NCBI GenBank assembly: GCA_000165425.1
Contig: CT868002.1
Location: 62,001 to 126,000 of the forward strand
Length of the DNA: 64,000 bases
Source of the DNA: Paramecium tetraurelia
Lineage: Eukaryota
Direction: 5' to 3'
Positions 1 through 64,000 of this stretch are shown in pieces. The notes beneath the pieces are model-generated. The model was not told the origin of the DNA and did no database searches. It worked only from the letters and a program-made list of their open reading frames with translations. Every line of letters begins with the position of its first letter. The first letter of the stretch is position 1. The translations under genes and the position numbers were made by a program.

Positions 1-1186
1 AACAAGCTGAGCAAGTTACAATTCCACTTCCATCCTTTACTGCATAGTAAAACTCTTAGCATTTTGTGCAGGATACAGTAGTACTGTTGATTGTGCATGA
101 AGCGCATCCTGTACCACATGGAGTGCAAGTCTTTGGAGTTTAGGTGTTCAACACATATATGCTTACACATGATGTGCAATTCTAATTACTGTCCATTTGA
201 GTGCAACCATCAGGTAATTTCTAACAGGTTGTTTAACCTATCAATTGATATCCGGATGCACATGCCAGACAGGATGTACCATTTTAACATTTTGTGCAAG
301 TAAGACTTGGTAAACATGAGGCACAGGTCTATCAATTACAAATATATTAAATTATTACTGTTATTCCATTAACTTAACTGATGTAGTAACCATCTGCGCA
401 GCTGGTGCAATTTGTACTATTTGTGCAACTGGTACAATAATCTAAGCATCTTTAACATGTTCCAGATCCATCTGTTGCTGATCCTGTTGTCAATCCACTG
501 AATGACCAGAAGTACCCACCAATACATTATGTGCATGTATTTCTAACGTAATCATATAAAATTAATACGCTGAAGGACAATTTTAACATCCTGCTATGGC
601 ACATGGACTGCAAAAACCATCAAAGTAATTGTAGTAATAGTCTGAGGAAGAGGATACTGATGGAATATAATCCCAATTTAAATGATATCCAGCTGAACAT
701 TGAGTGCATACATATCGAGTGCTACTATATACTGTACAGCCTTAATTCTCCACACATACTCCAGCAATCAAACTGAAACCTGAGTCGCATTTACCACACA
801 CATAGGCATTCCCATTTGAGTTTAATGAGTAACTCAAACATCCATCTGGCATATTTACGCATATTCTAAATTTATATTAAAATTCTCTACCCATTAAGCT
901 ATGTCCATCCTGGACTACAGGTTAAAGCCCCAGTTTAGTAATAATCTGTACACTGATAAAATCCTCCCTCTATTGGTTGACAAGGTTAGCACGATTGCCC
1001 AGCCCAATAGTAACCTTTTATTTAATATAGAATAATACCATTCATGCATTAATATGCTTGGCGGGTTGATTAACCAACTTTCATTGCACCGGTTGCCAAA
1101 CAACTTAAATATGTACAATCTAGAGGGGGCGATGATTATCCCAAAACGCCTATTAGTAGAATTGAGGCAATGAGTACTTTGTTCAT
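1..1186 (-). CDS. Cys-rich (furin-like/CxxC repeat) secreted or surface protein; 3' part lies outside the window
   Basis: Code 6 gives MNKVLIASILLIGVLGQSSPPLDC (signal peptide), then CxxC..GY repeats such as CTQCSAGYHLNWD and CTQCIGGYFW. Contains short GT-AG introns. Confidence 0.85.
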
Positions 1187-2312
1187 TATTATTAAAAAAA
1201 TTATTAATCAAGATATATTTTATCCACTCCTTTAAAACTTCAATATTTCCATCCCCCCTCTCCTCTTACTTACTCCTCCAAATAGGTTTCATCTCAAAAT
1301 CCATTCAGTATCAGTGCTCTTACTCTTGTTCCAAAATAAACTCTCCTGTATTAAATAACTGCACTTATTAAGCCCACTCCTTCATCGTATGCCATTTTTA
1401 ATTCGATAGTAAATACTAATGAAAATTATTACTTATTAATATTCATATTCATATTTTCCAAAAATTTTAAATCATAATTTTATCTTACTAATTTTGTATT
1501 AATTATCATTTCTCAAATATAACTATCTAAGAATCAAATATTGTTTCATGTATAATAGTAGTAATTAATTAAAAAATGTTTTATAGAATAAAGACAGAAA
1601 AATAGAAAAATGAGTGTTAATTTTTCTATTTCTAGAAAAATTTGCGCTCTTTTTTTATTTCAGATGAGTGGCATCGATTTCGGAAAATTAGTACAATTTT
1701 GGGAAATTATATTTTTTGAGTTTATAGAATATTAAATAAAATTGTACCCCATAAATTCAACTTAAAACAAGATTTTTTATAAACACTTTTCATTCCGCTG
1801 AACAAATTTAGTAGCAAAGGTTGGTATTTGTTTTATTTACATTTTGTTTCGATAATTAGTCAATCAATATATAAACCGATTTTTAAATTTATTAATAATG
1901 TTCAGAGTTTAATTAAAAGAAAAAAATCAAATATAATTCTACTAAAATCACAATTACCAATCCGATTCTCTAATAGCATCATATCTTTTAATGAGCAGAA
2001 CCATAAAGTGAATATATTACAGCTAGTTTTTGAGGTTAGCGTTAAAATGCTTTTGAAATTTCATTGGTTTCTGAATTAACATTTTATGTCTTCTAAATTT
2101 TACTAGATTATTTTTAAATATATAGTAACATACATGTATGATTCTTGTCCAGATATGTATATGAGAATTTTAGCAACAGATGAATAGATCTTACATAAAA
2201 ATCAGAAAGTTTAAATTGGTTGCCTAAAGCAGTTCTTTTAAATTCTTTTTCTATTAATTTTATTTAGTTATTAGGAAAATATTCATTTTTTGTGTTTTTT
2301 TAACAATGAAAA

Positions 2313-5300
2313 ATGAAAATTTTTTGTTTATTTCATCATCCTTGTAGGAATTTTGTAGTCAAAAGCCACAATTATTAATTAGCCAGGAAATTCAATTAAA
2401 AACCAAGTTGTATAAGCTACTTAATATGCTTGTTAAAATGGCTATTTTAATGGGTAGATTTGTAGCCAACGTCTATCGATGTAAAATGGATTTTGCACTT
2501 GTTCGAAGTAACTCAGGAGACTATCTTAATGGTTCTTAATGCAGCAGTTGCAACGATACTAATTGTCTTACTTGTACTGATGCAAGCACTTGTACCTCCT
2601 GTGCTCCTAATTATATGCTACTTAATAATGCTTGCACAAAATGTACTGGGTATTCTTATAAATGCACCTCCTGTTCTAATGGATACTGCAGTGGTTGTAT
2701 CAGTAATTACTTGATACAATCAGATGGAACTTGTCTAAAGTGTCCTGATAATTGCACTCAAGGGTGTGCTAAAAATACATAAGCAAACACTAATCCTACT
2801 ACTTGTTAAATTTGTCAAGATCAATATTATTTAACCAGTAGTGGATTATGTTCTAAATGTTAAAGTCCCTTTTTAAGGTGCAGCTATGATTCTAGTACTC
2901 AATAAGTACATCCAACTTATTGTGTGGATGGCTACTTTTTAGTTAACAGATCATGCATTAAAGCCTAAGATGAAAATACATGCTTCAAATTATACTAACC
3001 TAATGATGGAACTCAAGTCAACTCTTAATTATGCTAAGATTGTTGGCCATCTTATGTATAAAGTAATTAGATTTGTTATAAATGTTCTTATTGTGCTGAC
3101 AATAGTTGCTCATTAGATCAAAATAATAAACCCATCTGCAGTTAATGTGTTAATTATTATTATAGTGATTCAAACTCCATTTGTTAGTAATGTGTTGCTA
3201 ATTGTATTCAATGCAATGCTGCAGGAATTGAGAACTGTCAATAATGTGATATTGGATATTACAAGAGTTCAAATGCTTGCATTGCTTGTACTACTGATAA
3301 TAACAATAAACCTACTTGTTTGAATTGCTCCAATGAAACCACTTGTTCTACTTGTTAAAATGGTTATTATGAATCTAATGGACAATGTTTAGCTTGTTAA
3401 TATGGTTGCAGTCAATGTATATCTCCAGGTAATGTTTGCATCGCTTGTATTACTGGCTTTTATTTATAAAATGGAGGTTGTGTCAAAGATCTAGGAAATT
3501 GTTTAGAAAAATAATAGAACCAGAACAACGGTTGCTAAATATGTGCCTATGGGTTATATCCTATTAAGGGTTGGCTATCATAATCAGGTTAATCTTAAGT
3601 AGTTGATGCCTCTTGTTTCTAATGTGTCTATCCTTAAGCAGCAGTAAACATTAATTATTATCTAGTTTGTTTGTTGAGCTAACCCGTCAGACAACCAAGT
3701 TGCGAGTGCTTCTTACGGATCCGTTCCTTCCTTAAAAATTCAAATTATTTTAAAACTGCTGCTCCTTTAGGTTCAACAAGACAGACAAGTCCATAATGCA
3801 AACTTGGATCTTTTTGGACTCAATAAAGTTGTATGCCTTGTCCAACAGTAAGTAATGGAATCTGTAGCAATTGTAATAACTTTACAAGTTGCACTTAAAT
3901 TTAATGTAATGTATAGTATCAATTAATTGCAATCAAAAATGTTTAATAATGTGCATAAATACCTACAGGATGTATTGAGATATAGTATTCTGATAAAATG
4001 ATATCATTGGCATGCACCAAATGTAGTACTGGATATACTTTGATTGGTAATATTTGTATTTCAATTACTGGATGTTAGGCAGTTAATTAGAATAATGGAG
4101 CTTGTTCTTCATGTTTAAATGGATATTACTTTAATTGGGATTTCGTATTAACTAGTCCCAATACATCATTGTCAATTAATACTTATTACTATCAAACTTT
4201 CAATCCATTTTGTAGTAAATGCAATGCAGGTTGTGCCATATGTCCATCATATTAGACTTGTACTCAATGTTTACCTGGATACTTTTGGTATTAATCAACT
4301 CTAACAACAAATTCATATTCCTTTAAAACTTATACAATTACTTAAACAAATGACTCTGGTTAATGTGTTGCATGTCCTAAAAATTGCTAAACTTGTATAA
4401 GTGCAACAGTTTGCACAGCCTGCAATACCAATTTCACTGTAGATCCTAATTCAACAAATGGAGATTGCATATGCTCTTCGCCTCTTACTTACAATTAAGC
4501 CAATTAAAGTTGTATTCTACTACCTTCTGGTAATTCTACTTGTTCCTTTGGAGGATGCATCTAGTGTAATTCTGATAATACATAATGTCAAGCTTGTAGT
4601 CCTTAATATGCATTAACAGGTCCAGCTTCATGCACCTAATGTCTGAATTGCAACTAATGCTCTCTTTAAGCTGGAACATCAAATCCAACTTGTTTAGAAT
4701 GTGCAGATGGATATTATAAAGTTTAAGCATATGATGGAGCTCCTATAACCTGTTAATTATGTTCACAATCCTTGAATAATTCTTTAAGATGTTAAGGTGT
4801 CTTAGAAAATCAAACTCAATTGACCGCTATTTAATGTGCAGATAACTACTTTTTATTTGGAAATGCTTGTAATTAAGCTGGAAACACAAATTGCTTCACA
4901 ATTTCCAATACCAACAGTCAATCTTGTCAATAATGTCTTCCTGGATACACATTGTATGGAAATAATTGCGATCAATGTAATACTAAGATTCTTAATTGTT
5001 TGACTTTTATTTCCAACTCAGATCAAAGTGCATTAATCTGCCAAACATGCATAAATGGATATGTTTTAAATACTAATACAAACTCCTGTTAATAATGTCC
5101 CTCTGGATGTTAGACCTGCACTGTTACTGGCACTGTTGCTCTCTATACACTTTCTTGTAGTACTTGTGCTGATGGAAACTATATTGACAGTAATGGAAAT
5201 TGTTGGGGATGTCCTTTTGATTGCAAATCATGCGACTCAAAATATGTAATAAATTCATTCTCTATCATTTAGAATTGTAATACTTGTAAGGATGGGTATT

Positions 5301-5812
5301 ATTTAATACAATCTTCAGTAACATTCAGCACCAAATCATATATATTTAAACCTTGTTATCCTTGTCAAAATAACTGTGCAACTTGTACAGGACCCACTGG
5401 AAATAATTTGTTAAACTTGCAAAACTGGATTTGTTCTTCAAAATGGAGGCTGCATTGATTTAACTTTGAAAATGCAAAATGATCAAAATACTTATAGTTT
5501 AGCTAATTGTTACACCTCTGATTCCACTGGTTGTACAATATGCTTAGCTGGATTTTTCTTAGATTCCTAACGGGTTTGTCAAGAATGTGTTTCTCCTTAC
5601 AATAATGTATTCATTTTCTCATTATGTTTTAGTTTGTCTGTGGCATTAAGGCAGTATCTCCGACTACACCTTCTGATAATAATGGCTAAACTGATACAAA
5701 TAATCCAAGGCAAAATACAACTACAAACTAAATTGAGATAGGGTACAATCCAATCTAGCCAAGCAGTCCAAGTTAAATATTAGTAGCAATGCTAATTTTT
5801 ATGATATAATGA
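2313..5812 (+). pseudogene. Cys-rich furin-like repeat surface protein with hydrophobic (GPI-like) tail; frame disrupted (pseudogene or sequencing errors)
   Basis: Many CxxC-GY repeats and a C-terminus ILVAMLIFMIQ*. An extra T near 2320 and near 5408 shifts the frame. TGA at 3675-3677 is in frame if intron 3644-3665 is spliced. Confidence 0.7.
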
Positions 5813-6023
5813 GAAATTAAAAAAATAAGATATAATATTTATAGTTATTTTTGGTAATATGCTATAGTAACAATAAAAATTAAGATTGATATTAATTTCT
5901 TATTCATTATGTGTATGAACAAATTAATTTGGAAATTATAAATTTTGAATTCAATATAATTTAGGATTTATAAAAACAAAGTAAATGATAGAAATCTTTA
6001 AGCAAAAAATAAATAATCTAAAT

Positions 6024-7191
6024 TCAAGGACTCAGAACTACGATCTATTTAGATTTCTCCATCTAATCCACACAACTCCTTATAAATATCAATTATTTTT
6101 ATTATCAGATTTTGATGAAAATAATCTGCTGATTATCTTAGCCTATGGTTTTCTCTAAAGAAACGATCGGCCTTTACTCTAAGAGAATCCTTACTGAGTT
6201 CCTTAATTTGGAGAATGAATTTAAGGTAATACATCTTGAGATTCAGCATTATTTAACTTATACTAAATTTTGCCTTGTATTTGTTAGCCTCCAGACTCTC
6301 GCATAGTTTCTTGAGCGGTCTTTGATTTTCTCATTTGAGAATCCTCTGGTTGAGCATATAATATTTCATTTCCTGGTATAGTCTGTTTTGATGAGTTAGT
6401 TCTGATGGCTGTTTCTTGTTATGAGATGGGTCCATAGCCGTAAGGAATGTTTTAGGCTTATGATAATTTAGATTGGATTTGAGGGAGAAATGCAGTGGAA
6501 TTACTTTTTCTCAAAAGGTCGTTTAAATTCTAACGATTATTGAAACGATCAGATTCAAGCAGAGACTTTTTGTAGCTGGGAAAGTCCATTTGATCGGATG
6601 ATAGTCTCACATTATCTTATTCATTCTGTTTGGTGTGAAATTGGACTCTCACAGCAGAATCGGCAGTATTGGAGGAGCCTTCAATTTTAGATCTAAGCAC
6701 ACGTGAACCCACTATATTTTTTTGTATAGGTTTTGGAGGTTATGCTTCTTTTTATGAATATATGTGAATGAATTCATCACGAATGTCAGTTTCCTTAATT
6801 CGTTTGATCTATTCTTGATAAGTAACTTTATTGCGTGATTCATAGAGTTACGGAGGAGATTGTGGCTTTTAACTAAAACCTTTGATAACTTTGACAGGAG
6901 AACTAGATATAGGATGAGTTGGTACGTGATTTTTGGTGGCTACGCATTTGGCTTGTTCTGAATAATTTACCCATTATTTCGTTTGCCAAGACTCTACTGA
7001 GATTCATGTTGAGTAAGACGAGTTTAAGCAGGTTTAAAAGTGTATTCCATTTATGGTCTTCCTGATCCCTTAGAACTAGTTATAGAGTTTTTCAGACTGG
7101 ATTGGTTGGGATTGAAAAAAGTGGCTGTTTATTTGAATGCATCCTAAAGTCTGGAATCATCAAAACAGTCCTAATATTCATATTGATTCAT
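6024..7191 (-). CDS. Hypothetical protein (~380 aa, S/Q/K-rich)
   Basis: Open in code 6 from MNQYEYQDCF to VVLSP* after removing one 23-nt intron (gtaccaactc...tctag). Confidence 0.75.
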
Positions 7192-8006
7192 TATTTTAAA
7201 TTATATATATAAATGTTTAGAATAAAAATAGTTGTGAAGCAAACTCGGAGATTTTATTTAATATGAAATAAAATTACTTCATACTGAAAAAAGAACAAAA
7301 TTTGCTATAACCCTAATTAAATCATTAAATTCTCAGAATCTATTATCAAAACAAGGTATGAACTCTAGGATCTTCATTAATCTATCAACTGTAAATTAAA
7401 AAGTATTATAGAGGATAGTTCAATCAACCATTTTATTTTCTAAATGAATTTCTATAAATTTCAGTAAAGTATTAATTATGTTTTTAATTTATGAACAATT
7501 CCTAATTTATAGTAAAAACAATTTATTTATTCTCTCATTAAGAAGTATTTTAAAAGTAATTCCTCTTTATATATCAAGAATTTTGTAATTATTTTAGAAT
7601 AATCCCTAAAACAAAATGAATAAATTTGTCTTATGATAATTTATCATTAAGCTTTCATTTGTTATAGATATAATTGTTATATTATAATTGGGATTGCTAT
7701 TTTTTGATATATTAATTTGAATTAAATAAAGACCCAAACTTTAAAAACTCTTTATGTAGTGTTAATTTATTTCTCAATATATTTTTTGGTATCTAAATTG
7801 TGATTTTATCTTGAACAATACTATTTCCACCCTTTGAATATTTATTAACTTATTTAAATTCATTCTTAAAGGTAGATATTATTTACAAGGTTTATTTAGT
7901 TCCTTATTTCCAAAATAATTTAAGTGATTATGTTAGAATTTCCATACACAGTATTGAATTCTCACTTTCTTATTAAGAAATCAAAAAACAATAATTTATT
8001 ATCGAA

Positions 8007-8339
8007 ATGAAAAGTTTAGGGTACAACCAACTTCAACTGAGTCAGAAGATTATCAAAACAGAAGGGGATGATTCTGAAATGCTTTTGCCAGAATCGGATA
8101 AAGACGAACTAGGATAAATATTAAATACAGAAGAAAGCAGAGGAAAGCCAATGAAAGAACTTAGATTTAGTCTCAAAAATCAAGTTTGGATATTTGATAG
8201 GAATCAAAAAAGACATCAATCATACAAATCACCTTCTCCGGTAGGAACCAAATCTTCGCCTTCCATTTTAAAAAATAAAAATGCAATAACGAAATAATAA
8301 AATCATGACCATATTATTTAAACTAATTAACCACAATGA
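8007..8339 (+). CDS. Small hypothetical protein (110 aa)
   Basis: Uninterrupted code-6 ORF MKSLGYNQLQ...QPQ*; contains KELRFSLKNQVWIF. Confidence 0.65.
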
Positions 8340-8491
8340 ATCTTAGGATTAAATCTAAATGCTAAACCCTATCTTCAGGAAACTAAATGTATTTTTATAT
8401 AAAACATAAAATTGAATTTTAGACTATTAATGTGCGAATTGATTAATAAAATAATTAATAATTGTCTCTCAATATATTTAACAGTTCAAAA

Positions 8492-10029
8492 TCAATTCGA
8501 TTTTTTTAATTATTTTCTCAATAACACTTACTACACCTCAATTTGCATACAATTTTGATCTATTTTATCCTTGTTCTTTTTGAAAATTGCTGAAGCCTGA
8601 AATTCAGATCGAAACTCATTCTAAAATAAATAGAATATCTCATTATTACTTGATGCAAGGATATTAATAATTAAGCCAATAAATTTGGCTTTATGTTCTC
8701 CTTTAATTGCTCCCACAATAAGTCTATTTTTGAAGCTTCATTTTAAATAGCTTTAATTTCTTCTTTGATTTTTTTAAATGAACTAAAATAGCAAACAATT
8801 CGTACTCTGTTATGTTTTATTTTGATAACCCTATCTTTAATTTAATTCTCTCATTATTAATATAGTTCTCAGGTTTCATCTCGATATTTCTCAAAATATC
8901 TCTTAGAAATTCCGAGACATTTCTAAAATGCTTTGAATACAATAATACTTCTAATTTTAAGAGAAGAAATCTCGATCGTCTAGAATACTGAACAAATATT
9001 TTGCTTGCAATGGCAACGAAACATCCAAAATTGAATATGAATGTGCTTTTGCTGCATCTATTCTCTCTTGTTTATTGGAAGATGTTCTGTATTTCAATGC
9101 ATCCAATAGAATTTCAATTTCAGTATCATCCTTCCCTTGTGTCATACATTCTTCTAATCTTTCAAATAATTTCTACTGCTAATTTAAAAATGCTTAGAAC
9201 TAAATCATTTGAAGAATATGTACTTTATCCTGTTGTCTATTATAAGTTTCAATTGATTTTTATAAACTGTTACATTGTTATCTCAATTTATCATTTTCAT
9301 CCTGCAAATCTTTAACTCTAATCTCTAAGAGTTCATAATAAATCTTCTTGCGAGCCCTTGAATTTCTTGCAGATTCTCTATTCCTCACCTACTTGAGTCT
9401 GTTTGGGTCTAAATTGCCATAATTAATTGAATCTGGAATTTCAGAAGATGATTGATCACTATGTTCAACAGGTACATTTAGTTGTTATTCATTTTTCCTT
9501 TCCATTTTCTGCTAACTTCTTCTAAATCAAATCAATAAATATGATTACGATTATCTTATTTTTTTAGTTACAATCAATTAATTATTAGCATCTTTCTTAA
9601 CGAGATTTTATATTTTATTTGAGTAAATGCAATTTGTTTAGGCTATAATTTCAGATTGTAATTATTCATTTAACTTATTTTAGTGTTTTTTCGTACATTT
9701 TCCTAACAACAATTAATTAACAATTTACTTTTATTCTGATTTCTCTGATCATTTTAGCTTCCATCTCTTGAATTATCCCCATCGCTTCCACTTCTTGGTT
9801 AACCTTCGAATGAACTGTTGTTTTTAATTTGTAATCTATCCATTCGTTAATTTTCATATTAAATGACTCTGGACATTTAGTCAGTTCTTTGGTCAACGTC
9901 TTCAAAAATCTAAATTTTGGGAAGTTACTATTCCAGATGGATTTAAGTAGACGGGTCAAGCTAAGCAAAAAATACTATATTCTAATTGACTTCGCATGAT
10001 CTAAAATACTTGTATAGTTGGTTACTCAT
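8492..10029 (-). CDS. bZIP transcription factor
   Basis: Basic region RLKQVRNRESARNSRARKK followed by heptad leucines (LEIRVKDLQDENDKLRQQCNSL). Several 24-27 nt introns. Confidence 0.9.
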
Positions 10030-11429
10030 TGAAAAAATATTAAAGAATCGCTCATCTATTATTAGTATTAAATTAAATAACATTTTGTCAATTATTTAAT
10101 CCAAACGCTATCACAAGATGATTGTAAATAATAGATTTTTTAGTTTTATATTTTTCAGTATTTGCGTAAGATTAATTAAATTTAACATCATTTAATTAAA
10201 ATGACAACATATTCACATAATTAAGAAATTAATTAATTTTGAATTAATTAAATTAAACAATTCTTAACATTTATCGTTCGCTTATCATCAATGTTATTCA
10301 CAAAAAATCCCAGCAAATCATAAACCCTTATTATGGATGAAGAATAACCATATATTTCTAATTTTCTAAAATTGAATTTAAAACGTTAAATAGCTTTTAT
10401 CACGAGTTGATAATTAATTAAGATAAATTATCTATCTCCTTTTAATTGATATTTATTATTTACTTAAGTTCTTGTTATAATTTAACAATTGTAATTTCAA
10501 AAAAGAATAATGTCAAAAACCATTATCTAACCTCTTTTAGATAATGAGAGAATAAAGACTACGGAAAATATTCTAGTTATAGATTACGATCTCTAATATT
10601 ATAGATATTAAGAATAAAGTAATAAGGGATCAAGATTAATAAAAAATTTATTAATCATAATATTTTTATGCACTATATTAAATGCTCTATCTAAAAATAA
10701 ATTTAATATTTCTTCTCATTTTATCCATATTACTATCAAATTTATTCATCTAATGAATTAAAATTTGAATAGATATTTTTGTAGTTTTATAATGCGATAA
10801 AATTTATAGTTTCTTTATAATTTAAAAAAGAATGTTATTTTAGATGCATTTTTAAGATGGGCTATCGATAATTAATGATCAGCTGATTTTCTTTAAAACT
10901 ATTATTCAGATTAATTTTCTGAATTGTTTATATGATATTAATAAGATGAATATATGAAAAATTATAAATAAAGTCATCCTCAATAAATAATCTTCCAATT
11001 TTAATTTATAAAGACTAATTGTATAGATATATATTTGCTTCACAAATGAGAATTTAATGAGGAAAATTAAAGAATATAGTATTTGTAATTATATACTCCT
11101 TTTATTTGTTGAATAATTTCTACTCAGTAATTGCAGTCCAATCATTATGATTGCTTAACATTATCAACTTTAAATTTGAATAAATTATCCCGGGACTATT
11201 TGTTTTATTCAAAATTATTGCTTAGATTATGTTAGTTTGAAGTAGTTATATACTGTTGATGGAGATTATGAGTATAATTATAAATTAATTTTTTTGGTAT
11301 TAAAGTATTATGAAACTTATCATTAGATATTTGATAGGATATTGATTTAATGTAAAGCAATGCAACCGAATAATTGAATTGAGAATAGTTTAGAGAACTA
11401 TGTGTATAGTTTATATTTCAAACAATATT

Positions 11430-11715
11430 TCATTCATCCCATTCGCCTAACATTCCCTTCCTTAGCTTTAGGATTAAGCAACTATCGTTTGGAACAGCTT
11501 AGTCTTACAGATTGGCTTTGTCATCTAATAGCTAGTTTTAGATGTATGTACTCTCTTACTCTATCTCCTAAATAGATTCTCATGTCCTGGATTTCCTATT
11601 TGTAGTAAGGTAGCAATTTCCTTTTCAATATTTCCACTGGATCAAGCAGTGAGCATTCGAAAAAGAATACTCTATTTTCTCTTTTAATTCTCAAATATAT
11701 TTTTAATGGTTCCAT
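11430..11715 (-). CDS. Ubiquitin-like protein, Elongin B-like
   Basis: MEPLKIYLRIKRENRVFFFEC...MRIYLGDR|LLDDKANLQDQAVPNDSCLILKLRK...EWDE* with one 28-nt intron. Resembles the Elongin B ubiquitin-like fold pattern. Confidence 0.75.
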
Positions 11716-11739
11716 GTGAATTATTAAAATAAATAAATT

Positions 11740-14036
11740 ATGAAGATCGCAAAAGTGGTTGAATGGAAACCCATATACATAGATCAGAAGCTTATGGAGA
11801 AGTTGCTGCAACCATTTTCGTAGATAAATCATTTGAGTCAAGGGAAGAAGAAGTCAGTCAATAAAGTTTAAACATCATCCTTTGCTTATAATTCTATGTT
11901 AATTTAAGACATCAATTGTATCAGCGAGTTGGAACAATTGAATGAAAAAATAGTAGAAAGACTTTGTAGGGATATGAATAAGTGTGATTAATTTTATAAT
12001 GTACATCAATAGCAAATATAAGTGAAATTAAGAAAGTTGATATATAACATTTTCATTTATCAAGATCTGCAGAAGGTGGACGACATTAAATCGAAATTGT
12101 ACATCCTGAAGCAATATTCAGAGATGCTGTTTTTAGAATGCAACTTATTGGAGCAATTCGCGCAGTTTAATGACATTGTTATTAAAAAGGTTCTGAAGAA
12201 GTACAAAAAGTAAGTATTCATCCAAGATTCCTAATACAATTTACAGAGGATGCAGAGCATATATAATGAGTTATAAATATTCAATAATCGTCAGGAGATT
12301 CAAAAGATACAAGTCAAATTAAAGTTGCTTTACTCGCGTTGTCTATCATCTAAATAGAAGAATTAGAATATTCGGAAACTTAAATACCATAATATTTACA
12401 AGGGATTTACAAGAAAGGAGCAATTATTAATTGGCTTATATTTGGGTGGTTCTTTTTGCTTATTGTTATACATCATGTCGAAGAGAAACTAGTTAAATAA
12501 CAACTTTTACTAGAAGTATGAAATCCAAATATAAATAGTCAATTTTATTATGATTTATACTTTCCCATGTTCAGAGGAATTGGGTTAATGATTTTATATT
12601 ATTGGTCACTCATATTTTGTGTATATTGTTGGATTAAAGGCAATGTTGGATATAGATCAATATTTAATTTCAAATATCATAGCTCGTCAATTAACTAATT
12701 GATCAAAAGAGCCGCCTTCATAACATTAGTGTATTTTGCAGTGTTGATCATCAGTTTGTAAAAGGAACTCTACCTAGAAGAGGAAAAAGATATCAATAAA
12801 TATCTCTTAGATTACATAACAGATAAAATAGCATATGATCCTGCAATAGGTCCATTGATAATATGGATTATTATGATAATCTATATGGTTTGGCCTTCAA
12901 AAAAGTACCTGAATGCTAAAGGGAGAAAATACTTCTGGAGGATTGTATATACAAGTATGTTGGCAGGGTTTTTTGACTGCCCCTTTGTTAACGGTTGGGC
13001 AACAGACTAATTGCTATCATTGGTGTTGATGCTTAAGGATTTTGGTTATACAGTGTGCTTCTATTTTGAATACTTCAAGAATATAAGTGATTATGATTCT
13101 TAAGCTACTTGTGGTGATCCTAAAAATCTGCAGATAGGTTTAATTGTCTGTTTGGTTCCTATTTTCTTGAGATTTGTTCAGTTAGGGAGATGTTTCTATG
13201 ATGCAGGGAAAATAACTAGAGATGACTTCTTTGTCGTTCTAATATATGTGGAAGTCACGATGGTAAATGTGTTCTCATATTTATCGTAATTTGGATAGAT
13301 TTACTTTATAATGTGGATAATCTCTTTCTGCACACTTGCTTGTCATGCTTATTTTTGGGATGTTAAGAAGGATTGGGGTTTGTTTTAACCTAACACAAAA
13401 CATAACAAACTTAGAAATCAATTAGCATTTAAATCTATCTTCTATTATATTGCTATAGTTTTGGAATTCTTTCTTCGTTTTGCTTGGATTCTTTCGATAT
13501 CACCTAATATGGCATCAATCATCCACGTTTGGTCGCCATTCTTCTCCTTAATCATGGCCATTTTTGAGTTGTGTAGAAGGACAGTTTGGAATATATTTAG
13601 AATTGAGAATGTTCACATTTAGAATATGGGAGATTTTAAGGCAGTTTATCCAGTCTAACTGCCATTTGAATCGTTGATTGACTAATAGTCTTATACGAAC
13701 ATTAAAGAATTGAGAAAAACACAGATAGATCCAATCAATATTTCATTGTTGGGTGGATAATAGAATTAATAATCTGTCGCAGGGTAATACTTTTAAATTA
13801 GGAACTCATTGAGATCAGATTCAATCGAAGATGAATCAAAATTAAATTAATTGTAACAGTAAGAGTAGGATTTAATTGCTGAAACTATGTTTGAGGATAG
13901 AAAGAGAGAAAGTATTTTAACTATGCGATATTCTCAATTTAAGTTTGATCATCAAAATGAGAAATAGACACTGAGTAAACAAGAATTACTAAGAGATCTG
14001 TCCGCAATTCAGGAGTTGATCAAAAAGATGAATTGA
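11740..14036 (+). CDS. SPX-EXS protein (XPR1/SYG1/PHO1 family phosphate exporter)
   Basis: SPX-like start MKIAKVVEWKPIYID and KKVLKKYKK. EXS motifs WATDQLLSL, WDVKKDWGLF, LRFAW and ELCRRTVWNIFRIENVH. Confidence 0.92.
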
Positions 14037-14127
14037 GTATATCAATTATTTAAATTATAATCTGTTAAACATACTTGATGAGAACAATTCAATTTAAATG
14101 ACTATTAATTATTATAACTAACAATTT

Positions 14128-17008
14128 TCAATGATCCTTGAACATGGGGGATGAAAACAAAGTCTTTTAGTATTATTCTTTTCTTTCGTCTCCTTAATAT
14201 ACATAACGCATTTTAGTTTCTTGTATTTCTTTTTCATCATCATAATCGCTAAGATGTTATTAATCATCACACATATTTATTTAGTGGACTGAGTCTTTGA
14301 TATCCTCACTATCCTACAAATTCATAATGTCCTCTCTGACACAGGTATCAGGAACTTCAAAATTAATTTAATTTAAACTTTATGAATCCTATCTCTTTGT
14401 ATCTGGCGTCTCGGCTGCTACTTTTTAATGGCCCTGCAGTATCTATTGATAAAACCTAAAATTGGGTAATGTAAATAGATAAAATAAATATACTATTGAG
14501 TATTAGATTGGCTATTAGAAATTCTATTAAGGAATGATTTAAACTTCTCACTTCTAGCTGGGGAAATTGCAGTCGTTTCCTTCTTGATCTAAATGTTGGG
14601 TTCTTGGGAGTCCTCGTTTTCGAAAAGAGTTCTGAAAGTACTTTTTTATTTTTGAAATGCTTCCTTTGGTACAGTCTCATTTTGATTATTAGCAAGAGCC
14701 ATAAATTCTTAATCTTGATTGGGGTTTATTCTTTAAACAGATTCTTTAGTTTGCCCAGAAGCAGGACTATGAGGAGCAGATTTTTAAGAATCATGAGACA
14801 TGTTGAGTGATTCCTCCAGTATATCAGCATGAGATCCCTTATAAGATTATAATATCATGATGGCTTATTATTTGGAAGCCTTGTCATCCTCATTACAAAT
14901 GGCTTACTTATTTTTTTCCATTTCCAAGGCATTCATAAATATTTCTTTATTTTCAAATGAAACATAAAGATTGTTGCTGTGAGATTAAAATTAGGGAATC
15001 ATTTTCTAGGTGTCCTTTACATTTTAGTTGATCTCTGTTTTGTCATTGAAGTAGGAGCAGAAGTTTTGTGATTTAGCATCTGAATTCTTCTTTTAGTTGC
15101 TGAAATCAGTTTTGATTCTTTAACTAATTGATTCCTCACTCTTTTTAGGAGGAGTAGGTTGGGTTCTGATGGGTTGAGTAATATTTAATTACTAAATGTT
15201 TGAAATCAAGGGCATCGCAGATTCAACAACCTCAAAACTATGTATACTTTAATACAATACTTCTATGCAATTAAAGATAAGGTGGCTTGAATATCCATAG
15301 ACCCCATCGAGTAGAGTTAAATGTATTGGTGCTGAATCTCCTATTGAAACTCACCAAACTTAGAGAATTTAGCATGATGTTGATTCATAACCTCTCTGAA
15401 TACTGTCATATCCATATTCTCCAACACTCTTTTCCAATTGCTCTCGATCTCTGTTTAGATCTTTTTATTGTCTAGTTAGTTGGTAGTTAATTATTGGATT
15501 AGTTTAGTAATAAAGGATAATGTTTATTATTTTGAATTGGATAATTAGTTCATACTTCTCTGATATATCTCTTCCAAAAACAATGACAACTATTATTTTG
15601 CTTCCTAACACATCTTCATTTATTTGTCATAGTAATTTTGAAGTTTATTCCCTTAGCTTGATAACTAATTAAGTAAGTCTTGTCTATTGTTTTACATTTA
15701 ATATAATAAGGCTAAGAAGACCTTCATTTCCCTTTCTTTGAATTAGATGTCCATAGAAGATGACTACCTTTGAGTTGAATCTAAGGAACTCTATTGAAAG
15801 GAAAAGGTTTAAGAATCAATTGTAGATTGCTTTAGTTATGCGATTTCAGTAAAGAACATGCCTTTGCCAGCCAATTTGACAGCGCATTTAGAACAAAAAA
15901 AGAGATAGTCATTGCCCTCCTCTGTCACATATTTAGCCTTCTTATCTTTATGATAGATACAAAATCTCTGAGATTGTTAAGGAGGCTTTGCAAATGGAGA
16001 TAGAGTTTTAACTCCAAATTGTAAATGCATTCCAATACTATCTCCAATCTATCATTTAATAATAGATAGTACACTTGATGCTTGCTCAGAATTACTAAAA
16101 GCACTTGGCGATCCTAAATTAAGGATATGGGATTGATTTTCTTTGTCAAATTACATTATTTTCATACATTACAATTATTCTTCAACAACAGATTTACTTT
16201 TGCTATGCTCTGTATTTTATGAAGTAGTAGTAAACCTTTTCGGAGTTGGAGTAATTGGGGCAGGTTCAGATCTCTTTTATTCTTGCAGAGATTGTTGATG
16301 ATGGTTTCTAGATCCATAAGAGAGTGAGTTTGTTGAACTATGTCCTTTAAGTTTTTGCTATTAAATCTACTATTAGATGGATAAATAAGGACCGAAATGG
16401 CTATTTTTTTATTTTTAATTGCTTCCATTTCCTTTAGGGGATGATACATCTGTTTCTAATGATGATACATATATTGTACTAAAATGATTTGAAAGTAATT
16501 AAGCTACACTCTCTTTGATATCTAAAGGAGAATGAGATTTAAATGAATGCTTAGTAGTAATCGGTGTGAAAATAAGTTGCTAGTCTTGAGATTATTGCTT
16601 TTTAGATAATAAATGATTCATATCAGAATCTGGCTTAGTATTTTTGAGTAATTATCTTATGGCATCTGAATTTGGAGAGTAATCTCTTTTTTTATTAGGG
16701 TGATTAATGGCTGATAATTTTTCCTAAATAGACTCAATATGTGAATTGCTTTTATTTTAAAGTGACATATTGGATTTATGATTGGACTATTGAGGTTTCT
16801 ATGATGGCTTCGTGCAATAATTTTATTATTATGGTGGTGATTGTCTGTTATCAATTCCTTCATTGTTTTTTCGCTCAAAACAATTGACATGCAATTAAAC
16901 TGGAATGAGTTGCTGAAGCTTATTTTTATCAGGCAACTTGGAAAGTTAGGAAGCTATAAATTGCTAAGTTTGAGATGTCTTAGTTTGATGTGATACTTGC
17001 TAATTCAT
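14128..17008 (-). CDS. Large low-complexity protein with a B-box-like zinc finger and coiled coil
   Basis: Code-6 reading MNQQVSHQ...SPMFKDH* with internal FCIYHKDKKAKY...FFCSKCAVKL. Internal exon structure not fully traced. Confidence 0.7.
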
Positions 17009-17068
17009 TGTTTTAATATATTTTAACAACGATAATTCAAATTCAAATTTAATATAAATAGTTAGGGT

Positions 17069-18145
17069 TCATTTACACTCATCATTAAATTAAAATTAAT
17101 TAACTTCTATATGCTTCTTATTTGAAGACAACTTACCACTACCTATTTCATTTGTTTCTTCAGGTATACAATTGGGATCATCCTATGGAGTTTTGTGTTA
17201 GTCATACTATTTCATTGTTGGCGTAGATTGTGTTTTATTGATATTGTGTAATGAAAATTAAGAACGTAACTTCCTCATTTCCTTTCGCTTTTGAATACTA
17301 GACTCTTATGCACTCATTCCTGCCTCGATTTGCTATTGAATAGATGTTTAATTTTTAATTACCTACGATATTCGTCTTTCCTGCTTTTTAAATTGACTAG
17401 CTATTTCCTTTGCTCTGCCTTCTGTTTAAATTATGATTTATTCTTCAATGACTTAATTTTGAATCTCCTTAATTTTCTCTTCCTTCTCTTATTCTATTAT
17501 ATTTTTTTAATGAGTGTTTTCTTCTTCCTCTTCCTCCCCACTGTGACTGCTCTCTGTATTTTTTATTATTTTACTAAAGCTTTAACTATTGGGATTCTTG
17601 TTAATTGTGGATCCACATTAAAAAAATTTATCTACTACAGGTTCTTAAAAACTAAATGAAAGTATATTATTGTCTGGCTTTTTGGAGGTCTTGGGTTTAT
17701 TCATAAATGAATATGAAGGTTACACAACATTTATTTTTGGCACTTCGATTTTTTTCTTTTCTGGAGGTGTACTCTGTTTCGCTTATTCAGAAGGCTATAA
17801 AATGGATGGGTTAGTAAATATGTTTTTTAACTTTATTTCAAAGTACTCATGGGCTTTGTCTTCGCATTCTTTGTAAAACTCTACCCCTTACTTTTGTTTT
17901 TAAAATGTATTTTTACCATGTACAACTAAATCAAATTTTTAAGAGCTTCGTTATTGGAGTAATTGCTGAGTACTAATACGATGTCGTTATTTAATATCTA
18001 CGAGGCGAAGTCGTCAGGCAGTGCTTTACTTTGCTCATGAAATTATCACGAAATAATACTTGGCACTTTGAATTCACTTTGACTTGTGGTTCGAAACTAC
18101 GATAGGAACAGCAAATGATACCATCTTGGAGAGAAGTTATGACAT
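17069..18145 (-). CDS. Coiled-coil hypothetical protein with an apparent in-frame TGA near the 5' end
   Basis: LPDDFASQILNND...LIQLYM|QGVEFY followed by an E/K/Q-rich coil. TGA at 18046-18048 is in frame after the first intron. Confidence 0.6.
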
Positions 18146-18209
18146 ATGTGAATTTTATATATTTTAATTATTAATATATATTTCTATAAATTATGATTTT
18201 TTAAACATA

Positions 18210-18866
18210 TCATTACACATCAAGCTTGTTTTTATTTTCGAACATTTTTTCATATACCTATTCATCGTTACACAATTTTCTTCTTAGGATGGTCTAAAAG
18301 GATATTACATTATCTTACTGTTTCAATAAATGGATTAAATTTGGAGAAATGAGATCTGCATTAACAAGCATTTCTTGTTTAAATTTCCTCTGCCATCATT
18401 TTAAATACACGATTTAACTTTTTATGAACAGTTGTTTTAAAAAGGTCATGATGCAATCTAACAAATTACAAGAACTTGTAATGTTCTTCATTTGACCAGT
18501 GACCTAAATATTGGATGAAACATCATACCTCTCTATTTTTTCACTTTTTTCTTTGATTCTGGATCAACCTTCAAATTTGTTTGTTCAATTGTATTTTAAG
18601 TCTTCATCCTCTCCAAACTTTAAATATCCACATAATTTTAGATATCACTCACTTAGTGTAGATTGTTGGCCTATGTATTGTGCAAATCTTATTATGGAAG
18701 GCTTTAATATTCGACTTGGTAGGACATAATTTATTGCTACTGGTTGTTCATCTAATACCAATAAGGAAGTTAATTATATTGGTAATATTGCCAATAGTCT
18801 ATTTTAGATTTATGGATGCTTACTATTTTATTGTGCATTCGGATAGTAAGAGTAATATGGATTCAT
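18210..18866 (-). CDS. Single-repeat Myb/SANT-like DNA-binding protein
   Basis: GHWSNEEHYKFLQF...VFKMMAEEIQTRNACQCRSHFSKF after splicing short introns; Q/Y-rich N-terminus. Confidence 0.85.
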
Positions 18867-19019
18867 AATCAATGTTTAAAGAGAAATGTTTTTTCTAAAA
18901 AAACTTAATAATCTAGAATACGTAAAATTAATTAGGATTTATATACAATATTACCGGACAAATCCCCTGAATTTGCCAAAACATTCAAAATATTATATAA
19001 TATTAAAAGAAAATCAAAT

Positions 19020-20701
19020 TCAAGGAATTCTAGCAGTCTGATTCATGTTATTTGTCCTAACAGTAGATGTATTTTTGACTTCATATACAGTTTGGGTAAC
19101 AGTTGGTTGTGTTTGTTGCCTTTTTTTAATCGATTGCAATTCTGCCTCAGCCAGAGCCAATTTTTCTTATACTTCAAAGTATTTCTTATTTTACTCTTCA
19201 AACTTCTTTTTCCATTGATTTGCCTCCTATTTTGAAATATATCATATATATATACATTAACATAATGAGTTACATAAGTCTCCGTTTTTGATTGGGATGA
19301 CTATTAATTTTATAAAATAGTTTCCATTTCTTCATTTTTTTCATTCAGCTCTTTAATTTACTGATCCTTTTCTAAAAATGTTCTTTACACTTTCCTTAAT
19401 TCCAACTCTAATTTAGCAATCTAATCCTTGTATTATTGTGCTTTATTATCTTGATTCAATTGAACTTACAACTGTAATTGATTGTGCTCTTAATATAAAT
19501 TTTCGTAATCTTGACTACTTTACTTTAGTTTGAGTTGCAATTATTCAATTTGTTATTATTATAAATTGATTTTATTCTAAAATTCTGTAGGATTGATAAT
19601 TTTAGTTTTGAGTAATCCATTTTCTCTATTGAGATTATCAATCACTTATCTCAATCTACTCATCTCAGTATTCAATTGAGTTAATCGACTGTCCTTCTCT
19701 AATGATTCGGTTTCAATATCCTAGAATCTTCCCTTCCATCTTTCCATCTCATTATTCTTCTATTCATTCAACACATTAACTCTTTCAACCTCTGTGGTCA
19801 TCAAAGCTAATTTGCTCTGCAATTCCCTAATTTGCTATTCCTTAGTTTTTTGTATCACACTACTTTCTTCATTGAATCCAAAAATCTTAAATTCAAGATC
19901 CTTATATTTCTTTTGCCACTCCAACACCAAATCCTTTTGCATTTTAATTTCATGATTCAAAATGATATTAGTCTCTTGTAGATCTACAATATAAGAATAT
20001 TAATTACCTCTCTTAGTATTGGCTAATTCTTGTTCTACTCCATATTAAAATCTCACCTCCGCTTCAAAATCAGCGTATCTCTTTTTCCAAATATCAATTT
20101 CTTGTTACAACTCAAAAGCAATTTTCATATATTTTTGTATCTCATCTCTCAGTTGATTAATTCTAGTAACATCCTCTCCAATTGATATTTTCTCAGTTGC
20201 TTGAACACTTCTAAGCCTAATGTTCTCCATCTATAAACTATTCAATTGATTTTCTAATTTTTAGATCTGTTCTTAATATGCCTTGTCCAATTCCTCTCTC
20301 TTAATCACTTGAACTGGATGCTCACTAATATGTATCTCTTCGATTGTGGGTCTGACAGGCAATTAGATGGGTTGCACTGAAGTTAATTGTGGTCTAATAT
20401 ATGGCGATTGATTAATGTATGAAGGTATTGGCTTTTAAGGTGAAATCAATTAAGGTTGCAAGATCTGTGGTCTTATGGGAGAAACAAATGAATTCACATT
20501 GTTTGGAGATGTAGTGTATGCCATAGTTTATTGTTCTGGTGAAGCATATGGTTTTGATGGTGATTCATAGGTCTTCATTCCTGTCATTGGAGTTAGATGA
20601 TGCAAATGTTAATCATTGCCTGAGGGCATGTACTATTGTTGTTTCTAATCAGAGTTTCTATAGAGTGTAGGTCGTTGTTCAGTTGTTATGCTATCGTACA
20701 T
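19020..20701 (-). CDS. Coiled-coil protein with Pro-rich N-terminus
   Basis: MYDSITTEQRP...; repeated WK/WQ-containing coiled-coil segments (KLALMTTEVERVN); ends TARIP*. Confidence 0.8.
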
Positions 20702-20762
20702 TAGTATTTTATTTGTTAAATAAATTTTTATTTCTAAAAAATTAAAAGAACTCATATTTATA

Positions 20763-22873
<2,111 letters not shown>

Positions 22874-23014
22874 TTAAATATCTAAAATACTTCTATATAA
22901 ATATATTTTATGAGCGTTCCTGAAATATTTCTAGAATGATCTTTAGATCCAAATGTAAAAGTAGATAATAAATATGTTAGAATTATTGAAAATACAAATT
23001 CTAAAATAAATAAA

Positions 23015-23249
23015 AAATGTATTCCCTAAGGTTTGTCCTGAGGTAACAACATGTGAATAACATGCCATAATACCCTGGGAGTAGGAATTTAGAGATCGAG
23101 CTGAAATGAGGAGTCAAAGCCGGTGAAGACTGTCTCGACTCATGAAAGCTCGTTGCTTTGGGATGGCACATTAACATAAACGAGATATGTACTACGTCTT
23201 GTATTAGGATTGCTCGTATCATAATTGATACTATCATCCCTTCTGGTAT
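23015..23249 (-). ncRNA. U17: U17/snR30-type box H/ACA snoRNA (18S pre-rRNA processing)
   Basis: On the minus strand: 5' hairpin closed by GGGAUG/CAUCCC, H box AAAGCA (23154-23159) and internal hairpin CGAGCU..AGCUCG. The 3' hairpin carries m1 AAAUUCCUA (23082-23090) and m2 AAACCUU (23028-23034), then 7 nt, then ACA (23018-23020) and UUU. The 5' end is approximate. Confidence 0.85.
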
Positions 23250-23292
23250 TCTCATTCTTTTTCTTATAATGTTTTTAAATTGGGAATAATAA

Positions 23293-23304
23293 TTTTATGG
23301 GTTG
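23293..23304 (-). promoter_or_regulatory. Ciliate snRNA-type upstream sequence element (USE), CAACCCATAAAA
   Basis: CCCATAA core about 55 nt upstream of the predicted snoRNA 5' end, with a TATA-like TTATAA between them. Confidence 0.65.
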
Positions 23305-23314
23305 AATTTTATGA

Positions 23315-24324
23315 TCACAATTATAAATTGAACACTTTAATATTCTCATCATCACTACAGGTAGCCAAAAGGTAGTTTTTGGGATTGAAAGCAACACAAT
23401 TAACATCGAATTCAAAGGCATCCTTCTATAAAACAAAGAAATTACGAAGATCTAATCCAAAGCATAATGAGGATATCCAAGTTCATCTATGGCATCCTTT
23501 TTAAATACACTAATTTTGTTATCGGCACTTCCCAATGCAAAATACAATCCATCATATGAGAAGGATCCTGAATAGATGGGTTCCTTGTGAAATCCTTACA
23601 AAGTTTGGATAGGTTTCAGAGTTCCATCTTGAATTGAGAATACTTTTGCAGTGCAATCTGCACTTGTTGTAAGCAATAGTTTATTGAATATATCGATAGA
23701 CCAAATGGTTGATTGGTGTTCAATTTAGAATTGCTTATGATCCCACTCATCATCTTCTCCATAAGTATATCGAATTACGCTATTGTCGTAACTGCCCGAA
23801 TAGAGAGTAGTATCTTTCCACTTGATACATTTCACATCTTCATCATGTGCTTGGAGAACACAATTACAGCTGAATTCAAGATCCTCATGATCCCAAATCC
23901 AGACTGTTTTATCTCTTCCACAAGAAGCTAAATAATTAGAATCTGCACTCCATGCAACTCCCTTTACCTAAATTGCTATTGAACTGTAATACTTCAGACT
24001 CATGTCCTTCAAGTTATTGAATCAATTTGTATTTTGATCCGTCGTACATCCAAACTCCAACCACAGTGTCAAAACCCCCAGAGGCTAGAAATTGGCCGTC
24101 TTTAGAGAAACTCACTGATCTGACTGATTTTGTATGACACTCATCAAGAGTTTACTAACATGAATCATTAATGGACTAATTACAATTAATTTATATTGAT
24201 CATTCATTAATTGCCATAGCTTTATTGTTTTATCTGAACTGCAAGAAGCCAATATCTATCCATTTGGATGCCAAGCTACTTGCCAGACTCTCTCCTTATG
24301 ATCCTTTAATAATTAACAATTCAT
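23315..24324 (-). CDS. CIA1: Cytosolic Fe-S assembly WD40 protein CIA1/CIAO1
   Basis: HKERVWQVAWHPNGQILASCSSDKTIKLW, LEGHESE|VKGVAWS, ASCGRDKTVWIW, HDEDVKCIKW, SGSYDNSV and FDVNCVAFNP. Confidence 0.9.
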
Positions 24325-24394
24325 GTTTATTAAATTTAAGCTTAATTATTATATTATAAATTAGAACAATGTGAATTTCATAAAATTATGAATG

Positions 24395-25377
24395 TCAATG
24401 TTTTTTTGAATAATTTGTTAATAGTGATTGTGCATAATAATATCCCGTAAATTATGCTGCACACCCAACCATATAGTAAATTATGCAACTTTCGACTCCA
24501 CTCCAAAATCCTAATTCTATATTTGTATAATACCTTTGTAACCTTGTGTTTACCAAATGTATTTTACACATTCTGTAACACCACCATCGTAAAATCTTGG
24601 CTTAAACTTTCTGTTTTGTAAAGTTTCTTTTATTTCAACTTACAATTAAGTTTTTACGACATCCATTGGATATGAGGCTAAACAACATGTGAATCCTCCT
24701 AATGCTCCACTTATTAAAGCCCCATAAAATGGTAAATCACCATTTTTACTAAATATATATTTTGAGTATTCGTAAGTTGCAAAGAAAGCTTTTTATTATC
24801 AATCAATTGTACTTGCATTTTGCGGAATATCTCTCAAAATTGTAGCAACTAGACCCTTGAAAACTGAGCCAATGCCATAATTTTTTACCGCATATGCAAA
24901 ACAATGAAATGGAGACTTAAATTGCTTGTGTAAATATTCCTTTTACATTTGCAATACGCATTTTGTCATTTCAGCTGGACATACTACTATTGCATATCCT
25001 ATACCAGCCACTCCTCCTGCAATGAACCCTAACACTTATATATATTAGTTAACATTCTAGAAAGTAAGGTTTCTTTTCTTGGTTATTCGAGGAAATTTAT
25101 CTGAAAACATACTCATATATCCCAAACAATACTGCATTGGATGGAATGTCTGCCAGCAAAGGAGATAACATCCCTTTGTAGTATGCAAAAATCTAAAATA
25201 AACGCAATGTATTACTCCTTCCTTATGGAAAATCTTTATTGCGGATTACACGAATGACCTCTTCTTATCATTCATCTGCATCCTCACCTTCACTGTATCG
25301 AATGGATGTCCGAAGAAACGAAAGGAAAAACCAGCTACAGCACCACAAAATGTATCTTAGAATGATTGCAAACTCAT
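24395..25377 (-). CDS. Mitochondrial carrier (SLC25), carnitine/acylcarnitine or basic amino acid carrier-like
   Basis: Three carrier signatures (GHPFDTVKVRMQ, CPAEMTKCVLQ, YPMDVVKTQLQ) with several short introns. Confidence 0.92.
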
Positions 25378-25465
25378 TTAATTAATGATTAAAATACATC
25401 AATTTATACTTATAATAAAAATCTAATTGCATTTTTAAGTAATAATTATTTATATATTAATTATT

Positions 25466-26239
25466 ATGATTAGCTGTTAATAAAATTATCAAAACAACAA
25501 GTAAAATGAGGATGAAACCATTAATAATAAAATTGACATTATCAATTAGTTATTTAAGCAGATGAATTTAAAAAAAAGGGAGGAAACCAAGGAAACTACC
25601 CATACACGAAATATTACATCTGATTCCATTGAAATACCAATCTACGAAGTTCCAGTTAAACCTTAATAGTTAAATAAAACATCTTCTGAGTTTTAATCTT
25701 ATCTAAAGAGAAAATAATAAGCCAAGACTATTGACAGAGTTTCTGAATTTAACAATTAAGAGAATTAATTAGAAGTAGAAAAAGATGAAGATCTATTAAC
25801 AGAAATTCGTCCATTTTGCGATTAGAACAGAAACACTCTAAGAGAATATTCTTTTAAGCCAAATTGTGTCTTTCAATAACATTAAAGCAATCAAACTTTA
25901 AAACTGAGCACTCTTTAATCACAATAATAGTCATGTAGTTAATTAAGAAATAAGACTGATAATACCATTGATATTAATAGTCATAAAAATTAGTTATGTA
26001 AAAATATGTCACATAGAGATATGAATAAGGCCTAAAAAAACAAATAAATTATAGAATAAGCATATGAAACCTTTGTAGAAAAGAAACCTGCTAGCAAATC
26101 TCCTGGTATTAAATAGCAATAGTAAATAAACCTTTTAAAGAATAATTTTAAGCATAAAATTAATTAACTGCTGTCTTCCACACCAGAAAAAAAAATTAGA
26201 TTGCAAGCAACAATCAAAAAAAATTACTTCATTAATTGA
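25466..26239 (+). CDS. Hypothetical protein (~257 aa)
   Basis: Code-6 ORF MISCQQNYQ...KKNYFIN*; span of 774 nt is consistent with one frame. Confidence 0.65.
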
Positions 26240-26282
26240 TTTATAATATAAAATAATATGATAAAAATATTGAAATTATGAA

Positions 26283-27527
26283 TCAGATTTCACTAAAATC
26301 GATCAATTATTCTGCGTGTAATTTTCCCTTTAATATATTAAACCCCCTATTCAAAGAAGACAAATATCCTGGCCAATATGGTCCTATAGAATTTTTCTAA
26401 TCAAAGATCCCCAACTTTTTATACAAAGCCACAATCAATTCAGAACAAAAAAATGTTCTTTATTACTATAAATATAAATAAAAATTACTCTATTAGTTGA
26501 ATTATTGATCTATTAAACTGAACGATTATTTTACAACACTTGGGTAGGTTAGAGCTAATATTTATTACCCATATTCTCATTCACAAACTCCTAAACAGTT
26601 CTTATAAATTAATGATCCCGATCAATATCTAATCTTCTTATCATTATTTTTTCATACAATTCAAACCATCTATTTTCAATCATATCCTCTAAAGAAATTA
26701 ATAATCTTAATACTCCAGGAACACAATCCCACTCCAAAATATCCAGTTGCTTCTAGCATGTACAATGACCCAGATTGAAATCTTAATAGGATTGCAGCAT
26801 GATCATATTCTGAACCAGTAAGTCCTCTCTAAATTTAACAATTGATTCCTCTTCCTCTAAATAGGAGAATGTCACCAACCTCTCCAACCTAAGAGAAATA
26901 TTCGTAAGTTATTCTGTCGGTCTAAATTTATAGGATTAAATACTCTCCAAAATTTAGGATACTTATTCAAACTCTATAGTATCTTTTTTGCCCCTTCAGA
27001 AGATTTCCAGCATTCGAATACGGTATTAAACCATTTCTGTGTTTCCAAAGTTGTTTTAGCCTTAAATATAAAGTTTTTTCTGGAACCACTAGGTACTAAT
27101 CTACAAATAGATTATATTTTTACACAAATTCGATCAAATTACCATGTTAATCTATGATCCTCTATAGGGAATAAGTCATTATGTTAAAATCAATAATTCC
27201 AAAAGGAGTGTTCTGGTTATTTGGCAAGTAATAAACTAAGCGATTGTCTGAACATACTGCCCATCTCTACTACCATCCTTATATCTGATGTGGACTTTTC
27301 TTAAGAATCATTCCTTCCATATGAGGGAAGTATTTCTGTGAAACGTCCCTACTTGTAATTCTCGTATCTGAGTCTCCGGGTGGGATAGTAGTTTAGTCTA
27401 TCTGAGGAAAATGATTATTGCCAATAAAATATGTTGATTGGAGTCCGTTATGACATACTATGATTGATTGCAACTAATTTTGATTTTGAATCTATCCATT
27501 GTTTTGAGCTAGATTCATTTTATCCAT
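26283..27527 (-). CDS. PH domain plus permuted papain-like (YiiX/YaeF, NlpC/P60 superfamily) protein
   Basis: PH-like EGMILKKSPHQIQGWQQRWAV. Then GDILLFRG, GSEYDHAAIL, LEATG and FFCSELIVALYK (His precedes Cys, i.e. permuted order). Confidence 0.82.
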
Positions 27528-27598
27528 TTTAGAAATACCAAGAGCTGTCTTAAATTATTCCTAATTATCATTTTATTACATTTAAAAAAATATAAAAC

Positions 27599-30500
27599 AT
27601 GAGAAAGAAGAGAGCATTAAATGAATTCGAATTTGTTGAGAAGAAGGACAATGGTAAGGCTCAAGAAGAATTAGGAAAAGGAGCCTTTGGGAGAGTGCGT
27701 TTGGCTCATGATAAAGTGACTGATACAAAGGTAGCAATCAAAACGGTAATTAAACAAATTAAACTAGATTCCCAAAAAATTGCTTAAAGAAAATGCATAA
27801 GCTGAAAATATTAAACGAGAAATAAAGCTGCATAGGAAATTAGATCATCCTCATATAGTAAAATTGTATCACTCTCTTGAAGATGAGACTAATGTTTACC
27901 TTGTGCTGGAATACGTTCCTATGGGGAACTTGTTTGTCTATTTAAAAAAGCGCAAGACTTTAGAGGAGCAAGAAGCGTTCGTTTATTTTTTACAAACTGC
28001 ATTAGCCTTAGATTACTTGCATAAGAAGGGAATTATACATAGAGACTTGAAGCCAGAAAACATCTTATTGGATGCATAAGGCAATATTAAAATATGCGAT
28101 TTTGGGTGGTCTGCAGAACTGCAACCAGAGAGGAGAACATTTTGCGGAACACTGGATTACATGTGTCCAGAAATGTTAAACAGTTAAAATCATGATCACA
28201 GAGTAGATATATGGGCTATGGGGATTCTCTTATTTGAAATGCTGCATGGTCACGCGCCTTATAATAAAAATAGATAATCATAAGAAGTTGTTATTAAGGC
28301 GATCTTAAATGCTGCTACTACTAAAATACCATTTAATGATAAAATTTCAAATGATGCAAAAGATTTAATTTAGGCACTCTTAAAAGTTAACCCGCTTGAT
28401 AGGTTGAGCATGGAGGAGATTTTCAATCATAAATGGATTAAAGTTCATGCAAGAGCATTATAAATAAATATACCTGAATTTGTTTATGAAAAAGGAGTAA
28501 ATGAAACAGTTTAATCCATATAAGACATATCTATAGATTTTGGTAATCTTACACAACCATCTAATAATTATTAATCTTAAAAAATTCCATCAAAATAGCC
28601 AGGTATATAATAAAGATAAGAAAATCCAAATTTTTATTCATAATAATTACCTTCATCTTCACCATCATTAAATAATTCAACCTATTAATAATAACAATAA
28701 TAATAACAACATTAATAATAATAACATTAATAATAATCTACTACTCCTAATAAGAAACCATCATTTGATTAACTATTTTAATCAACACATAGCAATACTA
28801 ATAATCCTCCCTTACCTTAATATGAATCAACTTCCAAATCTCCTACCAGATTAACTCCAGAATAGTAAAGATAAAAAAATGAATTATTAGGCATCAATTA
28901 AATGGAGACATCAAAATAAATGGAATAATCGAATAGAATCAATTATTAAATGCAGTAAAGCTAAGATATGCAAAGATCGTAAATGAGAGATCAATCACCC
29001 AATTAATCTATGATGAATTCTAATTATTAAGGTGTCTCTCCAAATAAACCTGGTGTCAGTCCCAATAGTAGAAAACCTATTCTCAATGATAAGATGGCTC
29101 AATCTCAAATGATAATTAATAAGTATACTTAGCAATCAAATAACTAATCAGGAATGTTTAAAAGTTAAGACATTGCTAATCAGCAACCTTAATAATCTGA
29201 TGAATTTACAAAATATATGTAATAAGAATAGGAAAGAAAAAGAAAGGAAGAAGAATTTAGAAAACAATAATTAGCCGATTTATAAAAGAGAGAAGAATAA
29301 AGATTATTAGAAGAATAGAGAGAAAGAGAAGAGAGATAGAAATAAGAAGAATTAGAAAGATCAAGGAGGTTAAGAGAATAAGAATTAGAAAATTAAAGAA
29401 AGATTAAAGAATTTGAAGAGGAGTAAAAACGATTAAGGGAACAAGAAAAATTAAGAAAGTAAAGAGAATAAGAAGAGTTTTTGTAAAGGTAAAGAGAACA
29501 AGAATAAGAAAAATAGAGAAAGGAGAAGGACGAATAAGATAGACTTAGAAAAGAATAATTGAGAAGAGAATAGGAAGATAGAGATCGTAAAGTCAAAGAG
29601 TAGGAAGAATAAAGGAGAAGGGAAGAATAGGTAAAAAGAGAGTAGGAAGAAAGATAAAGGAGAGAATAAGAAAAGTGGGAGTAGGAATAGAGAGAAAGAT
29701 TAAGAAAAGAAAAGGAGGAATAAGATAAGAGAAGGTAGTCTGAAGAATAATAATAAGAGAAATTAAAACAATAAGAAAGATAAAAGTAACAATATGAAGA
29801 ACAACTACGATTATAAAAATAATAGGAATAAGATAGAAAGTTAAGAGAATATGAAGAGTAGAAAAAGCAGTTAAATCGATCTAATTCTAGAAATGTTAGA
29901 AGTTAAGAAACAGAAGAAGATAAATAGGCTTAAAAGTTAAAGGAACTAGAATAAAAAGCAAGATAAGAATATTAACAACATTTGATAAATCAAAGTAATA
30001 GTAGTTATGCAAGTAAATAAATAAGTGAAAGCAAACAACAGAGAAGATAAATATCTGATGATGATCTATTTATTGCAACAAATAATAATTCTTATATACC
30101 ATAAAAATAAAAGAATGAAATGAATGAGGACGAATATGAATTAGAATAGAAGCTTCATAATATGTTAGTGTAAAATCTGTAATTAGAATTGCCTCCTATT
30201 ACTAAGACATTAAAACCTGATGAAAACAGCAATCTTGATTGGGATATCAGTGTGATTGAACAATAATAGAAACAAACTCCATTAATGAAATAATATGAAA
30301 ATATTTAATAAGTAGAAGTTGCCATGCATCAAATTCCATAAAACAATAAATCACTATCACCTAATACTAGATAAACCAGATTTACTCCAAGAGTCACTAA
30401 AATGGAAGATAGACCAACTCATATTAATAATATGTTAGATGATTAATTGGATGAATGGGATCTCAGTGAAGATCCTTAAGTAAAGTTACTTAATCAATTG

Positions 30501-31106
30501 CTGGAATAGCCAGAAAGGCAAAAAAAGGAGAAGCAGAAGTAAAATGTTAATACTAGCTCTAATAATGGATATTCATCTCAATCTTAATAATAAATATCTG
30601 TATCCACTCAACCTACAAATAAATTTAGTTTCGGTGAAAGTAAAGCTAAGCAGACTTTCAAACCAGAAACTATTGAAAATGTAGAGGAAAGCTTTAGGCA
30701 AGATAGATCAATGAGAATGAACACTTCTAGAGATAGGAGTAGGAATAAGATACCAGCTAAATCAAATCCAAAATATAGGTAAATCTAATAAGAGTAAGAA
30801 CCAGTTGAAGAATAGTACGATGAAGATTAATTAGAAGATCTAAAGAGGTCAAAATCATCCAATCAAGAAAACACCTATGACTAAAAACTAAAACAATTTA
30901 AAAAATATGACCACAATCCATATTCAGATAATTACCAAAATTAAACTTAAGAACAGTAATTTTATATATAATAACATAGATACAAACCAAGAAAGAGTAG
31001 GATAAGCGAAAGACAAAATAGAACTATTCCTTAGAGACCATTATAAGAAATGGACTTTTTTGATAGACTAAAATTTGCCTTCGGGTGTTTATCCAGAAGA
31101 TAATGA
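27599..31106 (+). CDS. Aurora-like Ser/Thr kinase with long Q/E/R/K-rich C-terminal extension
   Basis: [18 protein letters not shown] and [25 protein letters not shown]; ends [16 protein letters not shown]. Confidence 0.92.
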
Positions 31107-32216
31107 AAATAAAAAATTTATAACTATGTTATTATTTCATTCAAAATGTTATTTTATATGGACAAATATTTATAATAATGATTTGAAAAAGTGCTTTTTA
31201 TACATTATATCTTATAAAATTTCATTAGGAAAATTTCTAAAAGAGGGAGAAAAAGGAAAAGATAAATAATTTAAAATTAATTATAAATGCAGTTATGATA
31301 CAACATAGATAGAGAGGATTGTTGAAGGATTCTACTTAAATTTTGGTAAAAAACGATTACAACTTAACTTTGTCTAGGTAAGCAGAGAAAAATCAACCAA
31401 ATATGAAGAAATATGGAAATTATTTTATACTTCTTTTGTTTTTTCAATGTATGTACATACTTGCTAGAAACATTATAATAATAAGTTGAAGACTTTCCTT
31501 AGTAATATTTTTAGACGTTTTCAAAGTTGAGGAGGAAAATGGTTAAGAAAGTTTGAGTAAAGAATTGTCGATAAAATTAGGAAAGTTTCTTATAAAGAGA
31601 AAACACTCAGATGAATTTTATCTAAATATAATATTGATTTCCAATTTTATGCTTTATCAACCATTTTGAAAAATCCCTATAATTAATTGTTGATGAGAAT
31701 TTGATGGTAACTTTGTTTCTGATAAATAAAAATTTTGAAGAACAATGAGTAATTACTACGCAGTAATAGCTTGACTATTTTTTTCTTGATTATAACCTTA
31801 TTATTTTGAGAAATAATATTTTAACTTATATTTTCAAAATAAATGGATTGAGGAAAAATATTTACACTTAACCATATTTAAATAAAGTAACATTGTTTAT
31901 TAAAATTGACAAATGCAATATATTGGATCACTTTTTCATAAAATTAATATTGATTAAAGATCATTAGATTAATTTAATGAATAATTTATAAATGAATAAA
32001 AAAATAAATATATTTATAAATATATAAGGTCTCCTCTTAGCAAACAAGAAGTAAGAAAAACAATAATTTAGATATAATTTTTGGTGAGATTTTATGATAT
32101 GTAAGATCTCATTTTTATTTTTACCTAAATAACGATGCAAATGTAATTTATAAGAAAATAATTATTAATAATATATTTAATATTTTGATATTACTTTTCA
32201 TAAATTATTAGTGTTA

Positions 32217-34655
32217 ATGTTGTCTCATATTTTTTAGAATATATGTCCAAATCATAACAGTGAAGTAGTTGCAATTAAACTGTCTGCCCATAAATAAGTT
32301 GAGGATGTTCTCATGTGCCTATACTGTCTAACAGGAAATGCTTAATATCCTGTTGTTCCATTAAATGAAATCTAAAAGTTGTATGAAGCTAAACTTGTAT
32401 TTATTAAGTAGTTGCAAGTTGAAAAGCATTAATTAATAAAAGCATATCTTAATAAAATAATAGATACTTTGAGTTAGTTGAAAAATGATCTGAATGTTCA
32501 ATTAGATAAAGGAATTGAGTTATTAGAAAACTAACTAGAATATGAAAATCTAAGACTTCAGAGAGAGCAGAATAATCAAGAGGATCAGGAGCAGACTTTA
32601 GAATATTATCTTCAATTCATAGTTAGTTGTGAATCCAGTTACGGTTAATAACACAGAGGAGAAGATGAATTTAGTTGGATACAATCCTTATCTAAGGAAT
32701 TATAGAAATTAAGCAAATTACAAGAAATATAAGACTGTTTATTGATTTCAAAAGATCTCAAAAAATAATATTAAATAAAAGATTAAAATCTAAAGTCCCA
32801 AAATTAAATAAAAAAATTACTATAAACGATTTCATAGAAAAAATTCAATGAGAGAACACCTAATTTGAATTTTAATTGCCAAGTACATGGCAAAGAAATC
32901 ATTTTATTTGATATGAATCATTAGACAGAAAAGCAGAAGAGGTTATGCTGTATAGAATGCATGCCCTCCTCATATATCTCATTAACAAAGGCTTAGGAGA
33001 AATTAAAATAATTTGAGACTAGAAGGTCTAATTATTTTCAACAATAAATACTTGATAAGGAATAATAATACGAATAAGTCTAGGAACAGATAATCAAAAT
33101 TGAAAATTAAATTGTTGAGTAGATCAAGAATTTAAGGGTTAATTTTGAAGACAATATATTAGCAATGAAATAAAAAATTGTCTTAAGTCTCAATTCAAAT
33201 AATTATGACATTTAAAATCTGAATTATTCAGAACTACAAGAACGGATTGACATTATAAGTAAATCAGAAGAAAATTAATAATGTATCATTTTTTAAGAAT
33301 ATCAGGAAATATAAAATTCTATTCTCTCTTAATTAAAAGAATAATTATAATAATTATATCAATACTAATAAAATTTATATGATAACCTAAGATCTACCTT
33401 ATGCAATTCTCAAGAGATAAGCAAGGCAACTAGCTAATCAGATTAATAAACCCATAATATTAATTATTTTATAATTGAAAATAGAGAAACATCAAACAGC
33501 AATTAATTGGAATTGTTAACTCAAAAATCTCAAGAATCCCAAGATTACAAAAGTAGTAATTAAACCTAAAAAGAATTCAATTTGTTGACATTATCAACTA
33601 TCAATGAAAATCGTTAAACAAGAAGCGCCTCTGCATAAGTCAAATCAAAAATTCAAGAAACAGAAAAGTAAAAAGATGATGAAAATCAAATAGAACTTTA
33701 TTAAGAAAATAATTATGAATTAATTGAAAAGTTTAAGTGGGAATAAAATTGTCATGCCATATCATTTAATCAAGATAATAGCCTTATGATTAGTGGTTGT
33801 TAAAATGACATAACTGTTTGGGAATTTAACAATGGAAAAATAAAAAAAAAATAATAATTGACTGGACATACTAACTTAGTTATTTCTTTGTTTTTCAGTT
33901 TGAGTAAACCGGAGTTCATATCTGGAAGTACGGATAAATCTATTAGATATTGGCAATTTGTTGAAAATTAATGGACTTGCACTTAGATGCTTTTAGGGCA
34001 TAAGAGACAAATAGATTGTTTATTGTTTGATAATAAAGGTGATTAAATTATATCCTGCAGTTGTGATAAGTCTATAAGGGTGTGGAGGAAAAATGAATAA
34101 TTAAAATGGATATAGGTTTAAGTGTTAACCGATCATTAAGCATATGTTAGATGTATAAGTTTTAGCAAGTCTCAAGAGTTGTTTGTATCATGTGGAGAAG
34201 ATAAGTTGATTATTATTTGGGAAATTGATGAATTCAAAGAGTGGAAATCGAAATAAATAATTAAAAATAGTGACTATGGATATCGGATATGCTTTGTTTA
34301 AAATAATTTGTTGATATGGCAACCAAGAAATATTAATTAATCAATTATATTTTAGTTAAATGATAACTTAAATCAGTTTGAATAGAGTACTTAAAATATC
34401 TAATTACTACTATCTAATAATGGATATTAAAACTTTTTTCCATCTCTATATAATGAAAATAAATAAATTGTTATAAATAAACATGGAAGATACGTATATG
34501 TTTTGAAAAAGTTAATTAATGATTAATTTTCGATTTCTTAAGTGATTGAAGTCGGTCACTATTGTAATTATGGTTCATTATCACCAAATGGTGAATACTT
34601 AGTGATTTGGGATGAAGGATCCAAATATTTTTAAATCAGAAAAGCCAAATTTTGA
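32217..34655 (+). CDS. WD40-repeat protein with two CxxH..CxxC zinc-finger-like motifs and coiled coils
   Basis: CPNH..CLYC and CQVH..CIEC. C-terminal WD40 repeats (GHTNLV..SGSTDKSIRYW, GHKRQI..SCDKSIRVW). Confidence 0.85.
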
Positions 34656-34888
34656 TAATTTTTATTAGATAACCAATATCAATATTACAATAGTACTACA
34701 ATATATAATATTGATTATATTAACTAAAGTAATATATTATTAAACATTTTAAATTAATCTGTAATTAAATGATTCTAAATGTTATCTAATTTTTTATTGA
34801 AGCCAAAATCTGTATTTAATTGACAAAGATTTATATGAATTACTATAAGTTTAATGTCCAATAATAAATTTTTTAAAGTAAATTCAAT

Positions 34889-35259
34889 ATGGGAAGTTGT
34901 TAAGTTAGCTCACAAGCCACATATCTAAAAAAGGATGATGATTAAATTGAAACAACATCACAACCAAATATTTAATCAGTTCAATTTACTCCTCTTGTCT
35001 GTAACATCGTTGGGGATTAGGATAGAATGGATGATTTATTCTTGGATTTAGAAAGATAACCATCTCTAAGTATTATATAGCATACCTCTAATTCTTAAGA
35101 AAATGTAAAATTTATTATTATGGTAAGTTCTAGCTTAAATCTAAAGTCTAAATTACTCATGATCCTCAATCTCTCACTTTAAACCAATCATAGAATGGAA
35201 TCAAATCACCCAAGAAATCTAAAAACTTGAATGCAAAATTTAAAGAGATGATATATTGA
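34889..35259 (+). CDS. Small hypothetical protein with MGSC N-terminus (possible acylation)
   Basis: MGSCQVSSQ...KFKEMIY* after one 23-nt intron. Confidence 0.6.
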
Positions 35260-36101
35260 AATACATTCATCGTAAGTACATTAATTTGAAATTATATTTA
35301 TACACCATACTATAAATCAACTCATTTAAAACTTTTTCAAGATAAACTAGATATCTGAACCTCAATTACAACATATTAAAACTTTAATATTTATTAAAAA
35401 ATAATATCTAATTAATTAAGAACGATAATTTACAAATTTAGAGTTACGTATCAATAATAATAATCTGAATTCAAAGCAAGATAGAACACCCTATTAATAA
35501 GATTTGATATAATGTCAGAATTAGCAATTATACTCTAATATTATAAAAAATAGGTTTTTTAATGAATATAGAATACCAATATTCTCCAAAGTTCTTTTGA
35601 ATTCGGTTATTTTTTTGAGAATCCTTACTTATTTTTTAGTTTTACATTCATTTAAGTCAATATATTCATCAATAGATAATATTGTAAGTGCAATTATGCA
35701 TTATAATAAATTCCTAATCATAATATTACATTTATTTGATCATTTAATATCTAAACAATCTCTCATATTGGTATCAAATGAATGAAATAAAGCACTTCTA
35801 TCCAATCATACATGAGTTCCTTATAAAATCACTTTGTTCAGCTAAAACTCTTCAAACTCTCTCTATTGTATTTTAAATTGTATTATTAAATTATTCAAAA
35901 TTAAGCTCCTTCAATTGAAAGAATAATATATTTCAAATAAAAAATTAAGAATTCAAATTGTAAAATCTTTCAAAAGGCCTACATAGATTGTCAATTGTTT
36001 AATAGATTTAAAAAATAATATTTAAATATCAGAAAAGATGTTGTGTTTTCAATATAGAAAAATATTATTTTTTTTTTGAAACCTTTTTAAATAATTTTGA
36101 T

Positions 36102-37219
36102 TCATTGTTATTCCACTACTAATTCATAACTTCCAGGTCCTAATTCTGAATACTTTTCAACCTAAAACCTTCTTGATTTCCCAAAACTTGTATTAGTGTT
36201 ACTTTTTTTTATATATTCAGATTAATAAAGAAAATCTTTAATATCATAGCTACCAGGTCCGATCGAATCAAATGGCTTTTATTTGTCCTCGATGCTTGAC
36301 TTTTATCTTTTTGAGTTTTTCTTATCAACCTAATCGATCTCAATGAAATCTTTAACATCATAGCTTCCAGGACCTGGAGGACCAAATTTTTCTTGACTGC
36401 TCCTTCTAATTTTTTCCATCTTTTTTCTTCTGGCAACTTATTTAATTTACATTGCCGATCTTGGTCTTAAACTTATGGTTTCTTTTTCTCTAACTTCTTT
36501 TTATTTCATTAATTCTTGGATATATTTATCCTCCTTTCTATTGTAATAGGATCTAACCATTAGTTTTGGTTTGAGCAGTCGCTCTATTCTATCTATTTTT
36601 TTTCTCTCTACTTTCTAATCTATTTTATAGGCTCCAGGCCCAGGAGTTATAAACTTTGTATTTTCTTAAGATAACTTTCTGGCTGTGCCAAAAGATATAC
36701 TTCTTTAAGATTTTTGATTCAAATCATATGTTCCAGGACCTGGGAACTCTTAATGGTGTTCACTACAATGTCTTGAATTGAAAACGAAGGTTTTTGATTG
36801 CTTACTCTATAGAATATTATATTATCCAGGACCTGGATTTTAAAATTGTTTTAACTATTTTCTTTTACCTTTGGTAAAACTTATGAAGGGACGGTTATAT
36901 TATAAATGAGCGGGATGTTATACCTCATAGGAACCTGGCCCTACACTCTATTTTGACCTTTCAGAGTTCTGTCTTTAATATGTGTAGGAATTAGAGTTTT
37001 CAGCGTTTGACAAGGCTTATTCTTAAGTTTTTATTCGAATTCTGGGATTTGAATTTAATTTAGTTGTCATACCTGACCTATTTGAATATGCACTCAGCCT
37101 CATTTCATTAAATAACTTATTCACTTATGGCTAGCTGGAAGCCACTCTAATATGATGATCAATTTTGACTACATTTAAGCAACTGGGAGAACCTTATCGA
37201 AGAATTAAGTATCTAGCAT
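36102..37219 (-). CDS. STPG/SHIPPO (ODF3-like) PGPGxY-repeat ciliary protein
   Basis: About seven GPG[S/Q/T/A]Y motifs (VGPGSY, PGPGQY, PGPGTY, PGPGAY, PGPGSY, IGPGSY, LGPGSY). Confidence 0.85.
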
Positions 37220-37685
37220 CAAAAATTACTTGTTCTATAGTAATAATATTAATTAATTTAATTAAAAATATTTATTCTTTAGGTTCATTTATTTTAATCT
37301 ATATTTTGGTAAATACTTCGAATCACATTTGAGTGAATATTCCTCTTGTGATCATATCCATACACTCATATAATAATGAGGGTTAAAACGTTACAATAGC
37401 TTTGATAATCTAAAACATATCATATGATTAAAATTGGATAATGTGATCTATTTAAAATTATGATATACTCAAAATTTCTATGACTTTGATATTGCTATTA
37501 TTTTTTCTTCTTAATTGATTGTTTATTATGCACAAATTAATTGATAGATAATATAATACTCTTTCTAATAGCTTTAAATCAATCATACTTAAATCGGCTT
37601 GATTTTATCATATTATTATTAAATTTAGTATAATATTTAAAAATGAATCAATGGGGGTTCTCATTTAAGCATTCATAAATAAAAG

Positions 37686-40600
37686 ATGAATTCGACTCCT
37701 ATGGAGGATTATTAAAAGTTGATAATTAAAAAAAAATGTAAAATTATTCAGACTAACCTTTAAAAGGTTACAAAACGAATAATAAAAAAAATAACAATAA
37801 AAGACCTAATAGGAATTAATAGATGGACCTTTATGAACAAAAATATAAAAATTCCGATGAACGTTAGTAATATTCTCAAGTAAACACATATAATAATAAT
37901 AATGAACAACAAATGAATTCAAATAACTATGAACCTTAGTATTATGGATATAATTAGCATGATAATAATCATCAAGATTAAGATTCTTGGAATTAATCTA
38001 ATTAGCCATAAAAATCATAATAGCAGAATTAATACTAATATTAATAATAGCAATAACAATAGCAATAGCAATAATATCAATAATAATCATAGCAATAACA
38101 ATATCAATATTAATAACAATAACTACAACAATAACATTAATAATCGTCATATCAATAGCAATAATTATAATATTCACAATAAATATAACCATTCCCTCAG
38201 TAAACCTCATTTCCTGTTCAACCCCTTTATTAAAATTAATTCTAATTTAATCAATAAATACCACCACAACAAGAATAATCAAATCCGTTGAATATCATGT
38301 AAGATTTGTAGCTCAATTAAAATCATACTCAAAATGATACTGGTTTTACCGAAGTCTAAATAAGTCAGTACAACTAGCCGTCAAAAAATAATTCCTAAAT
38401 AAATTAGAGCTCTCAAATCCCTAAATCAATAATAACTTCCCTTGCAAAAGAAGAGTAACTAGATAGTTATTATAACTCTTATCATAAATTAATAGATTAT
38501 TTTTTTCAATATGCAGACATCGAGATTAAAATTTCTAATATTAATCCAATTGTTGAACCAAGATTGAATGAAATTTATTTTGATCTCAAAGAATTGAGAT
38601 TAAAGATATAACAAATTGACATTGAAGACTAATTACGTGCAAATAGGACTTACTAAGTAAAAGAACAATAGGAAAACAACATTTCTTAAAAGGATAAAAT
38701 GATTATTCTACATAGTCTCATAATTGAAAATCTATATCGAGAGGCCGAAAATCACAAATCAAAAATATTAATAAGCTACCAAAAATATCAATATAAAATA
38801 AATCCATTAGATCAGCACTACGAAGAGAACGCTAAAAACTTTTATTTAATTTTCAAAAAAAAATGGGATAATCACATTATATTGATCGAATAATGCAAAT
38901 CAGAATTTGAAGCTAATTCCAAAATAAAATTATTGAAAGTACCCAGAATCAACTAATCCTTCTGCAAAGAACTTGGTTTTCAAAATCCAATTATTATGTT
39001 GACATCTGATCTTAATCTGGTAACCTTGAGTACCACAGCTTTATACAATGACGGATTAGCATTATAAAAAAAAACCAATGAAATAATAGTTATAAACTCC
39101 TTTGATCAAAATTAGAAAGAAAATATCTCAACTTTAAATGATAAGTTCTAGAAATTTCTTCAGGATCCCTAATATATAAAAAATGTTAAAGAAACTTTCG
39201 ATATTGACTGTTAACCACAAAAGGATATTAATGAGATTGACAAATGCATACAAGCACTTTAAGCAAGAGAATATATAGAAATAACAGTTACCACCCCAAT
39301 ATTTAATTTATAAAATAAAGGAAAGTATTTAGTATAAGCTGAATTGCAACTATGGATAGAAGGCTATTAAACATAAGAGATGATTAATTAAAAATTAAAA
39401 GTTGTGAAATAACAATTAAATGAAATCTACAATCCACCAATAATAATATAGGTATTTGAATAAGAAAAAATTAATTTGTGGAAGAATTATTTAGGTTCCC
39501 TTTTTGAAAATCAAAATAATTCAAAGGAATGCATAACTAGAGAGGATAAGGGTATATTAACAATTGAACTTAATGGGCATTAAGATGTAATTTATGAAAA
39601 GAAAGAGAAAATAGAAACTTTGTTTAAACAATTTTAATGCAAAAATATTGAATATTAATGTGAAAATGACATACTTAAGGTGTTAGTGAGTAAGAAAGCT
39701 TAATTATCAAAATTATTTAAAGCAATTTTTACAGAAATTGCTTCAGAATTTGGACAATGCTAGATTTAAATGATTGATGTTAATGAAAAATCACTGACTG
39801 TAATAATTGAGGTTTACTTTAATTCAATAGATTACAAATTTACAAATATAAGTGCAAAAGTTGTTCAGTTTTTGTTTGATCTAGATTACATACTATTAAA
39901 AATTAATTTTAAAGAGTTCTTATAGTTTTAAGGTCTAAAAGAGATTTAATTTTAGGAATAGTATCAAGTTGCTGTAGCAATAGGAAAGTAAAAAGAAGTT
40001 GGGATCATTGGGAGATAAAAGGAATTAGATGAAATAAAATAAATGTCGAAATAGTTTGATCAATCAAAGAAAGAGAATTATACTTCTATAATTATTGATT
40101 GCGATAATAAATTGGTTTTTAATAGAATTAAATAGTTAAACTCAAAGCCTAAGTAAGATGCCAATGTTGATGATGAAAACGCTGTAGTGATTAGCTTTCC
40201 ATAGGAGAATAAGATAATGATATAAGCATCTAAGAAATAGATTTAATAAGAAAAGGATAAGATGAATAACAAGATCCAATAATTTAAAGGTGAAATTTCA
40301 ACTAAGTCTTGTTAATTCTCTGATAAGGAAGTTAAATATATTGATAAAAACTTTAAATCACTTTTGGAAAAATTACAAAAGAATAATGAAATAATAATAT
40401 CTACTTCTTCTCAAGGTCCAATATCATTATAATCAGAGAAATCTGCAGCATGTACTTTGGAATATTAAAATAAGAAGATTCAAATAATCTATGGAGACAT
40501 CTCAACTATTTAATGTGATGCAATAGTCAATTCTTGTAATAACAAAATATCTTTTGGTGATTCATTATAGTTAACTGGTGTTGCTTAAAGTATCTTCTAG

Positions 40601-42500
40601 TTGGGAGGAACATAATATTCATCAGCTTGTTAGGAATACATCAGAAAGCATTATGAGTTAGAGATAGGAAAGGTTTTCACCTATAAGATGCCAAATGATA
40701 GACAGATTAAATATATTCTTAATGTAGCCACACCAGTATATTCTGAAGGATTTGTAACAGATGAGGATTTGAAAAAGATTTAACATAACATAGAGGCGAT
40801 TTTCAAAGAAATTAACAATTTAGATGTAAAGACTTTAACTCTTCCTATTTTTGGAGGAGGGGCATGTGGATACGGTTTTAATTAAGTTACCTAAGTGGTA
40901 TTGAATAGTGTTATAAATTCTTTATATTTTTAAAAGAACTCCATAGAAGCAATTTACATAGCAGAGTTAATAGATATCAAAGTTGATTGGCTGACTAAAA
41001 TACTCAAAAATATCTTAAAACCTCCTGAGAAGGAAAGGTAAGTAAAATATTAATGGTAATGGTAAGATAACTAAGCCTTTAAAAATTATGATGATGAAGA
41101 TATTAATAATTAGATAGATGAGGCATACGAATAATTTTAATAGACAGGCAAAGATTAGAAGGTGATGTTGAAATTTCCATTCTCCAAACAGCCTGGAACT
41201 CATACTGTTAATCTGGATTCATTAATAGTTACTGATATCTCATTAAAAACTACGAAGAAAATAATTTCAAAGAAAGTATCTAATTCAAAGAGATTTTATT
41301 TTGATGAAGATGTATTAGACGATTAATAAAATGAATATTTGCTGCTTTAAGAATTGAACAACATAAAATAATTTGACATCTTTTATAAGAAACATTATGT
41401 AGAATTTAAGAAGGGTGAGATGTATTAAATGAATTAAGAGACCCAATTTAAGAGAACCATAAAGCCCGTTTAATACGTATCCAAAAAGACTAAGTCATAA
41501 GGAAAACCTAATAAATTAGTTGGTAAAGATTTCACATTAATCGAATCTCAGAATTAAGTTTCCAAATTAGTTTAATAAAAATCTAACTGTGATTAATTAA
41601 CTCTATAATCATTTGATGGATCTCTTAATGAAATGATTTACAAATAGGTTAAAGCTGAATTGGAGAAATAGGTTTTGGAGTTTAAATTTGATGTCCCTAA
41701 TCTATCAGATAGTGGACTTTAAGAAATGCAATAGTTTATTTAATCGATTGCATTGTCCATTAATGGGAGATTTAAATAAGGGGAGAAAATTTTACTAAAA
41801 ATTTTTGAAAAAAAAAAGAATAAGATTGTTAATTATATTAATTCAATAAAATCTTAAGAAAAGGCATATCCAGATACTTGGGTACCATAGAGTCAAAATT
41901 TGTTGAGGACTGCTTTGTAACCAAACTCATAAGAATACTAAAAAATAGCGAACTTGTTTAAGAAGACTGATGCTGGATAGATATATGAGATTTACAGAAT
42001 TTAAAATAAATCCTTATGGGATAATTATAATGCAGAAAAAAATAAGTTGATAGAGATACATAAATAATAAGGTACAAACTTAAAAGCTATTGAAATTGAT
42101 AGATATTTATGGCATGGAGTCAGAACGTAACATCCTCAAATAATCTATTCTGGCTTAAAGGAAGCTTTTGATTAAACATACAGCAACGTAATTTTTAATT
42201 ATAATTTAGATTGGTATGTGGGGTGCTGGTATCTACTTTGCAGAAAATGCTAGTTATTCTAGAAATTATTCCTATAAATTATAATTTTAAGATAGTGCAA
42301 ATAATGTAGGTAAGTTGATATTTTTATGTTGTTTGGTAACAACTGGGAGAGTTGAAGTAAGATTGCCAGATCAAAATATCAAAAGGCCTTCTTAAGGTTT
42401 TGATTGTGTTTCAGGAAACACCAATGGAAGTGATGTGTTTATCCTCTACTCAATGGATATAAGAAGAGCATATCCAGCATATGAAATAATCTATACATGA
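37686..42500 (+). CDS. Macro-WWE-PARP (PARP14/PARP9-like mono-ADP-ribosyltransferase)
   Basis: Q-rich N-terminus; macro domain (IQIIYGDIST..CDAIVNSCN..LPIFGGGACG); WWE (YQWQWQDN..FKNYD). ART domain RIQNKSLW, LWHG, GMWGAGIYFAENASYS and AYPAYEI. Confidence 0.9.
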
Positions 42501-42588
42501 TTATTAATTATATAACATAGTAATAATAAATAAGAAGACTTCTTAAGAAAAAATATAATTAAACATTAATCCTTAATTATTAATGTTT

Positions 42589-45500
42589 TCAATCAGCCAT
42601 CAAAGAACAGAAACATACTTTTTCTTAAGTCTCCTCCTCTTAAATAGCGTTAATTACACTTCTTAGGTTCTCTTAGGTAATTTCAACAACTTTTGTGTTA
42701 ATTAGACATGTTCTAATTGAATATATAATATATTTACTCTATAGTTTCAGTAACATAGAAATTTGGAAATGGATTGATTGTTGGGGGACTGATATAGTCT
42801 ATAAAATTTGGAATTAAAATACCTTGATCTGATTTATGTTTTGATGCTTCAGCACAGAGATTCATAGTGAATTTGCCAATATAGCCATTCCAAGATTTGT
42901 AGAAACGATCTTAACCAACATTCAAATAAAACTAAGGCACTAAAAAATGGTTAATCTTATCAAAATGAATTGATTCTTATTTATTCTAAAATTTTATATA
43001 TCCTTCTGCAATTCTTGTTACTCTGTTATATGAAAAGAAAATAAAATGCCATTTTGTTTCTTGTTAATCTTAAGGAATTATCTGAACAATATTTGGTTCT
43101 CCATTCCCGTTTAAACCTTAATAACTGTAGGTAGAAAACGCATAGATACCATCCTATGAAGGTGAGACCCAAGCAGCTAAAGTTCTATCACCTAAGATTT
43201 GATCATTTTTGTTTGTTTCACCTTTATTAATATGTAAACGAAATGCTAAATGCCATTAGTCCATTTTTGTGGGTTCCCATTTAAACCATCCGAAAACGCT
43301 ATATTCATTTGGAAATTTATCTAAAGAATTAGACTGCATTTCTGGTAAAAGATCCCTTTATTCTTGAAACTTCTATGTATCTTATATGAAAATTTGCTGT
43401 AAATATTAATCACAACATTCTTATGGTTATGGATTACATTCTAAAGAGTACTAATTTAATTAATCTGTTGTATCAATAAAAGCAGCAGATCCTATTTTAA
43501 ATGTAGCTTTAGTGAATTACCCATTGATAGCTGGATATTTAGAAAGATCAGAACCTCCAATAATAAGTTTTAAATAGATGATGGTTTGATGATCTGCATT
43601 AAATGCAACAGATTAAGGTTCTTAGTCAGAATATTTTACAAAACCAACAGCTTTGTTGATAGTACTGCTGTAACTAAAATGAAAATATGTCCAAACCCCT
43701 TCAATATCATCATATTTAATTTACTCATTTAGATTCTAATTGGTGTCTTTATAATCATCAGTAAAGAATGCATAAAATCCTTAGCCTTGCCAAATCCCTA
43801 ATAATCTATCTCCTTTTTCTGTATCCTAATATTTTAAATTGTTTGTTAATCTACTCACAAAATACCATGGCTCTGTCTTTCCTTAATACATTGGTTTTGG
43901 ATACCTCGTAAGATATCTTAACCAAAATGAATATCCATATCCTTCGATTAGATTTTCTGTTATTTCAACTTTTGCAATCGATTATATATCGTCATATGCT
44001 GAATCAAAAATAGTTTCATCAGATATTTAACAATGATACTCAGAGCTTAACTCAGGAATTTATATAGGGAATTTGAGAAGATTGGCTGATTCAGGAGTAT
44101 ATGATGGATGGAATTGTGAATTATATAGATCTTAGCATGTGACGTAATTTAGGTCTGCAATATATCCATTAAATGCTGGATAGAATTTATCCTTACCAAT
44201 AAAGATTCTAAAAACTGGAACTAAATAATGATTAACATTTTCAAATTTAAGATCCAATTTATCATCCTTGAAAATAATAGAACCATAAGCTTAACGAGTC
44301 TCTCTATTATATTAAAATGAAATATAATGCCATTGAATATGCTTATTCTTATGATCTATATTTTTAACAATATTTGACTACCCAACTCCAAACATATTTT
44401 AATAAGAATATGTAGAGAAAGTATATAACTATTTTTCACTTAACTAAACAGCAAGTGTTCTATCCCCTAATTCCAAATTTTTATTTGTTTCCTGATCGTT
44501 AATTGTAATTCTAAATGCTAAGTGCTCAGGTTCTTAAACTATTTCTACCCATTTGTACCAACCTCCTATCCCATATAAGGTTGGAAACTCCTTCCTTTAA
44601 TTATCAAAGTGTTCATAGAATTCTTATTAAGAAGAATCGTATTTCTTGATTCCTTAACTTAATTACATGATTTCATTTTTATCTCTACAATCAGGTTCTG
44701 GTCTATGGTTACAAGCCATTACAAATTTATTAAATTCATCTTCTGTATTCACAAAGGATCCAGCACCTATCTTGAAAATAGGCGATGAGATCTACCCATT
44801 GAATCCTGGGTACTAATTCAGATTTGAACCACCAATAATCAATCTTAAGAAATTAGGTTATTCATGCATGGCATCAAGAACAACTATTTTAGTATTATCT
44901 TCAATTTTCATTATTCCAACTGCTTAACCTTATTTATAACTAAAATGAATATATGTCCACACTCCTTCAATGTCTTCATAAGGCAATGTGATTTACAAAT
45001 TAGGATTTTTGGATGTTATATCATTTGTAACAAATGTATATCCAGCTTACCCTAACCATATAGCCAATATTCTATCCCCCATATTTATATTATCATAAGG
45101 ATCATTTTTAGTTAATCTTGAGATAAAATACCATGGTTCACTTATCCCTTTCATTTACTTTTGGGGCCATCTCGTCAGCCACCGAATCCAATAACCATAT
45201 CCATATTCATTCGCTCCTCTTATTTTATCATCTCCAACTTTTAGATCCAAAACTGAAGTCTAGCTTGAAGACATATCTACAATGGAGGATTCTCCACTTA
45301 CACAACTTTTGCTCACCGTTTATTCTTACTTAAGATCAATTAAGTTGATATTATTGATAACATCTCTCTAAGAAGATGTTTTTTCTACTTAAATCTATTC
45401 TGGAAATTCTATAAAAATGTCTTTTAATTGAGTTTATTCTAATTTGCTTTATTAAAAGTGATTCGAGAGATCATTATCACATTTATTTTTAATTCTTTAG

Positions 45501-46071
45501 ATTTTACTGATTACTTCTTCATAATTTATATCAATAAGATTTTTATGTTCACCCTATATTTCAACAAGTTATTCTAACAAAGTTTTTATTTTATTTGATA
45601 GGATCTCGCAACTTTTTATCCTCTCTTGCTTATCCAAAGTCTTAATTATTTAATTTAGTAGAAACCTGATATCCTCAAATTGATGGCTTATCAATTTTTC
45701 TGTGATTTTGATACGTCCCAAAATGTCAGATTTTTGTTTAAGTAGGTAAGAGTATTGAAAATTCTCTAAATAAACAAATGTTTAAAAATTCTACTCCTCT
45801 AATTCCCTTCTGACTAAAACTTATAATTCTCTCAATTCATTAATATGTTCCCCTATTTATCCATTCTAAATATACTGGAGAGTCTAATTTAATTGAATGA
45901 AACCTTCCTCGGCTTCTATTAACTTAGTATGGTCACATCCATATGATTCTATATCAATCTAAGTCAAAAATTGAATATTAATTAAATGGGATTTAGCAAC
46001 TAAAATTTATACTAATCATTGCTACTTAATACTTCTAAAAGTACCCAAATTACAGCAACTCTGCTAATCAT
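42589..46071 (-). CDS. Secreted protein with N-terminal coiled coil and four LamG/concanavalin-A-like repeats
   Basis: Signal-like MISRVAVIWVLL. Four repeats with YG..W..W / GDR.LA.W / FNG.I motifs. Fold assignment is an inference. Confidence 0.75.
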
Positions 46072-46940
46072 AATTATTAATAATAAAAACGGATTTCAAA
46101 AGCAATTAAGTACGAATTCAGATATGTATTATAAAAAAATTAAAAACAATTTAATAATGCAAATAATCTGTTTGGCTAATATCAATTAAGTCATGTTTTT
46201 CATTCTCTATACCTATTCAGAATCGAATGAAAGCTTTAATATAGAGACAATTCTCCAAAAATTGGATTTTTATCATGTTGAAAATATAGATGTCCTTTTG
46301 TTCTTAGAGGCATATTATAAGTTGCAAAATATGACTTACTCAAACTAATAATTATGTATCATCACTTTCTATTATTTATTAAAATAATTGAAGCTTAAAA
46401 TTTGATTATCGGTAGAATGAAAATAAAGAAAATCTTTTACAATTTTGTGTTGAACCAAAAATAAGTAGAGGAATTGGATGATTAAATCAAAAATACTCTC
46501 AAATATCAAGCATATTATTTTTATTATTCCTGGCATATCTTAAGATTTTAGATTTGAATTGACAAAGGGTTGCTGAAAAATTAGTAGAAAAATGTTATGG
46601 TTTCTTACAATTTACATCTATCCAATAATCAGATTGAAGTTTTGATAATATAACTAAAGTAGAAAATATTATTTGTCAGTTTTATATTAATAGGGGAATT
46701 CTGCATCTAGATAACTAAAATAAGAATTATTAGGTAAGTACATTTTAGGAAAGATTTTGTTTAGATTTTAGAATATCTTAATGTAACTTAAAAATCAAAA
46801 ATGAACAGAAGTTAACAAATGTAAACTTTGTAAGTTAAAAACCCTGATAAAAAGTTTAAACGAAATTCTATTAAATTATTATAAATGTCTTTTCTTGACA
46901 AATGTATTTCACTAAAAAAAATACTATTCTCTTAAACTAA

Positions 46941-48611
46941 ATGAGAAATTGCAAAATGATAGAGAATGAAGAATAGCTCTTATGCTCGAATAATTAGCAT
47001 ATTCCTAGTCCAGCTATTGCTATATTACTTGATAAAGATCTTGAAGGAACGTAACAATTAGTATGTCAATAATGTGTACTAAATCATATAGGATGTTTAA
47101 ATGGAATTTCGATCACTTAAGGATTGGTTAGAATACAATAATTAAAGGAACAAATTTTTGATCAAATTGGAATCCTCTTTTAAGAAACTTTTCATTATTT
47201 GAAGATTTTTCAAGAAAAAATTTTATAAGTCAAACAAGAGTTTTTACAGACCATAAATTAAGTTATCGATCCCCTTGAATTATGGATGAAATAATTAGAA
47301 GAACTAAAAGAAGGCTATTCCTAATATAGTATATATACTGAGATTAATAATCTTACTAAACCAACCGATTTACTAATAGAATAAGAAAAATAATAATTTC
47401 AAAACAGGATATAAAAAATAAATAATTAATATTTGACCAAGACTGCTTAATATTTAAAAGTATTAGACAATTTCATAGCAGATAAGAAATTACTTCTAAA
47501 ACTGAATTAGTTATAAGATTCAACTTCGAATAAAGAAAAAATACTTAACGAAGAGAGTGTTAATACTGGATAATAAAAAGAGTCAAATCAAGCAATTAGT
47601 TAAAGCTATAAATAAGAAAGAATATAACATAAATTAATTCAAGAGGTTTATTAAGAACAAGAGTGCCATGCATTAGATTTTAATAAAGATAACTCCCTTG
47701 TAGCTGCATCATGTAAAGAAAATATTAAAATCTGGAAATTTATAGAAGGATAGTTGATTAATCAAAATATCTTGTTGACTGGTCATGAAAGTGATGTTTT
47801 CTGTATTTTATTCAGTAAAAAGATTAATTGGATTGTATCTGGTGACAAAACTAATCAAATTAGAAGTTGGATTGAATGTAAAGATGTTCAAGGGAAAACT
47901 TATTGGTAAAGCTCTTTACCCCTTGAGGTGCATAAATCTGAGATTTTATGTCTACATTTAAATAAAAATGAAGATGAATTAATATCTGCAAGTGGAGACA
48001 GTACGATAAAGGTATGGGGAGTCAACTGCAACTTAAATAAAATAGAATTCTAATATTCCCTTGAGAAACACACAAGTTATGTTGATAAAATAAGCTTAAA
48101 TTCAACAGAAACGAATATGGTATCTTGTGGATGGGATCAATAAATTATTGTATGGGAAAAGGATGATAGTAAAAGATGGTAATTTAAATATATAGTTGAA
48201 TAATCTATTGAAGATATTGGATTCAGAATAGGATTTTTATAAGATGATACAGTTGTTTGGTGTTAGCTTTGCGAACCGTTTTTACATGTTTTCAAATTGT
48301 AAAATGGAACATTTTAAGAAAGGTCAGATTTAATAGTTAAATTACAAAATATAAAAACTGAAAATAATTATAATGACTTTAATCTTTTTTAATTAAAATA
48401 TTTACAATAAGAAAAAGTGCTAATCTTTAAGTATAACCGATATGTGTATTTGATGAGAGAGACTTTAGATTCCACTTTTATTTTTCCTTGTGAACCTATT
48501 GATTGCTAATCAATTGAATGCTATGGTAATATAACAGATAATGGAAGGTATTTAATAGTTTGGAATGAACATTCAAAGTAATTATAAAGTTTTGAAATTG
48601 AATATCAATGA
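46941..48611 (+). CDS. WD40-repeat protein (same family as 32217-34655)
   Basis: C..H..CQQC N-terminus and coiled coil, then CHALDFNKDNSL, GHESDV, SASGDSTIKVW and YGNITDNGRYLIVW. Confidence 0.87.
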
Positions 48612-48958
48612 ATAAAAATAATTTTTACATTAAATGAACAAACATAATTAAATAAAATGGAAAATTTTCATTATCGATTTTGAATTTCTCACCTATGATA
48701 AGATAATTAGTAGAATTTATTCATTTCGATATTGTAAAATTTTTTGTGCTAAATATGTTATTACAACTTTGGTTTTTAGAACTCTAGATTATTATTATCA
48801 TCTTTTTAAAAGTGATCAATATCAAAAATAACATCACTGAGATGAATTTTTTTTATTGGGAAATTAAGGAAAGAAAATTGATAGATGAAAAATGGATAGA
48901 CAGAGAAAGAGACTTTAATTGGATGATTAATAAACTATATAATTCTGATTAGAATCTA

Positions 48959-50458
48959 TCAATTTATTGATTATTTTAGTTAATTTGTCTCTTCTTTAAC
49001 TTCAATGAACATCTAAGTAGCACTCTTCTCCCAATTCAGCATAATCAATCTCAAGAATAAGACTAAAGCACTCACTGACAATCCACATGCCCATCCAAAC
49101 CATAATCCCTTTAATCCATAACCATGATAATATCCCCAATATATTCCTGTACCTATTCCTATAGCATATTAGCATAACAATTGAACATTGATAGTAAATG
49201 TTACTTCACCCAGAGCACCCAAAAGATTAGCAAGCATAATTTACATCCCACCGATTGTAAGTGTAGGCAAGAATAATTTTAAGTTGTTAGACAATATAAG
49301 AGATGTTTCATTATCCATATAAAAGAGAGCAATCCATTATTTCTTAAATACTACCAATAGGAAACTCAACAATATTCCAGTCATAAAACTTGTTGCTAAG
49401 TAATGCCAGACATGTTTTCTTCCCTTTTCATATTCCTGATCTTTGAACAGTCTCCTTATTCTAGAAGCAGCTGTCATTGCTACACCCAAAAAAAACATGT
49501 ACAATGCTTAAGCTGTGAATATGAGACACACACAAACCGAGAATTCTTCATAGGTTAGCCACAATGCGACAAACCCCATTATTTCGAACGACACATTTTA
49601 TAGATAGTTTTTGAAGGAGGAATGCAATAATCCATATGAAAATTGAAAAATTGATTTTAAAGTTCTTCTGTCCCATTCAATCCATGCAGGATGATTTTTT
49701 TAATATTTAAAGATATAAATATACAAAAGCAGAGTAGATGTACAACTTGAAAAATTCTTACACCATGCTGCTCCTCTTATGCCAAGATCCATATATACTA
49801 TGAATTATTTAGACAAATAAATATGCAAGATCTTTTTATATTAATGAAATTATTTACTGTAGTAAATGTGTGTATTACTAATACTGGATAATCAATGCCC
49901 ATTGACTTCAAATAATTCTTGGTGCAATCAAAATAAGTGAATGCATACAATGCAGGTAGCATTTCCCATACGTATTGAATAGCTTTCTATGCTACAATTC
50001 TTTGATAATTAGAATAACTTACATTGGAATATTGAATTAGGAAAGGATATATGTTGAACCAGCTATAGCAGGAGTTATCACGATCAGAAAAACCCCATTC
50101 AATAATAAAGATCTTTAGTATGAGATCCCAATCTTCACATATTGATGCTATTTAAACTATCTAGTCATAATTGTAGTGATGCTAGAATTCATACAAAGCA
50201 ACAGTCCTTTCACTAATAAATTCACATATATTGTCCCAAAGCCTATCCCAATCACGTCTTCAATAATCATAAATCATTACTGTCTCTTCCTATGATGAAA
50301 TACATATTCACTAACGTTGTAAGAATACTCAATTCCTATTTTCATAAATTTCCACAATATACCATTCCAATAACGGTAGGCAGTGCCTTTACCAATAACG
50401 TTTCGAAACTGGACATAAACTGAGAAAACGTTGTGATTTCCATATTCTCCTCTGTCAT
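48959..50458 (-). CDS. MATE-family multidrug/toxin efflux transporter
   Basis: Multiple hydrophobic helices; KALPTVIGM, GIGFG, LGIRGAAW, GILSWLYGLKGLWFGWACG. Confidence 0.85.
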
Positions 50459-52328
50459 CTATACCAATTATATAATAAATTAAGAATATAAATCGAATTG
50501 GATATTGGACTTCACCCAATAAAATCAAATAAACTTTGTATTCCATCATATTAATTGGTATTACGAAATATGGATGCCAATAAATGAGCTCTCACCTTAT
50601 ACAAAGAAAATCAATACATTTCTCATTCTCCAAATTGATTTCTCATCAAATTTCCGTTGTCTCCTCTCTTAGCATTTAAAAAACAGGGCTCCTATCTTTT
50701 TTAAATAGACTCTCTCCTCCATAGTTATTATATACATTTTGTAACTTGATCAAATCCAATTAGAACTGATTAAATATACAACAATTGTCTATACTTTCTT
50801 ATTGAGCATAATTTTAAATGGATTCACTTATTCTTTATTTATTGTAAATAATATTTTTATCTTAATAGCTTGATTCCTACTCATTTCCTCAATATATTAG
50901 TATTCTCACAAATTAGAATTATATTTAAATGGGTTATACTTAAAAATTCCAAATACTGACACTAATTGTTATTTATTATAATTCTAATAATTTAGATTCA
51001 ATTAATTAGGAATGAATCTAAGCTTTGAAAATAAATTAACAATAATTACTGCAAATTATCTTTCAAATAATTGTAAAATTACTGCTTAATCTAACTAGTA
51101 ATAATTTTTGTTGAAAAAATTAAATTTAGTAAAATAAAATATTATTATTATTAAATACTCAATATACTTTTCATTTATTATATAATAAACTTATTTATAA
51201 GTTCAATGATTAAATAGTGTGTTTTTCTTCAGATCATTTTAATTGTCATTTAAACATCTCACACAACAGATCCATCAGGATTAATAAATCAATTAGAATA
51301 GTAAAATAATAATGCTTAAATAAACATCTTATTTGGAGAATTAGAATACCTTAAGAAAACATAAGAAATTATTCCATTAATTATTTAAATCCAAAGTAGT
51401 TTTTTAAGCAAAGATAATTCCTAAAATTGAATTAAATAAATATTTAAATAATAATATTATTCAAAATATATGATTACAGAAATAGATTTAAACGATATAA
51501 TAATTTAAATCATCTTAGATCCTTAAAAGTTAAATAAAATTTCTCTTTGATTTAACTTAACTTATTATAATTATCTGAATATAAATTTTTATAAACGAAG
51601 TGAATTAACGTTGATATATATACTGATTAATTAAGTTTCTATATATGAAAATTTTAGTTCAATCAATAGAAGCACTAAAATCCATAATATCAATATTAAA
51701 CAAATATCAAAGGCAAAATTAATTATTAGAATTATCATAATGCCTTCAAATAATATACATTTTTTATTCGAAAGTCTACTTAAGTCTTTGATAATAACTT
51801 TCAAATGAGGCTAAATTTATAACCTTTCTTTAAATTGTCTTTTAATATCCTCATAAATTACACAAAATAATTGAAGATTGTCGAAAAAATTTCTAAGTTA
51901 ATGTTTACTATAAACTATCATTTAAGGGTAGGGGCAATTTACAAAAATAAGTTCTTTATTCTGAAACTTCAACTATGCTGTTATTTAAAATTCATATGAT
52001 AATATCAGATTATCTAAGGAGATAATTGTAATTATGATTCACAGGAAACCAATTCACCTAAGTACTCTGTTGTAATATAAAATAAGAAACTAATTCTTAA
52101 TAAAACTTGAGTTGGATAATGAAATAAAATAATGTTATGCTAATAATATAGGAATATTCCTTATTAACAAATTCATCATGCTTAACTAAATCTATATTTA
52201 ATTTATATTCAAAAAAGGTTAACAAATATTAAACTATATATATTCTTAGACTAGAATTCTCATAACAAATATATCATTTTCTTCCTTGTTTTATTTATTT
52301 ATTTTATAATTAATAATAATTTTAATTT

Positions 52329-53050
52329 ATGATAGTATTTTGTGCTAATTCATTGCCTTAAGTCATTGCAAATTAAGGTCTCCGATAATTCTAGGTAATT
52401 TTATAATCTTTGAAACCTTAACTGATACTTAATCAATGTGGAGGAGATATTGAAACACGAGCACAATATTTTAAAAAGCATTTAAGTAAATTCAATGAAC
52501 CATTTCATTTAATTGGTTATGGGATTGCTGGATTGGATTTAAGATATGTTTTAAGTCAAAACGGCGATATTCGAGCCAAATCTTTAATTACTATTGGCAC
52601 ACCTCATAGGGGATCAATTTTAAGTGATTTGTATAGAAGAAGGAGAATTGAAGATGATGTTATTGAACCAATTTGCAGAGTATTAGGAGTTAGATATAAT
52701 TTCTTTGAGGAAATTAATAGTGAAAATATTAGAGATTTCAATTTGGTGGCCACAAATTAAGAAGCTATCAAAGTAATAAAGATTAGAATATACAGTATTT
52801 TAGTTTGAATGCAGAGACAGAAGTTGGTTAGATGTCTTAAATTTATCAAGCTAGTGGTACTATCATAGAAAGTGAAAAAGAATATCCAGTAGAGAGTGGA
52901 TCAGATGGAGTCTTTGCTCATAATGAGACGAAATGGGGACAACACGTTGCTACTCTGGATTGTGATCATGGGGCAATGATTGGAATACCAAACTAGAGAA
53001 ATGGGGAATAAACTGTGGATATAATTTAATAATTGATCTAAGATTTATGA
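52329..53050 (+). CDS. Lipase-like alpha/beta hydrolase lacking the nucleophile Ser
   Basis: FHLIGYGIAGLDLRY (GHSxGG position), LITIGTPHRGS, SDGVF and CDHGAMIG; one short intron. Confidence 0.85.
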
Positions 53051-53319
53051 TCAGATAAAACAAATATAATGTAATAATTGTCAATGTAATTTTTCATATT
53101 TTAGTTTATATCTATTCATAATATATTCTTAAGAAATATTGTATTTTTGTAGAAACCCTATTATTTTACAAATATTTACTACAATATTAATGATTTTAGT
53201 AAGTTTTTATTTGTATTCTGCTGAAACAATAATGTTTTTTTTATGAAAGAAATAGAATTATATTTAATATTTTCCAATATTGACCTACTGTTTATATTTT
53301 GGAATAATCATATTTGAAT

Positions 53320-54895
53320 TCATTTAATATTTATTATATTCATAACTTATTTTGAAATACGTTCTCTTGGATGTTTTGATAGTAATTTTGGGAATGTCCC
53401 TATAGATTGAAAAGAGCGAGGCAACTTGCTTACACTATTGGTCAAGGCATTGGGTGGTATTTAAGGTAATTCAAGTGTGATAGTAGGAACAGGTTAGGTG
53501 GGTTTACCAATTTCAATTGTAGGTTTCTTAATAAATAAAGGATGCTCTTTTTATTTATTGAGGTCATTAGATTAAATAAGTAATCCATCTAATTATTCTT
53601 CACTGAGTATTGAAATGGAACCATTAAGTTTTTACAAAATGTTAGATGTGATTGAATGATTCACAGTAGTTTTAGGTTACCGAAAGCTGAGCAGACTATC
53701 ATTATTTTACAAATGGGGTTGATCTTCCTAAAATGTTCTACTAGTTTTGCTCTGTTAGATCTAGGGTTAGGAGATGGATAATTATAGAGTTTTGTTTTGA
53801 AATTGGTTGCTAGATTATTATGAATTTGTTATGGTTTGGTATTCTAACTTTGTCATGTGTACATTTTGATTTAAAAGGGTATTCTGTAATTCATTATTGT
53901 CTTTAATGTCCATTAATGGCAAGGGTCTATCTTTTTTCTTTTCAGATTTGCCATCATAAAATGAGACTCCCTCTTTCATGACTATTAAGTCTATCTAAGG
54001 CACAGTGGTTTTGATTGCAAATTGATTCATAGAGTTTTAATAGGCACTCTATCTTTCTATTAAGTCTATCTAAGGCACAGTGGTTTTGATTGCAAATTGA
54101 TTCATAGAGTTTTAATAGGCACTCTATCTTTTCCCGGAAGAGATCAATTCAGATTATAGCTTATGATTAGGAATGAGGTCTCTCACTTCAACAAGATTTC
54201 TTTTTTCTTGAATGTTTTAATGAGACTTTGGATATCTATCAATATCAGGTGGTTTTTAGACAATTACTTTACCCTCAAAGTCATATGTATATTTAGCTGA
54301 GTATAAAAATTGTATTTGTACATTTAGAGTCAACATTCAATCGCTTAAGTTGTCTAGTTTATTCTTGAACCTCTTAGTTTTTTATCTTATCATTTTACAG
54401 CTTTAGCTATTGTATTTACATCTACCTCAATTTAGCTTATCTCATGCTTTCAATGTTTGGGTCAAATTCAATATCATCATCCAACTCACCCATCTTGATT
54501 AATTAGCATTCATAGAGATCTGCGTTGCTCTAAGTTTATCCCATTGAGATTTTGGTTAATTTCTTCGTCTCGCTTCTCCGAATGGGAGAATGTTCTTAAG
54601 ACTTTACTAATGCAACTTGTCCTTGACATCTTCTCCAGTGATCAATGTTCACTGGATTGGGTTCGTCATCCTCGAATATAGTATCATCATAATCATCATT
54701 TGATATATAGTGCTTTTTAGTAAGGGTCTTGACTTGATCTTAAAACCACTGATAACCAATCAGAGGCATTTAGGATTGTATATAATTTTCACCCACTATT
54801 ACACTTCCCAAATGAACTATCAATTTGATAGAGTCTCTAGCAATTATATGAGACTCATTAATTTGTTACAACAGTTACTCTGTAAAAATGTCCAT
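53320..54895 (-). CDS. Hypothetical protein with internal 25-aa tandem duplication
   Basis: MDIFTEQLL...DEPNPVNIDHWRR...YTYDFEGK...PKHPRERISK in code 6. Confidence 0.72.
53982..54131. repeat. Perfect 2 x 75-bp tandem direct repeat within a CDS
   Basis: ctattaagtctatctaaggcacagtgg...ggcactctatcttt occurs at 53982-54056 and again at 54057-54131. Confidence 0.95.
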
Positions 54896-55674
54896 TAAAT
54901 AATAATTCAATTTATAATGTTGGCAAATAATATTTGTGTAAATTAAAAGTAATATTGTGAAAATACACAAATACACTTTGCAATAATAAATGGCAAAATT
55001 ACATATGAATAATTCTTGTAATCATTGTCATTATTACTTTTTTCTTAGAATATTTCTTTACTGCTTAACTATTTATAATAAATTAAAAAATGTAATAGAT
55101 TGATTATTTTAAAAATGTAAATTTGAAGATCCTGTTAAAAAACAGGATAAACATGTCAAAATTCGATTTGAAGTTGTATATTAAGTAAAACATGAAGATG
55201 ATTATAATTTTTAACTCTTTTTTGCATAAATATGAATCAATACTGAATGGAAGAAGAAAAATGTTTATGAAGGCATAATTCAAAATATTCAAGAAATATT
55301 TTATGATGATTTATCACTATGGTAGTATGAATGAGTTATTAATAATTGAATTTAAATTTGTAATGGGTTACTGGATAATTACTAATTGTTACTATTGAAA
55401 TTAATGACAAGAGAGGAATGCTATTCCTGTTGAAATTAAAATCAATAGTGTGTCATATAGCTAGAATTATGTTCATTTAAATTAGTTATATTATATAATT
55501 TAAGAGATCATTTAAATTTTAATTGAAGTAGAGTCGATTTCTTGTTTGATTATGAGATTTAAATTTATTACAAGCATGAGTTAGTGAAAACACAATTCGA
55601 TGGAGAATTTAATTATATTTGATTAACTCAAATATTAAGTGAATATTAAAATTAATAAATAAAAAATAGCAAGA

Positions 55675-58083
55675 ATGCTTCCTTCGAAAACTTCTCTTTA
55701 TGAAAACATTGAAGAAGCTTGTACTAACATTTTAGAGAAAAACATAGATGTTAGTTTGCAATAAAAATCAAAGATCAATAGGTTTTCATTATCAAATTAT
55801 TATAGGGAAATTGATGAATATATTAAAAATTAAAACAACGATTAGTAATAATAAGAGGCCAAGATGTTTATCAAAGTGGCATTAGATTGCATAAAGAAAC
55901 ATTATGCAAAAAATGTAAATGAAGAAATTATGTATGATAGATTCTCCCTAAATTCTAAGATAAATATAAGGATGCTTTATATCATGTTGAAACATTCCTT
56001 CAGATACATACAACCTTCGTGAAATCTATGAAATCATTCAAATTCCTGTTGTATTAGGCTGTAATCAAATCTAAATTATTATTAAGGCGCAAAACTTAGA
56101 ATAAGAGAGCATTCCAGGGTTTTACTCAAGCTTGTTCGATAATATATTTGTTCAGGAGTTGTAAATGGTGTTTAAAAGTGTTTTGTTTAAATGTGTGGTT
56201 GATATGATTAAGACTGTAATTTTGAGTGAGATATAATTTTTAGGCTTGCGAAGAGGAACAAAAGCAATTAAAAATTAGCGATTTGCTTTATAAATTTGGG
56301 AATGTCATGTCCTAATTATAAAAATCAACTGAAGAACTTTTAGATTTTAAAATCGAACAAGAATTTAAATAAAAAATATTTGATTATTTCGAAGAGAAAT
56401 ATTAATAGAATTATAAATCCTGGCATCAAAGCTTAAACACCTAGATGTATTTGAGGAAGGTTTAACAACAGAAGGAGATTAATGAGAAGGTCTTGAAGTT
56501 TGGAGATAAGACAATCTTGGAATAGGTGAATAGAATACTCAATTCGCATCTATTAACTTACTATAAGCCATACTTATTGGCAGATACTAACCCCAATAAT
56601 TTCGAACATCTTTTGAATGAATTTCACAAAGAACCTGTACTTTAATTATAGAACCTAAAATTGATTGGAGATTTATATGGCAGTTTGGATGATCATTATG
56701 ATTAGATAACCACCAATTTTAAGAATATTATAACTTAAGAAGGCCAGGCAATCATGTAAAAAAAGAATCATTAGATTGTTGAAACCAATTAAGATTAAAT
56801 ATTTTCAGATCCAGCCTTTATTGGATAATTTTATAGTCTCTATTAGAAATATTCGTTATTGATAGAAAGTTGTTTTGCTTAAAAATCAGATTTCATCATG
56901 GCTTTAAATAATGCATTTGAATCATTTATCAATTTGCCCATTGGAGTAATTATATTTATGATATTCTAAGAATCATGAGTTTGCTGATTATCTTGTGACC
57001 TTCATAGGCGAATAGATAGAATTGCTAAGGAATTCACCAAAGAATGCTACAAAATCACCTGAATAGATAGTAAAGTTGTTTGTATTTATAAATCAAAAGG
57101 CTAGATTTTTAAAAGTATTAAAAATGTTTATCAAATTAGTTATATAAAATATCATTGGCTTAAAGATTAATAAAATATTAAAGGCAAGTGGAGGCAAAGA
57201 AAAATAAACAAGCTTGTACGATTGAGATGAATATAGTTGAGGAGATGGAAAAAAAATGTGGTGCTCAGGATTTGGAATCATTGAAAATAATGATCAAAGA
57301 TTTCTAGAAGACTGAAAATGAAGTAACTAAAATCCAAGAAGAAAAAGGATTATACAAACTATAAATTCAACCACCCATCATTATTAATAAATAGCATTGG
57401 CCAGAAATAGATGAAATTTAATTAAATTTACAATCAGAAATAATCACTTAGCAAAAGGAGATTATAGCTAAGAGATAATAGCAAAAGACTTTGATATGGT
57501 TAGATCTAATCTCTTATGTTGAAATATAATCTACTGAAAAAGCATTGACATTTAATTTAAGTGTTCCACAAGCAGTCATCTTATTGCTTTATCAATACAG
57601 AAATGATATTCTAGATGTGAATCGCATATCATCCTTAACTGGGTTGAAGGAACAATATGTTATTCATAATTGTAAAATGATGAAGGATGCCAAAATATTG
57701 GATGAACAAATTGTCAATGACTAAATTTGCTATCAATTTAATGAAAACTTAACCAAGTAAAAAAAAGGAAAATCCAAGAAAATTGTTACTGAAACATACT
57801 TCCCTTAGAATTAGGTTGAATAAGGTAATATATCCATTTACAAATTTTAGTTGTGTCTGTCTATGATAAGGATTTGGCTATTGAGGCAGCTATTGTGAAA
57901 ATCATGAAGAAACAAAAAGAGATGCAATTCAGTGATTTAGTAATATAAGTGTAAGGACACATGAAGAAAAATTAAAATGTTGAAATTCCTTTTGCCTAAA
58001 TTAAATAAATGATAGAAAGATTATAACGAAACGAATACTTAGAAAGAGATGCAAATAATATGTAATTGATAAAATATAAATGA
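55675..58083 (+). CDS. Divergent cullin-family protein
   Basis: C-terminal neddylation domain IEAAIVKIMKKQK...IERLQRNEYLERD; cullin homology segment EKKCGAQDLESLKIMIKD. Several short introns. Confidence 0.85.
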
Positions 58084-58140
58084 CTTAATTAATAGAACAT
58101 ATCATTAAATATATACAAATCACATTTAAGCATAATTAAT

Positions 58141-61116
58141 TCATTTCTTTTTTCTTAATTATTTATCTCTCCTTTATTAGTTTTCTAGATATTCCTAATA
58201 AAATTAACTAATCAAATACTTTATGTTTCATAGTTAACTCAAAATCATTAAGTTACCAAGACACCAAATCCAATCTATTTTATGAATCGGAAGCTAGTGG
58301 ATACTACTCCGGATAAACCTCAAAAGGAAAGTCTGTCATAATATTAAAAGTGTTTCTCTCGTCAACATTGAAATTTTTACCTTCAGATTGCCACCTTATA
58401 TTATAACATTATAATTACAATCCATCAATTTTACTCAAAGCAGGATATTTTTAAGCAGAACCTTGCAATCCCTAATACTTTTTATATCCTAACTTTTTCC
58501 ATCTCGAGACTTCCTTCTCATCAATTTTATATATGGAACCTTGAAAATAATCCAATGGCATCTTTTTCCCAAACAATCCGCAAGGAGGATTGAAGTACAA
58601 CTCTCCCAAATATTCATTTACATAATCAATACAATAAATGGGACCCTCCAAATAAAATATTCTATCTCCAATTGTTATACCACCCAAATAACCTTTGCAA
58701 TTATTGAATTCAATCTTTGTACCGTTTTCAAACTCCAAATTTACCTTACCAAAATTTTAACCCGTAATTGAATTTAAACCTAAATTGGCTTAAGTTTCAA
58801 AATGTCCATTAATATTGTACCCTTGTCCATACATCATAAATGCAGCAATCGGTGGGTGATGACTAATCTGTTCTAGATAGAGGGGGCAACCTTTAATCCA
58901 ACATTAAAAGGTCTCACCAAGAATTGGGTTGAAAGGTTTTTCTAAGGATAGATACAATATATTGATTGATACAATGAAGGCTAATGCGGCTTTCATTTAA
59001 TCAAGTGGAGTACTATTAACTACAGGCTCTAAGAAATGAGGAGCATAAGAAAAAGAGCTAGCGAATCTTTGTAGGTTAGTTCTTCTCTCAAAAATGTGGA
59101 CAGGAAGAGAAATATGAAGTATGCTTGTCCTTAGTAGACTTTGGCCAATTTTTTATAAGATATAATACAAGACCTTCTTTTATTAAGCTAACTTTTCATC
59201 ATTTACAAATTTCAAATAGCCCTTCTAAGCATCGTATACCCAATCTGATTAATAGAAAAAGTGCTTTCCATCCTTATCTTTTTCATATCTTTCTAATTAA
59301 ATGTTGTGTTGCGGTTTGGTTTGATAATAATGAATTTATTAAAGATGATGCACTTGTTGTTCAATATCTAAAAGTCTATCACATAAAAATTAATGCAATG
59401 ACTCTTTTGTATATTTGGAGATTTGATAAAATTATTATATATTGTCATTTTTTAGATTTGATGTTATTCGTTATTATTCTGATCGAATATCCTCCTAAAG
59501 AAAGGAATCTCTATTTTAATTGTCTCCATCCAAAGAAAAGTTATCATTTAATTGGCTCGTTTAAGATGATAAATTTGGTGATACAGTTTAATCTTATTAA
59601 GCAGATCTAACACCTTAGGATTTAAATGTTCTTTTTATTTATTTATTTTTAAGTTGTTCATATCTATTAATCAAGCTCATGGCCTCACTTACAAATATTG
59701 GTAAATTAACATTACCAATTTATTACCTTCTATTTTCTTCCTTTAAGAATTATTTGTAATTTTGATATTGTTGAATGTAATTCAAAATTAACTGTTAATC
59801 TTAATGTTAAGTAATATAGCCCTTGTTATAGACAAGAGTGTCAACAATCATAATTTTACTTTGAAGATCTTACATAAAAATTCCTATTATATTCCATTCA
59901 ATAGATCCATCATTTTCATGGTTTTCGTATGATTTTTCTATAATGAAAAAGGAATCTTTGACTGGGTAAATATATCTCAAGAACTTGAAGGCTCTAGGTT
60001 AATGAATAAAACTTAAGGGTTCTCTGATTTCTTCTATTTATGCTAAGAATGGAGTTGCTTAGAGTATGATGGATTGATTTTTGACTTGCTTGTTCCATTT
60101 CATCAGGGAATAGGGATCATAAAGTGAGGTTATTAGTATTTCAAGGGATGTTTTTGGTAGGGACACATAAACTCTAAAATTATTTTTGTTTAATTTTGAT
60201 TGCATTATCCTGGCACAATGTTCAAATGAAATGAGAGAAAAGTCATGATCATCCATTAGGAATTCAAGATTCAACTTTTCTTTAAGAGTCTCAAAAATAA
60301 CGGGTAAATTTTCTTGTATAATTTGTTCTTCTATAATTATTGCTTCATGTTCTATATATTGTAATTATGATTTGGACTAAGCGATTTATTTGGTAATCTT
60401 TGTGTCATCAGCTTGCTTTCTCTTAATGGTTGCTGTGCGATATCTGTCTCTTGTATCGAAATTCTTGGCTTCAACTTCTAACTCATTTTTTAAGATTATT
60501 GTTTTAGATCGTTCCACATTTTCTTATTTGCAACATGTTTGGAAGTATTCAATCCACTTAGCGATTTCTTCCTTATCTTCACTCCCTATGATGATGTCTT
60601 TGATCTAAGCATTTGGATCTCGACATAATAATTCATATTGATATCTGCCTCTTAAATAGCCTCGGTAATTAATTAGAAATTCCGTCAAATCTATTAAGTA
60701 GGGTTTTTCCTTTGGATTTTGTCGATGAATCATCAATTCTCTTATGTCTAGATCAATTTCAATCTTTTTCCTTGACCATAAAATGGTACTTTTACCCAAA
60801 ATATCAATTTCACCAACCACTTTCTTTTGTTTGAAGAATAGATTGAATAAACTAATCAGCAATTCAATTTTGGATTCCTTGTTAAGTTTGAATAATTAAT
60901 TTAATTCGTCAAATGTTAGTTAATCGTAGTCCAATGAATTGAGTTCCAGAGTTGGATCAAGAAGCGAATTCTAAAGTAGTTCCATCTTTTAGACAAATTT
61001 AATTGGTATTGCTCTCTGAGTTGATGGCTCTGCTCATAAAGTAAATTGATACTTTGTGAAACTCTAGAAATACGATTGAACATTGGTTGTAATTTCTCCA
61101 TTTCGTCGGAATTCAT
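58141..61116 (-). CDS. PH-like + START-like + oxysterol-binding (ORD) lipid-transfer protein; alternatively two genes, 59677-61116 and 58141-59661
   Basis: ORD motifs ISLPVHIFE, KPFNPILGETF and EQISHHPP. PH-like EEIAKWIEYF and START-like LYDPYSLMKWNKQV..PRAFKFLR. Intron 59664-59688 joins the frames. Confidence 0.75.
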
Positions 61117-61227
61117 TAATTACAAATAAAATATTATTTTATAAAAACAAATCATATTATTACATACTATTCAATCTTATAAACTGGTGCAGATTTGTAT
61201 AAAGGCCATTCATTATTATATTTTTTG

Positions 61228-61613
61228 ATGAATTGTGTTTAAATAAACAACAACTAAGAATGGAAGGAGCACGTCATGAGCTGTTAAAAACCAGTTGTTG
61301 TTAGTTTTTTTGCTGAATGGTAACGATATTGAAATTAATCCATTATAGGTGTGCCCCATGTCATAAGTTGAATCCTCAACTCATTCAAGAAGCTTAGAAG
61401 AATTGTGAAAAATGGTAGCTAGCCCTAGTTAATGTTGACAATGAAGAACTTTACGATGTTGTGCAACAAATAGCGGTATAGTTTAATATTGATTTAATTT
61501 AGAAGGCCTAAATTCCATCTGTTCATCTTCTTAATAGAGGAACTTCTATTGATTCTATGACTGGATATAGCGAAAGAAAAACCAAATCCTTTATAAATAG
61601 GGTTTGCAGTTGA
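61228..61613 (+). CDS. Thioredoxin (WCAPC)
   Basis: PVVVSFFAEW|CAPCHKLNP..LVNVD..IPSV with two short introns; the first splits the Trp codon. Confidence 0.92.
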
Positions 61614-61655
61614 TTTTAATTACTCCTTTAAACATGTCTTTTATAAAATAAATTA

Positions 61656-62182
61656 TCAAATAGAAGGACGTATTTGTCCATTTAACTTTGAGAACAATGC
61701 CTTTCTTTAGGTAACGTGAAACTGATTTTAAAGTTCTAAATTTTGCGCCTGCCTTAATTGCCTTCTCACTTCACCTCGTATTTCGTCCAGCACTCTCTCG
61801 CCATCAGATTCCCACAAAGCTTCCTTAATAATGAAGCCATCTTCCAAGGAAGGGTGAAACAGATTTTTGAACATGTAATACTCACGATTGATGTTACTGA
61901 TTTGAATTATACTGTCAAATAGTTTTTCATATTTCTCTCTTTCCTCAGGTTCTTCCATTTTATGAGGAGCATAAATAGGAGGACTGATAGGATGTTTATA
62001 TGGGATTCTAGAAAACTATTTCAATATGAAATGTTTCTCACATATTCAGGATAATCTGACTAGAAATCAAAAGGATGATAACTTAAAATGGTCTTTCCAA
62101 TTATTATTAATACAACACCTTTCATTAGTCCCCTTGTTATTGAAATCCCAATCTCAGGTTTAAGAATTTAGAAATATTGCAT
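61656..62182 (-). CDS. Hypothetical protein (alternative start at 62125)
   Basis: Open in code 6 after one 26-nt GTG..TAG intron; includes ORF-track segment MEEPEEREKY; ends QIRPSI*. Confidence 0.65.
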
Positions 62183-63362
62183 AAATTAAATAATCTTAAA
62201 TAATTTAGTGTAATTCTTTCTAAGTCTTATATTTCTGCGTCTAATAAAAAAAATTTTAAATTTATCTTAAATATTTAGATGTTCTATATCAAATACTAGT
62301 TATTTATCAAACCATTCTAAAATTCTTTATTGTGATAACACAAAATAAATTTTACAACTTTTCGTTATTAATTTTCAAATTTACACAAAACTCTTAATCG
62401 AATAATTTGCGTTACTATTTATTTTTTTTGGTACCAGCCTATTGCAATTACTAAATTTCTCTCTTTTTTTAATCAAATTACTTTCAAACAGTTAATCAAA
62501 TATGAAAATTATCATGGTATTTAGATAGTCAGAGAAAGATCTAAAATGACTTAAAAACTTATGACCTATTATATTTTATGATTTTAGTAGAAACATGAAA
62601 TATAAAGCTCTTAATTATAGAAATCAAATCTTCTATTGTTTTTAAAGTATCAAATATTGTTTCTTAATTAATTCCATTATGAATTATTTCACTCTAAGAT
62701 TTCATGACTCTAAGCTGGAGCGTAAATATCAAGAAAATTATTCAAATGAACTCTATGATGCTTTTAAATACACGATGCTTTTACTCTCTTTATCAAATAT
62801 AGTTCTTAGCATATTTTGGATTTAAAGGTAACAATTTACTCTTGGATGCATGATGATCATTATCTGCTTGGGATAAACAATTACATTCTACTACATACTT
62901 ATTAAAAAACGATTTATCACTCTAGTTGGCTACCTAATTTCCATCCTTAGTTTACTTTCATCATTTTATCAATTTCTGCCATATTTTTATACAGAATTTC
63001 AATAAAACGAATTCATTTGGATATTTGATATCTCCTAATTCATGGCACTGAATTTTGCTTTATGCCCAAATTATATATTAAATCAGTTTCTTTAGTTTCT
63101 ATTTGTTTCATCTCGATTATTTATGAGGAACTTTGCATATTTGAATCCATATTCCTTTATTTTCATATTATATTTGATACTATTTTGGTAAAAAGAGTAT
63201 TTCAGATAAAAGCATAACAGAAATTAATTTTTCTTAAAAGAACAGTAAAAATAATCTTTGTATTTATGGGATACCCTAATCTAAGAAAAAATAGTGTTAT
63301 TATCCTATGATGAGACTTGGAATAAGATTGATTTAGTATTTGCGAATTCATCAATCAAATAA

Positions 63363-64000
63363 ATGATTGATTTAGATTCTAAAGAATTTTTAAAAGATTT
63401 TAGGATTTCCAATATTAAAACAAATTTTTATCAATATTTATTAGACCGGATTCAAGATAAGACGTTTCAATTTCAAGTGAAAGTTGTACACATTTCAAAA
63501 AAGAAATATGTAATAGATTGCATAATGAATAAATTAATTGAATTGAATATATCATTAAAATTTTCAGAAGTCTAATTAGAGAAGGAGTATTAAAATAATT
63601 ATTCCTATCTCAAGCTGTTAAAAAAGATTAAAATGATAGACAAATAACTCTACTATAATGAAATCCAAAAACACATTATATAATAGTCATACTACTTAAA
63701 AAATGTAACAATAGATTAAGTTGAGTAACTAACTCTTTCTAAGTTGCGGGCTTTTATCAATTTTATATTGAAGAAAAATCCTACAAAGGTCTTATTTCAC
63801 CTGCAGCAGTTTAATACAATTTTGCCCCTAGTCTTTACTTTGATTAGTTGTCTAAAAAAATTATATTAAATTAAGGAAATTCATTTTATAGAATTGAACT
63901 AAAACGAAATCAACTTTATTCTAATTGGAAGAGAGAAAAAAAAACTCCCTGAAACGAGAGTGGAAATTTGCAAAAAAATAATCAATCATATTGTGGATTA
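63363..64000 (+). CDS. Hypothetical protein, 3'-partial
   Basis: No TGA in frame from MIDLDSKEF to the window end (~212 codons in code 6). Confidence 0.55.

Follow-up and report, generated by a model that had tools for sequence, protein, structure and literature searches.

A 227-nt minus-strand RNA between a protein kinase gene and CIA1 is very probably the Paramecium copy of the U17/snR30 snoRNA

U17/snR30 is the one box H/ACA snoRNA that is essential for 18S rRNA production in all eukaryotes examined, and a gene for it is therefore expected in every ciliate genome. Full-text literature searches returned no paper reporting a U17 from Paramecium; an earlier description may still exist. A first-pass annotation of a 64-kb stretch of Paramecium tetraurelia DNA (the window in what follows) placed such a gene on the minus strand, as a stand-alone unit between two genes which it named DYRK and CIA1. 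The locus thus raises two questions, namely whether its RNA is U17/snR30 and whether it is transcribed from a promoter of its own. Our answer is that the locus very likely holds a gene, transcribed independently, whose product is the U17/snR30 (SNORA73) orthologue of this ciliate, a non-coding box H/ACA snoRNA. Each of the sequence features listed in the first-pass annotation was found on the minus strand, and the identity which it proposed is backed by a discrete transcript, by an H/ACA fold obtained without constraints, by the m1/m2 signature and by a collinear U17 in Tetrahymena. The locus had been described as a relatively G+C-rich island, and its G+C content is indeed 0.395 at 23000–23199 against 0.26–0.30 on the side of the kinase gene.

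Expression was checked by mapping four public RNA runs (X10, X14, X21, and X24) on positions 22800–23500 of the window. X24 is a size-fractionated small-RNA run available as raw reads, X10 and X14 are older runs in the form of contigs, and X21 is an oligo-dT paired-end run. Mapping of X24 gave 266 reads, 235 of them with at least 99% identity, and all 266 are on the minus strand and lie inside 23015–23241. The 5′ end is at 23241 in 183 of the 186 molecules found at this place. Where reads pass the 3′ end, they all go on with a single invariable sequence that resembles a 3′ adapter, presumably a commercial small-RNA adapter, and the joins are found at 23015 in 15 reads (ACA plus 3 nt) and at 23016 in seven (ACA plus 2 nt). 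From the 5′ end and these 3′ joins it follows that the RNA is 227 nt long, with a minor form of 226 nt. The mature RNA begins with AGGGAUG and ends with ACAUUU, or with ACAUU in the minor form. A discrete minus-strand RNA ending 3 nt after ACA, as had been predicted, is therefore present in public reads, but the predicted size of ~235 nt has to be replaced by the 227 nt between the mapped ends.

The older runs contain the RNA as well. A stand-alone contig of 225 nt in X10 covers 23017–23241 with no differences from the window, and a contig in X14 covers 23030–23231. In the oligo-dT run X21, 23016–23231 is covered at a depth of 1–11, the first mate being on the plus strand in every case, and most of the CIA1 reads are oriented alike.

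An open frame starts at ATG 23255, and a short protein-coding gene at this place has to be weighed against a non-coding RNA. The frame (23255–23001, 85 codons) is free of TAA, TAG, and TGA until it reaches the TAG at 23003–23001, and under the ciliate code it extends to 220 aa; some reads in the oligo-dT library would also fit an mRNA. Against this, the ATG is upstream of the RNA 5′ end at 23241, and no stop codon of the frame is reached within the RNA, whose 3′ end is at 23015. No loose end of the poly(A) type was reported at the RNA 3′ end, where adapter joins were seen instead. The frame has no match in Pfam, and no homologue of 46–149 aa, that is, no protein sharing words with it, was found in a collection of 5.8 billion protein clusters. 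We regard a coding gene here as extremely improbable. The warning that gene finders could mis-call the locus as an 84-aa ORF gained no support either, since the ORF has neither a Pfam match nor a word-sharing protein.

The gene that precedes the RNA on its strand codes for a WD40 protein, for which the best matches among natural proteins in the PDB are Ciao1/Cia1 (E about 2e-28); this agrees with the name CIA1 given to it in the first-pass annotation. On the other side lies a convergent gene ending at 22814. Its protein kinase domain was found as expected, while the name DYRK itself goes beyond that match. The last exon of CIA1 reads ...NIKVFNLQL*, with one TAA read as Q, and a 23-nt intron (23445–23423) is spliced out in two contigs; both features are in keeping with Paramecium. 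The X10 contig of CIA1 ends at 23293, inside a run of As at 23296–23293, and then continues with 19 Ts on the plus strand. The poly(A) site of CIA1 thus falls within the putative promoter element of the RNA gene (USE, Table 1), or on its border, and only about 52 nt upstream of the RNA 5′ end.

With the two genes this close, the U17-like RNA could be real and yet be excised from CIA1 read-through transcripts, without a promoter of its own. CIA1 is on the same strand, its X14 contig runs past the poly(A) site and reaches 23274, and the read depth over the RNA in the oligo-dT library is like that of CIA1. Ligation-based small-RNA libraries capture 5′-monophosphate ends, and X24 may be such a library; in that case the sharp 5′ end at 23241 could be a processed end and not the transcription start. 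However, no read or contig in any of the four runs covers 23242–23273, and the CIA1 contig in X10 ends in its poly(A) tail before the RNA is reached.

The sequence upstream of the RNA also has to be considered. The element CAACCCATAA starts 10 nt after the stop codon of CIA1 (TGA at 23317–23315), so the USE does sit directly behind this codon, as had been claimed. Nine of its 10 positions match the USE of Tetrahymena snoRNA and snRNA genes, AAACCCATAA, which precedes H/ACA snoRNAs by 53–179 bp and, as stated there, is the same in Paramecium ncRNA genes (PMC3273799). In Oxytricha, the corresponding PSE is TgACCCATnAAnnnTTA with the core ACCCAT (TgACCCATnAA...), and it is often found 50–60 nt upstream of small-RNA genes (PMC3177221). 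A USE at −63/−54 followed by TATAA at −27 is within the published ciliate distances for small-RNA genes (PMC3177221; PMC3273799), which argues against read-through. The USE 9-mer AACCCATAA is statistically ordinary: it is found twice in the window where 0.96 occurrences are expected, and 26 of 100 shuffles have at least two. Being no rarer in the window than chance, it has weight by its position only, and this is a further point on the side of read-through.

Downstream of Tetrahymena snoRNA genes that are intergenic and monocistronic there are 3–13 consecutive Ts, and a gene of this kind, provided with a USE and followed by a T-tract, is the usual case in this ciliate (PMC3273799). The Paramecium locus has both the USE and the downstream T-tract of a ciliate USE/PSE-driven small-RNA gene. 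We therefore consider excision from CIA1 read-through transcripts improbable and an own transcription unit the preferred reading. The T6 run that spans the RNA 3′ end is possibly a Pol III terminator, or else the kind of T-tract that monocistronic snoRNA genes of ciliates typically have. As to the polymerase, the T-run would speak for Pol III; by the rule known from plants, a USE-to-TATA spacing of ~33 bp, as seen here, would argue for Pol II.

Folding of the exact 227-nt RNA gave a minimum free energy (MFE) of −58.6 kcal/mol compared with −45.6 ± 4.2 for shuffled sequences (z −3.12), and none of 200 shuffles folds as well. Without any constraints, the MFE structure contains a 5′ hairpin, box H, an internal hairpin, a 3′ hairpin, and ACA, in this order. 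When box H, m1, m2, and the ACA tail were forced to be single-stranded, the energy was −56.2 instead of −58.6 kcal/mol; the cost is 2.4 kcal/mol and the domains are all kept. The RNA accordingly has the hairpin-hinge-hairpin-tail architecture of H/ACA RNAs, with box H as part of the hinge and with ACA followed by 3 nt in the major form and by 2 nt in the minor form. The same layout (5′ hairpin, AAAGCA, internal hairpin, 3′ hairpin, and ACA plus 3 nt on the minus strand) had been read from the DNA before, and both the MFE structure of the exact RNA and the mapped 3′ ends agree with it. The features of the locus are collected in Table 1.

Table 1. Features of the candidate U17/snR30 gene and its surroundings (window coordinates).
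Feature	Position	Strand	Basis
3′ end of CIA1: stop TGA 23317–23315, short 3′ UTR, poly(A) at about 23293–23297	23293–23317	−	Translation and X10 contig
USE/PSE CAACCCATAA, −63 to −54 from RNA 5′ end	23295–23304	−	Sequence
TATAA, first T 27 nt upstream of mapped 5′ end	23264–23268	−	Sequence; putative TATA box
Mature H/ACA RNA, U17/snR30 candidate, 227 nt	23015–23241	−	Small-RNA reads, contigs, fold
Branched 5′ hairpin, closed by GGGAUG/CAUCCC; RNA 2–82	23160–23240	−	Unconstrained MFE and centroid
Box H AAAGCA (fits ANANNA), single-stranded; RNA 83–88	23154–23159	−	Motif and MFE
Extra internal hairpin between box H and 3′ hairpin; RNA 90–145	23097–23152	−	Fold
3′ hairpin: basal stem UCUCU/AGGGA, large internal loop, upper stem; RNA 147–220	23022–23095	−	Fold
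m1-like AAAUUCCUA, 5′ strand of loop, directly above the 5-bp basal stem; RNA 152–160	23082–23090	−	Sequence and fold
m2-like AAACCUU, 3′ strand of loop; RNA 208–214	23028–23034	−	Sequence and fold
Box ACA; RNA 222–224	23018–23020	−	Sequence and read 3′ ends
3′ tail UUU	RNA 225–227	−	Mapped ends
T6 run spanning RNA 3′ end, then A TTT A TTTT	23012–23017	−	Sequence

U17/snR30 RNAs carry a signature in the 3′ hairpin, the m1/m2 element, which is described as invariantly placed exactly 7 nt upstream of ACA (PMC2664660, in excerpt). The core AUUCC of m1 pairs with rm1, which is GGAAU in yeast, and m2 pairs with rm2, both in the expansion segment ES6 of 18S rRNA (PMC2664660 and PMC7601244, in excerpt). 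The m1-like AAAUUCCUA matches the consensus AUAUUCCUA at eight of nine positions, with A in place of U2, and the m2-like AAACCUU matches AAACCAU at six of seven, with U in place of A6 (consensus sequences from Table 1 of PMC7601244). Each motif thus departs at one outer position, and the pairing cores AUUCC and AAACC are intact. As all 14 species in that table have AAACCAU, the U at position 6 of m2 is a departure; for m1, the same table records variants at outer positions in C. elegans, C. glabrata, and T. thermophila. The spacing between m2, which ends at RNA position 214, and ACA, which starts at 222, is exactly 7 nt (23027–23021). AAACCUU at this distance and AAAUUCCUA in the same 3′ loop had both been pointed out by the first-pass annotation, and the RNA has all three elements, m1, m2, and the 7-nt spacing. 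The pattern TTCCTA-N40-70-AAACCWT-N7-ACA has one match in the 64-kb window and none in 100 dinucleotide shuffles of it.

The H/ACA architecture is generic, and an ordinary pseudouridylation-guide snoRNA with a 3′ pocket that resembles m1/m2 by chance would show it too; m1 and m2 are each one base off their nearly invariant consensus, and the covariance-model score given below is far under the family threshold. The combined m1/m2-N7-ACA pattern is, on the other hand, absent from all 100 shuffles of the 64 kb, and the 14–15-nt geometry of guide RNAs, as described in the excerpt of PMC2664660, was not seen. In a comparison by eye, the Tetrahymena U17 is also matched in the flanks of m1 and m2, in length, and in having an extra hairpin behind box H. 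An ordinary guide snoRNA is accordingly very unlikely, and we keep U17/snR30 as the identity of the RNA.

A search of the whole 64-kb window against Rfam at the gathering threshold gave no matches. When the RNA was searched alone (236 bases, 23010–23245), SNORA73 (RF00045) was the sole snoRNA match among 4227 Rfam families, with 11.2 bits and an E of 0.97 over these families; the gathering score of RF00045 is 74 bits and was not reached. The alignment covers the full model (1–219 of 219), and the m1, m2, and ACA columns are correctly placed at high posterior probability. For SNORA73 as a single family named beforehand, division of the E of 0.97 gives ~2e-4. In a search of 501 bases with E up to 10, SNORA73 was not among the matches listed. 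The covariance-model check suggested in the first-pass annotation thus had a mixed outcome, with no match at gathering level and a sub-threshold alignment to SNORA73 that is of full length. This match is a weak point and would not carry the U17 claim by itself. Because a standard Rfam scan misses the locus (11 bits against a threshold of 74), automatic annotation would leave it empty.

The only matches in the 501-base search were Yfr13, snoU30, and snoU54, all with E of at least 1.1, and they were judged to be due to chance. The two C/D-like ones among them sit on GAUGAUGAG, which codes for DDE at the C-terminus of CIA1. Telomerase RNA was rejected as a candidate, as the sequence offers no C4A2 or C3A3 template beyond a single CCCAAA and gave no Rfam ciliate-telomerase match.

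One metagenome scan was made with the pattern m1...GACAAACCTT-N7-ACA. The two loci found are both in bacterial-looking coding DNA and were taken as chance matches, and this one scan yielded no orthologue from another Paramecium-like species. A scan of genome contigs for the motif of a V9 amplicon labelled as Paramecium gave one eukaryotic rDNA contig, in the bacterial MAG L003. This contig holds SSU model positions 1626–1831 only, which are the last ~200 nt. The V4 forward-primer site had no match in MAG L003, and the V4 reverse-primer site had a single match with one mismatch, which lies in bacterial coding DNA and was discarded. The V9 motif was not found in viral contigs.

By analogy with yeast and human, the Paramecium RNA would assemble with the four H/ACA core proteins Cbf5/dyskerin, Nop10, Nhp2, and Gar1, and would guide no pseudouridylation (PMC2664660 and PMC7601244, in excerpt). 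Its cores AUUCC and AAACC would pair with rm1 and rm2, two short segments within ES6 of 18S rRNA as it is being made, and this pairing would refold ES6 and so permit the early cleavages that release 18S rRNA (same excerpts). Judged by their positions, the USE and TATAA may drive transcription from a start at or near 23241. The ACA+3 end may be set by the T6 run or by the bound snoRNP.

A bolder version of this scheme has three parts: the changes in m1 (U2 to A) and m2 (A6 to U) would be matched by compensating changes in ES6 of 18S rRNA, T6 would terminate Pol III and in this way produce the ACA+3 end directly, and the USE of the promoter would double as the CIA1 poly(A) site. Taken jointly we consider these three parts doubtful, and we put them forward tentatively. 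The compensating changes would predict rm1 as GGAAUU and rm2 as (A)AGGUUU in the ES6 of Paramecium. If this is true, it would be the second natural covariation in support of the snR30–ES6 pairing model, after that of Trypanosoma brucei.

The first-pass annotation was essentially right in what it observed and in how it interpreted it. The RNA is very probably the expected, ordinary orthologue of a ubiquitous snoRNA that has already been described in Tetrahymena and Oxytricha, and our knowledge of how U17/snR30 works is unchanged by this example. The RNA is the third ciliate U17 sequence after those two and can be used as a seed for a better covariance model. It also gives a sharp, testable prediction, namely co-variation with ES6 of 18S rRNA, and the locus illustrates how closely the promoter of a small RNA can be fitted into the 3′ end of the mRNA gene next to it.

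The experimentally established U17 of Tetrahymena thermophila is TtnuHACA7, a 243-nt RNA printed in supplement file 2 of PMC3273799; Table 1 of PMC7601244 lists it as ~240 nt with the m1 sequence AUAUUCCUG (GenBank AJ544686). We compared it by eye with the 227-nt RNA of Paramecium. The domains are collinear, and there are common blocks outside m1 and m2. Both RNAs have a 5′ hairpin, box H, an extra hairpin, a 3′ hairpin, and ACA plus 3 nt in the same order, and m1 and m2 occupy corresponding places, 7 nt away from ACA. The two RNAs share A(A/G)GGAU at their start, AUCC where the 5′ hairpin closes just ahead of the A-rich box H, AUCU before m1, and C-N-CCC after m1. Over the last 25 nt, 16 of 25 positions are identical without gaps (GG..AAACC.UAGG.A..ACAU..), including UAGG after m2. 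The two RNAs differ in m1 (AUAUUCCUG in Tetrahymena, AAAUUCCUA in Paramecium), in m2 (AAACCAU and AAACCUU, respectively), and in the 3′ tail (UCA and UUU, respectively), and the interiors of the hairpins could not be aligned by eye.

Onc90 of Oxytricha trifallax is the proposed U17/snR30 homologue of this ciliate (PMC3177221). According to the published description, it is an H/ACA RNA like that of Paramecium, with extra helices at tolerated positions and m1/m2 in the bulge of the 3′-most stem. Its genomic setting is different: Onc90 sits on a nanochromosome of its own, whereas the Paramecium gene has a protein gene on either side in a compact chromosome, and the poly(A) site of its neighbour coincides in part with its USE.

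Yeast snR30 is a much longer RNA of 606 nt (Table 1 and excerpted text of PMC7601244). Human U17/SNORA73 and yeast snR30 share with the Paramecium RNA the H/ACA structure and the cores AUUCC and AAACC, located basally in the 3′ internal loop at a distance of 7 nt from ACA. The role proposed for them is in 18S rRNA processing through pairing with ES6, and by analogy the Paramecium RNA may share it. Human U17 is encoded in an intron; unlike it, the Paramecium gene stands by itself, with a putative promoter of the ciliate USE/TATA type and with a T-run.

The 3' end of CIA1, the WD40 protein gene lying upstream of the candidate U17/snR30 snoRNA gene on the same strand, runs into the putative promoter of the snoRNA. 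The CIA1 3' UTR is only ~18–22 nt long (window 23293–23317, minus strand), and the CIA1 poly(A) site lies within the upstream sequence element (USE) of the snoRNA gene downstream of it. Another CIA1 contig reaches 23274. Formation of the CIA1 mRNA 3' end and the small-RNA promoter may be coupled, or may interfere with each other. In an oligo-dT-selected library the depth over the snoRNA (23016–23231, minus strand) rises to ~11, comparable to that of CIA1 mRNA (up to ~13). An abundant RNA may have been carried over into this library, or the reads may come from oligoadenylated intermediates.

Over the C-terminal coding sequence of CIA1 (23296–23359, minus strand), Rfam gave weak hits of box C/D type, to snoU30 (E 1.1) and snoU54 (E 8.1). 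These arise from UGAUGAUGA, the codons for DDE in CIA1, and both were judged to be chance matches.

A second perfect USE-like match in the window lies on the plus strand; its CCC-to-TATA spacing is only 19 nt, whereas the candidate U17 gene has 33 nt. The sequence 3' of its TATAA is A-rich and coding-like in appearance, and no obvious structured RNA or T-run was seen downstream of the site. It could be a chance match or an additional small-RNA promoter.

Features of the CIA1 gene and of the second USE-like site
Feature	Position	Strand	Evidence
CIA1 intron, 23 nt, GT...AG	23423–23445	-	spliced out in contigs, two runs
USE-like AAACCCATAA + TATAA	33448–33474	+	sequence match within window
TATAA after second USE-like site	33470–33474	+	sequence

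Positions 1–2282 of L003, a contig found via a V9 motif, are eukaryotic rDNA (SSU 3' end, 5.8S and 5' half of LSU), and the V9 motif from a Paramecium-labelled amplicon is also present on it. L003 is assigned to an 'uncultured actinobacterium' MAG, in which it is a mis-binned contaminant.

In the conserved C-terminus of CIA1, TAA is translated as Q. Together with the 23-nt intron, this agrees with a Paramecium-type nuclear genome.
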